From: an uncultured Gammaproteobacteria bacterium
Lineage (GTDB): Bacteria > Patescibacteriota > Patescibacteriia > Magasanikbacterales > UBA922
NCBI GenBank assembly: GCA_965231005.1
Contig: OZ246405.1
Location: 866,709-930,708 of the forward strand
Direction: 5' to 3'
Length of the DNA stretch: 64,000 nt
Shown: positions 1 through 64,000 of the stretch, one piece after another
Layout of the letters: each line of letters starts with the position of its first letter
How positions within the stretch are numbered: position 1 is the stretch's first letter
Translations under genes and position numbers: made by a program
The notes under the pieces: generated by a model
What the model saw: the letters and a program-made list of their open reading frames with translations, nothing else
Told to the model about the DNA's origin: nothing
The model's database searches: none

Positions 1-431
1 AGCCACAGGGAACAGTATGTCCAGATTCCAATTCGAGTCCACTTGTTCATGGTTTCCCCCCTTGTTGAATTGTGCCCATCAGAAGGGCGACGTTGTTGTT
101 GTCACCCCTGAGATTGGGAGAGTTGATTTCACAAGGCAAAAACACCTCTCCTAATCTCAGAAAATTTTCAGTGGATTTGTTTTAATTTATCTCTTATTTT
201 AGCCTAATATAAACGAAGTAGTATAGCATAAAAAAGGCCTTTTGTCAAGATTATAGCACAATTTCTTTAATATTTGCTTAAATAAGCCTAAAATAGACGG
301 ATTGTCCAGATCTTCCTTTATTTGGTACAATATAGGAAATTGGAAACTAGAAATTGGAAATTGGGGAATAAAATTTTCATTTTAGCTATAAACCCCTGAT
401 TTCTGATTTCCAATTTCTAATTTCTACACTT

Positions 432-968
432 ATGAAAAAACCTCTCATTCTTATCATTTTAGGTACAGCACGAATTGGTAGACAGTCAGAGCATGCTGCG
501 AAGTACCTTCTTTCAACGCTAAAAAAGAAATTTGCCAAAGCTCAGTTTAAGCTTGTGGACGTAAAAGATTTTGTTGGTAATAGAACCATTCCATCTTGGG
601 CAGATCCATATCATAAAACAGACACATGGAGAAAGCTTGCAAAAAAAGCAGATGGATTTATTGTGGTAACACCAGAGTACAATAGGGGATATCCAGGTGA
701 ATTGAAAATATTGCTGGATATGGCGTATACTGATGAGTACGGTGAAAAGCCTGCTGTTATTTCTACTGTTTCTGGAGCCAGCCATGGTGGGACAAATGTT
801 GAGCAGCATATTCTTCCAGTTCTCAGAATTATTGGTATGGAAGTATTGCGCAGTAAAATTGCATTTCCAAATGTAAAAGAATTGTTTGAAAAAGATAAAA
901 AGGAAATTGACAAAGCAATGAAAGAGCGAGTAGAAAAAGTGGGAAAAGCATTGCTTGCTAAAATATAA
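432..968 (+). CDS. NAD(P)H-dependent FMN reductase-like flavoprotein (flavodoxin fold)
   Basis: 178-aa ORF; N-terminal LILGTAR motif and TPEYNRGYPG segment typical of the NADPH-dependent FMN reductase family; no SD; ATG at 432 lies 8 nt after a long leader hairpin. Confidence 0.6.
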   Translation: MKKPLILIILGTARIGRQSEHAAKYLLSTLKKKFAKAQFKLVDVKDFVGNRTIPSWADPYHKTDTWRKLAKKADGFIVVTPEYNRGYPGELKILLDMAYTDEYGEKPAVISTVSGASHGGTNVEQHILPVLRIIGMEVLRSKIAFPNVKELFEKDKKEIDKAMKERVEKVGKALLAKI

Positions 969-973
969 AAGAG

Positions 974-3904
974 ATGCCAAAGAAATTAAACAAATCACAA
1001 CAAGATGCCGTCAATATAATTGACGGCCCTCTTTTAATTATTGCAGGAGCTGGAACAGGGAAGACTACTGTGATTACTGAAAAAATTTCACACCTTGTCA
1101 AAAGTGGAAAAGCAAAGCCAGAAGAAATTTTAGCACTCACGTTTACAGATAAGGCAGCAGAAGAAATGAAAGAGCGTGTTGATGATATGCTTAACATTGG
1201 ATATGTTGATTTGCAAATATCAACTTTTCACACCTTTTGTCAGCGTCTCCTTGAACAATTTGGCATTGACATTGGAATAAGTAATCATTTTAAACTTCTT
1301 ACAGAAACAGATGCATGGCTCTTGCTTCGACAGCACATGCTTGATCTAGATCTTGATTATTATAGACCAGCAGGTAATCCAGCAAGGCATATTCATGAAT
1401 TATTAAAACATTTTTCAAAATGTAAAGATGAATTAATTTCTCCAGCACAGTATCTTGAATATGCAGAGAATATAAAGCTTGATAAAGATGATGTTCATGG
1501 AGAGGAAAAAAGCAGACTTACTGAGATTGCAAATGCGTATCATGCATATAACCAACTTCTTTTAGATAACAATGCATTGGATTTTGGTGATTTGATGTAT
1601 TATACCGTTTCTCTTTTGGAAAAAAGAAAAAAGATTAAAGAGAATCTTCAGCAGCGGTTTAAATATATTTTGATTGATGAATTTCAAGACGTAAACTGGG
1701 CACAGTATGTCTTGATTACCTTGTTAGCAGAACATGCACAACTTACTGTTGTGGGAGATGATGATCAAAGTATCTATGCATTTCGTGGTTCAAACGTCTC
1801 TATTATTATGCGATTCAAAGAAGATTTTCCAAAAGCACAAGAAATTGTCCTAAGTGAAAATTTTCGCTCAACACAGAACATTCTTGACCTTGCATACAAA
1901 TCAATTCAAGAAAATAATCCAGATAGACTGGAGGCAAAATTTAGTATCAATAAAAAATTAACAGCGTTTAATGGGAAGTCAAAAGAGAAAAATTCAATTG
2001 TGCATCTTCATTATGCAACGCTTGACGAAGAAGTTTCAGGAGTTGTGAGTCAAATTAATTCCTTGAAAAAAAATAATCCAGATGTTACATGGGATGACAT
2101 TGCAATTCTTGCTCGAGCAAATACGCATGTAGAACCATTTATTCAAGCACTTGAGCAGTCAGGAATTCCATATGAATATCTTGCATCAAGTGGTTTATAT
2201 CGACAGAAAATTGTTCTGGATTGTTTTAATTATTTTAGAGTACTAGACAATAACAAGGAATCATCTGCAATTTATCGATTGCTTCGTCTTCCTTTTTTGA
2301 ACATGAGTGACTTTGACCTACAGCAGTTCACATCATTTTGCAAAAGAAAATCAATTTCATATGTACAAGGTCTTCGCAAAGGAGCTGAGATTGGTCTGAG
2401 CCAAGAGGGGATTGCTGCTTGTCAAAAGATTACCTCTTGGATTTCAGAGGGTATGAGAAGAGAGAGATATGAGAAACCAAGTGTTGTCTTGTACACCTTT
2501 TTGGAGGAAAGTGGATACCTTTCATATCTGACGCATGAGGAGAATCAAGGAAACACAGATGCAATGCGAGAGATTTTATTTTTAAAACAATTTTTTGATT
2601 TTATATCTGCATATGAAAAGGCTGTACCAGATGCACATGTTAGAAGTTTTGTAGAGCATTATACTGCGATTCTCGATTCTGGAGATGCAGGAGGATTGCA
2701 TCAGCCAACCGAAACACGTGATTCTGTAAATATTATGACTGTTCATGGATCAAAAGGATTAGAATTCAAATATGTGTTTCTTATCAACATGGTTGAAGAA
2801 AGGTTTCCGACACGTCGAAAAGGAAAGGGGATAGAAGTTCCAATTGAGCTTATTCATGAACAGCCACCAGAAGGAGACATTCATTATCAAGAAGAAAGAA
2901 GATTGTTTTATGTTGGATTAACACGTGCAAAAGAACAATTATTTTTGACAAGTGCAGATAATTATGGTGGAGTAAGAAAGAAAAAGCTTTCTCGTTTTCT
3001 TGCTGAAATTGGATATGATACAAATTGTGTTAAAGAAGCTGAAAAATCTTTGCTGACTTCTAAAAAAGAAACCAAGTCAGATAGGGGAGCTGTTGAATAT
3101 GATATTCCTAAAAAGTTTTCTTTCTCACAACTAAAGATGTATGAAATTTGTCCATACAAATATAAATTGGCTCATATTTTAAAACTCCCAATGAAAGGCA
3201 GTCCTCATTTTAGTTTTGGAAATACTATTCATAATACGCTTCAAAAGTTTTATGAAAAAGTAAAAGAACTCAATGGATTGAAGCAGGATTCTCTTTTTGG
3301 TCTTCCAAGTGAGTCATCTGTTCAGTCAAATATTCAAGTTCCATCTCTTGATGATCTTTTGAACATGTATGAAGAGTCATGGATTGAAGACTGGTATGAA
3401 AGTAAGTGGCAAAAAGAAACATATCATAAAAAAGGGCGTGACATTCTCAAAATCTTTTATGCTGCACAAGAAGATCATTGGACAATACCAATTAGCTTGG
3501 AAGGATTTTTTAAGATAAAACTTGGAGATGATATTTTGCATGGAAGAATTGATAGAATTGATAAGCAAGAAGACGGAACACTGGAAATTATTGATTATAA
3601 AACAGGAAAAGGCAAGGAAAAACTTGCATCTGGTGATAAAGATCAATTGCTTGTATATCAAATAGCAGCAGAAACATTGCCAGAGTATAGTAATGTTGGT
3701 TCTCCTGGGAAGTTGACGTTTTATTATGTAGAGGATAATATACAAACATCGTTTATTGGAAAAAATGAAGAACTTGAAAAGCTCAAAGATAAATTGATCC
3801 AGAAGATTGAAAAAATCAAACAAGGAGATTTCAAAGCAACACCAAACAAAATCATGTGTCGCAGGTGTGACTTTCGTGATATTTGCGAATTTCGTGCAAA
3901 GTAA
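974..3904 (+). CDS. UvrD/PcrA-family SF1 helicase fused to a C-terminal Cas4/AddB-like PD-(D/E)XK nuclease with a 4-Cys Fe-S motif
   Basis: 976 aa; Walker A GAGTGKTT near the N-terminus, DEFQD motif II and VGDDDQSIY motif III; C-terminus has RIDRIDK...EIIDYKTGK (nuclease motifs II/III) plus CPYKYK and CRRCDFRDIC (C-x2-C-x5-C Fe-S signature as in Cas4/AddB). Confidence 0.8.
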   Translation: MPKKLNKSQQDAVNIIDGPLLIIAGAGTGKTTVITEKISHLVKSGKAKPEEILALTFTDKAAEEMKERVDDMLNIGYVDLQISTFHTFCQRLLEQFGIDIGISNHFKLLTETDAWLLLRQHMLDLDLDYYRPAGNPARHIHELLKHFSKCKDELISPAQYLEYAENIKLDKDDVHGEEKSRLTEIANAYHAYNQLLLDNNALDFGDLMYYTVSLLEKRKKIKENLQQRFKYILIDEFQDVNWAQYVLITLLAEHAQLTVVGDDDQSIYAFRGSNVSIIMRFKEDFPKAQEIVLSENFRSTQNILDLAYKSIQENNPDRLEAKFSINKKLTAFNGKSKEKNSIVHLHYATLDEEVSGVVSQINSLKKNNPDVTWDDIAILARANTHVEPFIQALEQSGIPYEYLASSGLYRQKIVLDCFNYFRVLDNNKESSAIYRLLRLPFLNMSDFDLQQFTSFCKRKSISYVQGLRKGAEIGLSQEGIAACQKITSWISEGMRRERYEKPSVVLYTFLEESGYLSYLTHEENQGNTDAMREILFLKQFFDFISAYEKAVPDAHVRSFVEHYTAILDSGDAGGLHQPTETRDSVNIMTVHGSKGLEFKYVFLINMVEERFPTRRKGKGIEVPIELIHEQPPEGDIHYQEERRLFYVGLTRAKEQLFLTSADNYGGVRKKKLSRFLAEIGYDTNCVKEAEKSLLTSKKETKSDRGAVEYDIPKKFSFSQLKMYEICPYKYKLAHILKLPMKGSPHFSFGNTIHNTLQKFYEKVKELNGLKQDSLFGLPSESSVQSNIQVPSLDDLLNMYEESWIEDWYESKWQKETYHKKGRDILKIFYAAQEDHWTIPISLEGFFKIKLGDDILHGRIDRIDKQEDGTLEIIDYKTGKGKEKLASGDKDQLLVYQIAAETLPEYSNVGSPGKLTFYYVEDNIQTSFIGKNEELEKLKDKLIQKIEKIKQGDFKATPNKIMCRRCDFRDICEFRAK

Positions 3905-3990
3905 TATATACTAAGAATTAAGTATTGAGATTAAGTATTACGGCAATATATTTTTTTAATTTCAATTCTTAATTTTAATAATATTTTGTT

Positions 3991-4290
3991 ATGTCATCTT
4001 TTTCACCGATTGGTGATACAATTAACAAAAAAGGTAGTAGTTCTGATCTTACAAAGCAACTAGAAACAGGTGCAGTTCTTGACGCGGCAAAAGAGGTGTT
4101 TCAAGAACTTTTTTCGCCAGACTTAGCAGCACATGCAAACCCACAATATCTTAAAAATAGAACCCTTACTGTTAGTTGTACAAGCTCTGCTTTAGCACAA
4201 GAAATTAGGCTAAATCAAGCAAGAATTGTAGAAGGAATCAACGAAAAGCTTGGCAAAAAAGAGGTTGATAGAATACGATATCTGGCATAA
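3991..4290 (+). CDS. DUF721/DciA-like small protein (helicase-operon partner)
   Basis: 99 aa; C-terminal segment LTVSCTSSALAQEIRLNQARIVEGINEKLG...VDRIRY resembles the DUF721 (DciA) family pattern; weak, motif-level only. Confidence 0.4.
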   Translation: MSSFSPIGDTINKKGSSSDLTKQLETGAVLDAAKEVFQELFSPDLAAHANPQYLKNRTLTVSCTSSALAQEIRLNQARIVEGINEKLGKKEVDRIRYLA

Positions 4291-4334
4291 GAGTACAAGC
4301 CTTGAAAGAAAGAGGGGAATACTATAGAATAAAG

Positions 4335-4356
4335 GTAGCCTAGGGCTACTTTTTTG
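4335..4356 (+). terminator. Intrinsic terminator (GTAGCC-TAG-GGCTAC stem followed by TTTTTT)
   Basis: Perfect 6-bp stem, 3-nt loop, then a T6 run directly after the 3991-4290 ORF. Confidence 0.5.
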
Positions 4357-4379
4357 CTCTGGTTATATCTTGTAATACT

Positions 4380-4784
4380 ATGACACTAAGACAATATCTC
4401 ACAGTCATGGCAGTGGCAACAATCATGTGTTGGATTTCTTGGATTGTTGTTATTCTTAATATTGATCCATTTACTTCTGCAGCTCTAGGATTTATCTTTT
4501 TTTACACAAGTCTATTCTTGTCACTCATTGGAACAATTTCACTTATGTCATTTTTCTTATATTCTCGTTTTTCAAGCCAACAATTGCCAATGTTCAGATA
4601 TGTGAAAAAGAGTTTTTCAAATGCGCTATTCTTTTCAGTCGTTACCATTAGTCTTTTGTACTTGCAAGCAGCGGGTCTTTTGCATTTCTGGAATTTCACT
4701 GTGTTCCTTTTGGTTGTTGCTCTTGTTATTTCGTTTTCAATATCAACAAAACACTCCCCACAAAGTCAAGATTCATTTTTATAA
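4380..4784 (+). CDS. Hypothetical integral membrane protein (about 4 TM segments)
   Basis: 134 aa dominated by hydrophobic stretches; no recognisable motif. Confidence 0.4.
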   Translation: MTLRQYLTVMAVATIMCWISWIVVILNIDPFTSAALGFIFFYTSLFLSLIGTISLMSFFLYSRFSSQQLPMFRYVKKSFSNALFFSVVTISLLYLQAAGLLHFWNFTVFLLVVALVISFSISTKHSPQSQDSFL

Positions 4785-4790
4785 ATTTTT

Positions 4791-6041
4791 ATGCGTCAGT
4801 CTAGATTATTTACCAAAACATTAAAAAATGCACCTAAAGAAGAAGTGAGTATCAATGCTCAGTTCCTCATTCGTGGTGGATTTATTGAAAAAACAGGAGC
4901 AGGTATTTATACATATCTTCCTCTTGGAAAGAGAGTTCTTTCAAAGATTGAGACTATTATAAGACAAGAAATGGATGCTATTGATGGACAAGAGATTCTT
5001 ATGCCAGCACTCCATCCAAAAGAATATTGGGATAAGACAGGTCGCTGGGAAAGTTTTGGTGCATTGTTCAAATTGATAGGTCATGGTGACAAGGATTTTG
5101 CATTGGGTGCAACACATGAAGAGATCGTCACACCAACTGCGCAAAAATTTATTTTTTCATACAAAGACATGCCAAAATCTGTGTATCAGATTCAGACAAA
5201 ATTTAGAAATGAACCTCGTGCAAAATCTGGAGTGTTGCGTGGGAGAGAATTTTCAATGAAAGATATGTATTCTTTCCATACTGACCAGGAAAATGTGGAT
5301 ACATACTATGATGTTGTTGCAGAAGCCTATGAAAAAGTCTATGTACGATGTGGCATTGGTGAGCAAACACTCATGACCTATGCATCTGGAGGTGCCTTTT
5401 CAAAATATTCACATGAATTTCAAACACTTTCAGAAACAGGAGAAGACACTATTTTTGTCTGTGAAAGTTGTAAAAAAGCAGTGAATCAAGAAATTCTTGA
5501 AGAAGTAAAGCAGTCTTGCCCTGAATGTGGAAATAATTCTCTTCAAGAAAAGAATGCTATTGAGGTAGGGAATATTTTTAAATTGGGAACACGGTTTAGT
5601 GACGCATTCAAATTTACATACGCTTCTGAGGAAGGCGCAGAAAAACCTGTCCACATGGCGTGTTTTGGTCTTGGTCCATCACGTGTTATGGGAACTATTG
5701 TTGAAGTTCATCATGATGAAAACGGAATTATTTGGCCGCAAGAAGTCGCACCCTATCATGTGCATCTTGTTTCTTTGTGCAAAGATGAAAAAGATGTAGA
5801 AAAAGCAGATGCATTGTATAAGAAACTAACTGAGAAAGGGATAGAAGTTCTCTATGATGATAGACCAGATGCAAGAGCAGGAGAAAAGTTCGCAGATAGT
5901 GATTTAATTGGTATTCCAACACGTCTTGTGATTAGCCCAAAAACAATTGAAAAGGATTCAGTGGAAATAAAAGAACGTACAAGTTCAGAATCATCTCTTG
6001 TATTATTAACAGATATTGCTGCGCGCCTGTCCGACGCATAA
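4791..6041 (+). CDS. proS: Prolyl-tRNA synthetase, short form lacking the editing (INS) domain, with a Cys4 zinc-ribbon insert
   Basis: 416 aa; N-terminus MRQSRLFTKTLKNAPKE...YTYLPLG and class II motifs (FRNEPR, GREFSMKDMYSF) match ProRS; CESCKK...CPECG insert; C-terminal anticodon-binding domain. Confidence 0.85.
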   Translation: MRQSRLFTKTLKNAPKEEVSINAQFLIRGGFIEKTGAGIYTYLPLGKRVLSKIETIIRQEMDAIDGQEILMPALHPKEYWDKTGRWESFGALFKLIGHGDKDFALGATHEEIVTPTAQKFIFSYKDMPKSVYQIQTKFRNEPRAKSGVLRGREFSMKDMYSFHTDQENVDTYYDVVAEAYEKVYVRCGIGEQTLMTYASGGAFSKYSHEFQTLSETGEDTIFVCESCKKAVNQEILEEVKQSCPECGNNSLQEKNAIEVGNIFKLGTRFSDAFKFTYASEEGAEKPVHMACFGLGPSRVMGTIVEVHHDENGIIWPQEVAPYHVHLVSLCKDEKDVEKADALYKKLTEKGIEVLYDDRPDARAGEKFADSDLIGIPTRLVISPKTIEKDSVEIKERTSSESSLVLLTDIAARLSDA

Positions 6042-6049
6042 AAGCAACT

Positions 6050-7093
6050 ATGTTAGGAAAATTATTTGGAAAATTTGGAAAAGACATTGGTATTGACCTT
6101 GGAACTGCAAACACACTTGTGTATGTAAAAGATAAGGGGATTGTTATCAATGAATCAACTGTTGTTGCCATTAACAACAAAACCCAGCAAATACTTGCAG
6201 TCGGATATGAGGCAAAAAACATGCTTGGAAAAACGCCTCCACATATTACAGTTACCAGACCACTTAGTGGCGGAATTGTTTCAGATTATGAAGTGACTGA
6301 AAAAATGTTGAAGTACTTTATTGATAAAGTATTTGAAGGTGGTGTGAGTGTTATGAGTCGCCCACGTATTATTATTTCTGTTCCATTAGAAGTTACAGAA
6401 GTTGAAATTAAAGCTGTTGAAGATGCTGCTGTTGCTGCTGGAGCTCGGGAAGTGTTTATTGTGCAAGAACCAATGGTTGCGGCTATTGGTGCTCGCATGC
6501 CAATAAAAGATCCTGTGGGAAACATGATTGTAGATATTGGTGGTGGAAACACAGAAGTTGCTGTTATTTCTCTTAGCGGAGTTGTTATTTGGAAATCGAC
6601 AACTGTTGGTGGAGATGAAATGAATAGAAATATCATGCAGTATGCAAAGGAAGTATTCAATCTTTTTGTTGGTGAAAGACATGCAGAGCAAATTAAAATA
6701 AAAATAGGTTCAGCCATTGACACAGGAGAGCCAATGCAATTTCCAATGCGTGGAAGAGATGTTATTACAGGTCTTCCAAAGGAAGTTATGGTCACAGATG
6801 CTGAAATTAGAGAAGCACTAGAGCGATCTGTCCATGCGATTGCAGATTTAGTAAAAATGACTCTAGAGGTAACACCACCAGAATTGACTGCAGATATTCA
6901 TGAGAGGGGATTGCTTCTCGCAGGGGGTGGATCCCTGCTTCGAGGAATTGATACGGTTATTTCTGCAGCAGCAGAAGTCCCTGTCAGAATAGCTGATGAT
7001 CCATTGACAGCGGTTGTAAGAGGCACAGGAATTCTTTTAGAAGATGATGAACTGCGTGAAGAAGTTGTTCTTCCTTCTGCAAGAGTCAACTAA
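6050..7093 (+). CDS. mreB: Rod shape-determining protein MreB (actin homologue)
   Basis: 347 aa; IGIDLGTANT phosphate-1 motif, DIGGGNTEVAV and LAGGGSLLRG motifs. Confidence 0.9.
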   Translation: MLGKLFGKFGKDIGIDLGTANTLVYVKDKGIVINESTVVAINNKTQQILAVGYEAKNMLGKTPPHITVTRPLSGGIVSDYEVTEKMLKYFIDKVFEGGVSVMSRPRIIISVPLEVTEVEIKAVEDAAVAAGAREVFIVQEPMVAAIGARMPIKDPVGNMIVDIGGGNTEVAVISLSGVVIWKSTTVGGDEMNRNIMQYAKEVFNLFVGERHAEQIKIKIGSAIDTGEPMQFPMRGRDVITGLPKEVMVTDAEIREALERSVHAIADLVKMTLEVTPPELTADIHERGLLLAGGGSLLRGIDTVISAAAEVPVRIADDPLTAVVRGTGILLEDDELREEVVLPSARVN

Positions 7094-7116
7094 CGCTAAA
7101 CAAGATGTAGAGAAAT

Positions 7117-7920
7117 ATGCGTCGTCAAGCAAAAACAATATTTTCAATTACAATGGTCATCATTACGACCATTGTATTTCATTATGTTGGATTTTTAGAT
7201 CCAATAGAACGTGCTGCACAGCACCTTATTACGCCTGGTTCGAAAATAGTATATGAATGGGGGGTTGAACTTGGTGGAGAAATAGAAACGTTTACATCGG
7301 TAACCCAATTGGAAGACGCGTATGTTCAACTAAAAAAAATGTATACAGCTGCCCTAGTAGAAAAAGGAAAGTCTGAAATGCTTGAGCAAGAAAATCGTTC
7401 ACTAAGAGAACAACTAAATTTTTTCAAGACGCATGATATTGAACATATTGGTGCAGAAGTTATCGGAAAAAATATTGACCCAATTGGAAGCAGTATAATT
7501 ATTGATCAAGGGAGTAGGAGTGGTGTGTCAATTGGTAATCCAGTCATCGTAGAAGATGGTGTATTTGTTGGAAAGATTGCAAGAACTGAAGAAGACTTTT
7601 CAATTGTTAGACTTATTAGTGATACACAAAGCAAAATCGCATCAACACTGCTGAATTATGACAAAAGTATTGGACTTGTTGAAGGAGGATATGGAATTAG
7701 TGTTCGCATGAGTTTTATTCCACAAAATGAAGAGATTCAAATTGGGGATATTGTTATGACATCTGGTTTAGAAGAGGGAGTTCCATATGGTTTGCTTATT
7801 GGCACTATTGAATCGGTTGAAAAAGAACTTTATCAACCCTTTCAAAGAGCCATTGTGCAAAGTCCTATCAATTTAGAAAAGATTCGGGTAGTATCTGTGC
7901 TTGTTGATAAAAATATATGA
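7117..7920 (+). CDS. mreC: Rod shape-determining protein MreC
   Basis: 267 aa; N-terminal TM, coiled-coil (LEQENRSLREQLNFF), C-terminal beta domain with GSRSGVSIGNPVI-like segment; position between mreB and mreD. Confidence 0.75.
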   Translation: MRRQAKTIFSITMVIITTIVFHYVGFLDPIERAAQHLITPGSKIVYEWGVELGGEIETFTSVTQLEDAYVQLKKMYTAALVEKGKSEMLEQENRSLREQLNFFKTHDIEHIGAEVIGKNIDPIGSSIIIDQGSRSGVSIGNPVIVEDGVFVGKIARTEEDFSIVRLISDTQSKIASTLLNYDKSIGLVEGGYGISVRMSFIPQNEEIQIGDIVMTSGLEEGVPYGLLIGTIESVEKELYQPFQRAIVQSPINLEKIRVVSVLVDKNI

Positions 7921-8450
7921 AATATATAATGCGCACAATTGGTCTTATCGCTATTATTTTTTTTATTGTAATAATGAATCTTGCCGCGTCATATATATTG
8001 CCGTATCCTTTTTCAAAAATGAATATTTTATTCGTATTACTTCTCTTATTCCTTTTTTGGCGTGAGTCTGGAAAAGTAGTGTGGCTTTCGTTTTTTACGC
8101 ACATTATTATAGAATTTTATGCGCTCACACCATTTGGAATCATTTTATTCTCAGGGACAATAAGTATGCTATTTACATACTGGATATACCAAAATATTTT
8201 TACAAATAAATCAATTTACTCTGTGTTAGCACTTTCAATATTTGCAGTTATTATATACAGATTTTTTTATATGTTTTTATTGTTCCTATTCAACTTTTTT
8301 TCTGGGAGCAGTGAATCCATACCCCTCTTGATGACTATGCAAACATTTGGGTGGGAGATTCTTTTTACAGTCCTTTCTGTTTCAACCGTTTACCTTTTTG
8401 CAACACAAATATCCAAGCCATTTACACGTCTGCGTCGGCGAGTGCTATAA
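7917..8450 (+). CDS. mreD: Rod shape-determining protein MreD (polytopic membrane protein)
   Basis: 177-aa hydrophobic ORF overlapping the mreC stop by 4 nt and preceding PBP2, as in the mreBCD-mrdA arrangement. Confidence 0.55.
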   Translation: MKYIMRTIGLIAIIFFIVIMNLAASYILPYPFSKMNILFVLLLLFLFWRESGKVVWLSFFTHIIIEFYALTPFGIILFSGTISMLFTYWIYQNIFTNKSIYSVLALSIFAVIIYRFFYMFLLFLFNFFSGSSESIPLLMTMQTFGWEILFTVLSVSTVYLFATQISKPFTRLRRRVL

Positions 8451-8456
8451 TTTTCT

Positions 8457-10442
8457 ATGAAGGAAAAAAAGAACAATAATATATTTGTTGACATTGACAT
8501 GTTGACAGGTGACTATGGGAGCACCTCGCATTCAACATCTTGGGTTGAAGAGTCATTTCAATTTTCTACAACAGCTGGAAAACAAGTGGCTTTGCCAAAT
8601 ACTAGTCAACATATTGGTATAAGTTTTTCACAAAAAAAATCATCTTTGTTTTTATGGTTTTTGGCTACAATGTTCTTTTTTCTCCTTGCATGGATCGTAC
8701 ATGTTCAGCTTGTACAAGGAAGCTCCTATCTGAGTGCTGCAGAATCAAATAGAAAAAGAACATTACCAATTCCATCTGAACGGGGATATATTTTAGACAG
8801 AAATGGAATAAAATTAACGGAAAATATCCCTAATTTCTCACTTGCACTTGTTCCTCAAGATTTACCTCGTGATGTTATTAGACGAGAACAAGTTATTCGA
8901 CGTCTTTCAGAATTGACAAGCCAAAATACAACAGAGATTCGTGCAGTTTTGGAGAGGTATGGAAACTATAGTTATGAATCCATTGTAATCCAAGAAGGAC
9001 TTGATTATGAGACAGCATTGCTCATACAGATTGCAGCTGCAGATTTGCCTGGGATACATATTCAGCGGGGAAGTAAGCGACTTTATCTGACAGATTTTCC
9101 TGATACAGGGGTAACCAGCTCAACACTATCACTTTCTCATATTATTGGATATCAAGGGAAACTTTCTCCAGAAGAACTTGATGTTGAGTATGAAAATGGG
9201 TATCTTCCTTCAGATCTTATTGGGAAAACAGGAGTTGAAAAAACATATGAGAGAGCGTTGCGCGGAACATATGGAAGACGAGAGATAGAAGTCAATGCTC
9301 GAGGGAGAGAGCAATCAGTTCTTTCTGAAAAAAGTCCTGAACCTGGAAAACATGTTGTACTTGCAATAGACATTCGAATGCAACAAAAATTAGAGCAAAT
9401 AGTAAAACATTATTTGAACACAGGAGGAAAGAAAAGAGCCGCAGCCGTTGTGTTAGATGTTCATTCAGGTCAAGTACTTGCTCTTGTGAGTGTCCCCGCA
9501 TATGACAACAACCATTTTTCAGGAGGGATCAGTGTTGATCAGTATAGAGCATATTTAAACAATGAGGATAAGCCGCTCTTTAATAGAGCTATTAGTGGTA
9601 CATATCCTTCTGGTTCAACAATTAAGCCAGCTGTTGCAGCAGCAGCGCTTCAAGAAGGAATTATCAATGCGTCTACAAGTTTTCTAAGCTCAGGTGGAGT
9701 GGCTGTGTCTCAATGGTTTTTTCCAGATTGGCTTTCCGGAGGTCATGGTATAACAAATGTAAGAAAGTCACTCGCAGACTCAGTTAATACATTTTACTAC
9801 TACATTGGTGGAGGGTATAGAGATTTTACAGGCCTTGGAGTTGATATGATTACAGCATATCTTCGATCATTTGGATTTGCAAAAGAACTAGGCATTGATT
9901 TAAATGGAGAGCAAGCAGGATTTCTCCCGAGTAAAAAATGGAAGCAAGAAGTAAAAAATGAAAGATGGTATATCGGTGACACATATAATCTCTCAATTGG
10001 TCAAGGAGATATTCTTGTTACACCACTGCAAATTGCATCAATGACAGCATCAATAGCTAATGGTGGAACATTGTATCAACCACATGTAGTAAAAGGGATT
10101 ATTCATTCTGGTTCTGAAAAAGAAGAAAAAATTAAAAAGAAGATAATAGGTGAAAACATTATTTTGCAAAAATATCTTAGGACTGTCAGGCTAGGCATGC
10201 GAGATTGTGTGGTATATGGGTCTTGCAGACGTTTGAGCCTTCTTCCTTTTTCAGCTGCTGGAAAAACAGGAACAGCACAATGGCATGCAGCCAAGGAAAA
10301 TCATGCATGGTTCACTTCTTTTGCCCCATTTGAGGATCCAAAGATTGCAGTTACTGTCCTTGTAGAAGAAGGAGAAGGAGGTTCAAAGATTGCTGCACCA
10401 ATTGCCTATGATTTTTATAAATGGTGGGGAAATTATAGATAG
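8457..10442 (+). CDS. mrdA: Penicillin-binding protein 2 (peptidoglycan D,D-transpeptidase)
   Basis: 661 aa; TM anchor; SGSTIKP (SxxK), SxN-type and AGKTGTAQ (KTG) motifs; downstream of mreBCD. Confidence 0.85.
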   Translation: MKEKKNNNIFVDIDMLTGDYGSTSHSTSWVEESFQFSTTAGKQVALPNTSQHIGISFSQKKSSLFLWFLATMFFFLLAWIVHVQLVQGSSYLSAAESNRKRTLPIPSERGYILDRNGIKLTENIPNFSLALVPQDLPRDVIRREQVIRRLSELTSQNTTEIRAVLERYGNYSYESIVIQEGLDYETALLIQIAAADLPGIHIQRGSKRLYLTDFPDTGVTSSTLSLSHIIGYQGKLSPEELDVEYENGYLPSDLIGKTGVEKTYERALRGTYGRREIEVNARGREQSVLSEKSPEPGKHVVLAIDIRMQQKLEQIVKHYLNTGGKKRAAAVVLDVHSGQVLALVSVPAYDNNHFSGGISVDQYRAYLNNEDKPLFNRAISGTYPSGSTIKPAVAAAALQEGIINASTSFLSSGGVAVSQWFFPDWLSGGHGITNVRKSLADSVNTFYYYIGGGYRDFTGLGVDMITAYLRSFGFAKELGIDLNGEQAGFLPSKKWKQEVKNERWYIGDTYNLSIGQGDILVTPLQIASMTASIANGGTLYQPHVVKGIIHSGSEKEEKIKKKIIGENIILQKYLRTVRLGMRDCVVYGSCRRLSLLPFSAAGKTGTAQWHAAKENHAWFTSFAPFEDPKIAVTVLVEEGEGGSKIAAPIAYDFYKWWGNYR

Positions 10443-10444
10443 GC

Positions 10445-10472
10445 TTGACTACTTTTTCGGCTCTGCTATACT
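10445..10472 (+). promoter_or_regulatory. Sigma-70-like promoter for greA (TTGACT, 16 nt, TATACT)
   Basis: TTGACT at 10445-10450 and TATACT at 10467-10472; greA start codon has no SD. Confidence 0.4.
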
Positions 10473-10500
10473 GACTCTTATGTATTATTGATACTATAAT

Positions 10501-10962
10501 ATGGCTAATACACAATATCTTTCTAAGGAAAAATATGATGAACTTGCTGCAGAGCGAGAGAATTTGAAAAAAGAGAAGATTCCTGCGCTTGCACAAAGAA
10601 TTGATGAGGCAAGACAAATGGGAGATCTTTCTGAAAATGCAGAATACCATGCAGCAAGAGAAGATATGGCATGGTCTCAAAGTCGAGTTAAGCAAATCGA
10701 TCTTATTTTGGATAGTTCAGAACTTATAGATGCCTCGGTGTCTTCAAGTACGGTCAATTTGGGGAGTACCATAGAAGTAAAGATAAATGGACAAAAGCGA
10801 GAGTTCATGATAGTTGGTGCTCAAGAAGCAGATCCCTCTTCAGGAAAAATATCTAATGAGTCACCGTTAGGACAAGCATTTTTAGGAAAAAAGAAAGGTG
10901 ATAAAGTAGAAGTAGAAGTTCCGGCAGGGCTCCAAGAATACAAAATAGTAAAAATTTCATAG
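10501..10962 (+). CDS. greA: Transcription elongation factor GreA
   Basis: 153 aa; N-terminal coiled-coil with MGDLSENAEYHAARED and C-terminal FKBP-like domain. Confidence 0.9.
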   Translation: MANTQYLSKEKYDELAAERENLKKEKIPALAQRIDEARQMGDLSENAEYHAAREDMAWSQSRVKQIDLILDSSELIDASVSSSTVNLGSTIEVKINGQKREFMIVGAQEADPSSGKISNESPLGQAFLGKKKGDKVEVEVPAGLQEYKIVKIS

Positions 10963-10984
10963 TTGACTAGTTTTTTATTTATAA

Positions 10985-11012
10985 AAATTGCTTATTTAAG
11001 CAATTTTTTGAT
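10985..11012 (+). terminator. Hairpin terminator after greA (AATTGCTTA/TAAGCAATT flanked by A and T runs)
   Basis: Inverted repeat preceded by AAAAA and followed by TTTTTGATTT. Confidence 0.4.
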
Positions 11013-11065
11013 TTGATTCAAAAGCTTGTTTTTTGGGTTTATAGCTGGTACACTATTAGTACATA

Positions 11066-12553
11066 TTGACTATAACAAGCAAAATTATGTCTAAAAATCA
11101 GTCCATTGACATTAATGACGAACGTTCAGTACGACTTCAAAAATTACAAGATATAAAAGAAAAGGGAATTAATCCATATCCATCAAAGGCAGAGAGAAAA
11201 GATACTGTGAAATTGGCCTTAGATCTTCCAGAGGGGAGTGCTACTACAATTGTCGGGAGGATAATGATGAAGCGCGAGTTTGGAAAACTTACATTTTGTC
11301 ATCTTCAAGATGAATCAGGACGAATGCAGATTGCTCTTAAAAAAGATGAGCTCGGGGATGATTCATACAAATTTTTTCTTAAGAAAATTGACATCGGTGA
11401 TATTATTGAAGTGACAGGTGAGCGTTTCCTTACACATAAGGGTGAGCAGTCAGTTCTTGTAAAAAAATGGGTATTGCTTACCAAGGCACTTCGCCCGCTT
11501 CCAGACAAATTTCATGGTATTCAAGATGAAGAGTTGCGGCTTAGGAAAAGGTACCTTGAATTTATTTCAAATCCTGAAACAAAAGAACTTTTCTACAAAA
11601 AAGCAACATTTTGGCAGTCAACAAGAAATTTTTTACTTAAAGAAGGATTTTTGGAAGTTGAGACTCCTGTCCTGGAATCAACGTCGGGTGGTGCAGAAGC
11701 AACACCATTTGCAACACATCATAATGCACTAGATATAGATGTATATTTGAGAATCTCAATGGGAGAGCTGTGGCAGAAGAGGCTTATGGTTGCAGGCTTT
11801 GAAAAAACTTTTGAAATTGGTCGTCAATTTAGAAATGAAGGAATGAGTAGGGAACATTTACAAGATTATACGCAAATGGAATTTTATTGGGCCTATGCAA
11901 ATTATGAAGATGGAATGAAACTCGTGGAAAAACTTGTTAAATATATTATTAAGCAAACATTTGGGACAACCACGTTTGATATTAGAGAGTTTAAAGGGAT
12001 AGACTTTAGTAAAAAATGGGGGAGAATTGATTATGTTGAGACATTAGAAAAAAAGTTTGGTATCAATGTATTGCAAGCAACTGATGATGAGCTGCGAGAT
12101 ACATTGAAGAAAGAAGGTATTACTCCTGACAAGAATGTTGGAACAGGAAGATTAATAGATACACTATGGAAACAAGCAAGAAAAGATGTAAAAGGTCCTG
12201 TATTTGTAGTAAATCATCCAGTTATTGTCTCGCCACTTGCAAAAAGAAATCCAGATAATCCTGAGCTTACAGAGCGATATCAGGTCATGGTAGCTGGAAG
12301 TGAGGTTGGAAGTGGATATACCGAGCTAAATGATCCTATTGATCAGGCTGAACGTTTTGAGCATCAGGCAAAATTGCGAGAACAGGGCGATGATGAAGCA
12401 CAAATGCACGATGCAGATTTTGTTGAGGCACTAGAACATGGAATGCCACCAACAACTGGGTTTGGCTTTTCAGAAAGACTCTTTTCATTTCTTGCAAACA
12501 AACCAATCAGAGAAACAGTGTTATTTCCTCTTGTTCGACCTGAACAAGAATAA
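11066..12553 (+). CDS. lysS: Lysyl-tRNA synthetase, class II
   Basis: 495 aa; OB anticodon-binding N-domain then class II core (FRNEG, GSEVGSGYTELNDP, GMPPTTGFGFSERL); the real start is probably the internal ATG about 21 nt downstream (MSKNQS...). Confidence 0.9.
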   Translation: MTITSKIMSKNQSIDINDERSVRLQKLQDIKEKGINPYPSKAERKDTVKLALDLPEGSATTIVGRIMMKREFGKLTFCHLQDESGRMQIALKKDELGDDSYKFFLKKIDIGDIIEVTGERFLTHKGEQSVLVKKWVLLTKALRPLPDKFHGIQDEELRLRKRYLEFISNPETKELFYKKATFWQSTRNFLLKEGFLEVETPVLESTSGGAEATPFATHHNALDIDVYLRISMGELWQKRLMVAGFEKTFEIGRQFRNEGMSREHLQDYTQMEFYWAYANYEDGMKLVEKLVKYIIKQTFGTTTFDIREFKGIDFSKKWGRIDYVETLEKKFGINVLQATDDELRDTLKKEGITPDKNVGTGRLIDTLWKQARKDVKGPVFVVNHPVIVSPLAKRNPDNPELTERYQVMVAGSEVGSGYTELNDPIDQAERFEHQAKLREQGDDEAQMHDADFVEALEHGMPPTTGFGFSERLFSFLANKPIRETVLFPLVRPEQE

Positions 12554-12561
12554 TATTCCAT

Positions 12562-12996
12562 ATGAAAACAGTAATGATATTTGGGTCATTTGATATTTTG
12601 CACTATGGTCATTTGCATCTTTTTAAGCATGCAAGAGAGTATGGTGAAAAATTGGTGGCTGTGTTGGGAAGAGATACTACAATCAGGAAAATGAAAAGTA
12701 TTGATCCATTTCATACGGAAGAAGAACGTTTTGAAATTTTAAAGCAATTTGGTCTTATTGATGAAGTAGTCCTCGGACATGAAGATGATGTATATAAAGT
12801 TTTGAAAGAAGTACGTCCAGATATTATTGCGCTTGGATATGACCAGCATATATTTGTTGATAGACTTGCAGAGCGCATTACTGATTTTGGGTTAGACACA
12901 CGAATTGTTCGCCTACCTCCATACAAGGCAAGTCAATATAAGACAAGTAATATGCGAAGCTATTTAGATGAACGAGTGCTAAGACAGATGCTGTAG
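12562..12996 (+). CDS. Cytidylyltransferase-fold nucleotidyltransferase (RibL/TagD-like; possible FMN adenylyltransferase)
   Basis: 144 aa; GSFDILHYGH (HxGH) motif at the N-terminus, typical of the CTP-transferase-like family. Confidence 0.6.
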   Translation: MKTVMIFGSFDILHYGHLHLFKHAREYGEKLVAVLGRDTTIRKMKSIDPFHTEEERFEILKQFGLIDEVVLGHEDDVYKVLKEVRPDIIALGYDQHIFVDRLAERITDFGLDTRIVRLPPYKASQYKTSNMRSYLDERVLRQML

Positions 12997-12997
12997 T

Positions 12998-14023
12998 ATG
13001 AAATTATTGATTGCAAGTACAAATAAAGGAAAGATTCTTGAAATAGAAAATTTTTTTAAAACATTTCATTTTGACATATTAACGCTTGCAGATATTGATG
13101 ATTCTATAGAACCTATAGATGAACCATATGAAACTGAAGTACTCAATGCGATTCATAAAGCACAATACTATGGCAAACAAACAGGTCTACTTACTATTTC
13201 GGATGACACTGGATTTTATGTAGATGCACTTGGAGGATGGCCAGGTGTACACGGTGCCCGTGTTGAAGATACAAATAATGAAAGAGCTCGTCTTGTTCTT
13301 GAAAAAATGAAGGATGTCCCAGAAGGCGAGAGAGGAGCGTCATTTCGTGGAGCTCTGGTACTATATGATCCAACGAATCAAGAGACATTTGTCACTCAAG
13401 CAATGCATTCTGGAATTATTTTGTCTGAGCAAGTAAAGCAAAAAAAAAATTTATTTGGATATGATCCCATTTTCTACGTTCCTGAGAAAAAGAAAACTCA
13501 TTCTCAAATGACGCCTGCCGAAAAGAATAGTATTAGTTGGAGAGGAAAGGCGCTTGAAAGAATGAAGTATTATCTCGAAAAAATATATGGTGGTGTTCAC
13601 ATTGTTGTACCCCTTGCACTGATTATGAATGATGAAGGAAAACTCCTTATGGCGCTGCGCAATGACCCGCACAGACCTGAGTTTCATGAAACATGGGAGT
13701 TCCCAGGTGGGAGTGTTGAAATGGGTGAAGACATGAAAGAAAATCTTATAAGAGAAACAAAGGAAGAAGTTGGATATGACATTGAAATAGTACGTTTGCT
13801 CCAACACATTGAAGTAAAACAATATTCCCCCTATGAGGGATTTTCGTATCAAGTATATCTGGTGCCATATCTTTGTAAGGTCATAGGTGGAGATGGACAA
13901 ATAGAAGATCAAGAAGTAAAGGAAGTACGATGGTTTGAGTTAGATGATGTTTTGAATCAAAAATTGATGTCGCGGAACGATGTGTTGGTAAAGGGCGTAT
14001 TGCCAGAACTAAAAAAGTGTTAG
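12998..14023 (+). CDS. Fusion protein: RdgB/Ham1 non-canonical NTP pyrophosphatase (N) plus NUDIX hydrolase (C)
   Basis: 341 aa; N-terminus LLIASTNKGKILE...SDDTG...GGWPGVHGAR matches ITPase/RdgB; C-terminus has Nudix box GGSVEMGEDMKENLIRETKEEVGY. Confidence 0.75.
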   Translation: MKLLIASTNKGKILEIENFFKTFHFDILTLADIDDSIEPIDEPYETEVLNAIHKAQYYGKQTGLLTISDDTGFYVDALGGWPGVHGARVEDTNNERARLVLEKMKDVPEGERGASFRGALVLYDPTNQETFVTQAMHSGIILSEQVKQKKNLFGYDPIFYVPEKKKTHSQMTPAEKNSISWRGKALERMKYYLEKIYGGVHIVVPLALIMNDEGKLLMALRNDPHRPEFHETWEFPGGSVEMGEDMKENLIRETKEEVGYDIEIVRLLQHIEVKQYSPYEGFSYQVYLVPYLCKVIGGDGQIEDQEVKEVRWFELDDVLNQKLMSRNDVLVKGVLPELKKC

Positions 14024-14043
14024 CATGATAATTTATTAATTCT

Positions 14044-14373
14044 ATGAGAGAGCAATTTACATTTCGACCAGAATTTATCAAAGTTAGTGAGATGAATTCA
14101 AAAGAGAGGATGGTTGAAACTCTGCAAAATGATGGTGCGTTGAAGTGGTCACTAGACAAATCAGCCTTCAGACTAAAATTATGGTGTGCTGAAGGTGCTC
14201 AGTCATTTCACCAAGCAGTTGATAAGGATGGTTATAGTAAGGGAACTACAGGAACAGTTTGGAAAGATAAAGTAACGTTTTCAGACATGAGATTGTTTAC
14301 CCCAAATGAGCGCAAGGTTATTGCAAAAAAAATTAGTGATTTTTTAAATATTCCATTATATGTTGGACATTAA
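14044..14373 (+). CDS. Hypothetical protein
   Basis: 109-aa ORF filling the gap before serS (overlaps the serS start by 14 nt); no recognisable domain. Confidence 0.35.
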   Translation: MREQFTFRPEFIKVSEMNSKERMVETLQNDGALKWSLDKSAFRLKLWCAEGAQSFHQAVDKDGYSKGTTGTVWKDKVTFSDMRLFTPNERKVIAKKISDFLNIPLYVGH

Positions 14374-15625
14374 TTATATTCGCGACAATATTGATGCTGT
14401 AAAAGAAAATATCAAAAATCGTCACATGACGGTTGATATTGATAGATTATTAGAGCTCGATGAACAACGTCGGGAATTTATTCTTCAGGTTGAAGAATTG
14501 CGAAGTGTTCGTAATAAAAAGTCAAAAGGAAAGCCGAGTGATGCAGATATTGCAAAAATGAAAGAGGTAGGTGATCAAATTAAATATCTTGAGGGGAAAC
14601 AGAAGGACGTTGCAGAGGAATACAAGAAGCTGCTTAGTTCTGTTCCAAATATGGCACATCCAGATGCACCTGTTGGACAGGAAAAAGATTTTTCTGTACT
14701 CGAAACAATTGGGTCACCAAAGAAATTTTCATTTTCTCCAAAAACGCATGATGTGCTTATGCAAGACATGGGTGTTATAGATTTTGAACGTGGTGCAAAA
14801 GTTGCTGGTTCAAAATCTTATTTTCTAAAGGGTGACTTGGTTCGATTGAACTTAGCATTGCTTCAATATGGAATTGATATGGTAACAGAAAAAGGATTTG
14901 AGCTTTGTGAAACACCCGACATGGCAAAGAATGAAATTTTGCAAGGTATTGGATTTAATCCAAGAGGCGAGGAAACACAGGTGTACTCAATAGAGGGAAC
15001 AGACATGAGCCTGATTGGTACTGCAGAAATAACTATGGGTGGATATCATTCTGGTGAAGTTATTGACTTGGAGCACGGTCCTAAAAAATATGCTGCTATT
15101 TCACATTGCTTTAGAACCGAAGCAGGTGCATATGGAAAAGCAAATAGGGGACTATATCGTGTTCATCAATTTTCAAAATTAGAATTATTTGTATATTGTA
15201 AACCAGAAGATAGCCCAACACTTCATCAAGATTTGTTAGATTTGGAAAAAGAAATTTGTAATGGACTAGAAATTCCATATAGGGTTATTGATACACCAAC
15301 AGGGGACTTAGGAGCACCAGCGTATAGAAAATTTGATATAGAGGCATGGATGGTTATGAATGCAGGTGAAGGAGAAGATGGTGGATATGGAGAAATCACA
15401 AGTGCAAGTAACTGCACAGATTATCAAGCACGACGTCTAAACATTAAGTTTAAGAATGAAGAAGGAAAGACAGAATATGTTCATACACTAAATGGTACAG
15501 CCGTTGTTATGAGTCGTTTTCCACTTGCACTCTTTGAAAATCACCAGCAAGAAGATGGTAGTATTGCAATTCCAAAAAAACTACAACCGTACTTTGGTTC
15601 AGACATAATAAAGAAGCAGGTCTAG
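14360..15625 (+). CDS. serS: Seryl-tRNA synthetase
   Basis: 421 aa; N-terminal coiled-coil (MLDINYIRDNIDAVKENIKNR) and class II core (FRTEAG, GLYRVHQF, NGTAVV). Confidence 0.9.
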   Translation: MLDINYIRDNIDAVKENIKNRHMTVDIDRLLELDEQRREFILQVEELRSVRNKKSKGKPSDADIAKMKEVGDQIKYLEGKQKDVAEEYKKLLSSVPNMAHPDAPVGQEKDFSVLETIGSPKKFSFSPKTHDVLMQDMGVIDFERGAKVAGSKSYFLKGDLVRLNLALLQYGIDMVTEKGFELCETPDMAKNEILQGIGFNPRGEETQVYSIEGTDMSLIGTAEITMGGYHSGEVIDLEHGPKKYAAISHCFRTEAGAYGKANRGLYRVHQFSKLELFVYCKPEDSPTLHQDLLDLEKEICNGLEIPYRVIDTPTGDLGAPAYRKFDIEAWMVMNAGEGEDGGYGEITSASNCTDYQARRLNIKFKNEEGKTEYVHTLNGTAVVMSRFPLALFENHQQEDGSIAIPKKLQPYFGSDIIKKQV

Positions 15626-15629
15626 TGGT

Positions 15630-16358
15630 ATGAAGAAAGCGCTCATCATTCTTCCTGGTTGGGGTGGAAGTAAGAAAACATGGAAAGAATTTATCTCTCT
15701 TGCAGAACAGGAGGTTGAAACAGTTTTTTGTATGGAACTTCCATGTTTTGGTGATGAACCATGTCCTTCTGATGCTTGGGGTATTCAAGAATATGCTCAA
15801 TTTGTAAAGAAGAAGATTGAATTATTTAATCATGAAAATCCGGACGCAGAAAAAGTGCTTTTGGGACATTCATTTGGAGGACAAGTTGCTGTTCATCTTT
15901 TAGCTTCTGATAATAGGTTAGTTGATAAACTGATTTTAGTTGGAGCCGCAGTAGTGCGACCTAGAAAGGTGTTGAAAAGATCATTCTTTTTTTTATTAGC
16001 TAAAATTGGTAATGTAATATTTTCTCTTCCAATAGTGAGAAAGGCAGAACCACTTGCAAGAAAAGTACTCTATAAAATAACAGGGTCATCAGATTATCGA
16101 TATACGGATGGTATAAAAAAGGCAATCTTTCAAAAAGTGACAAGACAAGATGTGACGCATGAGCTAGAAATAATTAAAAATAAGACGTTAGTTCTTTGGG
16201 GTGAAAAAGATCGCCACACACCACTCCGATTTGGCAAGCGAATTGCAGCTCTTTTGTCAGATGCATCATTCGTTATGTTGCAAGGGATAAAGCATTGTCC
16301 TCATAGGGAAAGTCCACAGGAAATGATGTCAGTCATTAAGAAATTTATTTATTCATAA
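15630..16358 (+). CDS. Alpha/beta hydrolase fold protein
   Basis: 242 aa; GHSFGG nucleophile elbow (GxSxG) plus later Asp and His. Confidence 0.6.
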   Translation: MKKALIILPGWGGSKKTWKEFISLAEQEVETVFCMELPCFGDEPCPSDAWGIQEYAQFVKKKIELFNHENPDAEKVLLGHSFGGQVAVHLLASDNRLVDKLILVGAAVVRPRKVLKRSFFFLLAKIGNVIFSLPIVRKAEPLARKVLYKITGSSDYRYTDGIKKAIFQKVTRQDVTHELEIIKNKTLVLWGEKDRHTPLRFGKRIAALLSDASFVMLQGIKHCPHRESPQEMMSVIKKFIYS

Positions 16359-16376
16359 TTTTTTCTGTAGAGTCAT

Positions 16377-17999
16377 ATGATTCAAGAATTAGCAAACATA
16401 ATATCATCCTCAACTGTAAATTCTGCGATTGCAATATTGTGGCTTGGGAGTGCATTACTCGACTATGGTGAATTGCTTTATCTTGCTCAGTTAAAAGAAT
16501 ATAGGCTAGATAGATTTAAAGATTTTCTTTCAACCAAGCAAGGAAAAAAGTTTTGGTTTAATTACGGAAGAATGATGCGTCTTTTGCTAGCATTTATGGC
16601 TCTTTTATGGCCAGTAAATGATGTTCCAACTATCAAAATAGTTCTTATTGCACTTCTGACAGTAGATGTAACATATGCCATCTATCATATTTTAAAAAGA
16701 TTATTGCCCCGGCCAAAAATCACTGTAAAAGTTATTTTTATTTTTTCTGTTGCCCTTTTTATAGAAGTACTACTTCTTGGATTAGCTCGTGACTGGGCTC
16801 TTGCATTTTTAATTTTGATAATGCGAGCATTTATTGTTGGCATAGCTATTTCCCTTTCATTTTATCCAACTGCTATTGCTAAAAAATTTATTATTTTCTT
16901 AGCAGCAAAAAAGCTAAAAAAATATAAAAAGCTAACAGTCATAGGGATCACAGGAAGTTATGGAAAATCAACGGTAAAGGAATTTCTTTCTCATTTACTT
17001 TCATCAAAATTTGAGGTTATAAAGACACCTAAGAACATTAATACTGAAATTGGAATAGCAAAACTTATTTTGAAAACAGATTTTTCAAATGCGGATGTAT
17101 TTGTTGTGGAAATGGGTGCATATAAGCTAGGAGAGATTAAACTCATCTGCGACATGGTAAAGCCAAAAATAGGTATTCTTACTGCAATAAATGAGCAACA
17201 TCTCTCGCTATTTGGAAGCTTAAAAAATACACAGCAGGCAAAGTTTGAGTTACTGCGTTCGATTCCAAAAGATGGTCTTGCAGTTTCAAATGTTGACAAT
17301 CCATTATGTAGGGAATTTTTACATGATCTGGAAGCGACTGTGCAAACATATGGATCTGATGCTGAATTTAAGCCTACAGTCATGCTCACAGAGATCAATC
17401 AAGATAAAGATGAAAAAAGTATTTCAGGAAAATCAATTGTTTATGGTGTTGAATACGATATGTCAATTCCTGTTGTTGGAGCGCATAATGCATGGAACTT
17501 TGCAGCAGCCGGGTTGGTCGCAGGGTATCTTGGGCTTTCATATCAGGAGATTAACAACAAAGCGCAAACATTGACTCTTCCATCTATGACACTAGAGCAA
17601 ACACAATATGGAAATTGTACGGTTATTAATGATAGTTACAATTCCAATCCAGATGGATTCAAAGCTGCGCTTCATCTTCTTTCTTCGTTTTCTTCAGCGA
17701 GAAAAAAAATTGTCATTACCCGTGGAATGGTTGAACTCGGTGATAAAAGTGATGAGATTCATGAGGATGTTGCGGGTGAGATTGATTTTATTGCTGATGT
17801 ACTTGTAATTATAAGTGAGGACTTTAGTGAATCCCTTCAAAAGGGAGTTGTAGGAAAATATAGAACAGATATTTTGTTGCGTTACGAGTCTGAAAATCTT
17901 TTGAAGTATGTAAAGTCGTTAAAAGACACTGATTCAGTTATTTTGATAGAAAATAGAATTCCAGCTCTTGTCTATAAAGAAATTTTTGGAGAGGTATAA
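16377..17999 (+). CDS. murF: MurF-like UDP-MurNAc-tripeptide--D-Ala-D-Ala ligase with an N-terminal polytopic membrane domain replacing the canonical N-domain
   Basis: 540 aa; first ~180 aa form about 5 hydrophobic helices; then P-loop GITGSYGKST, Mur ligase central domain, and C-domain NDSYNSNPDGFKAAL...ITRGMVELGD typical of MurF. Confidence 0.7.
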   Translation: MIQELANIISSSTVNSAIAILWLGSALLDYGELLYLAQLKEYRLDRFKDFLSTKQGKKFWFNYGRMMRLLLAFMALLWPVNDVPTIKIVLIALLTVDVTYAIYHILKRLLPRPKITVKVIFIFSVALFIEVLLLGLARDWALAFLILIMRAFIVGIAISLSFYPTAIAKKFIIFLAAKKLKKYKKLTVIGITGSYGKSTVKEFLSHLLSSKFEVIKTPKNINTEIGIAKLILKTDFSNADVFVVEMGAYKLGEIKLICDMVKPKIGILTAINEQHLSLFGSLKNTQQAKFELLRSIPKDGLAVSNVDNPLCREFLHDLEATVQTYGSDAEFKPTVMLTEINQDKDEKSISGKSIVYGVEYDMSIPVVGAHNAWNFAAAGLVAGYLGLSYQEINNKAQTLTLPSMTLEQTQYGNCTVINDSYNSNPDGFKAALHLLSSFSSARKKIVITRGMVELGDKSDEIHEDVAGEIDFIADVLVIISEDFSESLQKGVVGKYRTDILLRYESENLLKYVKSLKDTDSVILIENRIPALVYKEIFGEV

Positions 18000-18004
18000 A
18001 AGGT

Positions 18005-19273
18005 ATGTTTAGGAAACACATTTTTACAGGTTTTGCACCTAATACATCTTTTGAAACAACAAAAAGTGCTTTGTTGTCTTTGGTAGCACCTTGGAAATGG
18101 TTTTCTCTTAGAAAAGGAACATATGTAGGCATTGTCGAAGATCAGCTTAAAAAATATTTTGGTGTAAAAAATGGAATAACATTTGATAGTGGACGAACAG
18201 CATTATTTTTTGCATTAAAAGGACTTGGCATTTCAAAAGGAGATGAAGTGATTGTTCAAGCGTATACATGCGTGGTTGTAAGTAATGCTATACGCTGGGC
18301 AGCGGCAACACCAGTGTATGTTGATATTGATGATAATTTTTGCATAGACCCTCACGAGGTTGAAAAAAAGATTACCCCAAGAACCAAAGCACTGATTATT
18401 CAACACACCTTTGGGAAACCAGCACAAATGGATTTATTAATGGATATTGCAAAAAAACATTCTCTGTCTGTGGTTGAGGATTGTGCACATTCATTCGGTG
18501 CAACGTATAAAGGAAAGAAACTTGGAACTTTTGGTGATATTGGCATGCTTAGTTTTGGTACTGAGAAAGTGATTTCCTGTGTTCGCGGTGGTGCTGTAAT
18601 AACAAATGATCCAACAATAGCATCAAGAATGGAAGAGTATAGCAAAGAACTTCCGCATACGTCATACACAAAGCTCATTCAACACTTGCTTCATCCTATT
18701 GTCTTTCCAATTGGAAGACTATTCTATGGTCTTTTTATTGGGAAAGTATTTCTATGGTTTTTTCACAGATTAAAGATCACAGCTCGTATTATTTATGGAA
18801 GAGAAAAAAAAGGGAATCAGGTTCCATTTTATCCCACAACACTACCCAATGCCTTGGCTCATCTTTTGTCTATTGAGCTTGAGCATGTAGAAGAACTCAA
18901 TAGACAAAGAAAAAAAATAGCTTCTATCTATCAGACATGCCTCAAATCAATGCCTGGATTTAACTGTACAACATGGGATGAGGAATCTGTTTATTTACGT
19001 TTTGCTGTGAGGGTAGAAAAAAATAGCTCTTCTTTATTTTCCTATGCAAAAAAGAAGCGTATTATATTGGGAAATTGGTATAGAACAGCTATTGCTCCTG
19101 GAGATATTGATATGAGTACCACAGGCTATAAAAAGGGGAGTTGTCCAAAGGCAGAATTATTTGCAAGTCAGTCAGTAAATTTGCCAACTCATAGACATAT
19201 ATCGCAGCAAGATGCGCAGCGCATTTGTGCAGTACTTACACAATATGAAAAATCAAAAAATACATCTCATTGA
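18005..19273 (+). CDS. DegT/DnrJ/EryC1/StrS-family PLP-dependent aminotransferase (sugar-nucleotide aminotransferase)
   Basis: 422 aa; DSGRTALFFAL...GDEVIVQAYTCVV...HTFGKPA...SFGTEKVIS pattern of the DegT family. Confidence 0.8.
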   Translation: MFRKHIFTGFAPNTSFETTKSALLSLVAPWKWFSLRKGTYVGIVEDQLKKYFGVKNGITFDSGRTALFFALKGLGISKGDEVIVQAYTCVVVSNAIRWAAATPVYVDIDDNFCIDPHEVEKKITPRTKALIIQHTFGKPAQMDLLMDIAKKHSLSVVEDCAHSFGATYKGKKLGTFGDIGMLSFGTEKVISCVRGGAVITNDPTIASRMEEYSKELPHTSYTKLIQHLLHPIVFPIGRLFYGLFIGKVFLWFFHRLKITARIIYGREKKGNQVPFYPTTLPNALAHLLSIELEHVEELNRQRKKIASIYQTCLKSMPGFNCTTWDEESVYLRFAVRVEKNSSSLFSYAKKKRIILGNWYRTAIAPGDIDMSTTGYKKGSCPKAELFASQSVNLPTHRHISQQDAQRICAVLTQYEKSKNTSH

Positions 19274-20288
19274 ACATCCTCAGAAATGGGAAAAATTTAT
19301 AAAAAAACAAGAAAATTCATTGTTTATTCAAGCTCCAGCATATGGAGATTTTTACGAAACACTGCAAGAAAAACAATGGATTATTGGTGTCATAGAAGAT
19401 GACGAAATCATTGCAGGATCGTTAGTACTTAGTGTTCATGCAAAACGAGGAAATTTTTTATACTTGCCATACGGTCCAATAGTAAGTGATAAATGTACAG
19501 ACGAAGAACGTGAAGTCATATTGGATTATTTTTTTTCGTATTTAAAAAAATTTGCACTAGATAAAAAATTTGATTTTATCAAAGCATCTCCATTTATTCC
19601 TGATTCAGAGCCAAGTAGAAATATGTATGCACGATATGGATTCCGTCCCTCACCAATGCACATTCTGGCTGAAACAACATGGATACTTGACGTAGCAAAA
19701 TCTGAAGAGGAACTGATGAGGGAAATGAAAAAGAATCACAGGAATTTGATTCGAAGGTGCAATCGAGAGGGAGTTGTGGTCGAGAAAAGCAGTAATAAAG
19801 AAGATTTGCAAGGGCTTAATTCGATGATGGATGCAACGGCTTTGCGCCACAATTTTGTTCGTTTTTCAAACAAGTATATTGAAAATGAATTTGAAGTGTT
19901 CTCAAGAAACAACAATGCGCTTGTTTTTAATGCCTATCTTCCTGATGGAAGATTGGATGCGAGTGCTGTTATTATATTTTATGGGGCAATGGCAGCATAC
20001 CGTCATAGTGCATCCCTTAATTTGGACAAAAGACTTCCAACCTCATATGCCCTTCAGTGGGAGGTAATTAAAGAAGTAAAGAGGAGAGGGATAAAGTACT
20101 ACAATTTTTGGGGAATTGCTCCAGATGATTCTCCGAAAACACATCCGTTTTATGGAATAACACATTTTAAAAAAGGGTTTGGAGGATTTCAACAAGACTT
20201 ACTTCACTGCCATGATATGCCTCTTACATGGAAGTATTGGTTTAATTGGCTTGTTGAATCAGTAAGGAAGATAAAGCGTGGTTTTTAA
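19212..20288 (+). CDS. FemAB-family aminoacyl-tRNA-dependent peptidoglycan peptidyltransferase (FemX-like)
   Basis: 358 aa; FemAB-like N-domain and C-terminal motifs (YNFWGI, HFKKGFGG); the true start is probably an internal Met, since the ORF overlaps the upstream gene by about 60 nt. Confidence 0.6.
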   Translation: MRSAFVQYLHNMKNQKIHLIEHPQKWEKFIKKQENSLFIQAPAYGDFYETLQEKQWIIGVIEDDEIIAGSLVLSVHAKRGNFLYLPYGPIVSDKCTDEEREVILDYFFSYLKKFALDKKFDFIKASPFIPDSEPSRNMYARYGFRPSPMHILAETTWILDVAKSEEELMREMKKNHRNLIRRCNREGVVVEKSSNKEDLQGLNSMMDATALRHNFVRFSNKYIENEFEVFSRNNNALVFNAYLPDGRLDASAVIIFYGAMAAYRHSASLNLDKRLPTSYALQWEVIKEVKRRGIKYYNFWGIAPDDSPKTHPFYGITHFKKGFGGFQQDLLHCHDMPLTWKYWFNWLVESVRKIKRGF

Positions 20289-20297
20289 TATAGATGT

Positions 20298-21320
20298 ATG
20301 GGGAAAAGACTCCTAAATCACTATAGGCTGAAACGTAAGCTAGAAACAAAGATTCGTCGTGCGCGACAAGAACTTTTAGCACCTATAGCCCCACATAAGA
20401 GCCGGCATGATTATGCATGGAGAAGAAAGAAAAGGAATCCTTATGCATATGAGCACAAGCAAAGTCCTTTAAAACAGAGGATTCAAATTGTTATTATATT
20501 ACTTTCATTTGTAACAACGCTCGGTTTTATTTTTTTTCACAAGTCATTTCATATTACCACCGTTAGTGTATCAGGATTAACTCGTCTTAGTGAGTATGAA
20601 ATATCAGATGCAGTACTTGGTTCGTTGGATTATAAAAAAGTATTTTTGTTTCCTGCAGCAAGTTTTTTTCTAACAAATGTCCATGACATAAAAGATACAC
20701 TCCATGCTCGATTTCCTGTGGAATCTGTGTTGGTAAAAAAAAGTTTTCCAAATACAATTGAAATTTTTGTTAATGAAAAGATATCAACTATTATATATGA
20801 CAATGGTCAACAATACGCATATATAGGCTTAGATGGAAAAGTTGTAGAGCCGCTTCGTATTGTTGGTGATGATGAGTGGATGAGAAAAACAGAAATTGTA
20901 ACTTCTACAAATGAGCTAGGGGAAGAGGTTGCAGATGAAAAAATCATTGAAGAATCTCACAAACCACCTGTAGCGCAAATATTGAGTGAAATGGGGGATT
21001 ACCCTATAGTCTATGTGGATGATCGAAAAGATTTGAAGGTAAATGATAATGTAATCAAGCCACAACATATGGAAGGAATTGTAGAATGGTTTAATTATCT
21101 TGAAAGAAAGACAGATATTCCAATTGGCTATATACAGATAAAGAATGAAGTGGGGGAGGGGCTTATTACAACACGAGAAGGGTGGAAAATATTTGTTACA
21201 TTTGACAAAACAGTGTCTCTTCAAGTTGAAAGACTTCAAATTATTTTAAAAGAAAAAGTAACAAGACCGAACTTTCAATATATTGATGTTCGATACGAGG
21301 GGAGAGCGTTTTGGAGATAG
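20298..21320 (+). CDS. ftsQ: Cell division protein FtsQ/DivIB-like (basic N-tail, one TM, POTRA domain)
   Basis: 340 aa; Arg/Lys-rich cytoplasmic tail, TM, then a POTRA-like segment (ITTVSVSGLTRLSEYEI...); last gene of the murF cluster. Confidence 0.5.
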   Translation: MGKRLLNHYRLKRKLETKIRRARQELLAPIAPHKSRHDYAWRRKKRNPYAYEHKQSPLKQRIQIVIILLSFVTTLGFIFFHKSFHITTVSVSGLTRLSEYEISDAVLGSLDYKKVFLFPAASFFLTNVHDIKDTLHARFPVESVLVKKSFPNTIEIFVNEKISTIIYDNGQQYAYIGLDGKVVEPLRIVGDDEWMRKTEIVTSTNELGEEVADEKIIEESHKPPVAQILSEMGDYPIVYVDDRKDLKVNDNVIKPQHMEGIVEWFNYLERKTDIPIGYIQIKNEVGEGLITTREGWKIFVTFDKTVSLQVERLQIILKEKVTRPNFQYIDVRYEGRAFWR

Positions 21321-21326
21321 GTAAAA

Positions 21327-21355
21327 AGTAAAGGCACACGGTTACGCATGCCTTA
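21327..21355. terminator. Bidirectional hairpin between convergent ftsQ and the small island gene
   Basis: AAGGCA/TGCCTT stem with a 12-nt loop, A-rich on the + side and T-rich on the - side. Confidence 0.35.
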
Positions 21356-21384
21356 CTTATGCCCTTTTGTGTCAGTTGTTCTTG

Positions 21385-21735
21385 CTAGTCGTGAGGACCA
21401 CTTGCACCAGCAGGGGCAGTCTGCGGGAACAAGTCACATTCACCTTCATCATCAAGCTTGTCATCAAAGCACTCTGTCTGAGGCAAATGGACGATTTTTC
21501 CAAGACCAAAGCCCCATCCCCACCAGACATACTTTCTGTCTTTGTTCGTGGTTCTGTTTTGATCGATTTCGCAGGCGCTGTGTCTTGCCAAGAAAATGTA
21601 GTTGTTTTGGATCCAGATGTGGAAGTTATAACACCAGCGTTTGATTGTGACTGCACGCCTACAGGGATAGGGGATAAAGCCAAACAGGTAGCAAACTTTC
21701 CACCGTCTGACAGTCTGAGTAATTTGGGTTGGCAT
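21385..21735 (-). CDS. Small (116 aa) Cys/Trp/aromatic-rich protein of unknown function in a GC-rich (~50%) island
   Basis: Canonical AGGAGG SD 8 nt upstream of the ATG at 21735, unlike most native genes here; six Cys, WWGWGFGLGK segment; the longer track ORF (to 21918) extends into AT-rich non-coding DNA. Confidence 0.5.
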   Translation of the reverse strand: MPTQITQTVRRWKVCYLFGFIPYPCRRAVTIKRWCYNFHIWIQNNYIFLARHSACEIDQNRTTNKDRKYVWWGWGFGLGKIVHLPQTECFDDKLDDEGECDLFPQTAPAGASGPHD

Positions 21736-22322
21736 AAGCACACCTCCTGTGTGTGGGTCGGGTTCAATAGTTATTGTAACCGTGTCTGATGAATTTTTTT
21801 TGAAATTAAAATAAGAGGGGAGTAAAAGAGTATATATTATGTCATTTGAGAGGATATGTACTAGTGTCGCACATTGTACCTTATGCGACATTTCTACATT
21901 AAAAAAAGCTAAACTCAATTATTTAGGCATACTCAAATATAATATTGCATAAATTTTTGTTTTAATAATATTATTAATTTTTTACATATCTTATATATGA
22001 ATATAACTTTTACATTCGAATTTTCTGTAATTTTAGGTAGATTGGCCACTACCCTATATTTTCCTAAAATAAGCCAAAAATTCAATATTTTACGACACTA
22101 CAAAAATGCGGTTCAAAAAAAGAGGTAGTAGGACATCTCTTTTTATTACAAAAATTTATGTGAAGATTATAGGACTGGATTTAAGGGAGGCAAATGGAAG
22201 TTTGATTCATGAAAATATCAAATATGACATGTTAATGAAGGGAATTTGCTCGTTTATTCAGAGTTGTTTGAAAAGTAAAAACATCATTTAACCATCCTGA
22301 ATGTTGTGCGACACAAATAAAT

Positions 22323-22700
22323 TTATTCTGAAATTTCAAATTCCAAAATCACAAGTCCATGTTTTTCAATATCATCATCACTGAAAAACTGTTTTGCTAA
22401 TTCAGCAGCTTTTTCTGCAGAGATTCCAGGAAGGAGTTTGTTAAGGTCCTCTCCCCCACTCACATCTGCAATGTTTCTATAAAATCTTGTGTCTGTAACT
22501 TTTGTGCTAACCTCTTCCCCACTCCCAGAACTAAACAAAATTTTTTCATCAATAGATATGGCACGAAATGAGCCAAACGCAACACGAAGCTCTAGTGTTT
22601 TTTCTCCAGAAGCAATCATATCAAAAATTTCTTTTCTTACGAAAATTTTTCTAGCGTCAACTGGTTCAGCTTTTTTTGTTTCAGGATGTTTATTTTCCAT
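22323..22700 (-). CDS. ASCH-domain (PUA-like fold) protein
   Basis: 125 aa; IFVRKEIFDMIASGEKTLELR matches the ASCH N-terminal motif. Confidence 0.5.
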   Translation of the reverse strand: MENKHPETKKAEPVDARKIFVRKEIFDMIASGEKTLELRVAFGSFRAISIDEKILFSSGSGEEVSTKVTDTRFYRNIADVSGGEDLNKLLPGISAEKAAELAKQFFSDDDIEKHGLVILEFEISE

Positions 22701-22704
22701 ATGA

Positions 22705-23232
22705 CTATGTTTTAGAGATATATGTATAAAACTTATTATATACGTCTTTCAAAATTCTCGCATCATCTAGCGCGTTATGCTCTCGGTTGTCATAATCCAC
22801 ATTCATACCAATCATTTTGAGAAATTTTTTGTTTCCAAGTCCATTTGGTGCAAAACCATAGCCAAATAAAATTGAAGCAAAGTCTATTGGAATCCAAAAT
22901 GCTGGGTGGTCCTTTGGTGATCCAAATAATTCATACCAATATACTGCGTCCAGCTGATTCACATAGGACAGTAAAAATGGCTCTGAATCACCTATAAAGT
23001 CTTTGATCATGGCAATAGCTGCTTTTCGCTCAATAGTGATACCTTCAAGAAACGGTAAAACATTTTTCACTACCCATGGATGGCACTCTCCAGAATGCTC
23101 AAATTCAATATATAATTCTTCTCCAGATGGTTTTATCAATCCTATAGAGAGGAGTTCTCCCTTCTTTGGGTCTAAATCTGTAAATTCTGCATCATAGAAA
23201 ACAATATTTTCTGAGTGGGGTGCAATAGTCAT
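22705..23232 (-). CDS. DEDDh-type 3'-5' exonuclease (DnaQ/oligoribonuclease-like)
   Basis: 175 aa; Exo I FYDAEFTDLD and Exo III HNALDDA motifs. Confidence 0.7.
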   Translation of the reverse strand: MTIAPHSENIVFYDAEFTDLDPKKGELLSIGLIKPSGEELYIEFEHSGECHPWVVKNVLPFLEGITIERKAAIAMIKDFIGDSEPFLLSYVNQLDAVYWYELFGSPKDHPAFWIPIDFASILFGYGFAPNGLGNKKFLKMIGMNVDYDNREHNALDDARILKDVYNKFYTYISKT

Positions 23233-23236
23233 ACCT

Positions 23237-24481
23237 TTATAAATAATTTAGCGGATTGACAGGAATTCCATTTTTTCTTACTTCAAAATGAAGATGTGGT
23301 CCAGTTACGAACGGACCAGCACCGACGGTTCGGGGTGTCCCTCCAGATCTACCAATAACATCTCCTCTTGTAACAAATTGTCCTTCACTTACGTGAATAA
23401 CATTCATGTGTCCATATACAGTAGAAATACCATCATTGTGAACAAGCATTATATAGCTATAGCAGCGCCATGTAGTACATTTCCTTGCGCGGGCAACATA
23501 TCCACTTGCTGCAGCCTTAATTGGACTCCCCTGCCCTGATCGTATATCAATTGCGTTGTGTTCAAATATGTGTCGGTATGGATAATCTGGGTCATGAAAT
23601 GTAGCAGTAACATATTTACTTTGTGTTGGCCAAGAAAGCTTTGTCTCTTCCTTTGTATTTGATATTTTGTTCTCACTTTGGAGCTTTCTTCTTACCTCTT
23701 TTTCAATATTGCTAATTTCTGCCTCTATATCCTCATACTGTCTTCGCAAACTCTTTACAAGTGTCTCGAATTTCAATTCGGATGATTCAGCTTGGACAAG
23801 CAATTCTTGCTTTCCAAAGGTCTGTTCATCAAGATCCTTCTTTCTTTCAATAAGTTGTTCATTTAGCTTTGTATAAGATGTTTTTCTCTCTTCAGTCTGA
23901 TCTCGTTTTTCTTGTAATTCATTCTTTGCAATTCCTAGTGATTTTGCAGCTGCACCAAGATCTTGTTCAAGAATTTCAAGCTGTTGGAGTTCATTATAAA
24001 AGTCTGAAAAAGTATCATAGACTGCTAAAATTTCAATAAAACTTCTATCCCCATGAATATGAATATTTCTAATCAGTTCTCCCAAGATTGTTTTTTGTTT
24101 TTTGATTGATTCTTCCTTGTCTGCAATGTTCAATTCAAGTACTTCTATTTCAAGTTGAAGTGATTCTATTTTTTCATTTGTTGATTGGATATCAAGCTCA
24201 ACTTGCGCAATTCTATTATCAATAATATAGATTTGGTTTGACAAAGACACTGCCTCAGCTCTTTTTTTGTCTATCTTTTTTTTGTACTCTTGGATTGATT
24301 TTTCAATTTCTTTAATTCGTTTCCTTTTTGCCTCAATAGAATCATTTAGCTTTTCTATTTCTTGTGCATTTCCTCCAACAGGATTGGGTTCATTTGAACC
24401 AAAAACAGCTGGAGTGTCTCCAGATATTACAAAAATGAATAGGAGTATTGTGAAAATAGGAAAATAACGTATCCTGTGCAT
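23237..24481 (-). CDS. M23 (LytM) peptidoglycan metalloendopeptidase with long N-terminal coiled-coil (EnvC-like)
   Basis: 414 aa; signal/TM, about 250 aa coiled-coil, C-terminal M23 motifs (HxxxD-like ...VYGHMNVIHV...GPHLHFEV). Confidence 0.8.
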   Translation of the reverse strand: MHRIRYFPIFTILLFIFVISGDTPAVFGSNEPNPVGGNAQEIEKLNDSIEAKRKRIKEIEKSIQEYKKKIDKKRAEAVSLSNQIYIIDNRIAQVELDIQSTNEKIESLQLEIEVLELNIADKEESIKKQKTILGELIRNIHIHGDRSFIEILAVYDTFSDFYNELQQLEILEQDLGAAAKSLGIAKNELQEKRDQTEERKTSYTKLNEQLIERKKDLDEQTFGKQELLVQAESSELKFETLVKSLRRQYEDIEAEISNIEKEVRRKLQSENKISNTKEETKLSWPTQSKYVTATFHDPDYPYRHIFEHNAIDIRSGQGSPIKAAASGYVARARKCTTWRCYSYIMLVHNDGISTVYGHMNVIHVSEGQFVTRGDVIGRSGGTPRTVGAGPFVTGPHLHFEVRKNGIPVNPLNYL

Positions 24482-24523
24482 ACTATAGAAAGTATAACAT
24501 AAAAATGACCTCTGTGGGAGAGG

Positions 24524-25987
24524 TCATAATCTGTCTATTCCGTCTTGAATTCTCTGAATTGTCTTTTCCTTTCCTAGGACACTCATTATTTCGAAAGGTC
24601 CAGGTGAGTTTTTCTTTCCGGAAAGTGCAACTCTAGCAGGCCACAGAACATTTCCAGTTCCAAATTGATGTTCTTTCATCCAAGCAATGATATTTGATTC
24701 CAGATCATCTTTTGACCAGTTTGCCTTGTATGTTGAAAGATATGATTGTAATTCTGATAACAATTCCTTTGCTTCTTCCTTTGTTCCTTTTCGCCACACA
24801 AGGAGTTCAGATGGATATTCAACTTCTTCGGCAAAGATAAAGGCAAGATGTTCTGGAAAATCATGCAGTGTTACTGCACGTTCTTGCTCTAAGGCTACTA
24901 TTGCTTCCAATTCTGACACAAATTGATCATTTTCAAGTGATGCCTCTGAAATGAGCCCTGCATTGATCATATAAGGTGCTACAAGTGCAGTGAGAGCTGA
25001 TATGTCCAAAGCTCGCAGGTATTGTTGATTGTACCAGTCCAATTTTTCTCTATCAAAAAAGGAAGGTGATTTTCCAACTTTTTCAAAATCAAATTCGCTT
25101 ACAAGCTCTGCTAGAGAAAAGATTTCTCTGTCATCTCCTGGATTCCAACCTAAGAAAGAAATAAAGTTTATAATAGCCTCTGGCAAATATCCTTTTTCCC
25201 TAAAATCCTGAACAGAAACATCTCCGTGTCTTTTGCTTAATTTTTTCTTTTGTTCATTCACAAGGACTGGTAAATGCGCAAAGACAGGAGGATCCCAACC
25301 AAACATGTTATACAAAGCAATATGTTTTGGTGTAGAACTTATCCACTCCTCTCCCCTAATAACGTGAGTTATATTCATTTCATAGTCATCAACAACAACT
25401 GCAAAATGATATGTCGGAAATCCATCTGATTTTATTAAGACTTGGTCATCAATCAGTTTATTTTCAAATTCCACTTTCCCTCTGACAAGATCGTCAAATT
25501 CTGTTGTCCCCTCTTTGGGCATTTTTAGTCTAATAACAAAAGGAGCATCTTTTTCTTCTTGTAGATTTCTACAATGTCCATCATAGCCAGGCGCTTGTTT
25601 ATTTTTTTGCTGAATTTCTCTTAATTCATCTAAACGTTCTTTTGTACAGTAACATTTGTAGGCACTCCCCTTTTCAAGAAGAACAGCAATATGCTTTTTA
25701 TACAGTGAAAGCCTTTCTGACTGAATATATGGGCCAAACTCACCTTTTGTAACAATACTTCCTTTTTCAAGCACAGGACCTTCGTCCGGTGTAATTCCTC
25801 CCCATTGCATAGCATGAAGAATATTTTCTATTGATCCCTCGACAAAGCGTTCTTGATCAGTATCTTCAACTCGCAAAATAAATGATCCTTTTTTACTTTT
25901 TGCCAAAAGATATGCATACAAAGCAGTACGCAAGCCACCAATATGGAGAAAACCTGTTGGACTAGGTGCAAATCGAGTTCGTATCAT
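24524..25987 (-). CDS. gltX: Glutamyl-tRNA synthetase
   Basis: 487 aa; RFAPSPTGFLHIGG (HIGH) and KLSKRHG (KMSKS) motifs. Confidence 0.9.
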   Translation of the reverse strand: MIRTRFAPSPTGFLHIGGLRTALYAYLLAKSKKGSFILRVEDTDQERFVEGSIENILHAMQWGGITPDEGPVLEKGSIVTKGEFGPYIQSERLSLYKKHIAVLLEKGSAYKCYCTKERLDELREIQQKNKQAPGYDGHCRNLQEEKDAPFVIRLKMPKEGTTEFDDLVRGKVEFENKLIDDQVLIKSDGFPTYHFAVVVDDYEMNITHVIRGEEWISSTPKHIALYNMFGWDPPVFAHLPVLVNEQKKKLSKRHGDVSVQDFREKGYLPEAIINFISFLGWNPGDDREIFSLAELVSEFDFEKVGKSPSFFDREKLDWYNQQYLRALDISALTALVAPYMINAGLISEASLENDQFVSELEAIVALEQERAVTLHDFPEHLAFIFAEEVEYPSELLVWRKGTKEEAKELLSELQSYLSTYKANWSKDDLESNIIAWMKEHQFGTGNVLWPARVALSGKKNSPGPFEIMSVLGKEKTIQRIQDGIDRL

Positions 25988-25991
25988 AATA

Positions 25992-26753
25992 TTATTTTGT
26001 TATGTGTGACATCACTATACCAGCTGAAATTGCCAAGTTCAAGCTCTCAGCATTCCCCTTTCCAGGAATAACAAGAGTCTTATCAATATACGTTATCATC
26101 TCTTTGGATAATCCTTGAGACTCACTTCCAAAGACATACACTGATTTCTGTTTTGCTTTGAGTTTGTGTATGTTGTCACCCTTCATATCAAGTCCATATA
26201 TGTCATATCCATCATCTTTTAGCATGCCAAGGACACGAGAACTATTTTCCTTATTTAAAATATTTGTACGGAAGATTGATCCCATAGTACTTCGGACTGT
26301 TTTTTCATTATATGGATCAGCAGATTCTTCAGACAAAATAATATGTTTTATGCCAAACCAATCTGCCGTTCTAATAATTGTTCCAAGATTTCCAGGATCT
26401 TTCACTTTTTCAAGAAAAAGAATAGGGGTTTGATCTAACATGTCATTAATATCAATTTCTGGCATTTCAACAATCGCCTGTACTCCTGGAAATGTGTCAG
26501 TCGTTTTAATATCTCCAATATCTTTTCTTCCACAATACTCAATTGGAATGTCCTTTTTTGTAGCAAGGGTTATGAGTGATTGCAATTGTTTTTCATCTCT
26601 CCTTGAACCTTCAACAACCATAACTAATACATTTGCGTTATCTATTGCCTCGTGGACCCCTTTTACTCCTTCAACAAGAAATTCTCTAAATTCGTATCGA
26701 TACTTTTTTTGATGCAATTTCTTTATCTGTTTTTTAATTTGTGATTTAAGCAT
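25992..26753 (-). CDS. SpoU/TrmH-family RNA 2'-O-methyltransferase (RlmB-like)
   Basis: 253 aa; N-terminal substrate-binding domain, C-terminal SPOUT motifs (GNLGTIIRTA, VFGSESQG, ESLNLAISAGIV). Confidence 0.8.
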   Translation of the reverse strand: MLKSQIKKQIKKLHQKKYRYEFREFLVEGVKGVHEAIDNANVLVMVVEGSRRDEKQLQSLITLATKKDIPIEYCGRKDIGDIKTTDTFPGVQAIVEMPEIDINDMLDQTPILFLEKVKDPGNLGTIIRTADWFGIKHIILSEESADPYNEKTVRSTMGSIFRTNILNKENSSRVLGMLKDDGYDIYGLDMKGDNIHKLKAKQKSVYVFGSESQGLSKEMITYIDKTLVIPGKGNAESLNLAISAGIVMSHITK

Positions 26754-26763
26754 ATAAAGAATA

Positions 26764-27537
26764 TTAACTCCACATAGTGTGATGTCTCTGGGATGTTTTT
26801 TTTGTTATGTAAAAAAATAAAAATTTTGCAGTAGCATTCCAAATACGAACAATTCGCTTTGGTTCATGGAGCAATCTCCACATCCACTCCATACCAATTG
26901 TTTGAATAAATACTGGAGCTCTTTTTATTTTACCACTAATCATATCAAAGGTTCCACCTACAGCCATTGCGACTTTTACAGATGGAAGTTGTTGTATGTG
27001 GTTGTAAATCCATTGCTCTTGCTTATTGTGTCCAAAACCAACAAACAAAATATCTGGCGCAAGATCAATAATATGGTTAAGTATTTTTTCATTTTCATCA
27101 GTATCAAGGATACGAAGTTTATTGTCTGCAATGTGCAATCTTGGTCCTGGATGCACTCCGTGGATTTGCAAATTCGGAAAGATATTTTGCAAATTTTGAG
27201 CAGAGCTTTCTATTGTTTCCTTGTTTCCAGATCCAAGAAGGTAAACGCTTTTTCCTTGCTCTTCTGCAAGCTCACAGACATCATGCACAAACCCTGCTCC
27301 AGGAATTCTACTCAAAGAAAATTTTGAAACGAGCTGCAATCCAACACCATCGCACAAGTTCATTGAAGATGAATTAAGAATATTATGAAAAATATGATTA
27401 TTTTGGGCCTCAACAACAATTTCAGGGTTTGGAGTAAACACTGTATGTTGTTGATTTGAACTATTCAAAAAGGCAGAAATATTCTGTTTTGCCTGCTCTT
27501 TTGTAAGATTGTCTACTCGTACGCCAAGAATTTTCAT
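26764..27537 (-). CDS. WecB/TagA/CpsF-family glycosyltransferase
   Basis: 257 aa; MKILGVRVDNLT start and DGVGLQL...YLLGSG segments typical of the family. Confidence 0.7.
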   Translation of the reverse strand: MKILGVRVDNLTKEQAKQNISAFLNSSNQQHTVFTPNPEIVVEAQNNHIFHNILNSSSMNLCDGVGLQLVSKFSLSRIPGAGFVHDVCELAEEQGKSVYLLGSGNKETIESSAQNLQNIFPNLQIHGVHPGPRLHIADNKLRILDTDENEKILNHIIDLAPDILFVGFGHNKQEQWIYNHIQQLPSVKVAMAVGGTFDMISGKIKRAPVFIQTIGMEWMWRLLHEPKRIVRIWNATAKFLFFYITKKTSQRHHTMWS

Positions 27538-27608
27538 ATGATGACGGAAATATTCATTTTAGGGAAATCGAGGAAATATGTTATAATATAGCCAAATATT
27601 ATCACATC

Positions 27609-27636
27609 TTGACAGAGTTTACCAGTGTGGTATAGT
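27609..27636 (+). promoter_or_regulatory. Sigma-70-like clpB promoter (TTGACA, 16 nt, TATAGT)
   Basis: TTGACA at 27609-27614, TATAGT at 27631-27636. Confidence 0.5.
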
Positions 27637-27638
27637 AA

Positions 27639-27665
27639 TTAGCACTCTCCTACTAGGAGTGACAA
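27639..27665 (+). promoter_or_regulatory. CIRCE-like inverted repeat (HrcA operator) overlapping the clpB transcription start
   Basis: TTAGCACTC, 9-nt spacer, GAGTGACAA versus consensus TTAGCACTC-N9-GAGTGCTAA (16/18 match, exact 9-nt spacer), 3 nt downstream of the -10. Confidence 0.65.
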
Positions 27666-27678
27666 ATATATATAAACA

Positions 27679-30327
27679 TTGGAATATATGGGACCACAAA
27701 ATTTTACGCACAAATCACAAGAAGCACTTCAGCGAGCTGCTCAAATTTCAAATGAAAATGGACAGCCTCATATTGAGCCGCCTCATCTTTTCTTAGCACT
27801 AATTTTGCAAGAAGAAGGTGTTGTTGTTTCTATTCTTAAAAAGCTTCACGTTGCTATTCCCCCACTTCGAACAGAGATTCAGCAGATGATTAGTGGATTG
27901 CCAAAACAGTTTGGACAAGTTCCAGGTGGATTTGGTCAGATTATGATGGGACAAGCAATGATGTATATTTTGCAAGTTGCAAGTCAAGAATCTCAAAAAA
28001 TGAGTGATGAATATATTAGTGTTGAACACATTCTTCTTGCATATTTAAAAAATAAAAATCCAATTAGTGATACATTACTTCAAATGGGTATTCATTATGA
28101 TGATGTGTTGAAAGTACTTGTTCAAGTGAGAGGAAACCAACGTGTTGATTCCCCTTCTCCTGAAAGTAAGTATCAAGCATTGGAAAAGTATGGAAAAAAT
28201 TTCACAGAACTTGCACGGCAAGAAAAACTTGATCCAGTTATTGGAAGAGATGATGAAATTCGTCGTGTCATGCAGGTGTTAAGTCGTAGAACAAAAAATA
28301 ATCCAGTACTTATTGGAGAGCCAGGTGTTGGGAAGACGGCTATTGCAGAAGGTCTTGCACAGCGAATTGTAAATGGTGATGTTCCTGAAAGTTTACAAGA
28401 CAAAGAAGTTATTGGACTTGATATTGGTGCATTAGTTGCAGGAACAAAGTTCCGTGGTGAATTTGAAGAACGATTTAAAGCAGTATTGAAAGAAGTGACT
28501 GAATCTCAAGGAGATGTTGTATTGTTTATAGATGAGCTTCATACAATTGTAGGGGCTGGATCAAGCGAAGGAGCTGTTGATGCAAGTAATATGCTTAAAC
28601 CAGCACTTGCACGTGGTGAACTTCATACAATTGGTGCAACCACAATTAAGGAATATCAAAAGTATATTGAGCGAGATGCAGCGTTTGAACGTCGTTTTCA
28701 ACCTGTACATGTAAGTGAACCAAGTGTTGAAGATGCTGTTTCTATTTTGCGGGGAATTAAAGAAAAGTATGAAGTGCATCATGGTGTGCGAATTACAGAT
28801 AAAGCAGTTGTCTCAGCTGTGGAACTTTCAAATCGATATATTTCTGATAGATTTTTGCCAGATAAGGCAATTGATTTGATCGACGAAGCAACATCTGCGC
28901 TTCGCATGGAGATTGATTCTATGCCAGACGATCTTGATAAAATGAAGCGCAAGATTATGAAGCTTGAAGTTGAACTTGAGGCATTGAAAAAAGAAAAAGA
29001 CAAAGAGTCAAAAGAGCGTCTTAATGAAATTAAGCAGCAATTGGAAAATCTTAAAGAACAGAGTAATGAACTTGAAGTTCATTGGAAAAATGAGAAAGAA
29101 ATTATCATGCGTATTCGAGAAGGAAAAAAGCAAATCGATCAATTGAAACAAGAAGCAGAAATTTCTGAACGTCATGGAAATCTCCAAAAGATTGCTGAGA
29201 TTCGTTATTCTCAAATACCAAAGATTGAGTCACAGATTAAAGATGATGAAAAAAACCTTGCAACAATTCAGCAAGGCCGTGCAATTCTAAAAGAAGAAGT
29301 GACTGAAGAAGATATTGCAGCAGTTGTTGCACGCTGGACAGGAATTCCTGTATCAAAGATGCTTCAAGATGAGGTTGTGAAATTGGCTCATATGGAGGAA
29401 GATCTTGCAAAACGTGTTATTGGTCAACATGAGGCAATTACAGCTGTCTCAAACGCAATTAGACGCTCTCGTGCAGGTGTTTCAGAGGAAAATAGACCAA
29501 TCGGTTCATTTCTCTTTATGGGACCAACAGGAGTTGGAAAAACTGAGCTTGCAAAGGCACTAGCAGAATTATTGTTTAATGATGAAGATGCAATTGTTCG
29601 TGTGGACATGAGTGAATACATGGAAAGACATTCTGTAAGTAAAATGTTTGGTTCTGCTCCTGGATATATCGGCTACGAAGAAGGCGGACAACTTACTGAA
29701 AAAATTCGACGTCGTCCGTACTCTGTAGTTCTATTTGATGAAGTAGAAAAGGCACATCCAGAAGTGTTTAATGTTATGCTTCAAATTCTTGAAGATGGAC
29801 ATTTAACAGATGCAAAAGGAAGAAAAGTCAATTTCAAAAATACTGTAATTATCATGACAAGTAATATTGCTTCAAAGCTTATTATGGAAATGGGTAGAAA
29901 AGGTGAATTTGGATTTGAAGGTGAACGAACAAAAACTCCAAAAGTAAAGCAAGAGAAAATGAAAAGTAAGGTTATGGAAGCACTGCGTGGTCATTTTAAG
30001 CCAGAGTTCTTAAATAGAATTGATGAAATCATCACTTTTCATCCACTTGATGAAAAGCAAATACGGCATATTGTTGATCTTCAACTTGAACGAATTAAGA
30101 AAAGACTTGAAAAGAAAAAAATATCGCTTGATGTTAGCAAGAAGGCAAAAGATTGGCTTGGCAAGAAAGGATATGATCCTGACCACGGTGCTCGTCCATT
30201 GAAGCGAGTACTCCAATCAGAATTGCTTGATGAAATTGCCATGGAAATTATTCAGAAAAAAGTTGATAATGGCGATACAGTAAAGATTGATATTGAGAAG
30301 GACAAACTCGCACTATCAAAAAAATAA
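27679..30327 (+). CDS. clpB: ATP-dependent chaperone ClpB (two AAA+ domains with coiled-coil M-domain)
   Basis: 882 aa; Clp N-domain, Walker A GEPGVGKT and GPTGVGKT, long coiled-coil between NBD1 and NBD2, sensor-2 GARPLKR. Confidence 0.9.
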
Positions 30328-30344
30328 AATTTTTCTAAAGTAAA

Positions 30345-30369
30345 AACAGCTCAATGGGGCTGTTTTTTC
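30345..30369 (+). terminator. Intrinsic terminator after clpB (AACAGC / GCTGTT stem, then T-run)
   Basis: 6-bp stem, 8-nt loop, followed by TTTTCT; preceded by AAAAA. Confidence 0.45.
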
Positions 30370-30436
30370 TTGACAATAATAAAAGAATCACGGTATTCTC
30401 TAGATGGCAATGGTGCCAAAATACTAGGAGGTCAAC

Positions 30437-30910
30437 ATGGTTGATCCAATGGAGCACGTCGTGCCCCCTATGCCATCTCCTAGCGCTACTATTGCACGCA
30501 TAGGAGATATCTCAAACGATGAGAGGGCAGCAGCCAAGAGGTTCGAAGAGATCATTCCTGAACAAATAGGGCAAGGCTGGACAGCGTACCCAATCATTGG
30601 AATCGGGCGACGAAGAAATCTCCGGCTGCACGCGAAGTTCATAAGCGAATGCTTTGGGATTGAGTATATCGCAATTAAGCGGGTAGAAGTCCACAGCGTG
30701 TGGATTCCCCCAACCATTAGCAACGGGAACCTAAGAGAATTTCAATGCAAGATAGTGCTGAAAAATCATTTTGAAACAATCTGCAAGTACCACATTGTTA
30801 CTTGCACGTCAATTTTTCAGATGGTAGTCTTTCTTGCAAAATTGCGCAGAATTCGCTTTCGGGAGAGTGGTCAGACAATGATTGGAGGTATGGAGGGACT
30901 CCAGAAATAA
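30437..30910 (+). CDS. Hypothetical protein; 5' half GC-rich (~52%) with a canonical AGGAGG SD
   Basis: 157-aa ORF framed by a TTGACA/-10-like promoter, AGGAGG 7 nt before the ATG, and a strong downstream terminator hairpin; antisense ORF also open; I could not recognise the region as a known RNA family. Confidence 0.4.
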   Translation: MVDPMEHVVPPMPSPSATIARIGDISNDERAAAKRFEEIIPEQIGQGWTAYPIIGIGRRRNLRLHAKFISECFGIEYIAIKRVEVHSVWIPPTISNGNLREFQCKIVLKNHFETICKYHIVTCTSIFQMVVFLAKLRRIRFRESGQTMIGGMEGLQK

Positions 30911-30941
30911 CGATGACGCGCAAGGGAGACGCGTCATCGTT
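30909..30941. terminator. Bidirectional terminator: 12-bp perfect GC-rich stem between convergent genes
   Basis: AACGATGACGCG, 9-nt loop, CGCGTCATCGTT; on the minus strand followed by TTATTTCT, 9 nt after the ferredoxin stop. Confidence 0.55.
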
Positions 30942-30949
30942 GGAAAATA

Positions 30950-31276
30950 TTAGTTCTCTGGAAATATTTTGGCACCATGCTCATCATAGAGGTGAATTGC
31001 AAGCGTTGGACATGATTGGGCTCCAAGAAGAATCGTATCTTCGTCTTCTGAGTCAGGATCTACTACATATGCCAGATTTTCATCATCCATTTGAAAAACA
31101 CCAGGTGCAACAACAACACATGAACGTGCACCAATACAACCTTGTCTATCTACTACAATCCTTCGTATCTTTCCACCTTTTCTAATTCCTTGCGATAGAT
31201 CTTCTGGAAGGTCTTCGGGAATGACAACATCTGGAAATGCCTCTTGTAATTTTTTTTTAATGTCTTCTTGTGTCAT
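30950..31276 (-). CDS. Single-cluster 4Fe-4S ferredoxin (Pyrococcus-type)
   Basis: 108 aa; DRQGCIGARSC...PGVFQMDDE...AQSCPTLAI matches the D-C-I-G-x-x-C ... C-P mono-cluster ferredoxin pattern. Confidence 0.7.
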   Translation of the reverse strand: MTQEDIKKKLQEAFPDVVIPEDLPEDLSQGIRKGGKIRRIVVDRQGCIGARSCVVVAPGVFQMDDENLAYVVDPDSEDEDTILLGAQSCPTLAIHLYDEHGAKIFPEN

Positions 31277-31279
31277 AGA

Positions 31280-31612
31280 TTATGTTATATCTTCTAAAAA
31301 ATCTCCTTCAAGTCCTTTGATTACTTTTTTTTCTTCTTGCTCAATATCAATTTCTTTTCCAGACATATCCTCTCCCCCATCCTCGATATCTGCAATAACA
31401 GTTTCTGGAGAAGTAGAAAGAATAATGTGCGTGTCATTGATCTCAACATTTGGAGATTGAGCACAATAGCCAAGGCAGCCACAATAATCAAGATCCATAG
31501 TATCATTTTTTTCACCAGGTTTCAAACCTGTTTTTTTATTTATTTCTTCCATAACTCGTTCAGCACCGAAACTTGTGCATGATCGGCTACAGCATACGCG
31601 AACTTTTTTCAT
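31280..31612 (-). CDS. Thioredoxin-like [2Fe-2S] ferredoxin (NuoE/HndA-like)
   Basis: Cys pattern C-x4-C ... C-x3-C (VCCSRSC ... CGCLGYC); likely start MKKVRV at 31612, 3 nt after the upstream stop (track ORF extends to 31657). Confidence 0.6.
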   Translation of the reverse strand: MKKVRVCCSRSCTSFGAERVMEEINKKTGLKPGEKNDTMDLDYCGCLGYCAQSPNVEINDTHIILSTSPETVIADIEDGGEDMSGKEIDIEQEEKKVIKGLEGDFLEDIT

Positions 31613-31614
31613 AC

Positions 31615-31902
31615 TTACATGCCTAAAAATGCTTTTAACTCTTCTGGAGCCTCCCATGGTGGATCAAATGTCACAACAATTTGAACGTTGTCAAACCCAA
31701 TGCTTTCAAGATTGTTTCTTACTTGATCTTGCAGCATTGGAGCAGCAGGACAAAACGGAGTCGTAAATGTCATTGTTATTTGAACAGAAGAGTCGCTTGT
31801 TACTTGAATATCATAAATTAATCCCATTGTCCAAATATCAATGCCAAGATCTGGGTCAAGTACCATCTTTAATTGGTCAATAATGCTGTCCTTATTTTTC
31901 AT
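31615..31902 (-). CDS. sufT: SufT/DUF59 (MIP18-family) Fe-S assembly protein
   Basis: 95 aa; LDPDLGIDIWTMGLIYDI...TFTTPFCPAAPML... is the DUF59 signature with a conserved Cys. Confidence 0.7.
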   Translation of the reverse strand: MKNKDSIIDQLKMVLDPDLGIDIWTMGLIYDIQVTSDSSVQITMTFTTPFCPAAPMLQDQVRNNLESIGFDNVQIVVTFDPPWEAPEELKAFLGM

Positions 31903-31905
31903 ACA

Positions 31906-32637
31906 TTATGTTTTATACGATTCGAACCCTTCTTTTTCAATGTTCTTTGCTAATTCTTTATCACCACTATCTACAATTTTTCCATCGAGCATGATGTGTA
32001 CATGATCTGGAGAAATATACTTTAGTATGTTGTTGTAGTGTGTAATGAAAAGTATTCCTTTTCCTTGTCTTTTAAAATTATTTATTCCTTTGCATACAAG
32101 TTTAAGCGCATCAACATCTAATCCAGAGTCAATTTCATCAAATACTGCATACTGTGGATTTAATACAAGTAGTTGTAGTATTTCAAATTTTTTCTTTTCT
32201 CCACCAGAAAATCCAACATTGAGATGTCGTGACAAAAATGCAGCATCAATATCAAGTGTTTCAGCAGTCTCTTTAAGTTGATTGAAAAATACAATTGGAT
32301 GTTGTTTTTTTCCTGTACGTGCCTGAACAGAGCTTCGCAAAAAATTTGCAACAGTAATTCCAGGAATTTCAGGTGGATGTTGTGGTGAAAGAAATATTCC
32401 CTTCTTTGCTCGTTCATCTGGTGGTGCATCTGTCACTTCTACATTGTCAACAATAATGTCTCCAGATGTAACAGTATACTTTGGGTGTCCTGCAAGCGTA
32501 TTTGCTAGCGTCGACTTTCCAGATCCGTTTGGACCCATAATAACATGAATTTCTCCTGGATTAATTGTAATATCAATATGCTTCAAGATATCTTTTTTTC
32601 CTAACCCAGCTGTCAGTTTTTGAATATTAAGCGACAT
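31906..32637 (-). CDS. sufC: Fe-S cluster assembly ATPase SufC
   Basis: 243 aa; Walker A GPNGSGKST, ABC signature LSGGEKKK, Walker B. Confidence 0.9.
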   Translation of the reverse strand: MSLNIQKLTAGLGKKDILKHIDITINPGEIHVIMGPNGSGKSTLANTLAGHPKYTVTSGDIIVDNVEVTDAPPDERAKKGIFLSPQHPPEIPGITVANFLRSSVQARTGKKQHPIVFFNQLKETAETLDIDAAFLSRHLNVGFSGGEKKKFEILQLLVLNPQYAVFDEIDSGLDVDALKLVCKGINNFKRQGKGILFITHYNNILKYISPDHVHIMLDGKIVDSGDKELAKNIEKEGFESYKT

Positions 32638-33022
32638 ATGTTCTCATCATATAATGAATAGTTTTCAGTCCAAGCAATGCACATTTTTCTCGATTTTTTG
32701 AAATTGGAATAGCTAGTGTAGCAATACAATCTTCTTCTGTAAATGCTAAGGCTTCTGTGATCGTCTTTCCAGCAAATTGCTCTGTTAGTAGTGATATTGA
32801 TGCCTGTGATATTGCACAGCCAGTTCCTACAAACGCAATATCCTTGATAATTTGATTTTCTAAAACAATTTGTATCGTAATATCATCACCACAGTGCGGA
32901 TTATATCCACGCTGAACAATGGTTGGATTTGAAATAGTTCTCTTGTTTATAGGATTTCTATATAACTCAAGGATATGTTCTTTATACAATTCTTCCATAG
33001 TACTAAATACTAAACAAGTCAA
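32627..33022 (-). CDS. sufU: SufU/IscU-like Fe-S scaffold (NifU N-terminal domain)
   Basis: Conserved Cys in GDDITI, GTGCAIS, and later C; the true start is probably MEELYKEH (internal Met). Confidence 0.75.
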   Translation of the reverse strand: MTCLVFSTMEELYKEHILELYRNPINKRTISNPTIVQRGYNPHCGDDITIQIVLENQIIKDIAFVGTGCAISQASISLLTEQFAGKTITEALAFTEEDCIATLAIPISKNREKCALLGLKTIHYMMRTYVA

Positions 33023-34199
33023 TAATATTTTTTAGCTCCTGAATAAGGATATCAATGTCTTCTTCTGTATTATAAATTCCAAAAGATATTCTTGATGTAC
33101 CATTCAATGCCAAATGTTTCATTAGTGGCATAGCACAGTGATGACCAGCACGCACTGCAATCTCCTTCTTTCCTAACAAATCTGCAATATCATGAGTATG
33201 TATTCCATCAATGATGAATGAAATAACTCCAGATCTTTGTTTTTGTGGTCCGATAATAGTAACACTTGGAATTTCCAAAAGCTTTTTGAGTGCATACGAT
33301 GTTAAGTGCTTTTCATGCATTTGGATTTGATCAATCCCTATTTGTTGAATATATGTAATTGCTGCATCCAATCCAATCACTCCGGAAATGTTGGGGGTGC
33401 CAGATTCCATCTTTTGTGGAACAGGAAGCCATGTCGCGTCCGTATACGAACTTTCAGAGACCATTCCACCACCTAGGAAGAAAGGATCTATATTTGCAAG
33501 AAGTTCCTGTGTTGCACAAAGAACGCCCACTCCTGTTGGACCATATATTTTATGCCCAGAAAATACTGCTGCATCACATCCGAGTTCTTTCATAGAGAAT
33601 GGAATATGTCCAACTGCCTGTGCAGCATCAACAATTGTTATTGCGTTCACCTTTTTCGCTATAGATATAAGTTCCTTTGTTGGACTAATAGATCCTATTG
33701 AATTTGATACAGCGGAAAAAGATACTATTTTTGTTTTTGAATCTATAAGCTCTTGTGCAGACGTCATGTCCAGTGTTAAATTTTTTGTAAGTTCAATAAA
33801 TCTGAGCTCTACTCCTTTTTCTTTTGCTATGACTTGCCATGGAAGAAGATTTGCATGATGTTCATATCGAGTGAGAACAATATTGTCTCCTTTTTCGCAC
33901 CTGTCTGAAAGCTGTGATGCAAGGAGATTAATGCCATGTGTTGTTCCTGAGGTAAAAATAATCTGGTCACTTTTGGCCTCCAAAAAATCAGCAACTGTTT
34001 TCCGTGCCTGCTCAAATGTAGCTGTTGCTTTTTCACTCATTGGATACAAGCCTCTGTGAACACTTGCAGGATAATCAGTATAATATTCTTGTATAGCATC
34101 AATAACAACCATTGGCACGAGTGCTGTTGCCGCAGTATCAAAATATCGAAGATTTGGATTCTTCATTAGTACTGGAAAATCTGCTTTATAATTATTCAT
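33003..34199 (-). CDS. sufS: Cysteine desulfurase SufS (class V aminotransferase, group II)
   Basis: YFDTAATALVP N-terminus, PLP Lys region (SGHKIYGPTG), active-site Cys (RAGHHCAMP); start placed at MNNYKADFPVL (GGAG 7 nt upstream) because the longer ORF would overlap sufD by 100 nt. Confidence 0.85.
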   Translation of the reverse strand: MNNYKADFPVLMKNPNLRYFDTAATALVPMVVIDAIQEYYTDYPASVHRGLYPMSEKATATFEQARKTVADFLEAKSDQIIFTSGTTHGINLLASQLSDRCEKGDNIVLTRYEHHANLLPWQVIAKEKGVELRFIELTKNLTLDMTSAQELIDSKTKIVSFSAVSNSIGSISPTKELISIAKKVNAITIVDAAQAVGHIPFSMKELGCDAAVFSGHKIYGPTGVGVLCATQELLANIDPFFLGGGMVSESSYTDATWLPVPQKMESGTPNISGVIGLDAAITYIQQIGIDQIQMHEKHLTSYALKKLLEIPSVTIIGPQKQRSGVISFIIDGIHTHDIADLLGKKEIAVRAGHHCAMPLMKHLALNGTSRISFGIYNTEEDIDILIQELKNIIDLFSI

Positions 34200-35163
34200 A
34201 AGCATACTCCTTTCTAATAAGCCCAGACACATATGGTTGGATTGAGATAGGAATTTTTGAAAGAATTGGGTCAACATGTGCATGAATTGCATGATTTATT
34301 GCCTCTTTCCGCTCTATACCACGAGATTGAAGATAAAACAATGTATTTGAATCAACAGATCTTGTTGATACCCCATGAGAACAGGAAATATCATTTCGCT
34401 TTGCATCAAGATCTGGGATAGCATATATTGTTGCATCTTTTGATAATGAAATAGTTCGTTCCTTCTGCTTTCCTTGTGCTCCGCTTGCTGTTTTTTCAAT
34501 ATTGATAAGACTTCTATATGTCACTCTTGCATTGTCATCAATTACTCCTCGTGTTTTCAAAATGCTTTTTGTGTGTTTCCCAATATGATGCGTTGCATGA
34601 TACAAATCATATTCTTGGTGTTTCGATGCTGAAAAAATACCATATGTATTTGCCTCAGCATAATCATGCATCAAGTAATTTTCTATTGAAGCTGTGTTTT
34701 TCCTAGATCCAACCTGTATGTCATTCCATGTTATGGATGCATGTTCATAGAGATATGCTTTTCTTTTTACATGTTGTACATCTTTCTCAGCTCCACGCTG
34801 CAAAGAAGTATATGTGATTTGTGCGTGTTTATTTACAAAAACAAAGACATGCAAATCAAGAGATGTCAGAGCATTGATATGTTCTATCACCTCGACTGAC
34901 TGTGCTTCACTAAGTGTAAATCCTATAACAATTTTTGAATCAACGTTTTGTGAGCTAATTTGTAACTCTACAGGGTGCTCACTTTTCTCCTGCAATGAAA
35001 TTGAAAAAAAATCTGTTGCATCACCCAGCACTTCTTTCTGATCTTGTAAGTATGTCTCATCAAACAATTCTTTCCATGCTGAATAGTTATCAACCTGATC
35101 TATGACAATGTTTGGACTATTAGTTTCAATAAATACTGATTTTTTACTCATATTATTATCCAA
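34192..35163 (-). CDS. sufD: Fe-S cluster assembly protein SufD
   Basis: 323 aa; C-terminal beta-helix region similar to SufB; position between sufB and sufS. Confidence 0.75.
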   Translation of the reverse strand: MDNNMSKKSVFIETNSPNIVIDQVDNYSAWKELFDETYLQDQKEVLGDATDFFSISLQEKSEHPVELQISSQNVDSKIVIGFTLSEAQSVEVIEHINALTSLDLHVFVFVNKHAQITYTSLQRGAEKDVQHVKRKAYLYEHASITWNDIQVGSRKNTASIENYLMHDYAEANTYGIFSASKHQEYDLYHATHHIGKHTKSILKTRGVIDDNARVTYRSLINIEKTASGAQGKQKERTISLSKDATIYAIPDLDAKRNDISCSHGVSTRSVDSNTLFYLQSRGIERKEAINHAIHAHVDPILSKIPISIQPYVSGLIRKEYAYE

Positions 35164-36487
35164 TAGAACCTTTCATTTCGAGTTCAACAAGTCTATTTAG
35201 CTCAACAGCATACTCAAATGGAAGTGCTGTAACAATTGGTTCAACAAAACCTCCAACAATCATTTGTGTTGCAAGTTCAGGAGTCAGTCCACGTGATTGT
35301 AAATAAAATAATGCTGCTTCACTAATATTTCCAACATGTGCCTCATGTGCTATCTCAACGTCATTGTGTTGGATGTCCATTACAGGATGTGTTGTGCTCG
35401 TAGAATGTTCATCGATAAGAAGTGCATCACAATCTACAGATACGCTAGATCCTGCTCCTCGCTTTGTTACTTTTACAAGTCCACGATAGCTATTTATGCC
35501 CCCATTTATTGAAATGGATTTTGATCGAATAGTAGATGAGGTATCTTTTGCAACATGAATAACTTTCATCCCTGTATCTTGATGTTGTCCCTTATTTGCA
35601 AAAGCAATACCAAGACTATTTGATCGAGCTCTGTCCCCTCTTAACACTGAACATGGATAGAGCATTGTCGTTCCACTGCCCATATTCCCATTGATCCATT
35701 CTATAGATGCATCAGCATCGACTAGTGCACGTTTTGTATTGAGATTATAGGTATTTTTTGACCAATTTTCTATTGAGTAGTATTTCGCATGAGCATTCTT
35801 ATGAACAAATACTTCAACACAACCAGCATGAAGGGAATTTTTTGTATAGCGCGGAGCACTACATCCTTCTATATACTCAATATACGATCCTTCATCTGCA
35901 ATTATCAGGGTATGTTCAAATTGACCTCCACGTTCTGCATTCATCCGAAAATATGCTTGAAGTGGCAGATCAACTTTCACGCCTTTCGGGACATAAATAA
36001 ATGTTCCGCCAGACCACACTGCTGCATGAAGCATAATAAATTTGTGGTCGTTGATAGGAATACATTGCGTCATGAAGTATTTTTTGACAAGCTCTGGATA
36101 CTCTTTTACTGCTGTATCCATGTTTTCAAAAATAACACCCTTTTCTGTCAGGTCTTTTTTAATATTATGATAGACAACATTGCTATCAAATTGTGCGCCA
36201 ACTCCTGCAAAAAAATTCTTTTCTGATTCAGGGATACCTAATTCATCAAACGTTTTTTTAATATTCTCTGGAACATCTTCCCAGGAATTTGTCTCTTCAA
36301 TTTCAGGATCAGTGTAATATACAATTTCACTCAAATCTAAGTTTGATAAGTCTGGTCCCCAATCTGGCATTTTTGCAGCTTTAAAGAGTTCAAAAGCCTT
36401 CAATCTTTTTTCAAGCATCCAGCTTGGCTCATCCTTTGAAGCAGAAATCTTTTTAATGAGTTTTTCATCCAATACTGCATTAGGCAT
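35156..36487 (-). CDS. sufB: Fe-S cluster assembly protein SufB
   Basis: 443 aa; characteristic SufB N-terminus and conserved C-terminal region. Confidence 0.9.
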   Translation of the reverse strand: MPNAVLDEKLIKKISASKDEPSWMLEKRLKAFELFKAAKMPDWGPDLSNLDLSEIVYYTDPEIEETNSWEDVPENIKKTFDELGIPESEKNFFAGVGAQFDSNVVYHNIKKDLTEKGVIFENMDTAVKEYPELVKKYFMTQCIPINDHKFIMLHAAVWSGGTFIYVPKGVKVDLPLQAYFRMNAERGGQFEHTLIIADEGSYIEYIEGCSAPRYTKNSLHAGCVEVFVHKNAHAKYYSIENWSKNTYNLNTKRALVDADASIEWINGNMGSGTTMLYPCSVLRGDRARSNSLGIAFANKGQHQDTGMKVIHVAKDTSSTIRSKSISINGGINSYRGLVKVTKRGAGSSVSVDCDALLIDEHSTSTTHPVMDIQHNDVEIAHEAHVGNISEAALFYLQSRGLTPELATQMIVGGFVEPIVTALPFEYAVELNRLVELEMKGSIG

Positions 36488-37679
36488 AACTTTTTTTATT
36501 CATACTTCTCACTTGTGGAATGACTTTTTTCAAGACTTTTACAACACGGAGTATATCTTTTTTTGTTGTCGACCTTCCTAAAGAGAATCTAATGCAGCTA
36601 TCTAGGCGGTCTTTTGACAGAACACAGGCTTTAAGCACATGTGAAGGTTCGTCTGTCTGAACAGAGCAGGCTGAACCAGATGATACTTGTATGCCTTGTG
36701 CATCAAGGTACAGAATTATACTTTCTGCATCAGCTCCAATAAATGACACACTCAAATTATTTACAAGCCTATGTGAGCTAGCAATATCTGGCCCATTGAG
36801 GACAGCATCATTGATGTGTTTCCTTATTTCTTCCCAAAAAAGATCGCGCAATATCTGTATTCTCTTTATTTCTTTTTCCTTCATAGCCTGTGTAATTTTT
36901 GCAGCCTCAGCAAAACCAACAATGCTTGCAGTATCTTCTGTTCCTGGGCGAAGTCCAAATTCCTGATCACCGCCAAAGAACGACGGTTCTATTTCAACTC
37001 CTCTTCTTTTATACAAAAGGCCAATTCCCTTTGGACCATAAATTTTTCCAGCATTCATTGAAAGAAGATCAACATGTAGTGAATCTGTATGTACATCAAG
37101 ATAATTTGTTGCTTGGCATGCGTCTGTGTGAAAGAGAGGAAATGAAGTGTTGTTCTTTTTTCTACAGCGCAATATTTTTTTCCCAATTTCTTGAATTGGA
37201 AGTATTGTTCCAATTTCATTGTTTGCTTGCATGATGGAAACCAAGATTGTATCCTCTCTGAGTGCATCCACAACCTGCTGTGCATAAATATTTCCTTCTT
37301 TATCTACTGGAATGTATGTTACTTCAAATCCTTGTTCTTCAAGATGCTTGAGTGGTTTTAAAATGGATGCGTGTTCAATTCCAGTTGAAATGATATGCTT
37401 TCCATCATTTTTATACTTCTTTGCAACACCAAAAATTGCTGTATTATTTGACTCTGTTCCACCACTTGTGAAAAAGATGGTATCAGGCGTAGTTTGTAAG
37501 ACACTTGCAATTGACTTTCTCGCATCTTCAATATGATTTCTTGCATCTTCTCCATCTCTATACAGTGAAGATGCATTTGCATAAGATGAGAAAAAAAATT
37601 TTTTCATCTTTTTGTGCACTTGCTGGTCAAGCGGTGTTGCAGCTGCATGGTCCAGATAAATTTTTTTCTTTTTAAACAT
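36480..37679 (-). CDS. iscS: IscS/NifS-like cysteine desulfurase (class V aminotransferase, group I)
   Basis: 399 aa; YLDHAAATP start, PLP-Lys region, SSGSACS active-site loop. Confidence 0.85.
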   Translation of the reverse strand: MFKKKKIYLDHAAATPLDQQVHKKMKKFFFSSYANASSLYRDGEDARNHIEDARKSIASVLQTTPDTIFFTSGGTESNNTAIFGVAKKYKNDGKHIISTGIEHASILKPLKHLEEQGFEVTYIPVDKEGNIYAQQVVDALREDTILVSIMQANNEIGTILPIQEIGKKILRCRKKNNTSFPLFHTDACQATNYLDVHTDSLHVDLLSMNAGKIYGPKGIGLLYKRRGVEIEPSFFGGDQEFGLRPGTEDTASIVGFAEAAKITQAMKEKEIKRIQILRDLFWEEIRKHINDAVLNGPDIASSHRLVNNLSVSFIGADAESIILYLDAQGIQVSSGSACSVQTDEPSHVLKACVLSKDRLDSCIRFSLGRSTTKKDILRVVKVLKKVIPQVRSMNKKSYA

Positions 37680-38082
37680 ATTGTTCTGATGCTATCTCAT
37701 GTAAGTAAGTAGAATTGAGAAAAGATGATATTTTCTTGTTTATAGGTAAAAGTGCTGGCTTACAAGGACAAAACTTCTCTTTTGGACATGCTTTCTTCTG
37801 AAAACATTTTGTCACCCCATATGGGCCTTCAATAGCCTCAATAACGTCCATCAGTGTAATTGCACTGAGTTCCTTTTCCAATTTATAGCCTCCATGTGCC
37901 CCTCTAACAGAAAATACAATACCAGCATCTTTTAATTGCTTTACTATTTTTTGCAAAAAGAGAAATGATATGGTACTCTCTTGAGAGAAACTGCGCAGAC
38001 TTAATAACTCTCCTTCTTTCAAGGAGTTTAGTTTTATCAAAAATTGGAGTGCGTAGTCTACTTGCTTATTCAGTTTAAACAT
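37672..38082 (-). CDS. Rrf2-family transcriptional regulator (IscR/SufR-like, 3-Cys Fe-S ligands)
   Basis: 136 aa; N-terminal wHTH (YALQFLIKL...) and C-x6-C-x5-C-P-C cysteine cluster. Confidence 0.8.
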   Translation of the reverse strand: MFKLNKQVDYALQFLIKLNSLKEGELLSLRSFSQESTISFLFLQKIVKQLKDAGIVFSVRGAHGGYKLEKELSAITLMDVIEAIEGPYGVTKCFQKKACPKEKFCPCKPALLPINKKISSFLNSTYLHEIASEQYV

Positions 38083-38148
38083 ATGGTGTTTAAATCATAC
38101 AACTGAAGTATGATATAATATTCCCACCTAAAAGTCAAGATATAAATT

Positions 38149-38832
38149 ATGCAATTTTTTTCAGCAGAACTAACTAAAAAAATACAACTCACCACTGACA
38201 TGGTTGAGCTTCATTTTTCAAAATCAAAAGGCTTTCACTTTACTGCTGGGCAGTTTGTTCAAATTGATGTCCCTGCAGAACCTAAGAATGTTTTTCGCTC
38301 ATATTCACTTGCTTCAACCCCAGCCGATGAGTCTATTGAGTTTTGTGTTAAATATCTTGAGAATGGAAAGGCGTCAAACTTTTTTAAATCATTAGAGATT
38401 GGTGAGGAAATCCGTTTTCGAGGTCCTGTTGGACATTTTGTTGTAGATAATGATGAAGAAGCACTAACATTTATTGCTACTGGTTCAGGGCTTGCACCAA
38501 TCATGGGGATGATACGAGACGAGCTTGAAAACAAAAAATCTCAAAAAAATATACACCTTGTATTTGGTGTACGCTATGAGCAAGATGTATTTTGGATTGA
38601 TAGATTGGAGAAGCTTGCAAGTACCTTTGATAATTTCACCTATAAGCTTTCCTTATCCCGTGCACCATCTGACTGGAGTGGCTTTTCTGGAAGAGTAAAT
38701 GAACACATTGATGAAGATGTAAAAGGAAGAGGATTTTATATTTGTGGAAGTGGTGGAATGGTGAAAGATGTAAGAACACTTCTTATAAACAGAGGTGTTG
38801 ACCTAAAAAATATACACCTTGAAATTTTCTAA
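38149..38832 (+). CDS. FNR-family FAD/NAD(P)-binding oxidoreductase (ferredoxin reductase-like)
   Basis: 227 aa; RSYSLAS (RxYS FAD motif) and GSGLAPI NAD-binding motif; divergent from the suf operon. Confidence 0.7.
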   Translation: MQFFSAELTKKIQLTTDMVELHFSKSKGFHFTAGQFVQIDVPAEPKNVFRSYSLASTPADESIEFCVKYLENGKASNFFKSLEIGEEIRFRGPVGHFVVDNDEEALTFIATGSGLAPIMGMIRDELENKKSQKNIHLVFGVRYEQDVFWIDRLEKLASTFDNFTYKLSLSRAPSDWSGFSGRVNEHIDEDVKGRGFYICGSGGMVKDVRTLLINRGVDLKNIHLEIF

Positions 38833-39413
38833 AAAGGAAGGGTCATATTTATCCCGCTGGCATGTTCAGTTTGAGATGCTGCAGGAGGAGGATCAAAATT
38901 AACGGCTATTGGCATGACTTCACCAGTAAGAGTTGGGTAATACAACATCTTATTTTTTTTCCCAAATTCGTAAACTTCCTTGGTTACTTTGACATCTTGC
39001 TCACAGTATTTCTTTATTTGATCTATTTTCCCTTCTTTGTACCATTCAACTGCTTGGAGTCCATCTGCGCTCTTCTCAATTTGCAGTGTTGCCCGTGCAA
39101 TATCATTGAGTTTATATCGTTTTCCAGATGATTCTTTAATGACTTTGAGCAGATCTAAGTGAGAAAATTGGGACAAGTCCCCTGCGTACTGTTTATTCAG
39201 TATTGGTAGGTCAAAATGCTCACTATTATATCCAATAATGCGTTCTGCTTTTTCTAAAATTGGCCAGAGATCTCCAATTTGATGTTCATCAAATGAGCGA
39301 TATGAATCTGTTTCATACTCATAAATAGAAACAACAGTAACTTTCAATGTATTGTAGTTTCTTATATCTCCAAATGTTTCAATATCAAGGACAATTTCCT
39401 TCGACATAGTCAT
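38829..39413 (-). CDS. RNase H-like 3'-5' exonuclease (DEDDy-type)
   Basis: 194 aa; LDIETFGD (Exo I), YNSEHFDLPIL (Exo II), YCEQDV (Exo III with Tyr). Confidence 0.55.
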   Translation of the reverse strand: MTMSKEIVLDIETFGDIRNYNTLKVTVVSIYEYETDSYRSFDEHQIGDLWPILEKAERIIGYNSEHFDLPILNKQYAGDLSQFSHLDLLKVIKESSGKRYKLNDIARATLQIEKSADGLQAVEWYKEGKIDQIKKYCEQDVKVTKEVYEFGKKNKMLYYPTLTGEVMPIAVNFDPPPAASQTEHASGINMTLPF

Positions 39414-39511
39414 AATATATTATTGTGTTTCAATAGCGAAAGCTATTTTAGCACAGAGGAGCAAAAAAACAAAGCCGATTTCTCTGACTTTGTTTTATGT
39501 ATATGTTGTGT

Positions 39512-39739
39512 TTACGCTAATGCTTCATCCATCTTTGCCTTGTCAAATCCAACAATAATTGTACCATTTATATCTAGCACAGGGACACCCATTTGTCCTG
39601 ACTTCTCTACCATTTCCTTTGCACGGTCTTGATCTTTAGCAACGTCTACATCTTCGAACTCTACTCCTTTTTCAGTAAGATAATCTTTTGCCTTGTGGCA
39701 ATACGGACATGTTGGTGTTGAATATACGATAACAGCCAT
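39512..39739 (-). CDS. Glutaredoxin-like protein (CPYC active site)
   Basis: 75 aa; VYSTPTCPYCHKAK. Confidence 0.8.
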   Translation of the reverse strand: MAVIVYSTPTCPYCHKAKDYLTEKGVEFEDVDVAKDQDRAKEMVEKSGQMGVPVLDINGTIIVGFDKAKMDEALA

Positions 39740-39802
39740 ATGTATATAGTTAATAATTTACACAACAAGTATAGCAAGTCTGAAATTTAATGCAATGGTT
39801 TC

Positions 39803-40867
39803 TTAATCGTACAATTCTGTGTCAGGATGAACAGCTACCCATGAAAACCAGAATGTGCTAAATGGATTGATTCTTGTCAAAATATCATTCTTTTTTTGAA
39901 ACAATTGTACAGCGTCTAGCTTATCATTATACATCGCAACTATTGTTTTTCCTTGAAATGAGTCTTCTACTTTCCCCTTTTCCTTTACTGCAGATGGAAG
40001 ATATGCTTTTGCTTTTCCATTTACAATAATTCCAAGAACAAATTCTTTTGGATCAAGTGTACTATCTGAATGGTCAACTGGGAAGTAAATATCACTGTTT
40101 GTGTAATAATCACCATATGGATCTGTACCGTAGAATCGAATTGCTCCTGTCTTTTTTGAGAGAACTTCTCCATTTGGGAAAGAGTCTTTCCATGCGCCAA
40201 ACGTTGTAAGATCATATGGAAGAATCTCGAGTTCATCCCCTGCCTGTGGGCCTATAATGGCCTGTCCAAGCACTTGAGACCAATATGAATCTGTTTTCCT
40301 GTCGTACATAACAAGATTTGAATTCCAAAGCTTTCCTGACACACCAAACTCAACTCGTTCTCCATCTACTAATGGATCAAATACAATTCCTGATCCACAA
40401 AGTGGACAATAACTTATTAAAACTCGCTGTCCTTTAAACGTATCATTCACTAATTCATGCCAAACAAGAATCTGATATGGATAAAATCTATCAATTCCAC
40501 TCATTGAAAAGGATATTCCAGGCTCGTTATCTTTGAGAAAGTCTTGCGCTTCTTTTACAGATATAAATTTTGGATTATCAATAGATGGAATACCATCTTT
40601 TGGTGGCCCACCACTGAGTAATTCATTTGGGGAGACAATATTTTTTCTTGTGGTATTTTCTTTTTGTGCAACAGCTGTGCTGTCAGGATTCAGAGTTTTT
40701 TTGTCTTCTGATTTGGGGAGTGTTGCTCCTTGAGTAGTTTCTTGAGATATCTTCTGAGAATTGTTAGGTTCCTGACTTGGATGTACCATCAAAAGATAGT
40801 AGACCACTATAAAGGTACCTAAAATTACCACAGAGATAATAATAAAGGATTGTATGTGATGCTTCAT
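39803..40867 (-). CDS. DUF3179-family secreted/membrane-anchored protein
   Basis: 354 aa; N-terminal TM; GGPPKDGIPSIDNPKF signature of DUF3179. Confidence 0.65.
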   Translation of the reverse strand: MKHHIQSFIIISVVILGTFIVVYYLLMVHPSQEPNNSQKISQETTQGATLPKSEDKKTLNPDSTAVAQKENTTRKNIVSPNELLSGGPPKDGIPSIDNPKFISVKEAQDFLKDNEPGISFSMSGIDRFYPYQILVWHELVNDTFKGQRVLISYCPLCGSGIVFDPLVDGERVEFGVSGKLWNSNLVMYDRKTDSYWSQVLGQAIIGPQAGDELEILPYDLTTFGAWKDSFPNGEVLSKKTGAIRFYGTDPYGDYYTNSDIYFPVDHSDSTLDPKEFVLGIIVNGKAKAYLPSAVKEKGKVEDSFQGKTIVAMYNDKLDAVQLFQKKNDILTRINPFSTFWFSWVAVHPDTELYD

Positions 40868-40961
40868 AAAAAACGTTTAAAACAAATTTATTGTAACATA
40901 CTTTCATGTATAAAAAAATCCGCTGTATATACAACGAATTTTTTTGTAATAGATGTAAGTA

Positions 40962-41555
40962 CTATTTCAATTCAATACTTTCAACAACAACATCATCGAA
41001 TGGAAGATCAGCAGGTCCAACAGATGAATTTTCAATCTGTTCAACAACATTCATCCCAGAAATGACATACCCAAAATTTGTATGTCGACCATCTAACCAA
41101 GGTGTTTCTTCTGCTGTTACAATAAAGAACTGAGAGCCATTTGTATTTGGACCAGCATTTGCCATTGCTAGGCTTCCGCGCACAAGTTTATGACTATTAA
41201 ATTCGTCTTCAAATTTGTATCCTGGACCTCCTGTCCCATATGATGCCTTGTTGTCAGTTTTACTGTTTGGATCTCCACCTTGAATCATAAATCCCTTTAT
41301 AACACGGTGGAATTTTGTACCATTATAAAATCCTTCTTGTGCCAATTTTAAAAAGTTTTCAACTGTTTTTGGAGAATCAGTATCATAAAATTCAACACCA
41401 ATATCTCCTTTGTTTGTTTTTAGTATCGCTTGTGAATATGTTTCTGCTAATGTGCTCACATCATTATCATTAGTTGAATTAATATTATTTGCTGCATTAC
41501 ACCCACCTCCAATTAAGAGAAGTGCTGTAAATAAAAGTAGTATGTTTTTTGTCAT
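40962..41555 (-). CDS. Cyclophilin-type peptidyl-prolyl isomerase, lipoprotein
   Basis: 197 aa; lipobox LIGGGC; FHRVIKGFMIQGGDP cyclophilin motif. Confidence 0.85.
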   Translation of the reverse strand: MTKNILLLFTALLLIGGGCNAANNINSTNDNDVSTLAETYSQAILKTNKGDIGVEFYDTDSPKTVENFLKLAQEGFYNGTKFHRVIKGFMIQGGDPNSKTDNKASYGTGGPGYKFEDEFNSHKLVRGSLAMANAGPNTNGSQFFIVTAEETPWLDGRHTNFGYVISGMNVVEQIENSSVGPADLPFDDVVVESIELK

Positions 41556-41571
41556 ATCACTTTTGATAAGA

Positions 41572-41778
41572 TTATAACATTCCTGCGCGGGAGAGAATTG
41601 ATCCTATCCAAAGCACAAGAATAAGATATAAGAGTGGCCAGCCCTTTGTTGGTGGAAAGTGGCGAGAAAACAGCTTAAAGTGTTTCTTGTACCACTTCCC
41701 TCCTCCAAGCCATACTACAGCATTGGCGCCAATACTGTCAATGAGAAGAATGTAGAAAATAATTAGGTCGATTGACAT
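41572..41778 (-). CDS. Small membrane protein (hypothetical)
   Basis: 68 aa, two hydrophobic helices. Confidence 0.35.
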   Translation of the reverse strand: MSIDLIIFYILLIDSIGANAVVWLGGGKWYKKHFKLFSRHFPPTKGWPLLYLILVLWIGSILSRAGML

Positions 41779-41784
41779 ATGTTT

Positions 41785-42156
41785 TTAATTAGATTTTTTA
41801 AATTTAACAACAAATACAGGTTCGTATGTGTTGTCATATTCATCTTTTAATTCTATTGATTGTCCTTGGACATATTGATTCATAGCAATATCTGTTAACA
41901 TTTCTTCATCGCTAGCTATATCACCAGACAATTCATCAATTTTAATCAATTCACTTGTACACTGCTGCTGGATTGTGGAAACAATTTGCTTCTTTTTCTC
42001 GCGGAGTGTTTTCATTTCTTCAGTCACTTCTTGATACTGTTGTGATGATTCGAGAAGATCTTTACACATCTTGCGGAGATCTTTTAGCTGGGCTTTTTTT
42101 TCTTTTATTTTAATGAAGATATCTTGAATATTGTGTTGCATAGTTTGTATATACAT
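41785..42156 (-). CDS. Hypothetical coiled-coil protein
   Basis: 123 aa, charged heptad-like sequence; no motif. Confidence 0.35.
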   Translation of the reverse strand: MYIQTMQHNIQDIFIKIKEKKAQLKDLRKMCKDLLESSQQYQEVTEEMKTLREKKKQIVSTIQQQCTSELIKIDELSGDIASDEEMLTDIAMNQYVQGQSIELKDEYDNTYEPVFVVKFKKSN

Positions 42157-42219
42157 TAAGACTGACAGTATATCACAAAGTCTGACATCTTAAAAAGCAC
42201 CATCAGGTGCCTTTTACGT

Positions 42220-44007
42220 CTATTTTTTTCTACTTGCCCGAACACGGTCCACTTCTTTAAGGTCTTTTTTTCTCAATCTAACACTCTGTGGTGTTACTTC
42301 CAAATATTCATCTTCTGCAACAAGTTCAAGACCAAGCTCAAGGGTTACTTCTTTTGGTGGAGTGAGATTCAATGCAGCGTCTGCCCCTGAAGAGCGCATA
42401 TTAGTAAGTTGTTTACCCTTGATTGGGTTGACGGTCATGTCCATGCCTTTTGCAGCATTTCCAATGACCTGACCTTCATATACATCAACATTTGGGCCAA
42501 CATAGAGTTGCCCACGATCCTGAAGGTTTGCAAGTGAATATCCAAGAACTTTTCCTGTCTCACCAGAAATCATTGAGCCAACATCTCGCTTTTTTATATC
42601 TCCAACATACTCTTCAAATCCTGCAACTTCACTGCACAAGATTCCTTCTCCACGCGTATCAACAACAAATTCACTCCTATATCCGAGTAACCCTCGTGTT
42701 GGAATATGAAATGTGATACGTGTGTGACTTTGTTCTGGATTCATTCCTGTCATTTGTCCTTTTCTTTTTGACATTTTTTCAATGACAAGCCCAGACATAC
42801 TATCTGGAACATCAATGGTAACATTTTCAAATGGTTCAAGTTTTTTGCCTTCTTCTTCCTTGATAATTACTTGTGGCTGAGAAACTTGCAATTCAAATCC
42901 TTCTCTTCTCATATTTTCAAGAAGTACAGCAATATGCAATTCCCCACGTCCATAAACAGTGTAATAGTCATTTCCTGTGAAATCTACTTTCAATCCAACA
43001 TTAATCTCTAATTCTTTTTCAAGACGCTTTTTGATCTGCTGACTTGTAACAAATTTTCCTTCTCTTCCAGCAAATGGTGAATTGTTTACAAGAAAACCAA
43101 GAGAAATGGTTGGCTCATCAATTTTGATAGCTGGTAGCAATTCTTGCTCTTCATTTTCAGAAACAGTATCTCCAATATATATATCAGGCATTCCTGCAAT
43201 CATAACAATATCCCCTGCTTCAGCCTTCTGCACTTCCTTCCTGGTGACACCTTCGAACGTAAATAGTTTTGTTATAGTACTTGGAATTATCTCTCCAGAA
43301 TGCTTTTTAACAAAGACTTTTTGTCCAATTTCTACAACACCTTGATACACTCGCCCAATACCCATACGACCAAGATAGTTGTCATATGCCAAGTTGAATG
43401 GTTGAAAAGCAAAAGGAAGTGAGGTGTCAGCTGCTGCAGGAGGAACATGTTTTAAAACTGCATCAAGGAGTGGTGTAAGATCTTCTGAAGGGGTAGCAAG
43501 ATCCAATGTTGCATGACCATCCTTTGCATTTGAATAGATTGTTATGAAGTCTAGCTGTTCATCATTTGCACCAAGATCCATAAAAAGCTCAAGGACTTGA
43601 TCTTTTGCCCATTCTGGGCGGGCGGCCGGCTTATCAATTTTGTTCAACACTACAATTGGCTTAATACCAAGTTCAAGTGACTTTTTCAAAACAAATTTTG
43701 TTTGTGGCATTGGACCTTCTTGTGCATCAACAACAAGAAGCACAGAGTCAATTGATCTGAGAACACGCTCAACTTCTGATCCAAAATCTGCATGGCCAGG
43801 AGTGTCAACAATATTGATTTTTGTCTCTTTGTAAAAGACAGATGTATTTTTTGAATAGATAGTAATGCCGCGTTCTCTTTCCAAGTCATTGGAATCCATA
43901 CTAACGCTGTCATCTGTTACCATGCCGGTTTGACGCATTAAGGCATCGGTTAAGCGAGTCTTTCCGTGGTCTACGTGTGCAATAATGGCAATATTTCTTA
44001 CTTCCAT
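42220..44007 (-). CDS. typA: Translational GTPase TypA/BipA
   Basis: AHVDHGKTRL G1 motif, DTPGHADF, NKIDK; EF-G-like domain order; start taken at the internal Met MEVRNIAIIAHV (track ORF extends 29 codons upstream). Confidence 0.85.
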   Translation of the reverse strand: MEVRNIAIIAHVDHGKTRLTDALMRQTGMVTDDSVSMDSNDLERERGITIYSKNTSVFYKETKINIVDTPGHADFGSEVERVLRSIDSVLLVVDAQEGPMPQTKFVLKKSLELGIKPIVVLNKIDKPAARPEWAKDQVLELFMDLGANDEQLDFITIYSNAKDGHATLDLATPSEDLTPLLDAVLKHVPPAAADTSLPFAFQPFNLAYDNYLGRMGIGRVYQGVVEIGQKVFVKKHSGEIIPSTITKLFTFEGVTRKEVQKAEAGDIVMIAGMPDIYIGDTVSENEEQELLPAIKIDEPTISLGFLVNNSPFAGREGKFVTSQQIKKRLEKELEINVGLKVDFTGNDYYTVYGRGELHIAVLLENMRREGFELQVSQPQVIIKEEEGKKLEPFENVTIDVPDSMSGLVIEKMSKRKGQMTGMNPEQSHTRITFHIPTRGLLGYRSEFVVDTRGEGILCSEVAGFEEYVGDIKKRDVGSMISGETGKVLGYSLANLQDRGQLYVGPNVDVYEGQVIGNAAKGMDMTVNPIKGKQLTNMRSSGADAALNLTPPKEVTLELGLELVAEDEYLEVTPQSVRLRKKDLKEVDRVRASRKK

Positions 44008-44117
44008 ATTTGTCTGATCTAGCAATTTTACAAAATAAAACCCCTCTCTGGAGGAGATGTGCAGAATTATAACTAAATAACTCAATATTGTCAACTCCTA
44101 AAAGGAGTATAAAAAAA

Positions 44118-44147
44118 CACCCTCAGCAGGTGCCAAGGGTGAATTTT
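44118..44147 (-). terminator. Intrinsic terminator after the cold-shock gene (CACCCT/AGGGTG stem plus T7 on the minus strand)
   Basis: 6-bp stem, 12-nt loop, followed on the minus strand by TTTTTTT. Confidence 0.4.
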
Positions 44148-44157
44148 ATGTTGATGA

Positions 44158-44358
44158 TTATGCTCGTTGCACTTTTGTAGCATTTGGACCTTTTGGACCT
44201 TCAGCTACTTCAAATGTAACAGCATCACCTTCGCGCAATTCGTTGAATTCAACATCAACGAGCTCGTTTGCGTGGAAAAAGAGATCTTTTTCCTCACCTT
44301 CGCGAGAGATGAAACCAAAGCCACGGTCTGTAAGACGGGCGATTGTTCCTTGTTGCAT
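44158..44358 (-). CDS. Cold-shock protein (CspA family)
   Basis: MQQGTIARLTDRGFGFI... RNP1-like KGFGFI motif; 66 aa from the internal Met. Confidence 0.8.
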   Translation of the reverse strand: MQQGTIARLTDRGFGFISREGEEKDLFFHANELVDVEFNELREGDAVTFEVAEGPKGPNATKVQRA

Positions 44359-44557
44359 AGTATGAAGAGAAACTAGTGAATAATGTTCCAAACCTGTTAC
44401 TGTAAAACAAAACTCGACTTTGTTCCTCTCACAGTACGATCTGATACGCGGCATTATAGCACAGAAGGTCTATTTTGTCAAGGATTGTCGGAAAAGGAAT
44501 AAAAATCAAATACTCTCTAAAACAAAAGACCCAAACAAGAAAGTTGGGTCTTATCTG

Positions 44558-44630
44558 CTCCGCGGGCCGGACTCGAACCGGCGACAAATTGGTTAACAGC
44601 CAACTGCTCTACCAACTGAGCTACCGCGGA
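44558..44630 (-). tRNA. tRNA-Asn (GTT)
   Basis: Cloverleaf readable by eye: acceptor TCCGCGG/CCGCGGA, D-arm TAGCTCAGTTGGTAGAGC, anticodon loop CTGTTAA, T-arm GGTTCGAGTCC; CCA not encoded. Confidence 0.85.
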
Positions 44631-44740
44631 ATAAATTGTATGTCTCTCATTCAAACAACGATAGTTTACTCACCAGCTTATCCGTACAAATTTTGAAAAA
44701 TGTGTACAAAAGCATTGAGTAACCTAACATAAAATACCAA

Positions 44741-44824
44741 CTGTCCCGACGCTCCGACCTTGTCGGAGGTACGGGACTCCGGACAAAACGCAAAGCGTTT
44801 TCGTCGGAGAGCTACCGCGGAATA
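44741..44824 (-). repeat. Conserved structured element (two hairpins) plus a 16-bp direct copy of the tRNA-Asn 5' end; copy A of a two-member family
   Basis: 44741-44808 has 18+14 nt identical to copy B at 48054-48120 and forms hairpins GTCCCG-ACG-CTCCGAC/GTCGGAG-GTA-CGGGAC and AAAACGC-AAA-GCGTTTT; 44809-44824 exactly equals 44618-44633 (tRNA-Asn nt 1-13 plus 3 nt of flank). Confidence 0.55.
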
Positions 44825-44871
44825 TAAAGACGAAGAAAAGTATACAAAAAAAGACTAAAAAAGTCAATTCC

Positions 44872-45384
44872 CTATTTATCCTCAGCTAGGGATGTTTTTT
44901 TCATAATTAAAAATCCACCAGAAGAGATGGCAACAAATAAAAAGAAGCTAAATACTTCTGCAGTTAGTAATCCAAATAATAGCTTTAGAAAACTAAAGTC
45001 AATGGAGTGAAGGTATAAAGGAAAAGTTATGCCAAAGAAAAGGACAAACTGAATAAGCTCTGCTAACCAGAATGCAATAGAAATGCTTTTTGCATATGTT
45101 CTTATTTTTGTGCCTTCATAGTCTGCTTTCGACAAAAAGAAAATTGGAAGTGCTGCTGGAAGAAAAAAATAGAATATTGTGTACTCTATATTTGAAACAA
45201 GACGTTGGAAACGTTGGTCACCAGAAAATAAATGAAGAATAAGAGTTTTCAGCAAAATAAAAAAAAGCTTCACAAAAATTACTATTCTTGCAATTTTAGG
45301 AAAAGCTTCCCTCCTTTTTGATTGTATCATAGTAAAAATGACAGACGAGTAAAAATGTTGCGAGTGGGCTATGTCAAAAGACAC
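44872..45384 (-). CDS. Hypothetical polytopic membrane protein
   Basis: 170 aa, hydrophobic; no motif. Confidence 0.35.
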   Translation of the reverse strand: MSFDIAHSQHFYSSVIFTMIQSKRREAFPKIARIVIFVKLFFILLKTLILHLFSGDQRFQRLVSNIEYTIFYFFLPAALPIFFLSKADYEGTKIRTYAKSISIAFWLAELIQFVLFFGITFPLYLHSIDFSFLKLLFGLLTAEVFSFFLFVAISSGGFLIMKKTSLAEDK

Positions 45385-45405
45385 AGCCCACCCACAGATG
45401 ACAGG

Positions 45406-45969
45406 CTAATTGGCACCGACCATATCACAGAGCCACGGACCCCACTTGCAGGTGATGTACCAAGCATCGCCACCATTTTCCCAGTTCGCGTACCAGCAAG
45501 CTTTTTGCCAAACCTTCTTTCTCCTCTGGCATTCCACACTGAATGAGAAGTGAGTCCAAGACTGGCCTTTTTTGCTTGCATAAGCTTCCTTGTACGACGA
45601 CAGATCAGTGAGCTCGAGTACGATATCCCTGTTCAAGTCTTCCTTGCGCAGTGTTGACCGAAGAGATCCTTTCGTTTGATGCACGAATGCCGCATGGACG
45701 CGAACGACATCATGATCGTTGATGTTGGCAGAGAAAAAGCCTTGCTCTCCAGTCTTCACGATGAAGTAGGGAGAATCAGGATCGTCTCCGGTCTCGATGA
45801 GCACGTCAGCATTTGCGATCGGTGCACCTTCGAACATGACCTGACCACTCAGCTGGTCGCTGGTGGGCTGCTGATCAACAGCATCGAAATCAGCAGCACA
45901 GCCGGTCATTGCGAAGGCAATGAAAAGAGTGAAAAGAAACAGTTGCTTTGAAACATATTTGAAAGACAT
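45406..45969 (-). CDS. Lipoprotein with a carboxypeptidase-regulatory-like beta-sandwich domain and a Cys/Trp-rich C-terminal tail; GC-rich (~52%) island
   Basis: Start MSFKYVSK at 45969 with AGGGAGG SD 8 nt upstream; lipobox FAMTGC; SGQVMFEGAPIANADVLIETGDD...FFSANI resembles CarboxypepD_reg/transthyretin-like domains; tail CQRRKKVWQKACWYANWENGGDAWYITCKWGPWLC. Confidence 0.55.
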   Translation of the reverse strand: MSFKYVSKQLFLFTLFIAFAMTGCAADFDAVDQQPTSDQLSGQVMFEGAPIANADVLIETGDDPDSPYFIVKTGEQGFFSANINDHDVVRVHAAFVHQTKGSLRSTLRKEDLNRDIVLELTDLSSYKEAYASKKGQSWTHFSFSVECQRRKKVWQKACWYANWENGGDAWYITCKWGPWLCDMVGAN

Positions 45970-46140
45970 TAGTAGTCCCTCCCTTATGTAGAATCCTTGA
46001 TTTCTGAAACAACCCTCGTGGTTATTACACAATCAAGATAGTTTGATTATTATAAATCTATTTTAGTTTGTAAAATAAATCGCCAAAAAACCCTCAAAAT
46101 TAAACAAAAGTGAAAATAGCACGAATTTTTTCAAGCAAAA

Positions 46141-46157
46141 AAGCACCTATTGGTGCT
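46141..46157 (-). terminator. Terminator hairpin after tRNA-Gln (AGCACC/GGTGCT)
   Basis: 6-bp stem with a 5-nt loop, flanked by an A-run and a T-run (bidirectional form). Confidence 0.45.
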
Positions 46158-46166
46158 TTTGCTATG

Positions 46167-46237
46167 CTCGCGGGCAGGGATTCGAACCCCGATAGCCAGG
46201 ACCAAAACCTGGAGTCCTACCATTAGACGACCCGCGA
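46167..46237 (-). tRNA. tRNA-Gln (TTG)
   Basis: Acceptor TCGCGGG/CCCGCGA, anticodon arm CCAGG-TTTTGGT-CCTGG, T-arm GGGGTTCGAATCCCT. Confidence 0.8.
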
Positions 46238-46252
46238 ATGATGTAGGTTATT

Positions 46253-47161
46253 CTATGCTCTGAGATGCTTTCTCATTGCAAAGAAGCTTGAGGCAGTCGT
46301 TAGGAGCAATACTCCAAAGAACTGTAATCCAAGCAGCAATACTATATTCGAATTGAAGTAAATTGTCAAGAACTGTTCTTGACCAAAAATGATATTGATA
46401 TAGGGGTCTAGGAAACTACTGACAAGCAAAATAAGGCCAAATGTACCAGAAACGCTTATAAAGCTGAAGAGAAGAGCCTGAATGACATATGGACCACGTA
46501 TGAACCAATTTGTTGCCCCTACAAGCTTTTTTATGCTTATTTCAATGCGTTGTGTGTAAATAGCAACACGAACAGTATTAAAAATAATGATAAAGGCAAT
46601 AAAGGCAAAGAAAGCACTAAGAGCAAGACTAAACTTTTCTATTTGCCATGTTATGACATCGATCTTGTCAATTGCAGCTTGTGTGTCTTCAAATGTTTTT
46701 GATTCAATAATATGCTCATACTCTGGAACACTCAAATTGCTAATAATCTTTTTATAGTCTCCTGGCTCTCTTGTTTTAATGATAAGTGTTGCACCAAGCG
46801 GATTTTCATTGAGTTCATCAAGTGCAGCAGTGATTTCTGGATTTGCTTTATATTTTCCACTGAAACTTTTAAGAACTTCTTCTGGTGACAAAAATGTTGT
46901 ATCTACAACTTCAGGAAAAGATTGGATGTATTTTTTTACTTCTCCAATCTGCACATCATCGGCTGTGTGATCAAAATAAATACTTACATCTATTTGATCT
47001 TTGATCGTTTCTGTTGCTTCGTTTGTAAGTACACGAATAGCAATAACAGAATTCACTGACAAAAGCATAAGAATCAAAACAAGCACAGTCATGAATGAGA
47101 GGCTTGCATTTCTTGCAATATCTTGAAGAGCAAATTTTATAATTCGAATAAGTCCAAGCAT
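46253..47161 (-). CDS. ftsX: Cell-division ABC transporter permease FtsX
   Basis: 302 aa; N-terminal TM, periplasmic domain, 3 C-terminal TM; immediately downstream of ftsE. Confidence 0.8.
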   Translation of the reverse strand: MLGLIRIIKFALQDIARNASLSFMTVLVLILMLLSVNSVIAIRVLTNEATETIKDQIDVSIYFDHTADDVQIGEVKKYIQSFPEVVDTTFLSPEEVLKSFSGKYKANPEITAALDELNENPLGATLIIKTREPGDYKKIISNLSVPEYEHIIESKTFEDTQAAIDKIDVITWQIEKFSLALSAFFAFIAFIIIFNTVRVAIYTQRIEISIKKLVGATNWFIRGPYVIQALLFSFISVSGTFGLILLVSSFLDPYINIIFGQEQFLTIYFNSNIVLLLGLQFFGVLLLTTASSFFAMRKHLRA

Positions 47162-47167
47162 AGTTTG

Positions 47168-47857
47168 TTATAGAATATATTTTCCATGTGATTTATCAGA
47201 AACAACTTTTCCATCATCAAGAGTAATGACTCTTTTACGGAGTTGATTGACCACTTCCCTATTATGTGTGACAAGAACAACAGTTGTTCCAAACTCATTA
47301 ATCTTTTTTAAAATATCAATAATTTCTTGGGTGTTTACTGTATCTAAATTTCCAGTTGGTTCGTCTGCAACAAGAATTTTTGGTCGGTGGACAAGTGATC
47401 GTGCAATCACAACTCGTTGTTGCTCCCCACCAGAAAGTTGATCTGGATACCTGTCTGCCATGTGAGATAAGCCTACAATATCTAAGACCTTTGGAACAAT
47501 ATCTTGAATTCTACTATGCAATTCACCTGCTACCTGCAGAGCAAAGGCAACGTTTTCGTATACAGTTTTTTTGGGCAGTAGCTTGAAATCTTGAAAAATA
47601 ACACCAATCTGTCTACGCAAGTACGGAATATCTCTTTGTCTAATATCAGTAATATCCCACCCACCTACAATAATGCGCCCTTTACTTGGTCGTTCTTCTG
47701 CAATAAGTAATTTAACAAATGTTGTTTTACCAGTTCCGCTTTGTCCTACAATTGAGACAAATTCACCAGATCCAATTTCTACTGAAACATCAGAAATGCC
47801 AAAACTATTGCGTGTATACTGTTTTGTAACACCATCGAGTGTAATCATATAAAACAA
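47168..47857 (-). CDS. ftsE: Cell-division ABC transporter ATPase FtsE
   Basis: Walker A GQSGTGKTT, signature LSGGEQQR, Walker B ILVADEPTGNLD; the start is probably the internal MITLDGV. Confidence 0.9.
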   Translation of the reverse strand: MFYMITLDGVTKQYTRNSFGISDVSVEIGSGEFVSIVGQSGTGKTTFVKLLIAEERPSKGRIIVGGWDITDIRQRDIPYLRRQIGVIFQDFKLLPKKTVYENVAFALQVAGELHSRIQDIVPKVLDIVGLSHMADRYPDQLSGGEQQRVVIARSLVHRPKILVADEPTGNLDTVNTQEIIDILKKINEFGTTVVLVTHNREVVNQLRKRVITLDDGKVVSDKSHGKYIL

Positions 47858-47912
47858 TTATACCACAAAAATAAAAACAATCAGGATGGTGATTGTTAAT
47901 AGAATTGAGTAG

Positions 47913-47986
47913 AGCCACCTGTGAGGATCGAACTCACGACCTACGCGTTACGAGTGCGTCGCTCTAGCCAACTGAGCTAAGGTGGC
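47913..47986 (-). tRNA. tRNA-Thr (CGT)
   Basis: Acceptor GCCACCT/AGGTGGC, D-arm TAGCTCAGTTGGCTAGAGC, anticodon loop CTCGTAA, T-arm GTGAGTTCGATCCTCAC. Confidence 0.8.
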
Positions 47987-48053
47987 GTACCAAACTAGGT
48001 ATACTACAAAAAGTAGTACTGGATTTAAACTGTGTCAAGTATCAATCCAAAAA

Positions 48054-48136
48054 CTGTCCCGACGCTCCGACTTCGTCGGAGGTACGGGATTCCGACTGAA
48101 CGCAAGGCGTTCACGTCGTAAAGCTAAGGTGGCGTA
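48054..48136 (-). repeat. Copy B of the conserved structured element plus a 15-bp direct copy of the tRNA-Thr 5' end
   Basis: 48054-48120 matches copy A (inner helix TGAACGC-AAG-GCGTTCA carries compensatory changes relative to AAAACGC/GCGTTTT); 48122-48136 exactly equals 47975-47989 (tRNA-Thr nt 1-12 plus 3 nt flank); on the minus strand the outer hairpin is followed by AGTTTTTGG. Confidence 0.55.
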
Positions 48137-48144
48137 GTCAGTGG

Positions 48145-48477
48145 CTAGGATACTTCAAGACGAGGGATAATGTCAATTGGGGGTTCTTCGTATGGATGCA
48201 CTTTTTTAATAACATCAATAACTTCTTTTACCTTATCTTTATGACAGAGTGTTTCGAGTACAACTTCTTCAACTTCTTCTGGTGTTCCTATTGCTCCCAC
48301 AGCAGGGTTTGCTCCTGGAAGGGGTGTGAAACGTCCAATAACGTTATATGATCCGCTACAATGCGAATAATTGCCTTGCACACCTGCACCAGCATCTCCT
48401 ATCGCCTGACGTACTTTTTCAGCTGAGTCTACTGGTGTAGACACAACTATTTTTACAAAATCAGATTCTTGTAACAT
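48145..48477 (-). CDS. Small PII/CutA-like (GlnB-fold) protein, Nif3-insert-like
   Basis: 110 aa; VKIVVSTPVDSAEKV...HPYEEPPIDIIP resembles CutA1/Nif3-associated GlnB-like domains; weak. Confidence 0.4.
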   Translation of the reverse strand: MLQESDFVKIVVSTPVDSAEKVRQAIGDAGAGVQGNYSHCSGSYNVIGRFTPLPGANPAVGAIGTPEEVEEVVLETLCHKDKVKEVIDVIKKVHPYEEPPIDIIPRLEVS

Positions 48478-48480
48478 AGA

Positions 48481-49470
48481 TTATTCATTCTCTATTGGCT
48501 GATCTAGCCGATCAAAAGGATTTTCAACCTTCATAAGTAAATCAATGTCAGCTTCTTTTATTTTGTCTGTTAGGAATTCATCAAAACTTCTTAAAAATCT
48601 TTTTCCAGATTTGAGGATGATGTGATATCCAAATTCTGTTTTTAATGGTTGATCATTTAACTGTCCTTCTTTAAGTTTGAACACCACTTCTTCAAATGCA
48701 GGAATCATAACGCCTTTTCCAAACCACCCTAAGTCTCCTCCTTGTTGCGCAGTAGCATCAGTGCCATATTTCAAAGCAAGAGCACTAAAATCAGCACCAT
48801 CTTTTAGCTGTTGAAGAAGTTCTGTTGCGAGCTTCTGTACATCAGCTTCAGTCTCATCTGTGGTTTTTAATAAAATGTGGCTGGCTCTAACCTGCTCTAT
48901 TTGTGAGTAACCTTGAACTTCTTCATCAGTTCTTGTCTGAAAATGCTCTGCAAGTTTTTGCTCTAATAGCATTGGGATGATAACTTTTTTTGTATAAACA
49001 CCCATGGACCATCCATATTTCTCCTTTAGTTCTTCACGTGCCTTTGCTTCACTTTCAAATTGTGAAAAAAGTGTGCTTTTTGCATCTTCAATATCTTCGT
49101 TAGTAACACTCACCCCTTGTTCTTTTGCTATCTGTCTAATAATAATGTTTGCGATTTGTCTACTTAGTGCTTGATTTGAAAGCTCTTCATCACTAATTTG
49201 TCCAAATTGACCTGTGGCATCTTGATAAAATTTTCTTAGTGTTTTTACATCTTGGAGATAATCAGCATACGTAATTTTTTCATCGTTCACTTCTGCAATC
49301 CCCAGTTGTGTAATGCTAGCAGCAAACTGTGCAATACTATTGCTCGACAGTTTCCTAGCCATGATAATACCTGTGCCGATAAGAAGAATAAATACTAGGA
49401 AAATGCTGGCAAGAATTCCAAGAATAAAACCTTGATTATTGTTTGTGTCTTTAGGACGATGTGTAGTCAT
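48481..49470 (-). CDS. Membrane-anchored parvulin (PpiC)-type peptidyl-prolyl isomerase (PrsA/SurA-like)
   Basis: 329 aa; N-terminal TM; C-terminal rotamase motifs VRASHILLKT, GGDLGWFGKG, GYHIILK. Confidence 0.75.
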   Translation of the reverse strand: MTTHRPKDTNNNQGFILGILASIFLVFILLIGTGIIMARKLSSNSIAQFAASITQLGIAEVNDEKITYADYLQDVKTLRKFYQDATGQFGQISDEELSNQALSRQIANIIIRQIAKEQGVSVTNEDIEDAKSTLFSQFESEAKAREELKEKYGWSMGVYTKKVIIPMLLEQKLAEHFQTRTDEEVQGYSQIEQVRASHILLKTTDETEADVQKLATELLQQLKDGADFSALALKYGTDATAQQGGDLGWFGKGVMIPAFEEVVFKLKEGQLNDQPLKTEFGYHIILKSGKRFLRSFDEFLTDKIKEADIDLLMKVENPFDRLDQPIENE

Positions 49471-49480
49471 AAAATATAAT

Positions 49481-49888
49481 TTAGATATCTCTATGAGTGA
49501 AATAGTACCACCATTTTATTGGGTTGCCAAGATATGTATTGCTATGTTCTGTGTTCATTGATTCTTTCTCCTCAATGCGATTTGTATCTTGTTGGATAAC
49601 GATTGAGTTCTCACCAGGTTTGAGCATATTTAACTCTGTTCTTGCTTTTTCCTCAACAAATTCCTTACTTGTTACATAAGATAATATATCAAGAGATTCA
49701 ATTTTTCTCTGTTCAAGATTCTTCACTTCTTGCTCTAATTGTTTTATTTCTTCTCTAATTTTAATATCTTGATAATATGCTCTCGCAAAATTTAAGGCCA
49801 CTAGTATTGCAAGAACAAGCAGTACAATCAAAAACAAGCGTGACCCAAAAAAACGCCGCATGAACGGTCTTTGTTGATTCTTGTTCAT
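49481..49888 (-). CDS. ftsB: FtsB/DivIC-like septum formation initiator
   Basis: 135 aa; TM, coiled-coil, then ARTELNMLKPGE matching the FtsB/DivIC C-terminal motif. Confidence 0.55.
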   Translation of the reverse strand: MNKNQQRPFMRRFFGSRLFLIVLLVLAILVALNFARAYYQDIKIREEIKQLEQEVKNLEQRKIESLDILSYVTSKEFVEEKARTELNMLKPGENSIVIQQDTNRIEEKESMNTEHSNTYLGNPIKWWYYFTHRDI

Positions 49889-49900
49889 ACGCTTAGTATA

Positions 49901-51187
49901 TCATGATTTTGACTTGAGTGCAGTTCTGACTACATCTCTATCATCCCATGAAATCATTTTTCCATTTGCAATGCATATCCCTTGTTCTGAACCTTTTCCA
50001 GTAACAAGAATGATATCATCTTTTTGCGCGATTGAAATTGCCTTTTGTATAGCCTCTTCCCTACTTAACATTTCAAACAAGTCCGTGCCAAGCTGCTTTC
50101 CTTCTTTTTGAGCACCAGCTGAAACTTGCTTTATGATTTGCAATGGATCCTCATCGTATGGATCTTCATCTGTCACAATAAATATATCTGACTGCTTTCC
50201 AATTAATTTTCCAATTGGCTCTCTGCGTGCAACATCTCTTCCTCCACCAGTCGCACCGCAAACATGAATGATTCTTTTGTGATCGAGCAGAGCTACAGTA
50301 TCATACAAAGCCTGCAATGCTACTGGTTCAAACGCATAGTCTACAATAGCGTCAAATCCATATGTCTTCGCTTCTTGGATAAACTCAATTCTCCCTGGAG
50401 GGTTGGATAACTTTTTTACTGATTCTTGGAGTTCAGTCCATTCCATTCCGAGCGATCGTGCAATACTTACAGCAGTTAGGACATTCTGAGCATTGTGCTT
50501 GCCAAATAGTGATGTTGTAAATGGCTTCCCATTTATTGAAAGTGACAATCCTTGCTTGGTTGTTGCCACTTCAGATACAACAAAGTCCGCATTCTGACTA
50601 CCAAATGTAATTTTTTGTTTAAAATTATCGTATAAAAATTCCTGAGCATATTCAGAATCTGCATTGACAACTGCTGATCTATTATTTCCAAGAGAAGCTG
50701 TATATGAAAATAATTTTTTCTTTTCATTTTTATAATTTTCAAAACTTCCGTGTGATTCTATATGTTCTGGATACAAATTTGTTAGAACAACAATATTGTA
50801 ATCAATAAATCTATGTCGATACTGCACAATACCTTCTGATGTTGTTTCTACAATCGCAATGTCACACTTTTTCTCAACCATTTCACGCAAATATTTTTGT
50901 ATTTGCATTTTTCCGAGCATGGTCATTTTTTGATCATTGAGCTTATCTTGTCCTGCAATATAAAAATCGATTGTTGACAATGACCCAACAGTCTTGCCTG
51001 CATGTTCTAGTATATTTCTAAGAAAAAATGTTGTTGTTGACTTTCCTGTGGTTCCTGTAATTCCAATAACAAGAAGATCCTTTGATGGATTTCCATATTT
51101 TGCTGCTCCCCACCACGCATAGAAAAGATGACGAAGATTACGCACAGGTGCTGGGATAATTTTTTTGATAAGACGTTTTGCTCTCAT
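49901..51187 (-). CDS. murE: Mur ligase, MurE-like (UDP-MurNAc-L-Ala-D-Glu:diamino acid ligase)
   Basis: 428 aa; P-loop GITGTTGKSTT, central and C-terminal Mur ligase domains, TDEDPYDEDP resembling the MurE DNPR region. Confidence 0.65.
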   Translation of the reverse strand: MRAKRLIKKIIPAPVRNLRHLFYAWWGAAKYGNPSKDLLVIGITGTTGKSTTTFFLRNILEHAGKTVGSLSTIDFYIAGQDKLNDQKMTMLGKMQIQKYLREMVEKKCDIAIVETTSEGIVQYRHRFIDYNIVVLTNLYPEHIESHGSFENYKNEKKKLFSYTASLGNNRSAVVNADSEYAQEFLYDNFKQKITFGSQNADFVVSEVATTKQGLSLSINGKPFTTSLFGKHNAQNVLTAVSIARSLGMEWTELQESVKKLSNPPGRIEFIQEAKTYGFDAIVDYAFEPVALQALYDTVALLDHKRIIHVCGATGGGRDVARREPIGKLIGKQSDIFIVTDEDPYDEDPLQIIKQVSAGAQKEGKQLGTDLFEMLSREEAIQKAISIAQKDDIILVTGKGSEQGICIANGKMISWDDRDVVRTALKSKS

Positions 51188-51221
51188 AGTTATCGTATTC
51201 CAACAGAAAAAAACAAAAATG

Positions 51222-51797
51222 TCAAGATTGCTTTAGACTTAATTCGTATACAACAATTTCTATTTTTCTTGTTGCCATTTTTGCTTGATCAAATTTTGTT
51301 CGTAAATATTTTGTTAGATGGAATTCAACAAGCTCTCCAATAATACTTTTAGCAAGTGCTGCACATCTTTCTACCATGGCAGTATCACCTTCTGTTGCTG
51401 CTTTGATTGCATATCTATACAACTCTCCTGGAAGGTCACAAAGTCCAGCTAAATAAACACTGTATTCAATTGGAAGGCCTTTTATTTCATCGATCTTCTC
51501 ATCTAGAATAAATTGATAAAAGAGCATGCCTTCAACGTATTCTTCCAAACCTTCTCTGTATGCACCCTCTACTTTTATCCTTGGTTCCTTTTTATATTTT
51601 TTATTTAGTGCAATAAAAATCTTTTTAGCATCAGACAATTTTTTCTTTGCCTCTTTTATATTTCCCGCGTGTAGTGAGAAAATTGCGCGTTTTGAATGAT
51701 GCCGAGCATCACCAGCATGCTTGATAATATCTCTTCGAATTTCTGCATATTGGTGCAAATCTTTTTTAATAGTTGCAAGGTGCTTTTTTATAGACAT
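51222..51797 (-). CDS. Translin-family protein
   Basis: 191 aa all-alpha; EEYVEGMLFYQFI and YLAGLCDLPGELYRYAI resemble translin segments (EYVEAL..., DYLLGVADLTGELMR). Confidence 0.45.
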   Translation of the reverse strand: MSIKKHLATIKKDLHQYAEIRRDIIKHAGDARHHSKRAIFSLHAGNIKEAKKKLSDAKKIFIALNKKYKKEPRIKVEGAYREGLEEYVEGMLFYQFILDEKIDEIKGLPIEYSVYLAGLCDLPGELYRYAIKAATEGDTAMVERCAALAKSIIGELVEFHLTKYLRTKFDQAKMATRKIEIVVYELSLKQS

Positions 51798-51799
51798 AG

Positions 51800-54478
51800 T
51801 TATGCTGTTTTAAATCTGTGCGAACGCACAATAAATATAAATTTCATTGTCTCGAGTAAGAGAACATCAATCGCACTGAAGAGAACAACCAGACCCCAAT
51901 GAGAAAGAGTGAGCGGTACAGTTTGCAGCAATATCTGAAGCGGTTGCCAATAGACTGAAAGAAGAATAAGGACAAAACCAAGAATTACACTTAGTGTAAT
52001 GTAGTGATTATTAAAAGGATTTATCTTCCATATCATGTGTCTAAAGCTACGAACTGGGTAAATAAAGAGCAGTGAATTAAATGATAGCGTTGCAAATATG
52101 ATTGTTCGCACTAGTGCTATATCTTCAAGGACATTGTGAAGATAGACAAAGAGTCCTAGTAGTGCACCACCCGCCACAAGTGTAATAATGGCAATCATTA
52201 TTTTCATATGTCCATCAACAATACTTTCACTCCGCTTTCTTGGCTTCTCTAACATATTTTCTTTGTCACCTGGGTCAAATGACAATGCCATTGATGGAAA
52301 TGAGTCTTCAATAAGATTTACCCACAAAATTTGAGCAGGCAGCACTGCTAATGGCAACCCAAGAATAATACTTCCAGTTATTAAAATAACTTCAGTAAAA
52401 CTGTGTCCAAGCAGATAAAGAACGACTTTTTTAATATTTTGGTAAATTGATCGCCCTTCTTCAATTGCTGCCACAATTGTGCTAAATCTATTGTCGAGCA
52501 ATACCATATCTGATGTTTCTTTTGCCACATCTGTTCCAGATCCAAGTGCAATACCAATATCAGCAGCTTTAATAGCAGGTGCATCATTCACTCCATCACC
52601 AGTCATTGCAACAGTTTCTCCATTTGCCTTAAGTGCCTGAACAATGTGAATCTTGTCTTTTGGATCAACACGAGAAAAAATACTTATGTGCTCTATTTGG
52701 TTTTTCAGCTCTTCATGAGACATTGAACGAAGCTGTTCTCCATTAAATACAGAATCTTTTGTCACATCCATGCCAATATCCCTTCCAATTGCACTTGCAG
52801 TACTCATATGGTCTCCTGTAATCATAACAACATGTATACCAGCCTTTCGTGCCTTGTCCAATGTTTCTTTTACATCCTTTCTCAAAGGATCTCTCAATGC
52901 AACAAGCCCAACTAGTACAAGAGAAGAAACATCTTTTTCATTTATTTTTGAGAGTTGAGTATCTGCCTTTTTATATGCAAGTGCAAGAACGCGAAGTCCT
53001 CTGCTTGTTAAGTCTTCCTGTGTATTCTCAAAAAATTCTTTGTCTTTTTTAGAAATTTTCTCTTGCTTACCATTTTTTTCAATATACCCAACCTTTTTCA
53101 TAATGACTTCTGGAGCACCTTTTGCAAAAATTCGACTTTCATGTTCTACATGGTGAAGTGTTGCCATGTATTTTCTTTTGCTGGAAAATGTAATTTCATC
53201 TTGTCGCGTATAGACATCTTCAAGATTTCTTTTTTCTAAACCAACATGTGCACTTGCTTCTGCTAGTGCACGTTCTGTCATGTCCCCAAGAAAATGAATG
53301 TCCCCATTTTCTGTTGTCGTATCAAGTATTGCATTATTGCAAAGTGTCCCAATTCTCAAGGCAGTTTGAACATCTTCAAATGAATCATTATCAACAACTT
53401 GCGAAAGCTCTTCACGGGTTACCTCGTGCTTTATAGTAATAATTTTAGAAACCTTCATTTTTCCTTCTGTCAGCGTTCCAGTTTTGTCTGTACAAATCAC
53501 ACTCACTGATCCAAGTGTTTCTGCAGCAACTAGTTTTCTTACAAGTGCTTTTCGTTTTAAAATAAATTGCATTCCCACTGCTAGGATAACGGTGAGTGCT
53601 ATAACAAGTCCTTCGGGAATTGCTGCCACTGCTACTGCAATTGATGTTTCAAATAGTTGAAATACACCATAATCACTCTTGTGGGTCAGATAGCCAAAAA
53701 GGAATAACAACCCTGATATTGCCAAGACAACAACTGCTAGTATTTTGCTCAAATGTTCTAACTGTTCTTGGAGTGGTGTTTTCTCTTGCCCTGTTGACGT
53801 AATTAACGATGCGACAGAGCCAAGTTGTGTTTCCAGTCCTATAGATGTCACAAGAACTGTTGCTGTTCCATTTACCACTGTAGTGCCTCGAAACACCATA
53901 TTTACCTGATCACCAACAGCCAAAGACCCTTTCAGAATATGTTTTTTCTTTTTTACTGGTTCTGACTCTCCTGTAAGTACTGATTCATCTACTTCCAAAT
54001 TATTTAGCTCTATTATTCTTCCATCAGCTTGAATTTTGTTTCCGGCGCTAAGATAAAGAATATCTCCAGGAACAATCTCATCACTTTCAATTTGAACCTT
54101 TTGACCATCCCGAAGAACTATTGCCTTGTATGTTACAATTTCATGCAATTTTTCAAGCGCCTTGTCTGCCTTAAATTCTTGAATAAAGCCAATCAGTACA
54201 TTTATACCCACAGTAATCCATATCACAATGGCATCAAGATATTCATGAAGAGCAAGACTAATAATTCCAGCAACCACTAAGATAAGAATCAATGGGCTTT
54301 TCCATTGATCAGCAAAAATTTTGAATCTACTTGTACTTGCACGAGAGCTCTGAAGTTTATTCTCACCATAATGCTTTGCTCTCTTTTCTGCCTCCTTTTG
54401 GGAAAGGCCTTTGTCTGACCCTTGAATATCCTTAAATAATTGTGATATACTCTTTTCGTGTGTATTCATAGTTGTCAT
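51800..54478 (-). CDS. P-type cation-transporting ATPase (type IIA, Ca2+ pump-like)
   Basis: 892 aa; TGES, DKTGTLT phosphorylation site, GDGVNDAPAIKAADIG hinge, 10 predicted TM. Confidence 0.9.
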   Translation of the reverse strand: MTTMNTHEKSISQLFKDIQGSDKGLSQKEAEKRAKHYGENKLQSSRASTSRFKIFADQWKSPLILILVVAGIISLALHEYLDAIVIWITVGINVLIGFIQEFKADKALEKLHEIVTYKAIVLRDGQKVQIESDEIVPGDILYLSAGNKIQADGRIIELNNLEVDESVLTGESEPVKKKKHILKGSLAVGDQVNMVFRGTTVVNGTATVLVTSIGLETQLGSVASLITSTGQEKTPLQEQLEHLSKILAVVVLAISGLLFLFGYLTHKSDYGVFQLFETSIAVAVAAIPEGLVIALTVILAVGMQFILKRKALVRKLVAAETLGSVSVICTDKTGTLTEGKMKVSKIITIKHEVTREELSQVVDNDSFEDVQTALRIGTLCNNAILDTTTENGDIHFLGDMTERALAEASAHVGLEKRNLEDVYTRQDEITFSSKRKYMATLHHVEHESRIFAKGAPEVIMKKVGYIEKNGKQEKISKKDKEFFENTQEDLTSRGLRVLALAYKKADTQLSKINEKDVSSLVLVGLVALRDPLRKDVKETLDKARKAGIHVVMITGDHMSTASAIGRDIGMDVTKDSVFNGEQLRSMSHEELKNQIEHISIFSRVDPKDKIHIVQALKANGETVAMTGDGVNDAPAIKAADIGIALGSGTDVAKETSDMVLLDNRFSTIVAAIEEGRSIYQNIKKVVLYLLGHSFTEVILITGSIILGLPLAVLPAQILWVNLIEDSFPSMALSFDPGDKENMLEKPRKRSESIVDGHMKIMIAIITLVAGGALLGLFVYLHNVLEDIALVRTIIFATLSFNSLLFIYPVRSFRHMIWKINPFNNHYITLSVILGFVLILLSVYWQPLQILLQTVPLTLSHWGLVVLFSAIDVLLLETMKFIFIVRSHRFKTA

Positions 54479-54545
54479 AAATTAGCACAAATATTGACAC
54501 TTGTACTGGAATAGTATATCATATTCGCGTACTAAACAAATCTAT

Positions 54546-54618
54546 GGTCCGGTAGCTCAGCTGGTAGAGCAGCAGCCTTTTAAGCTGATGGTCCTGGGTT
54601 CGAGCCCCAGCCGGATCA
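54546..54618 (+). tRNA. tRNA-Lys (TTT)
   Basis: Acceptor GGTCCGG/CCGGATC, D-arm TAGCTCAGCTGGTAGAGC, anticodon loop CTTTTAA, T-arm CTGGGTTCGAGCCCCAG. Confidence 0.85.
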
Positions 54619-54626
54619 CAAAAAAA

Positions 54627-54646
54627 CCACCGCAAGGTGGTTTTTT
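54627..54646 (+). terminator. Intrinsic terminator after tRNA-Lys (CCACC-GCAA-GGTGG plus T6)
   Basis: Perfect 5-bp stem, GCAA tetraloop, TTTTTT. Confidence 0.6.
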
Positions 54647-54723
54647 GAGTGAGTAGGCTGGGTGAGATTTTGTAACCAATGCAATATGGTTACAAAAAAG
54701 AGGCTCTGTTGGATCACAAAGAA

Positions 54724-54746
54724 AGAACCCTCTTGGGTTCTTTTTG
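54724..54746. terminator. Second hairpin terminator (AGAACCC-TCTT-GGGTTCT plus TTTTT), bidirectional
   Basis: Preceded by GGATCACAAAGAAAG, a near copy of the tRNA-Lys 3' end plus flank; serves the convergent NUDIX-like gene on the minus strand. Confidence 0.45.
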
Positions 54747-54761
54747 ATTAGTTTCGGATGT

Positions 54762-55397
54762 CTAGCGTTTTATTGGAATAAGGAGTTTACCGTATTTCTT
54801 TAACATGAATTTGATATCATCTGTAAATTTTTCTGGGTTATTCTCAATATCTTCCTTTAACTCATCCAGAGAAAATACTTCTATACCAGAGCTTTCACCA
54901 TCAACAAACCTTATCGGTCCATCATAGTATCCATAGTACATTGAAGTCATATGAGGTTGAATCATTTTTGTTCCATCATTCAAAATTCTATCAGATTTAA
55001 AATCAGGAAGGTATTCAATCTTTTGAAAAATTCCTATGACACTCAGATCAGTGACCTTTGTAGCTTTTTCAAATTCCTCAGGTGGTAGTACAGCTGCTGG
55101 AAATCCTAGCTCTTCAGCACATTCTCTAATTACAGTCATATCAAAACTATCTCCTGCTGAAACATGCCCACCTACTGTTTTATCATATTTACCAGAATTT
55201 GCTTTCTTAATTCTGCTCCTCTTCTGGAGATAAATTCTTCCAGATGAATTCATTAGGATTAATCTAATTGTCTTTAATTTTTTAGTTATCTTTCCAGTCT
55301 TTTTAAACTCACTTTTAAGGTCTGATTCAATTGTTTTTCTTTTTTCAACCTTGATTAAATTGGACTTAAGGTCGTATACTTCTAGTTTTTCACTCAT
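54762..55397 (-). CDS. NUDIX-fold protein, IDI-like subfamily (paralog 1 of 3)
   Basis: 211 aa; YLQKRS...K...DKTVGGHVSAGDSFDMTVIRECAEELG is a Nudix box with Asp at the usual first Glu position; resembles the IDI type-1 Nudix region but lacks the catalytic Cys. Confidence 0.6.
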   Translation of the reverse strand: MSEKLEVYDLKSNLIKVEKRKTIESDLKSEFKKTGKITKKLKTIRLILMNSSGRIYLQKRSRIKKANSGKYDKTVGGHVSAGDSFDMTVIRECAEELGFPAAVLPPEEFEKATKVTDLSVIGIFQKIEYLPDFKSDRILNDGTKMIQPHMTSMYYGYYDGPIRFVDGESSGIEVFSLDELKEDIENNPEKFTDDIKFMLKKYGKLLIPIKR

Positions 55398-55415
55398 ATA
55401 TTTTTATTTATTGTC

Positions 55416-55988
55416 TTATTCATTTTTCAACATCAACACTTGAGTAAGTGCGTTTTTATCATCTAGGTTTATCCGTCTAACATGCATAGCAATTAGCACT
55501 TCACGAACATCCCACAACGAATTAATAAATTCATCTGTAGCCTCTGATTCTGAAACACCCATAGCAATCAGGCGCTCACGTGTATACTGATTTCTATCAT
55601 AGTCTCTCCCATCAGCAATTTTCCCGTTTCTCAACATAGGCGAAAGACTAACAAGAAAATCCCGAGAAAAACGTTTGTAAAAATCTTCAACACGCTCTGT
55701 CCATTCATCAGAAAAGTTTAATGTATCAATACCTAAAAATGACAATAACTCTTTGGCTCCTCTAAGATCTCCCCAATGCCCCCCTTTTACAGTATCTTGA
55801 ACCTTTGAAACAGCGGCTTGTGCAAGAGCTTCCTTTTCTCCTGGAGATAGTGTGCATGTCTCCAATTGCTGACGAATATAACCAAAATGAACTGCACCAT
55901 TACCTTCAAGTTTTTGTATTATCTGTGTGGCAGTCTCACTGCTTTCACTCATTCCCTTATCTCCCTTGTATGATTTAATTTCACTCAT
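55416..55988 (-). CDS. Hypothetical protein
   Basis: 190-aa ORF, no recognised motif. Confidence 0.35.
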   Translation of the reverse strand: MSEIKSYKGDKGMSESSETATQIIQKLEGNGAVHFGYIRQQLETCTLSPGEKEALAQAAVSKVQDTVKGGHWGDLRGAKELLSFLGIDTLNFSDEWTERVEDFYKRFSRDFLVSLSPMLRNGKIADGRDYDRNQYTRERLIAMGVSESEATDEFINSLWDVREVLIAMHVRRINLDDKNALTQVLMLKNE

Positions 55989-56014
55989 ATATTATCTGTG
56001 AATTTTTACAATTA

Positions 56015-56314
56015 CTATTCTTCATCTTTTGAAACATCTACAGGCTCAAAACCTGCACTCTCTGCATGACGGTGATCACTTGGTGGCAGTGTAGGCTCTC
56101 TCTTAGGAGGAGGATTGCGTTCAGCATCCAAGCGTCTATGTGGTGTAGGTTCCAATTTCTCTGGAGGAGGAAGTTCTACATCTACAGGTGCAAATCCAGC
56201 ACTTTCAAAAGCATCATCACGGCGTCTTTGCCTTTCATCTTCTGATAACTGAGGTTGTCCTGAACTAATTCTTCTTGTTTTTTCATCTGGGTTTGGAGTC
56301 TTTTTTTCTTGCAT
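56015..56314 (-). CDS. Pro/Glu-rich low-complexity protein with an internal repeat (ESAGFxPVDV)
   Basis: 99 aa; repeated ESAGFAPVDVELPPPEKLEPTP / ESAGFEPVDVSKDEE; likely disordered; may not be expressed. Confidence 0.3.
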   Translation of the reverse strand: MQEKKTPNPDEKTRRISSGQPQLSEDERQRRRDDAFESAGFAPVDVELPPPEKLEPTPHRRLDAERNPPPKREPTLPPSDHRHAESAGFEPVDVSKDEE

Positions 56315-56427
56315 ACTAATCTTTTTAAAAAATTATCCTTATAAGAAAATACTATCACAATTATCACAAATGTTAAACCCGCCGCTGCTACTGCATTGGC
56401 GGGTCTTTGATTGGTGACCTCCGAAAA

Positions 56428-56739
56428 TTAGCCAGCAATGTTCGTGGAAGCTACTGCGACGGTCCATGCCATAATACTTGAAAAGTAAATCCAATACGCA
56501 AGATTTGTGTTTGGACTACTCCACTGGAACTCAGCAGAGGATGCATTCATTCCAACACAGGAAACCAGAAACACGGCAAGCAGAGTCGGAAGTGTTGGCA
56601 TGTCATGGTTGACCCAAACGAACAGCCCAAGGTCGATGGCTACACATGCGACCAAAAGGAGTGCCCAGAAGTGCTTGTAGAGTTGGTTTGCGACCGCGAG
56701 CAAGATTTGCCCAGACCATGAGAGAATTTCTGTGAACAT
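56428..56739 (-). CDS. Small membrane protein in a GC-rich segment with a strong AGGGAGGG SD
   Basis: Start MFTEILSW at 56739, AGGGAGGG 4 nt upstream; 3 hydrophobic helices; GC-rich terminator hairpin CCCGCC...GGCGGG at 56383-56408. Confidence 0.45.
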   Translation of the reverse strand: MFTEILSWSGQILLAVANQLYKHFWALLLVACVAIDLGLFVWVNHDMPTLPTLLAVFLVSCVGMNASSAEFQWSSPNTNLAYWIYFSSIMAWTVAVASTNIAG

Positions 56740-56812
56740 GTTGCCCTCCCTGCTAATTTTGACAGTAGCACAGTTACAAAAAGAGATCAAACAAAAAAAT
56801 GTGATATACTAT

Positions 56813-57772
56813 ATGTATATGTCGATAATTTTACAAGCTGTTGCACCTATTTTTCTTCTTATCCTTTTAGGAATTGTTGTTGAGGTGTTGCTCAGAGACA
56901 AAATTGAACCACCAAAATATCTTGTCTGGCTTGGCTGTGCAGAAAATTCATGGATAAGTGGGCTAAATGGCTTTGCACTTTATATTGGTCTGCCAGCATT
57001 AATTTTTTATAGTTTGTCTCACACAGACAAGAGCCAAATTTTGTCTTCTCAAATTATAGGTCTAAATGCTTTGATACTTATTGCAACTATTTTTATTGTT
57101 ACTGTTATTGTTCACACACTAAGGCTTAAAAAAGATGTTGCAAATGCATACATTTCTGCAATATTTTTCGGACAAGTCGCTTATCTTGGATTTCCATTTA
57201 TTGAATCTCTTGTTCAGGGATCTACAAGTATTGTAAGCATGCATGTTGCACTACATGTTGGAATTGCCTTTACTGTACTTCTGCTTGTACTTGAGTATCA
57301 AAAAAGTGGAAGGCCAAACACATTCCTTATTCTAAAAAATTTATTTAAAAATCCCCTTCTGCTTTCTGTTCTTTTAGGAATTATTTGGCTTGTCTATGCA
57401 CTTCCAATTAATCCTATTGTAGACAAAGCACTTGCCATGCTTGCAGGAAGTGCTTCTCCTGTTGTTCTTATTGCAATTGGTATGTTTATGGGAAGAAAAA
57501 TTCACTTTGATAAGACATTTAATCATGCAGTTGTTATTGCCGTTATGAAAATTGTGGCACTGCCGCTTGCATTCTTATTTTTGGGAAGACTATCCGGAGC
57601 TAGTGAAGTGTATAATATTTCAATCGTGCTAGCAGGCATGCCTGTTGCACTTACCTGTTTCGCCCTTTCAGAAATTTATGATATCAACAAAAAGATTATT
57701 TCAAATGCAATTGTTATCTCAACACTAGGCTCAGTATTCACACTAACAGCACTCTCGTTCATTGTCTTTTAA
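56813..57772 (+). CDS. Auxin-efflux-carrier (AEC/Mem_trans) family transporter
   Basis: Polytopic membrane protein; N-terminus IILQAVAPIFLLILLG typical of AEC family; start placed at an internal ATG (track ORF begins at 56732). Confidence 0.65.
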   Translation: MYMSIILQAVAPIFLLILLGIVVEVLLRDKIEPPKYLVWLGCAENSWISGLNGFALYIGLPALIFYSLSHTDKSQILSSQIIGLNALILIATIFIVTVIVHTLRLKKDVANAYISAIFFGQVAYLGFPFIESLVQGSTSIVSMHVALHVGIAFTVLLLVLEYQKSGRPNTFLILKNLFKNPLLLSVLLGIIWLVYALPINPIVDKALAMLAGSASPVVLIAIGMFMGRKIHFDKTFNHAVVIAVMKIVALPLAFLFLGRLSGASEVYNISIVLAGMPVALTCFALSEIYDINKKIISNAIVISTLGSVFTLTALSFIVF

Positions 57773-57804
57773 TCATCCCTGACAATAAATAACAAGACCG
57801 GCAG

Positions 57805-58044
57805 CTATGCCGGTCTTTCTTCATCAATTTTTGTGAAACGCTGTACCTTTTTTCCATCTACTTCTACTTCTTCAAGAAAATTGTCCAACTCTCTTATCCA
57901 AAACTTTCCTACTGGATTGTCATACAATGATTCGTAAAAAACCATATCCTCCAGTGTTTTTCTATGTTTTCCAACTCCAACAACCCGATAGTGTTTTTTA
58001 TTTCTGTGATGTTTGTATATTGCGTCGACTTCAACAGTTCTCAT
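57805..58044 (-). CDS. DUF1653-family protein
   Basis: 79 aa; YKHHRNKKHYRVVG...VFYESLYDNPVGKFWIRELDNF matches the DUF1653 pattern. Confidence 0.55.
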   Translation of the reverse strand: MRTVEVDAIYKHHRNKKHYRVVGVGKHRKTLEDMVFYESLYDNPVGKFWIRELDNFLEEVEVDGKKVQRFTKIDEERPA

Positions 58045-58048
58045 ACAA

Positions 58049-59125
58049 TTATAATTTTACCAATTGATCAACCACTGAAAGGATAGCTTCATTTTCAGCC
58101 TGTGGGAGAAGTTTATTCAATGCACTACCCAATCTTTGACGATCATCTTTGCTATGAAGCAAATCAAGAATTTGTCGTGATAATTCATCTCTATTGCTTG
58201 ATTCTTCATTTACAAAAATTGCTGCATTGTTTTTCTTCAAAAATCTGATATTCTCTTCTTGTTGTCCTTGCTTTGGGATAAAGATTGCTGCCTTTTTTAA
58301 CGCAGCAAGCTCTGATATTGTTCCAAATCCCCCGCGAGAAACTACAATATCTGCAACAGCATATGCATGTTTCATTTCTTCACTAAAAAATTGAAAGACA
58401 TGATAGTGAGCAACATGTTTTGCAGCATTTTCAGCAAGCTCTTCTGAACGATATTTTCCAGTTAAATGAATAATCTGTGCTTTTCCTTCTAATGCTTGTA
58501 CAGCTTCTACAATCATTTGATTCACTCGAAGCGACCCAGTTCCTCCACCTGTAACAAACACAACTGGTAAATCATTTGAAAGTGAAAACAATTTTCTTGC
58601 TTCTTGAGCACTCCCATGCAACATATCTTTTCTTACTGGATTTCCTAACCATGATGTTTTTGCTTTTGCAAATTCACTTACATCAAGCGGCAGTGCAGTT
58701 GTAATTTTTGTTGCAAATGGTGCAATAAGTCTATTTGCCAATCCTACACGTACATCTTGTTGATGAACCCACGTAGGAATATTTAATATCCATGCTGCCC
58801 AGTGCACTGGGACAGAGATAAAACCACCTGCTGTTACACAAATGCTTGGCTTTTCCTGCCAAAGAACATACAGTGATTGAAAAAAACCAATAATGATTCG
58901 GAAAATATCAATAACATTCCAAAATGAAATATATCTTCTAAATTTTCCTGATGATAAAGAAATAAATGGAATATCATGATTTGCAACAAAATCTTTTTCT
59001 GGACCTTTTTTTGAGCCAATCCAAAGAAATGAAGTATCATTGTATTTCTCACTAATAACATCTTTTATTGCTATAAGTGGTGTTACAGGTCCAAGTGTTC
59101 CACCACCAGAAAATATAATCTTCAT
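58049..59125 (-). CDS. murG: UDP-GlcNAc:lipid I N-acetylglucosaminyltransferase MurG
   Basis: 358 aa; MKIIFSGGGTLGPVTP (G-loop 1), GT-B fold, C-terminal GGFGT-like motif. Confidence 0.85.
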   Translation of the reverse strand: MKIIFSGGGTLGPVTPLIAIKDVISEKYNDTSFLWIGSKKGPEKDFVANHDIPFISLSSGKFRRYISFWNVIDIFRIIIGFFQSLYVLWQEKPSICVTAGGFISVPVHWAAWILNIPTWVHQQDVRVGLANRLIAPFATKITTALPLDVSEFAKAKTSWLGNPVRKDMLHGSAQEARKLFSLSNDLPVVFVTGGGTGSLRVNQMIVEAVQALEGKAQIIHLTGKYRSEELAENAAKHVAHYHVFQFFSEEMKHAYAVADIVVSRGGFGTISELAALKKAAIFIPKQGQQEENIRFLKKNNAAIFVNEESSNRDELSRQILDLLHSKDDRQRLGSALNKLLPQAENEAILSVVDQLVKL

Positions 59126-59523
59126 GCTATTTGTAATTCGTCTTTTACTGAAAGGAAAAATTCTTTGTCACCTCCATATGATAATACATTTTCAATTTCG
59201 TCAATTGCAACCCACAGTGCAGTGTTGTTTTCATCTATAGGTGCCAAATCAATTTGATCAGTTTTAAACAAAAACAATGTAATATGCTTTAGGATATTTG
59301 GGTCAGCACTCGTCCCTCTTGAATATGATCCTAATTCTTTAATAAATTTGAGGTCTTTAATTCCTGTTTCTTCATTTGTCTCACGAATAGCAGCCTCTAA
59401 ATGTGATTCTCCATCATCAACACCACCTTTTGGAAATGAATAGGAATTTGTTATTTTTTGAAAGGTTATAGCAGCCTTTCCAGAATTAATAACAACTGCT
59501 CCTGCTGTTTGTCTGTCTATCAT
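59122..59523 (-). CDS. NUDIX hydrolase (canonical Nudix box)
   Basis: 133 aa; GGVDDGESHLEAAIRETNEETG. Confidence 0.8.
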   Translation of the reverse strand: MIDRQTAGAVVINSGKAAITFQKITNSYSFPKGGVDDGESHLEAAIRETNEETGIKDLKFIKELGSYSRGTSADPNILKHITLFLFKTDQIDLAPIDENNTALWVAIDEIENVLSYGGDKEFFLSVKDELQIA

Positions 59524-60689
59524 AAACTCGCTTCCTTAGAGACATTAATCATAATGCCAACAGCTGCCATGGAAATCATTAAGGCTGTTCCACCATGACT
59601 TACAAATGGCAATGGTACTCCAGTAAGAGGTAGTAATCCTATCATAGCACCAATATTAAGAAAAGACTGTGTCATAAACCATACAAGTATTCCAATCATA
59701 AGGAGCCTTCCAAATTCATCTGGGGTCCTCTGTGCAATTTGAAACCCTCTATAGGCAATCGCACCTAAAAGGAAGACAAAAAAAACAGTAACAATAAGAC
59801 CCATTTCTTCTGCAATAACAGCAAAAATACTATCAGCATGAACTTCTGGAAGATATTGAAATTTTTGTCTTGAATGTCCAAGACCTAATCCTAAAATCCC
59901 CCCTGAACCAACAGCAACAAGCGCTTGGTTTGTTTGATAGCCAATTCCTTGAGGATCCAACTCTGGATGCAAAAAAACAGTCAGACGAGCTGCACGATAT
60001 GGTGCAACAATAATAAGAATAATAATGGCAACAATACCAGCTGCTGCAAGTGCTGTAACATGCGAGAGATTTGTACGAGCAACAAAAAGGAGTCCAAACA
60101 CAATGCTAAATAATATTGAAACAGTACCAATATCTGGTTGAAGCACAACCAAAAGAATTGGCAATATTCCAAGTGTGACTGCGACTAAAAATCCTTCTTT
60201 AAAATCAGCAAGTCTATCCCCTTTTGCTGTTAAGTATGTTGCAAGAAAAATAACAAGACCTAATTTTGCAAATTCTGCAGGCTGAAATGTGTAATTTCCA
60301 ATTGAGAGCCAACTATTTGCAGCTGTATTTAAACTTGTACCAATTCCTGGAATAAATACAAGTATTAAAAGCAGGAGTGTTATACCATATACCGACGTTG
60401 CAAAGTGCTTTAATCGTTGGTAGTGAAGTTTTGAAAAAACAAAAAAAAGTACAAGCCCTGGCAAAAGACCAAATAATAGTTGTCTTTTAATAAAAAAATA
60501 TCCATCACCGAACTTGCTATGCCCAACTGCAGAACTTGCTGAACTGAGCATAACAAGACCAAACAAAAGAAGGATAATAAAGTATGCCAGGAATGTGTAA
60601 TCAGCTTGCTTTTTTGAATGCATGATACGAGCTGTTAAACATTGAGAAAAATAATCAGTGAAGATGCAATTAAAATAAAAATCTGACAA
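59520..60689 (-). CDS. ftsW: SEDS-family peptidoglycan glycosyltransferase FtsW/RodA
   Basis: 10-TM protein with conserved SEDS segments; adjacent to murG, which favours FtsW; the start may be the internal MHSKKQ. Confidence 0.85.
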   Translation of the reverse strand: MSDFYFNCIFTDYFSQCLTARIMHSKKQADYTFLAYFIILLLFGLVMLSSASSAVGHSKFGDGYFFIKRQLLFGLLPGLVLFFVFSKLHYQRLKHFATSVYGITLLLLILVFIPGIGTSLNTAANSWLSIGNYTFQPAEFAKLGLVIFLATYLTAKGDRLADFKEGFLVAVTLGILPILLVVLQPDIGTVSILFSIVFGLLFVARTNLSHVTALAAAGIVAIIILIIVAPYRAARLTVFLHPELDPQGIGYQTNQALVAVGSGGILGLGLGHSRQKFQYLPEVHADSIFAVIAEEMGLIVTVFFVFLLGAIAYRGFQIAQRTPDEFGRLLMIGILVWFMTQSFLNIGAMIGLLPLTGVPLPFVSHGGTALMISMAAVGIMINVSKEASL

Positions 60690-60997
60690 AGTAATGAAAT
60701 TGCATTAAACATCTGTGTAATAAATTTATCTGTACGAAATAGGAGCCAACCAATTATGGCATTGACTAGAAGAATAAATAGTCCAATAAGAGGAAGATAA
60801 AATACTTTTGTCCAAGTTCCAATAAGATCAACACCAAACAAAATATTGTAATGTAGAAAAATATTCTCTTCTTGAGGACCAATTCTAACAAGAAGCCAAA
60901 TCCATGTAGCTACATTAATAAGAAGAGACGTTCCCAAAAGAATGGCATTTGGGAGATGTTTTATATATAACTTGATTGGATACAGTTTTTGTTGCAT
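60635..60997 (-). CDS. Hypothetical membrane protein
   Basis: 120 aa, 3-4 TM; overlaps the ftsW 5' end by ~55 nt, so the start is uncertain. Confidence 0.35.
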   Translation of the reverse strand: MQQKLYPIKLYIKHLPNAILLGTSLLINVATWIWLLVRIGPQEENIFLHYNILFGVDLIGTWTKVFYLPLIGLFILLVNAIIGWLLFRTDKFITQMFNAISLLCQIFILIASSLIIFLNV

Positions 60998-61038
60998 ACA
61001 AGGTAAATTTAGCTAAATTATAGCGCATTATCCCCATA

Positions 61039-61067
61039 TTGACAACTACGCAAGAATGTAGTATACT
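61039..61067 (+). promoter_or_regulatory. Sigma-70 promoter of rpmA (TTGACA, 17 nt, TATACT) with a ~140-nt leader
   Basis: TTGACA 61039-61044, TATACT 61062-61067; long untranslated leader to the ATG at 61215; no SD. Confidence 0.55.
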
Positions 61068-61214
61068 CTTCCCATTGTATTCTCCGGTATGATTAACGAC
61101 AGATTCAACATCCTTCCTCTACTTAGGTAGATAGGTGAGAATCTGGGCAGTTCACTTTATTCATTTGATTACGAGTCGAAGTAATCTAAGTAAAGTGGTA
61201 AAGACAAACCTCTT

Positions 61215-61502
61215 ATGGCACATAAGAAGGCTGGTGGTTCTACCAGGCTGGGTCGAGACTCAAATCCACAGTACCTTGGTACAAAGGTTGGAGATGGTCA
61301 GACTGTAAAAAATGGACAAATTATTGTCCGACAGCGTGGGACAAAAATCCACCCAGGAAAAAACGTAAAGCGTGGTAAAGATGACACACTATTTGCACTT
61401 GTTGCAGGAGTAGTCAAATTTACACAAAAGAAGCGAAAGCGTTTTGATGGATCACTCAAACTTGCAAAATTTGCAAATGTGATTCCTACAAGTAAGAAAT
61501 AA
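61215..61502 (+). CDS. rpmA: 50S ribosomal protein L27
   Basis: 95 aa; [16 protein letters not shown]... Confidence 0.9.
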
Positions 61503-61508
61503 AAAAAA

Positions 61509-61535
61509 TCCCCTTTCGAGGGGGTTTTTGTTTTA
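61509..61535. terminator. Terminator after rpmA (CCCCT-TTCG-AGGGG plus T-run)
   Basis: A8 then 5-bp GC stem, TTCG loop, GTTTTTGTTTT. Confidence 0.55.
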
Positions 61536-62183
61536 TTCAACTTTCTTCAAAAATTCATCAATCTTATCTCTATACTTGTCCATATACATATGCAAGTCCT
61601 GCGTAAACGCATCTGAATTTGCCTTCATCTCCTTTTCTAGAATATCCATGTTGTAGTAGAGAATTCCTGATGCTTCTTTATCAACAGGCCTACTTGACCC
61701 TCCATAAATTCCAATATATAGATGTACCACATGAGGTAACTTATAAACTTTTTCCCCAATTTTTCTTTCAAGATTCATGTTTACTTTTTCAAGCTCTTCA
61801 ATAATAGCAACACTATCAATATAGCTATTTAAAAGTGCGTATGTTTTTCTAAAATCATCGTCATTCCTTAGAACAATTGAAGGAACTCGCAACTCTTGAA
61901 CAGTTTCGACCATGAGTGTGAAAATTGGTGAATCACCGAATTTAATATGTCCACCAACTGCTTTATCAATCAAAAATGGATTGTGAGTTTTTAAATGAGA
62001 TCGCTTTTGCAAAATAATTTCTTTATCTCTGTTAAATAAAAGAAGCGCAATAATTTCAACAGAACGGACAGGCTTTCCTGTCTTATCAATTGATTGAGTC
62101 TGTTGTTTATAAAACTTATCGCGATCCATTGGCAAAGGAATATCAGGATCGCGCAACATGTATGTAGTTAATTGTTCGGCCAT
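61533..62183 (-). CDS. NUDIX-fold protein, IDI-like subfamily with degenerate Nudix box (paralog 2)
   Basis: 216 aa; ILQKRSHLKTHNPFLIDKAVGGHIKFGDSPIFTLMVETVQEL; tandem paralog of 62185-62835. Confidence 0.5.
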   Translation of the reverse strand: MAEQLTTYMLRDPDIPLPMDRDKFYKQQTQSIDKTGKPVRSVEIIALLLFNRDKEIILQKRSHLKTHNPFLIDKAVGGHIKFGDSPIFTLMVETVQELRVPSIVLRNDDDFRKTYALLNSYIDSVAIIEELEKVNMNLERKIGEKVYKLPHVVHLYIGIYGGSSRPVDKEASGILYYNMDILEKEMKANSDAFTQDLHMYMDKYRDKIDEFLKKVE

Positions 62184-62184
62184 A

Positions 62185-62835
62185 TTAAATCATTTTTAAA
62201 AATCTATCTATTCCTTTTTGATACTTTTTCATCATAAAATGAAGATCTGGTGTAAATAAATCAGGCATCTGCTTCATTTCACTTCTTAAGACTTCCAAAT
62301 CATAATACAACACACCACTTGCTTCTTTGTCAACAGGTTTTATAGGTCCACTGTATAACCCAAAATAGACAAACATATTCTTTGCAATCTTGTATCGCTC
62401 TCCGTCTTTTAGAATATTTTCAACAACATATACACCTTGATCTACAAACTCAAGAATTGCAACACTCTCAAGACTACCTTGAACAAGCGACTTTGTTCTT
62501 TCAAAATCCTCTTCTTCACGCAGAACGATTGAAGGAACCTTCATTTCTTGAACAGTCTCAATCATGGCAGTATAAGATGGGGTATCTCCATATGAAATAT
62601 GACCTCCAACAGCCTTGTCAATGAGGTAGGCGTTGTGCGCCTTTGTGTGAGATCTTTTTTGCAGAATCATTTCCCCACTCGTATTAAAAAGCATGAGTTG
62701 AAATATCCCGACAGCTTCTGTCAATTCCTTACCTTTTCTGTTGAGATCAATCTGGGCATCATAAAATTCTTTCCGATCTTCACCTCGGGATTTTGCAGTA
62801 TGGTCAATATTATAAATTGTTATTTGCTCTGACAT
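62185..62835 (-). CDS. NUDIX-fold protein, IDI-like subfamily with degenerate Nudix box (paralog 3)
   Basis: 216 aa; ILQKRSHTKAHNAYLIDKAVGGHISYGDTPSYTAMIETVQEM; same length and architecture as its neighbour. Confidence 0.5.
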   Translation of the reverse strand: MSEQITIYNIDHTAKSRGEDRKEFYDAQIDLNRKGKELTEAVGIFQLMLFNTSGEMILQKRSHTKAHNAYLIDKAVGGHISYGDTPSYTAMIETVQEMKVPSIVLREEEDFERTKSLVQGSLESVAILEFVDQGVYVVENILKDGERYKIAKNMFVYFGLYSGPIKPVDKEASGVLYYDLEVLRSEMKQMPDLFTPDLHFMMKKYQKGIDRFLKMI

Positions 62836-62878
62836 ATTACATCCATCCTAACAAAACTAGTCAAGAAAATCAAGAAAT

Positions 62879-63229
62879 ATGCTATACTATTCAAATATGA
62901 CACACCCAATACACCATTTAAATAAAAGAAAAAGAATTCATGCAAAGCATGAAAAATACCCTCATCCAAATCGGCTTAAAAATCTCGTTGACAAGCTTAT
63001 TTACGGTGTAGGAGTTTTTGTTCCTGCAATGACATTTATCCAGCTTTATAAAATATATTCTGAACAAAACGCAGATGGTATTTCTGTTGTCGCATATATT
63101 GGATATGTTTTTGCAAATATTATTTGGTTTTTGTATGGCTATCTTCATAAGGAAAAGCCAATCTTACTCATGTATACACTCCTTGCAGTATTTAACATTT
63201 GTATTGTTATAGGGACATTTCTTTTTTAA
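62879..63229 (+). CDS. SemiSWEET/PQ-loop small membrane transporter-like protein
   Basis: 116 aa, 3 TM; FIQLYKIYSEQNADGISVV resembles the PQ-loop/SemiSWEET motif; the true start may be an internal Met. Confidence 0.45.
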   Translation: MLYYSNMTHPIHHLNKRKRIHAKHEKYPHPNRLKNLVDKLIYGVGVFVPAMTFIQLYKIYSEQNADGISVVAYIGYVFANIIWFLYGYLHKEKPILLMYTLLAVFNICIVIGTFLF

Positions 63230-63232
63230 GTT

Positions 63233-64000
63233 ATGAGTACATTTCTCCAAACTCTTATTGGCGCAGTTCTGATTCAACTTGTTGGTGTTCTTGGCATCTT
63301 TTTTTTATTTGGATTTATCCTCTCTAAAATTCAAAGGGCAATTCAAGGAAACTATCAGCGAAGTGTTGGCTGGAAAGGAATTTTATGGACAGCATGGCTT
63401 GGAACTCCTATTCATGAACTTTCACATGTTTTTTTTGCATGGCTATTTCGACATCGCATTCATGATATTTCTCTCTTTAGACCAAACAGAGACGAAGGAA
63501 CACTTGGCCATGTAGATCATTCATTTAACAAATTTAGTCTATACCAACGAATGGGAAGTTTTTTTGTTGGTGCTGCACCAATGATCCTTGGTCCCATGGT
63601 ATTAACAGCTCTCCTCTATATTCTTGTGCCAAATGCCAAGGAAATATTTAACCCACTCATTGATACATTTGATAGCTTTGGTGGATTCTGGACATCTCTC
63701 ATTGCCTTAGCAAAATTAGTAACATTTGCAAATATCAGTTCTTGGAAATTTTGGCTATTTGTTTACTTATCATTTTGTATTGCATCCCATCTTGCACCTA
63801 GCCGTGCAGATTTGCGGACTATGTGGGGTGGTTTTTTCTGGTTCCTTGTCATTCTTATTGTTGCAAACGCATTTGCAATGGTGCTTGATGTTGATTTAAC
63901 AACATATATTCTTCGTGTAAATCAATATTTGGGAATATTTACAGCAATATTTCTCTATGCTACTGTGATTTCACTCATCCATTATATATTTTCTCGACTT
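63233..64000 (+). CDS. Partial (3'-truncated by the window edge) polytopic membrane protein with an HExxH motif (putative membrane zinc metallopeptidase, DUF3267-like)
   Basis: Open frame from the ATG at 63233 to the window end (not in the ORF track because no stop is reached); IHELSHVFFAW within a TM region. Confidence 0.4.
   Translation, partial: MSTFLQTLIGAVLIQLVGVLGIFFLFGFILSKIQRAIQGNYQRSVGWKGILWTAWLGTPIHELSHVFFAWLFRHRIHDISLFRPNRDEGTLGHVDHSFNKFSLYQRMGSFFVGAAPMILGPMVLTALLYILVPNAKEIFNPLIDTFDSFGGFWTSLIALAKLVTFANISSWKFWLFVYLSFCIASHLAPSRADLRTMWGGFFWFLVILIVANAFAMVLDVDLTTYILRVNQYLGIFTAIFLYATVISLIHYIFSRL

Follow-up and report, generated by a model that had tools for sequence, protein, structure and literature searches.

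Within the window (the whole stretch of DNA analysed, 64,000 nucleotides long), a GC-rich gene for a small lipoprotein lies between tRNA-Gln and tRNA-Asn, as a first-pass annotation made from the sequence alone had reported. Apart from this gene, the tRNA interval holds only a membrane ORF; no integrase, no flanking att-type repeats and no mobile-element genes were found in it. The neighbours of the lipoprotein gene in the window are the tRNAs, ftsEX, the membrane ORF, a cold-shock protein gene and typA. The features are collected in Table 1.

Table 1. Features in and around the tRNA-Gln to tRNA-Asn interval, in window positions.
Feature	Position	Strand	Details
tRNA-Asn(gtt)	44557..44630	-	bounds the interval downstream
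Copy of the tRNA-Asn 5′ end, split by a palindromic element	44740..44824	-	nt -3 to 13, then 14-21; the element has about 66 nt and two hairpins; outside the lipoprotein cassette
Membrane ORF	44872..45330	-	152 aa, 4 predicted TM segments; GC 0.32, GC3 0.27
Terminator-like hairpin of the lipoprotein gene	45359..45396	-	17 pairs (9 G-C), loop of 4, then ACATTTTTAC
Lipoprotein gene	45406..45969	-	187 aa; ATG at 45969, stop codon 45406-45408
Cys/Trp-rich C-terminal module	45409..45549	-	residues 141-187; Cys147, Cys158, Cys174, Pro178 and Cys181 invariant in the family
Transthyretin/CarboxypepD_reg-like beta-sandwich (predicted)	45604..45864	-	about residues 36-122; sub-threshold Pfam, HMMER, AlphaFold, Foldseek
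Signal peptide and lipobox	45898..45969	-	residues 1-24, ...FAMTG-C24; G-C invariant in four of four family members
Shine-Dalgarno site AGGGAGG of the lipoprotein gene	45978..45984	-	GGAGG core 45982-45978; spacer to ATG 8 nt
Promoter-like site TTTACA-17-AATAAT of the lipoprotein gene	46046..46074	-	10/12 consensus match only
tRNA-Gln(ttg)	46166..46237	-	upstream boundary of the interval; hairpin and T-run follow at about 46133-46160

Both the ORF and the minus-strand sequence upstream of the start codon (ACATAAGGGAGGGACTACTA-ATG) bear out the start and the Shine-Dalgarno site first proposed for the lipoprotein gene. The public record carries a 208-aa version with a TTG start; the N-termini of the homologues, together with the Shine-Dalgarno site, favour the ATG. 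At the other end, the terminator-like hairpin begins 10 nt past the stop codon. With a promoter-like site, a strong Shine-Dalgarno sequence, the coding sequence and a terminator hairpin, the gene would form a self-contained expression cassette. Its mRNA folds with z = -3.4 and an excess of about 25 kcal/mol, which is about what we estimate (rather than compute) for the 17-bp terminator hairpin alone; a structured RNA is therefore rejected as the cause of the GC-richness, and no Rfam family was matched. The adjacent ORF, first placed at 44872-45384, does encode a predicted membrane protein, but the ATG at 45330, as in the version on record, is the better start. Neither Pfam and NCBIfam nor the fetched loci yielded a homologue of it, and it matches none of CbiM, NikM and CbiQ. 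The composition of this ORF is native (GC3 0.265), so that only about 0.6 kb of the interval is anomalous.

The lipoprotein begins with MSFKYVSKQLFLFTLFIAFAMTGC, in which Lys4 and Lys8 precede a single hydrophobic stretch (residues 10-28), then A-M-T-G-C with the cysteine at position 24. The lipobox rule (PROSITE PS51257-type) asks for a positive N-terminus, then a hydrophobic region free of charges, then [LVI..][ASTG..][GAS]-C whose cysteine falls within residues 15-35. The window protein has this pattern of a bacterial lipoprotein (Lgt/LspA substrate), and the G-C is kept in all four members of the family described below, in agreement with the first-pass call of a lipobox protein. The protein would be lipidated and exposed at the surface.

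The same annotation proposed a CarboxypepD_reg-like domain, which does not stand by Pfam score and does stand transitively. CarboxypepD_reg (PF13620) gives 14.1 bits (E = 0.063) against a gathering threshold of 32.3 bits, and DUF4198 gives 24.1 bits (E = 4.7e-5) against a cut-off of 34 bits. All four family members have such sub-threshold Pfam matches, the best of them to PF13620 reaching E = 2.3e-5. By phmmer, the window protein matches P0002 (E = 7.8e-8) and P0006 (E = 6.3e-6) in regions that are themselves CarboxypepD_reg repeats (whole-protein E = 1.9e-60 and 6.3e-52). The AlphaFold model shows an all-beta sandwich of 7-8 strands with pLDDT 55-82, and the top Foldseek matches are transthyretin-like domains, weak and all with E above 1e-3. 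A transthyretin/CarboxypepD_reg-like sandwich is thus the predicted N-terminal domain that profile homology and the model support.

The family shares several traits with CarboxypepD_reg/transthyretin-like proteins and DUF4198/NikL lipoproteins: a domain at the N-terminus, about 85 residues long, that bears the signature G-x-V...G...A-x-V...D...G-x-F, weak and consistent profile matches in four of four members, a predicted all-beta sandwich and, as in NikL, a lipoprotein anchor. Unlike them, it scores below the cut-offs, has no ECF transporter context and carries a Cys/Trp module that those families lack.

This module, residues 141-187, contains six of the seven tryptophans and four of the five cysteines of the protein. 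The translation ends ...CQRRKKVWQKACWYANWENGGDAWYITCKWGPWLCDMVGAN, which is letter for letter the tail given in the first-pass annotation. Its suggested resemblance to the Cys/Trp core of the protein in GC-rich island 1 finds no support in pairwise comparison: when the 47-aa tail was aligned by Smith-Waterman with each of the 1,069 six-frame segments that the window yields, the top score, 44, was as expected from shuffled tails (mean maximum 44.7 ± 5.8), and no top match fell in any GC-rich island. Isolated tails have no Pfam match at E ≤ 10, PDB sequences contain no relative below E = 0.19, and AlphaFold models the tail with low confidence (pLDDT below 50).

The family pattern of the tail is CxC-x10-CC-x12-14-C-x6-7-C, and three of the four members have all six cysteines. 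In the window protein exactly two of these are missing, Cys I and Cys IV. In cystine knots the connectivity is I-IV, II-V, III-VI, and the missing cysteines are the pair bonded under this scheme. Their absence is consistent with the loss of one disulfide pair, and the tail is probably cross-linked by disulfides. Three of the four members share with hevein and other cystine-knot mini-domains the cysteine order C, C, CC, C, C and the aromatics that follow the CC; unlike in those domains, the loops measure 1, 10, 0, 12-14 and 6-7 residues, the first being atypical. Membership of the tail in hevein/CBM18 or the knottins is rejected: hhalign against a manually entered hevein alignment assigned a probability of 0.2% (E = 0.25, 7 aligned columns), and Pfam Chitin_bind_1 does not match the isolated tails at E ≤ 10. 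The CxCH...CC pattern of three of the four members could also bind a metal instead of forming disulfides.

The genome is that of an AT-rich member of the Patescibacteria (CPR), and the lipoprotein gene stands out from it. The coding sequence has 49.5% GC, lower than the 52% first given, which is the maximum over 300-nt segments; the claim of a GC-rich, foreign composition nevertheless holds. GC3 is 0.556, the highest value among 64 window ORFs (0.260 ± 0.068) and 4.4 SD above their mean, which makes the anomaly neither a chance outcome nor an effect of amino-acid composition. For example, all six Ile codons are ATC, compared to 12% in bulk genes, and CTC/CTG, CAG, AAG, CCC/CCG and AGG/CGC/CGG are raised as well. 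Codons ending in C and codons ending in G are thus both shifted, which argues against simple translational selection.

Homologues of the lipoprotein are very rare. Searched exhaustively with HMMER, 1.84 billion representatives returned only three full-length homologues (P0003, P0004 and P0008; E = 2e-7 to 2e-4, around 27% identity), and a search among 5.8 billion clusters added none. The family comprises four clusters among about 15 billion proteins. Lipobox, sandwich and Cys tail are present in all three homologues. Invariant across the four members, a small sample on which all family-level statements here are based, are the lipobox G-C, five positions of the sandwich and C147, C158, C174, P178 and C181. 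Judged from genomic contexts, the family looks confined to Patescibacteria.

P0003 lies directly after FtsE-FtsX on a contig of the closest relative, whose FtsX is 73% identical to that of the window, while the two lipoproteins are around 27% identical; a 136-aa ORF follows P0003. P0004 and P0008 share a common locus (UDG/DUF6938), where the flanks are 72-80% identical and the lipoproteins 39%. The lipoprotein diverges several-fold faster than its neighbours. GC-richness also extends beyond the window: GC3 is 0.611 for P0004 (flanks 0.25-0.31) and 0.851 for P0008 (flanks 0.43-0.58). This is the one odd trait of the family, which is GC-rich wherever its DNA was readable (the window gene, P0004 and P0008). 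A single recent acquisition is not borne out, given P0003 after ftsEX in the closest relative and the GC-richness at the P0004/P0008 locus.

We compared the interval with related genomes by anchoring on ftsX; anchoring on typA failed, as the GTDB relatives (TypA at most 73% identical) have no shared tRNA context. The tRNA-Gln to tRNA-Asn interval is not conserved. It spans 1,535 bp in the window compared to 4 bp in L073, 15 bp in L063, 124 bp in L064 and around 75 bp in L075, four relatives without a gene between the tRNAs. The sequence beyond the tRNAs varies, with GC-rich ORFs in L064 and L066 and a large serine recombinase in L075 only. Near-adjacent tRNAs in four relatives and variable sequence beyond them support an insertion at a plastic site. 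No lipoprotein homologue was found downstream of ftsEX in L063, L064, L066, L071, L073 or L075.

The genomic-islet position that the first-pass annotation proposed is therefore upheld as to its variable site, the nearly adjacent tRNAs of the relatives and the foreign composition, and not as to mobility, the window having neither integrase nor att repeats. As in known tRNA-linked islets, the gene sits between tRNAs that relatives carry side by side, has foreign codon usage, and lies at a junction whose cargo varies and where one relative has a serine recombinase. Unlike in such islets, only about 0.6 kb is foreign, the neighbouring ORF is native-like, and in the nearest relative the equivalent position is taken by a divergent homologue, a picture closer to allelic replacement than to integration as a single event. 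As a genomic setting, variable DNA next to tRNA genes is nothing unusual for an islet.

Our preferred reading, which we hold with moderate confidence, is that of an exchangeable, fast-evolving surface lipoprotein cassette that was acquired horizontally or replaced repeatedly from higher-GC donors. The protein would be membrane-anchored and extracytoplasmic, its N-terminal sandwich bearing the C-terminal Cys/aromatic module. The cassette would belong to a plastic region beginning at the ftsEX-tRNA-Gln-tRNA-Asn junction, keeping its position within the lineage while its sequence diverges far more than that of the neighbours and its foreign, GC-rich codon usage is retained. The source of this codon usage would be horizontal acquisition, or repeated allelic replacement, from putative higher-GC donors, with GC-biased gene conversion possibly helping. 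We infer transfer or replacement as the history of the cassette, and a possible role would be ligand binding on the cell envelope, its own or that of a host. Against this reading, the islet is free of integrase, att and mobile genes, and two scans of viral contigs as well as PHROGs contain no homologue of the lipoprotein. A phage-borne gene likewise finds no support in these viral collections.

A possible, if rather unlikely, alternative is that the lipoprotein is ancestral and vertically inherited, evolving fast under diversifying selection, with GC-rich synonymous sites maintained through GC-biased gene conversion or through selection, one possible target being high expression, and with no horizontal transfer. 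The nearest relative also has its family member, P0003, right after ftsEX, and plain vertical descent could account for this; the GC-richness would then need another cause, such as selection or biased gene conversion. The locus common to P0004 and P0008 points the same way. The GC excess at both loci with DNA differs in size (GC3 0.556, 0.611 and 0.851), and such differences among three genes fit local maintenance better than one recent donor. The strong Shine-Dalgarno site and the C-ending codons for Phe, Ile, Tyr and Asn would fit high expression; nonetheless G-ending and rare GC-rich codons (CTG, CCG, AGG and CGG) are raised too, as translational selection does not predict, and the cold-shock protein gene, presumably highly expressed, has a GC3 of only 0.316. 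Moreover, the four relatives with adjacent tRNAs and no gene between them imply at least one insertion, and the family is missing from nearly all Patescibacteria.

Patescibacteria live attached to other microbes, and their surface molecules are mostly uncharacterised. Foreign composition, several-fold faster divergence and a conserved Cys/aromatic tail make the lipoprotein worth considering as a factor in envelope or host interaction. It is distinctly doubtful that the family forms a new class of Patescibacteria surface lipoproteins, whose tip would be a new ligand-binding fold for the host envelope, whose GC-rich hypervariability would arise via recurrent inter-lineage recombination and which would act as a 'host-range cassette' of episymbionts. 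As the family is tiny and its setting ordinary, the value of the locus is mainly an annotation correction and a lead rather than a discovery. The GC-richness at both readable loci may say something general on recombination or selection in reduced genomes.

We consider it very unlikely that the protein is a metal-handling lipoprotein (NikL/DUF4198- or CueP-like) whose Cys/His cluster binds Ni, Co, Cu or Zn and which is paired with the adjacent 4-TM protein. The sandwich does match such families weakly, with the DUF4198 hit given above, NCBIfam NikL (NF058648) matches to P0003 (E = 1.4e-4, 21.9 bits) and P0008 (E = 0.014, 15.4 bits) and weak Foldseek matches to CueP, but the scores are far under the curated cut-offs (21.9 compared to 100 bits for NikL), concern the generic sandwich only and do not extend to the window protein, which has no NikL match. 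Of the G-C-x-C-H ... CC motif that three of the four members have, the window protein (VECQ ... CW) no longer carries the His, the first Cys or one of the two cysteines of the CC. A small ORF adjoins both the window gene and P0003, but neither CbiM/NikM/CbiQ nor any other family matches that of the window, P0004 and P0008 lack a small membrane partner, and no NikM/N/Q/O or CbiM/N/Q/O genes accompany the lipoprotein. Finally, a partner of FtsEX, such as one that regulates a cell-wall hydrolase or serves as its adaptor, is extremely improbable: the gene adjoins ftsE-ftsX, both here and in the nearest relative, but tRNA-Gln and a terminator-like hairpin separate it from ftsX, it has its own promoter-like site, the six relatives listed above lack it downstream of ftsEX, P0004 and P0008 are not near ftsEX, and Pfam finds no hydrolase, coiled-coil or LytM-type domain in the protein.

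Hypervariable surface lipoprotein loci occur in wall-less or host-associated bacteria, as Vlp/Vsa in Mycoplasma and Vls/Osp in Borrelia. The window lipoprotein resembles them in that its position is kept although it diverges much faster than the flanking genes, and differs in being single-copy and free of tandem repeats, silent cassettes, invertible promoters and homopolymer switches in the window. The gene is also rejected as a DGR target: no repeat of the tail-coding DNA that could serve as a template occurs anywhere in the window, and the DGR found in L062 targets another gene, its TR (515-589) matching a VR at 1-75 and not the lipoprotein homologue.

On the tRNA-Asn side, the structured element with a repeat of the tRNA 5′ end, noted in the first-pass annotation, is real as a repeat and not as an islet boundary. 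The direct repeat, GAGCTACCGCGGAATA, occurs at 44618-44633 and 44809-44824 and brackets 175 bp beside tRNA-Asn, with the lipoprotein gene outside. We reject it as an att site, since it belongs to a dispersed palindromic element, a second copy of which lies at about 48050-48133, upstream of tRNA-Thr, together with a copy of the 5′ end of that tRNA.

The lipoprotein gene is a compositionally foreign, apparently monocistronic gene inserted between two normally adjacent tRNA genes. Judged from sequence, its product belongs to an orphan lipoprotein family of Patescibacteria whose Cys/Trp C-terminal module is unclassified. The genes of the window point to a Patescibacteria (CPR) genome: TypA reaches no more than 73% identity to MAGs of the Patescibacteria / Parcubacteria group, and the named homologues of its FtsX come from Candidatus Magasanikbacteria.

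The first-pass annotation started the gene behind a strong Shine-Dalgarno (SD) site. This start is confirmed: the ATG at 45969 follows AAGGGAGGG, in which a spacer of 8 nt separates the GGAGG core from the start codon. The 187-aa product carries a typical lipoprotein signal peptide ending in A-M-T-G-C24, in agreement with the proposed lipobox, and the translation exactly matches the C-terminal tail quoted earlier. In the public record of this genome, the lipoprotein is annotated as 208 aa from a TTG start at 46032 (45406-46032, minus strand), 21 codons upstream, and the 187-aa version is present only in Logan gene calls. We favour the 187-aa version, which agrees with the SD site and with the N-termini seen in the homologues; in the 208-aa version, both that site and the signal peptide would be buried. 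Judging from a promoter-like site and a terminator-like hairpin, the gene looks monocistronic.

Features of the lipoprotein locus and of the palindromic element in the window
Feature	Position	Strand	Remark
ftsE	47168-47857	-	gene order around the lipoprotein gene
ftsX	46253-47161	-	after ftsE
tRNA-Gln	46166-46237	-	after ftsX
Promoter-like site	46074-46046	-	upstream of the lipoprotein gene
Lipoprotein gene	45406-45969	-	between tRNA-Gln and the small membrane ORF
Terminator-like hairpin, 17 bp	45396-45359	-	10 nt past the stop codon of the lipoprotein gene
Small membrane ORF	44872-45330	-	between the lipoprotein gene and tRNA-Asn
tRNA-Asn	44557-44630	-	followed by a cold-shock protein gene, then typA
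Two-hairpin GC-rich element, ~66 nt, two copies	44740-44824 and 48050-48133	-	from sequence comparison

The gene is GC-rich as first described, at a slightly lower figure than the ~52% given then: GC is 49.5% for the CDS and 36.4% for the window. The GC-rich block extends from ~45360 to ~45920. At third codon positions (GC3) the gene reaches 0.556 compared to 0.260 +/- 0.068 for 64 window ORFs, the top value at +4.4 SD. All six Ile codons are ATC, a codon that makes up 12% of Ile codons in bulk genes; CTC/CTG, CAG, AAG, CCC/CCG and AGG/CGC/CGG are raised as well. Because the shift includes both C- and G-ending codons, this is a general compositional difference and not merely optimal-codon preference. 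The neighbouring membrane ORF has native composition (GC3 0.265), so just ~0.6 kb of the interval looks foreign.

We anchored synteny on ftsX and fetched the contexts of relatives. Upstream, the order cation ATPase, translin, Mur ligase, DivIC, SurA-like PPIase, tRNA-Thr, ftsE, ftsX is kept in every relative whose sequence extends far enough, and downstream of ftsX gene order breaks. There, tRNA-Gln and tRNA-Asn are separated by 4 bp in L073 (FtsX identity 64%), 15 bp in L063 (69%), 124 bp in L064 (66%) and ~75 bp in L075 (64%). In L064 they are followed by two ORFs with GC3 of 0.54 and 0.44 (genome GC3 ~0.25), and in L075 the tRNA-Asn contains an intron and is followed by a large serine recombinase. 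In L066 (64%), tRNA-Gln is followed by 5.6 kb with GC3 of 0.62-0.85, and in L071 (67%) by a Na/Ca exchanger. Since the two tRNAs lie close together in these four relatives and 1,535 bp apart in the window, the evidence supports well an insertion between them, bordering a plastic zone. What had been called a classic genomic islet is thus probably an insertion at a tRNA site, but it has no integrase and no repeats flanking the lipoprotein gene, and its membrane ORF is of native composition. The L075 tRNA-Asn(GTT), missed by ARAGORN, is split in its anticodon loop by a group I intron (6107-6660; Rfam Intron_gpI, 76.4 bits, E 1.6e-19), and the recombinase after it is on the opposite strand.

A word-indexed search of 5.8 billion clusters matched the window lipoprotein only to itself. 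Exhaustive phmmer against 1.84 billion cluster representatives found three full-length homologues at 26-29% identity (P0003, 178 aa; P0004, 184 aa; P0008, 193 aa), together with single domains of large CarboxypepD_reg repeat proteins; a profile search gave no further members. All four proteins share a plan of signal peptide, sandwich, variable linker and C-terminal module, with an invariant lipobox G-C. The sandwich spans ~85 residues, of which G42, V44, G48, A54, V56, D65, G77 and F79 are invariant. Its earlier assignment as a CarboxypepD_reg-like beta-sandwich is borne out by four lines of profile and structure evidence: consistent sub-threshold matches to CarboxypepD_reg, DUF4198 and DUF6795 in each of the four members, significant matches to true CarboxypepD_reg repeats, AlphaFold models with sandwich strands at pLDDT 55-82, and weak Foldseek matches to transthyretin-like domains.

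The tail (residues 141-187) is Cys/Trp-rich as noted before, holding six of the seven Trp and four of the five Cys of the protein. C147, C158, C174, P178 and C181 are invariant among the four members. Each of the three homologues carries six Cys in this module, which follows the pattern G-C-x-C-H-x9-CC-G-x-Y-x9-11-C-x6-7-C. Where these have their first two clusters, the window protein shows V-E-C-Q and C-W, and so is without Cys I and Cys IV. Knot-type connectivity is I-IV, II-V, III-VI, under which the two absent Cys would form one disulfide, a suggestive but weak indication, because 3 out of 15 possible pairs would agree with it. The tail has no Pfam match at E <= 10 and none below E 0.19 among PDB sequences, and is modelled only at pLDDT below 50. 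A hevein reading was rejected, with no similarity to the hevein profile.

We also aligned the tail to all six-frame segments of the window that are 30 aa or longer, using shuffled tails as control. The proposed resemblance to the protein of another GC-rich stretch, island 1, did not survive: the best score of 44 equals the shuffled mean maximum (44.7 +/- 5.8), and none of the best matches is inside the GC-rich stretches 21251-21800, 30351-31150 and 56351-56850. Any likeness is compositional at most.

The P0003 gene is found directly after FtsE-FtsX, with a 216-bp gap (room for tRNA-Gln) and then a 136-aa ORF. Its 204-kb contig encodes the closest known FtsX to that of the window (73%) and has the same wider gene order; the two lipoproteins are just ~27% identical. 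The P0004 and P0008 genes both have a UDG gene, transcribed divergently, on one side and a DUF6938 gene on the other, with flanks 72-80% identical at the protein level and lipoproteins 39% identical. At both loci carrying the family, the place is kept while the gene diverges several-fold faster than its flanks. GC3 is 0.611 for P0004 (neighbours 0.25-0.31) and 0.851 for P0008 (neighbours 0.43-0.58); the gene looks compositionally foreign wherever its DNA was read (window, P0004, P0008).

We favour an exchangeable surface-protein cassette that would have been repeatedly replaced or converted by recombination with higher-GC donor alleles. The clade itself spans 31-51% GC, therefore donors could be relatives with the same flanks. 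Where a locus is prone to recombination, GC-biased gene conversion would push composition the same way. The main rival for this kept place, fast divergence and foreign composition is vertical descent with diversifying selection and locally maintained GC, which we consider rather unlikely. A single ancient transfer is disfavoured because its composition should have ameliorated by now, and purely independent insertions because identical sites make them unparsimonious. A phage origin and a role as target of a diversity-generating retroelement were both tested and rejected. As a cassette, the window gene is of the sort found in variable surface-protein islets; the unusual trait here is persistent GC-richness at conserved positions.

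Adjoining the P0008 locus, contig L062 carries a diversity-generating retroelement (1-2009) with bAvd and reverse transcriptase, whose TR (515-589) and VR (1-75) are 84% identical and differ at TR adenines. Targeting of the lipoprotein homologue was rejected: the element acts on another gene, truncated where the contig stops, and not on P0008.

For function, we commit to a predicted lipid-anchored extracytoplasmic protein, in which the sandwich would act as a stalk for a tip binding an envelope ligand. This tip would be small, Cys-stabilised, aromatic-rich and partly basic (QRRKKVWQK...). Metal handling of a NikL- or CueP-like kind, through a CxCH...CC site, is less well supported: matches fall far short of the cut-offs, and three putative ligands are gone from the window protein. 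A functional link to FtsEX is unlikely, since a tRNA hot spot accounts for the adjacency, which is not conserved.

The structured element and 5' direct repeat reported at tRNA-Asn are both present, but not as an att site, a near-identical element being found also at tRNA-Thr. At tRNA-Asn, a copy of the tRNA 5' end (44809-44824) is followed by the ~66-nt element and then by AGTTGGTA, which continues the tRNA D-loop; the whole resembles a 24-nt 5' fragment of the tRNA that the element interrupts behind nt 13. This copy is downstream of a promoter-like site (44867-44839). The other copy, upstream of tRNA-Thr, comes after a duplicate of the initial 12 nt of that tRNA. Both are inserted in a copied 5' end of their downstream tRNA, made up of its first 12-13 nt and the D-loop bases that come next, and both lie 60-190 nt upstream of the real tRNA. 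Their 32-nt core is identical, where chance would give 0 copies; two compensatory pair changes occur in hairpin 1, and the element has no Rfam match. We conclude that it is a dispersed palindromic mini-element with no specific tie to the lipoprotein gene.

The hairpin core CCTCCGACNNNGTCGGAGCGTCGGGA also occurs in two unrelated metagenome contigs (L069 255-317; L070 887-943), one AT-rich and the other GC-rich, away from tRNAs and apparently within coding sequence. The pattern points to a dispersed palindromic mini-element similar to RPE or REP elements. In L064, an 18-nt copy of the tRNA-Gln 5' end (~7097-7114) is followed by other GC-rich sequence ~100 nt upstream of tRNA-Gln, an architecture as in the window with a different insert, whose fold is not significant (z = -0.7).

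Elsewhere in the window, ORFs 30437-30910 (+) and 56428-56790 (-), the latter hydrophobic, have strongly atypical GC3 (0.497 and 0.533; mean 0.26), with no significant Pfam match and no homologue among the fetched loci; they may be further foreign islets. The GC-rich stretch 21251-21800 (45%, peak 47%), past a gene ending at 21320, has ORFs overlapping on both strands and no Pfam or Rfam match, and represents either a structured RNA that lacks annotation or a fragment of foreign origin. Isolated GC3-rich genes are also found in AT-rich Patescibacteria contigs (L058 2338-3012, minus strand; L064 10679-12037; L062 11882-12220), among them a 224-aa ORF near tRNA-Trp (GC3 0.61) and an MFS transporter (GC3 0.64). 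Scattered GC-rich genes seem common in these Patescibacteria genomes.

Follow-up and report, generated by a model that had tools for sequence, protein, structure and literature searches.

tRNA genes are classical targets of integrases. Allomyces atp6 and the cox1 3′ duplications of fungal mitochondria are examples of homing-endonuclease ORFs that carry a substitute for one gene end and leave the original end behind as a pseudogene. Palindromic mini-insertions include the Rickettsia palindromic elements, REP/BIME, and the double-hairpin elements of Allomyces. GC clusters of yeast mitochondria (PMC4478555) and repetitive hairpin-forming elements of sponge mitochondria (PMC2800124) are further examples of the latter. 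In Caldiarchaeum, a mobile element left a 5′ fragment of tRNA-Thr upstream of the live gene (PMC3293823), and SegB, a free-standing GIY-YIG homing endonuclease from the tRNA gene cluster of phage T4, recognises a conserved tRNA motif (PMC2330249). Full-text literature searches returned analogues only and no description of the arrangement of tRNA relic, hairpins, and nuclease reported here; a tRNA-gene-targeting cassette with GIY-YIG gene and hairpin is apparently of an undescribed kind.

The window, i.e., the whole stretch of 64,000 nucleotides that was analysed, contains two copies of a GC-rich double hairpin, one upstream of tRNA-Asn (copy A) and one upstream of tRNA-Thr (copy B). The features of the two loci are as follows (nt numbers refer to positions in the respective tRNA):

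44557..44630, minus strand: intact, live tRNA-Asn(GTT) (ARAGORN and Rfam)
44735..44742, minus strand: continuation of the tRNA-Asn relic, AGTTGGTA, equal to nt 14-21 (comparison with tRNA-Asn)
44744..44808, no strand assigned: GC-rich double hairpin, copy A (alignment, pattern count, folding)
44809..44824, minus strand: relic of a tRNA-Asn start, TAT plus nt 1-13, an exact 16-nt copy of 44618-44633
44839..44867, minus strand: promoter-like TTGACT-17-TATACT just 5′ of relic A (consensus scan)
47912..47986, minus strand: intact, live tRNA-Thr(CGT) (ARAGORN; Rfam, 62.8 bits)
47990..48051, minus strand: filler of 62 nt between relic and live tRNA-Thr, in the place of the GIY-YIG gene in related loci
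48052..48056, minus strand: continuation of the tRNA-Thr relic, CAGTT, equal to nt 13-17 (comparison with tRNA-Thr)
48057..48121, no strand assigned: GC-rich double hairpin, copy B, 65 nt (folding, core-pattern count)
48057-48089, within copy B: hairpin 1, outer stem TCCCG(AC)/(GT)aCGGGA with nested CTCCGAC-TTC-GTCGGAG
48090-48121, within copy B: hairpin 2, stem CCGAC/GTCG with nested TGAACGC-AAG-GCGTTCA
48122..48136, minus strand: start of an earlier tRNA-Thr gene, left as a relic, TAC followed by nt 1-12 and identical over 15 nt to 47975-47989
48147..48176, minus strand: promoter-like TTGACA-18-TATCCT, a consensus match only, inside the 3′ end of the upstream ORF and just 5′ of the relic

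The first-pass annotation had placed the second element at 48054-48136; an element is present there, its proper limits being 48057-48121, and all statements made on the sequences of copies A and B held on re-checking. The ORF upstream of copy B, described as PII-like, does lie at 48145..48477 on the minus strand, with a match to CutA1 that is weak and sub-threshold. In pairwise comparison, the two copies had 43 nt in common at 93% identity, and a 34-nt core pattern occurred exactly twice in the 64 kb versus 0.00 occurrences expected from shuffles. Mismatch-tolerant patterns, a regular expression for CCGAC..GTCGG, and a generic GC-hairpin scan detected no further copies in the window. Both copies are intergenic, and each strand of either copy folds into a pair of adjacent hairpins (z = −3.0 to −4.1). 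Stems of the hairpins start with YYCCGAC, hairpins occur within the loops of other hairpins, and the element is essentially open in all six frames. The compensatory changes reported earlier were found again in the inner helix of hairpin 2, which reads AAAACGC/GCGTTTT in copy A and TGAACGC/GCGTTCA in copy B, i.e., 2 bp are altered on both sides. In the two variable outer pairs, 65/68 cells were Watson-Crick versus 37 ± 3.2 in shuffles, and 65 such cells were reached by 0/10,000 shuffles; the CCGAC/GTCGG core was invariant in sequence, with covariation confined to the outer pairs. The earlier judgement that the element is no coincidence was supported; it is a structured palindrome with base-pair covariation and belongs to a hairpin family present in other genomes and phyla.

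The 15-nt direct repeat described at tRNA-Thr was recovered with 15/15 nt identical between 48122-48136 and 47975-47989, corresponding to nt −3..+12 of tRNA-Thr. Since tRNA-derived sequence resumes beyond the hairpins, the hairpins interrupt a 5′ fragment of the tRNA and are not flanked by a repeat. After in silico excision of the hairpins, the relics matched the live tRNAs at 24/24 nt (Asn) and 20/20 nt (Thr). Judged from the sequence, the “direct repeat” is the 5′ end of a dead copy of tRNA-Thr, whose D-loop is interrupted by the hairpins: nt −3..+17 are the only surviving part of the old gene, the interruption falls between nt 12 and 13 in DNA coding for the D-loop, the old start is located 11 nt past the stop of the ORF at 48145-48477, and the complete tRNA-Thr follows 147 bp downstream. 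The TTGACA-18-TATCCT site is probably the original promoter of tRNA-Thr. The arrangement is the same at the tRNA-Asn locus (44.6-44.8 kb). Alignments of the copy B filler with the upstream promoter region and ORF end or with the copy A filler were no better than those of shuffles (p = 0.08-0.6), and an origin of the filler as diverged promoter or ORF end, or as sequence common to A and B, was rejected. A tblastn search with the L006 nuclease protein (E ≤ 10) detected no GIY-YIG remnant in the fillers or elsewhere in the window.

The first-pass annotation had considered site-specific recombination at tRNA 5′ ends; in such a model, the 15/16-nt repeats would be attL/attR cores left by the integrase-driven integration of a mini-element. 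An identical core of 15-16 bp does flank a short insert at both loci, and tRNA genes are the kind of site that integrases use; no integrase or recombinase domain was detected, however, in the 69 ORFs of the window or in the called genes beside homologous loci. The cores also differ between the Asn and Thr loci, the hairpins lie inside the repeat and not next to it, and the inserts measure only 132-175 bp. Across loci, the repeat ranged from 15 to 28 nt in length and the last tRNA nucleotide ahead of the insertion from nt 11 to 23, with one insertion in the anticodon loop; such variability argues against one precise cleavage-and-integration reaction, and a target-site duplication of fixed length was likewise rejected, the insertion point shifting within the D-arm. 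Integrase-type recombination is hence very improbable as the origin of the flank, which is instead the remnant of a displaced, D-loop-split 5′ end. The proposed tRNA specificity of the repeat was supported: at each of the approximately 13 tRNA-linked loci examined, the adjacent tRNA-derived piece was identical to the neighbouring tRNA or differed from it by a few bases. In several loci, the D-arm of the live tRNA is identical to that of the relic, and a simple immunity model, according to which insertion destroys the target site, therefore fails.

Three syntenic relatives (L025-L027) have the same gene order as the window (Translin, Mur ligase, DivIC, SurA-like, CutA-like, tRNA-Thr, FtsE, FtsX, tRNA-Gln, tRNA-Asn) and represent the empty site, where neither hairpin nor relic is present and an intact tRNA-Thr begins 10 nt past the CutA-like stop; this start corresponds to the position of the relic in the window. 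At the orthologous locus of a closer relative (L020/L021), relic, double hairpin, and live tRNA-Thr were all present, and the D-loop remainder after the hairpins of L020 (TGGATA) fits an Arg-type cassette rather than the local tRNA-Thr. The CutA-like/tRNA-Thr/FtsE site is thus empty in L025-27 and occupied in the window and L020/21, a presence/absence polymorphism that covers the relic-plus-hairpin module and is compared between species. Another locus, L018, is the empty counterpart of L016.

Several of these observations bear on an RNA role of the hairpins, i.e., as a pre-tRNA 5′ leader or processing signal, as a terminator of the upstream ORF, or, in other genomes, as a stabilising 5′ UTR of the nuclease mRNA, with selection keeping the relic. 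Promoter-like sites just upstream of both relics imply that relic and hairpins are probably transcribed, and in L020, where only 17 nt separate module and tRNA, the tRNA must be transcribed through the module. On the tRNA strand of copy B, the last hairpin is followed by a 2-nt gap and a CAGTTTTTGG tail, which copy A lacks; the covarying base pairs and the continued identity of relic and live tRNA in several loci also agree with an RNA function. Rfam 15 at gathering thresholds, however, returned only four tRNAs in the window and nothing overlapping the element at E ≤ 1, and a consensus scan identified no intrinsic terminator at copy A or copy B, by which a terminator role was rejected. Furthermore, the module is found in either orientation with respect to the tRNA among the loci (the window hairpins being inverted compared to those of L006/L008) and also inside coding sequences, covariation spares the invariant core, and the related genomes with empty sites manage without it. 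We consider an RNA role improbable; of the earlier suggestion of a functional structured element or mobile mini-element, the structured palindromic element stands, with no sign of a structured RNA.

The layout of relic 5′ end, CCGAC/GTCGG double hairpin, and D-loop remainder recurs in at least 8 other Patescibacteria loci, where it continues directly with a stand-alone GIY-YIG gene of 85-99 aa and then an intact tRNA. Nuclease loci included L006 (two), L008, L009 (two), L010-12 (two), L013-15, L028-32, and L033-42, and the compound hairpin of the window is itself found in the nuclease-bearing L006 and L008. All GIY-YIG homologues in the fetched loci were located immediately upstream of a tRNA gene, and each was preceded by a relic of the same tRNA (exact or with few mismatches), whose D-arm was split by GC-rich hairpins. 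The start codon of the nuclease gene followed 0-20 nt after the D-loop remainder. The encoded protein has a true GIY-YIG domain (Pfam E = 6.7e-15) and its closest solved structures are the UPF0213 proteins 1zg2 and 1ywl, with best PDB matches of 96-107 aa. It consists of the catalytic domain alone and, in contrast to characterised homing endonucleases, lacks a DNA-binding domain; its matches to homing endonucleases in NCBIfam and PHROG cover the N-terminal motif only. Arg-linked nucleases are 54-72% identical and accompany CCGAC hairpins, whereas Ile- and Ser-linked nucleases are 30-40% identical to the Arg-linked ones and accompany other GC-rich hairpins; in the sequences compared, nuclease clade, tRNA type, and hairpin type co-vary. 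Pfam searches of the 69 window ORFs returned housekeeping families only, with no GIY-YIG, integrase, transposase, or Y1 transposase domain.

The explanation to which we give about even chances involves a cassette that invades tRNA genes, the feature in the window being its scar or a non-autonomous member. The hairpin module would form one end of this mobile cassette, which would be common in Patescibacteria (CPR) and in full would comprise, in this order, the double hairpin, the D-loop remainder, the GIY-YIG (UPF0213-like) gene of 85-99 aa, and a regenerated tRNA 5′ part or whole tRNA. The putative nuclease may cut tRNA-gene DNA in the D-arm region, and repair of the break would copy the cassette in, by which the old 5′ end would be stranded upstream and a working tRNA supplied. 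The copies in the window would have lost the nuclease gene or never had one, and consequently would depend on a nuclease gene at another location. The compensatory changes would reflect upkeep of a DNA palindrome, probably as the structured binding or cleavage site of the nuclease, rather than an RNA function. In favour of the cassette are the split relics, the empty and occupied sites of relatives, the recurrence in L020/L021 and L023, the position of the GIY-YIG genes next to relics and hairpins, the joint variation of nuclease clade and hairpin type, the mobility of the hairpin module, the maintained pairing, and the SegB and Caldiarchaeum precedents. Against it are the lack of a GIY-YIG gene or remnant in the window, the bare catalytic domain, the identical D-arms of relic and live tRNA, the variable repeat lengths and insertion points, the hairpin-split dead tRNAs without a nuclease, and the inverted orientation of the window hairpins compared to L006/L008.

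The cassette resembles SegB in that a GIY-YIG gene lies among or next to tRNA genes, the target of SegB includes a conserved tRNA-gene motif, and SegB spreads with adjacent tRNA genes by break repair, to which the proposed spread of the cassette would be analogous (PMC2330249). SegB is larger and modular with a DNA-binding part, however, and recognises the T-psi-C region, whereas the junction of the cassette is in the D-arm. In addition, a split tRNA 5′ relic and a conserved double hairpin always accompany the cassette nuclease, the window itself is without a nuclease gene, and the hosts are cellular CPR genomes and not phage. Viral contigs scanned with different hairpin patterns gave 0 hits, and a phage origin was rejected.

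As in integrase-type islands and Caldiarchaeum (PMC3293823), a partial tRNA is stranded beside the insert and a complete, functional tRNA is regenerated; in Caldiarchaeum the stranded piece is likewise the 5′ part. The present loci differ from both by the lack of a recombinase, by inserts of 0.13-0.45 kb instead of kilobases, by GC-rich hairpins at the junction, and by relics stacked in tandem (three in L023; also in L010 and L028). With the Allomyces atp6 and fungal cox1 cases they share a displaced gene segment that is re-supplied by the cassette, which would make the insertion neutral, the old segment being left as a relic. Those cases concern the 3′ end of protein genes, whereas here a tRNA gene has its 5′ end replaced, with hairpins exactly at the break point.

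Outside the window, the same compound hairpin was found in L001, L002, and L005-L008, with approximately 34 nt identical between the window, a Saccharibacteria MAG, and a Nomurabacteria MAG. In-frame copies were located in protein genes of other phyla, namely typA (L001, +12 aa), a prmC-like gene (L002), and a transketolase-like gene (L005/L007), with no nuclease gene nearby. Immediately 5′ of the element, all four in-gene sites have (T)CAA or TAAA, as at the D-loop sites. The flanks in typA, the prmC-like gene, and the transketolase-like gene form no hairpin around the insertion, and a loop-targeting rule for in-gene sites was rejected. A six-frame peptide search for more in-frame copies yielded 41 word candidates, none of them at E ≤ 10, such copies being rare or invisible to this approach.

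These in-gene copies favour a self-standing palindromic mini-element that is moved in trans by another factor and tends to land in tRNA D-arm DNA, the GIY-YIG gene occupying the same safe, promoter-proximal site without being related to it. As the insertion would kill the tRNA copy, only insertions into a duplicated tRNA would survive. Hairpin-split dead tRNAs without a nuclease (the two copies in the window as well as L010 relic 2, L020, and L028 c/d, of which some lie downstream of the live gene) point in the same direction and suggest that the hairpin may move independently of the nuclease; the open frames, the nesting in loops of other hairpins, and the occurrence in both orientations are also in line with such an element. 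By form, the module resembles known palindromic mini-insertions, as it is a short, GC-rich, non-coding hairpin module of AT-rich compact genomes, tolerated in frame, with compensatory stem changes and spread between lineages. It differs from them by its very few copies in the sequence covered (2 in 64 kb, and none in approximately 20 kb around each homologous locus beyond the tRNA site), by its strong association with dead tRNA D-arms and one nuclease family, and by the conserved CCGAC/GTCGG stem core; unlike REP, it has no GTAG motif and no RAYT gene, the Y1 domain being absent from the window ORFs. The failure of the peptide search to retrieve further in-frame copies also weighs against a free mini-element, and both the tight, ordered adjacency of hairpin and start codon at every nuclease locus and the match of nuclease clade and hairpin type would be hard to obtain by chance co-location. 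The D-loop remainder in L020, with its fit to the Arg-type cassette rather than to the local tRNA-Thr, is also at odds with it. Overall, we regard a mini-element of this kind as unlikely, if worth keeping in mind.

The cassette explanation can be extended, tentatively and with some doubt, to the mini GIY-YIG nuclease of UPF0213 type forming, together with the CCGAC/GTCGG double hairpin as its cognate, an unrecognised class of autonomous mobile elements in Patescibacteria, of which the window copies would be non-autonomous derivatives. The target of such elements would be the D-arm of tRNA genes or, more generally, loops of hairpin-forming DNA. They would be rendered harmless by the regenerated tRNA 5′ end and not by splicing, and repeated replacement of tRNA alleles would produce the stacked relics in L023, L010, and L028. 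A search for stand-alone GIY-YIG (UPF0213-like) proteins returned 1,874 clusters at 50% identity, and the autonomous class, if real, would provide the first biological role for this widespread family.

CPR/Patescibacteria have tiny genomes with single-copy tRNA genes, and the breaking and rebuilding of these genes therefore bears on genome stability and on the movement of tRNA alleles between lineages. If the link between nuclease and hairpin is true, it would represent a new selfish lifestyle in an essential RNA gene, in which the displaced end is duplicated and no splicing is involved, and would offer a testable function for uncharacterised stand-alone GIY-YIG (UPF0213-like) proteins. It would also explain “graveyards” of tRNA fragments and assembly breaks beside tRNA genes in CPR metagenome bins, and might yield compact nucleases that are specific for structure or sequence.

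For annotation, tRNA-like fragments, hairpin-derived ORFs, and N-terminal extensions of the nucleases should not be called genes. A 51-aa ORF at 47982-48137 is spurious and translated from the hairpins, and the N-terminal extensions of nuclease proteins likewise represent spurious translation of hairpins.

The feature beside tRNA-Thr is a stranded tRNA 5' end, left from an earlier tRNA-Thr gene. A mobile palindromic module splits it in the D-loop, and a complete tRNA follows downstream. Relatives have empty sites, and the same junction bears a small GIY-YIG nuclease gene in many CPR genomes. The window is AT-rich (GC content ~36%) and contains four tRNA genes, two of which lie near a copy of the module:

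44557-44630, minus strand, tRNA-Asn
44744-44808, double hairpin, copy A
44867-44839, promoter-like site TTGACT-17-TATACT, immediately upstream of the copy A fragment
47912-47986, minus strand, tRNA-Thr
48057-48121, double hairpin, copy B
48145-48477, minus strand, upstream CutA-like ORF
48176-48147, promoter-like site TTGACA-18-TATCCT, within the end of the upstream ORF and immediately upstream of the copy B fragment

Using a repeat finder, 43 nt in common were detected at 93% identity (44739-44781 and 48052-48094), together with exact repeats of 16 nt (44618-44633 = 44809-44824) and 15 nt (47975-47989 = 48122-48136). A core of 34 nt (GTCCCGACGCTCCGACNNNGTCGGAGGTACGGGA) occurs exactly twice in the 64 kb (0.00 expected), and no third hairpin copy was found in the window under relaxed searches. 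Both copies fold on either strand as two adjacent hairpins (z = -3.0 to -4.1 against dinucleotide shuffles), and the nested helix of hairpin 2 differs between them by two fully compensated pair changes (A-T to T-A and A-T to G-C). Shared element, repeats, folding, and compensated pairs had been described accurately in the first-pass annotation, as judged by the repeat finder, pattern counts, and fold z-scores. Its placement of the hairpins beside a repeat of the tRNA 5' end has to be revised: the hairpins instead interrupt a tRNA 5' fragment, with the tRNA sequence continuing on the far side. On the tRNA strand, copy A reads TAT-TCCGCGGTAGCTC-[hairpins]-AGTTGGTA, which after removal of the hairpins corresponds to tRNA-Asn nt -3 to +21 and matches the live gene at 24/24 positions; copy B is TAC-GCCACCTTAGCT-[hairpins]-CAGTT, i.e., tRNA-Thr nt -3 to +17. 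The splits fall at nt 12/13 and 13/14, in the part that encodes the D-loop, and fillers of 62 nt (copy B) and 101 nt (copy A) lie between the fragments and the complete tRNA; neither filler is significantly similar to the other or to upstream regions. An ORF of 51 aa at 47982-48137 (plus strand; MAYQTRYTT...SRRSDFVGGTGFRLNARRSRRKAKVA) consists of antisense tRNA-Thr plus translated hairpins, and such ORFs may be reported by gene callers as hypothetical proteins.

Homologous loci and contigs from other genomes or metagenomes (L001-L042) were compared with this site. The upstream ORF encodes 110 aa with a weak CutA1-like match and has many homologues in Patescibacteria. Loci L025-L027 (67% protein identity) share the gene order of the window (Translin, Mur ligase, DivIC, SurA-like, CutA-like, tRNA-Thr(CGT), FtsE, FtsX, tRNA-Gln, tRNA-Asn), and their intact tRNA-Thr begins 10 nt past the stop codon, with neither hairpin nor fragment there. 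Since the fragment in the window begins 11 nt past the CutA-like stop, it marks the former gene start, and the window holds a 147-bp insertion inside the former tRNA-Thr gene. The tRNA-Thr locus is hit repeatedly in different lineages. In L020/L021 (72% identity, same synteny) it is occupied differently, namely by GCCTTCTTAGTTCAG-[CCCCGAC..GTCGGGG TCCCGAC..GTCGGGA]-TGGATA, 17 nt, and then tRNA-Thr. L018/L019 have an empty site for tRNA-Thr(TGT). In L016, 23 nt of the L018-type gene are left as a fragment, behind which lies a complete but different tRNA-Thr(TGT) between GC-rich inverted repeats; it looks as if a whole tRNA gene had been delivered inside a long hairpin. These inverted repeats (L016, 4400-4560) read CCCGCCCGCCAGTCGCC ... 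GGCGATCGGCAGGCGGG, and the acceptor stem of the bracketed tRNA is unlike that of the upstream relic. In L023/L024 (6340-6700), three different tRNA-Thr 5' fragments are stacked ahead of the live gene as a 'graveyard'. The first is split by a CCGAC double hairpin plus a second hairpin, the second is followed by a CCTGCCCGCC stem half, and the third is intact to the anticodon, where two other hairpins interrupt it in the anticodon loop at 36|37. Live alleles of other genomes (L016, L018) are of the same types as these fragments.

Beside copy A, the block at 44872-46100 between tRNA-Gln and the tRNA-Asn relic contains a 208-aa ORF (weak DUF4198 match) and a 170-aa membrane-like ORF at a local GC of 43% (vs ~36%). 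Because the tRNA-Gln to tRNA-Asn gap is only 14 nt in the syntenic L025-L027, the block (1.3 kb) has the look of an insertion specific to this lineage. Two short-read Logan contigs with an identical CutA-like ORF (L003 and L004; ERR2281801 and ERR2281800) both stop 78 nt past the ORF stop, inside hairpin 1, so that these assemblies break at the hairpin repeat; many GIY-YIG homologues likewise lie on very short contigs.

All of the 17-18 hairpin copies compared (about 12 independent loci) have the same architecture, i.e., two adjacent hairpins with 7-bp stems NNCCGAC/GTCGGNN and variable loops, often with a further nested helix. The CCGAC/GTCGG core is invariant, and changes in the two outer pairs are compensated (C-G, T-A, A-T, and G-C are all seen). 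The covariation suspected from the window's two copies held in this larger set, in which 65/68 outer-pair cells are Watson-Crick as opposed to 37 +/- 3.2 when the 3' letters are shuffled (0/10,000 shuffles at 65), a measure that is inflated by kinship of the copies. Over ~34 nt, the window's compound variant recurs nearly identically in one MAG each of Saccharibacteria (L002) and Nomurabacteria (L001). Near-identity of this kind between lineages of phylum rank, in unrelated flanks, implies that the module moves horizontally. The element is essentially open in all six reading frames, and the compound variant lies in frame inside protein genes of other genomes: a prmC-like methyltransferase gene (L002), typA (L001, adding 12 residues in a loop), and the 5' end of a transketolase-like gene (L005/L007). 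A peptide-based census of in-frame copies found none, and hairpin copy number is low. An action of the hairpins at the RNA level is possible but has little support, given their location in coding genes, the fact that the module can face either way with respect to the tRNA, the lack of an Rfam match, and the absence of a terminator signature.

The integrase model of the first-pass annotation was not supported, as Pfam searches of the 69 window ORFs returned housekeeping functions only (aminoacyl-tRNA synthetases, MreB/C, SUF system, ClpB, Mur ligases, and similar) and no integrase, transposase, HNH, or GIY-YIG domain; tblastn of the window with the nuclease protein likewise gave no match. The hairpin core was scanned once against a genome collection and once against metagenomes, which returned six loci. 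Among these, L006 and L008 carry the window's compound hairpin in the order tRNA-Arg 5' fragment (nt 1-15), hairpins, rest of the D-arm (nt 16-26), 97-aa ORF, intact tRNA-Arg; the ORF starts ~12 nt past the D-arm remainder, and the intact tRNA-Arg abuts or overlaps its stop. Pfam identifies this ORF as a GIY-YIG domain (E = 6.7e-15). Among solved structures, 1zg2 and 1ywl, both stand-alone UPF0213 proteins, are nearest to it, and homing-endonuclease models match its N-terminal motif only. A protein search yielded 182 close homologues, mostly labelled Patescibacteria, and an exhaustive search 1,874 clusters at 50% identity; in several of the predicted proteins, the N-terminus is extended by translated hairpin sequence. 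Contigs were examined for five homologues, and every GIY-YIG gene on them has a tRNA just downstream. Ahead of each of these genes there is a fragment of the same tRNA with its D-arm split by GC-rich hairpins, and the repeat's match to the adjacent tRNA, noted at first in the window, recurs at these nuclease loci, exactly or within a few bases.

GIY-YIG/tRNA junctions
L006, second case: Ile-TAT
L009, two cases: Arg-GCG and Arg-TCT
L010-L012: Arg-GCG and Ser-TGA
L013-L015
L028-L032
L033-L042

Nuclease clade and hairpin type are associated: Arg-linked nucleases (54-72% mutual identity) always occur with CCGAC/GTCGG double hairpins, and Ile- and Ser-linked ones (30-40% identity to the Arg-linked) with other GC-rich hairpins. 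L010 bears an array of fragment-hairpin, nuclease gene, second fragment-hairpin, and tRNA. Downstream of the live tRNA-Arg(GCG) in L028 (2735-3060) are two more dead tRNA-Arg copies with hairpins in the D-loop, so hairpin-split copies are possible on either side of a live gene; each comprises nt 8-15, a double hairpin, and nt 16-76, one with a third hairpin inside the loop of another.

According to the preferred explanation, the predicted GIY-YIG nuclease would cut tRNA-gene DNA within the D-arm, repair of the break would copy the cassette in, and cassette or repair process would provide the displaced 5' part or the whole tRNA. With the displaced part resupplied, genomes that have only one copy of each tRNA gene would tolerate the insertion. 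The two copies in the window, real but passive members, would be nuclease-less derivatives or scars. Weak points are that the predicted nuclease has no DNA-binding domain, that junction positions and repeat lengths vary, and that immunity to re-cutting is not accounted for, since the live tRNA D-arm is unchanged in several loci. Hairpin-split dead tRNA copies also exist without a nuclease gene. The main rival, to which we give roughly half the weight of the preferred explanation, treats the hairpin as an element in its own right, similar to RPEs or GC clusters, with the nuclease gene as a co-tenant.

The closest mechanistic precedents include endonuclease ORFs of fungal mitochondria, which bring a replacement gene end. 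Palindromic mini-elements also belong here, such as RPEs, the GC clusters of yeast mitochondria (PMC4478555), and the repetitive hairpin-forming elements of sponges (PMC2800124). The homing endonuclease SegB of phage T4, a free-standing GIY-YIG enzyme, recognises a motif conserved in tRNAs and spreads together with adjacent tRNA genes (PMC2330249), and in Caldiarchaeum a tRNA 5' fragment was left upstream of the live gene by a mobile element (PMC3293823). None of these joins a bare UPF0213-type nuclease, a conserved double hairpin located precisely in the D-loop of a stranded tRNA 5' end, and tRNA regeneration, and a full-text literature search found no description of the relic/double-hairpin/nuclease/tRNA arrangement.

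Several further observations concern the nuclease loci. The Ile-linked gene of L006 (10094-10440, minus strand) has similar GGCC-type hairpins on both sides (CCTCTGGCCCTACGG..GGCCCGGAGG), one in the relic D-loop and the other immediately ahead of the live tRNA-Ile; in Arg-type cassettes, only one side bears hairpins. Arg-linked proteins (L006, L008, L009, L010, L013, L028, L033) all have a basic tail conserved at the C-terminus, KKLKRKDYIEKM..G.IK, which is absent in Ile- and Ser-linked relatives and might be a minimal DNA-binding helix. Downstream of tRNA-Arg in L033/L034 (~2880-3200 in L033), repeats of the tRNA 3' end (TGCCGAGGGCA) occur together with a GC-rich unit (TTTGAGCGAAGCGAAAATGTCCGAGAG), forming another repeat family beside the same tRNA. 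In a representative library, the highly repetitive protein P0241 (1,617 aa) matched query residues 24-51 of the GIY-YIG protein in 31 separate stretches (E = 8e-64).
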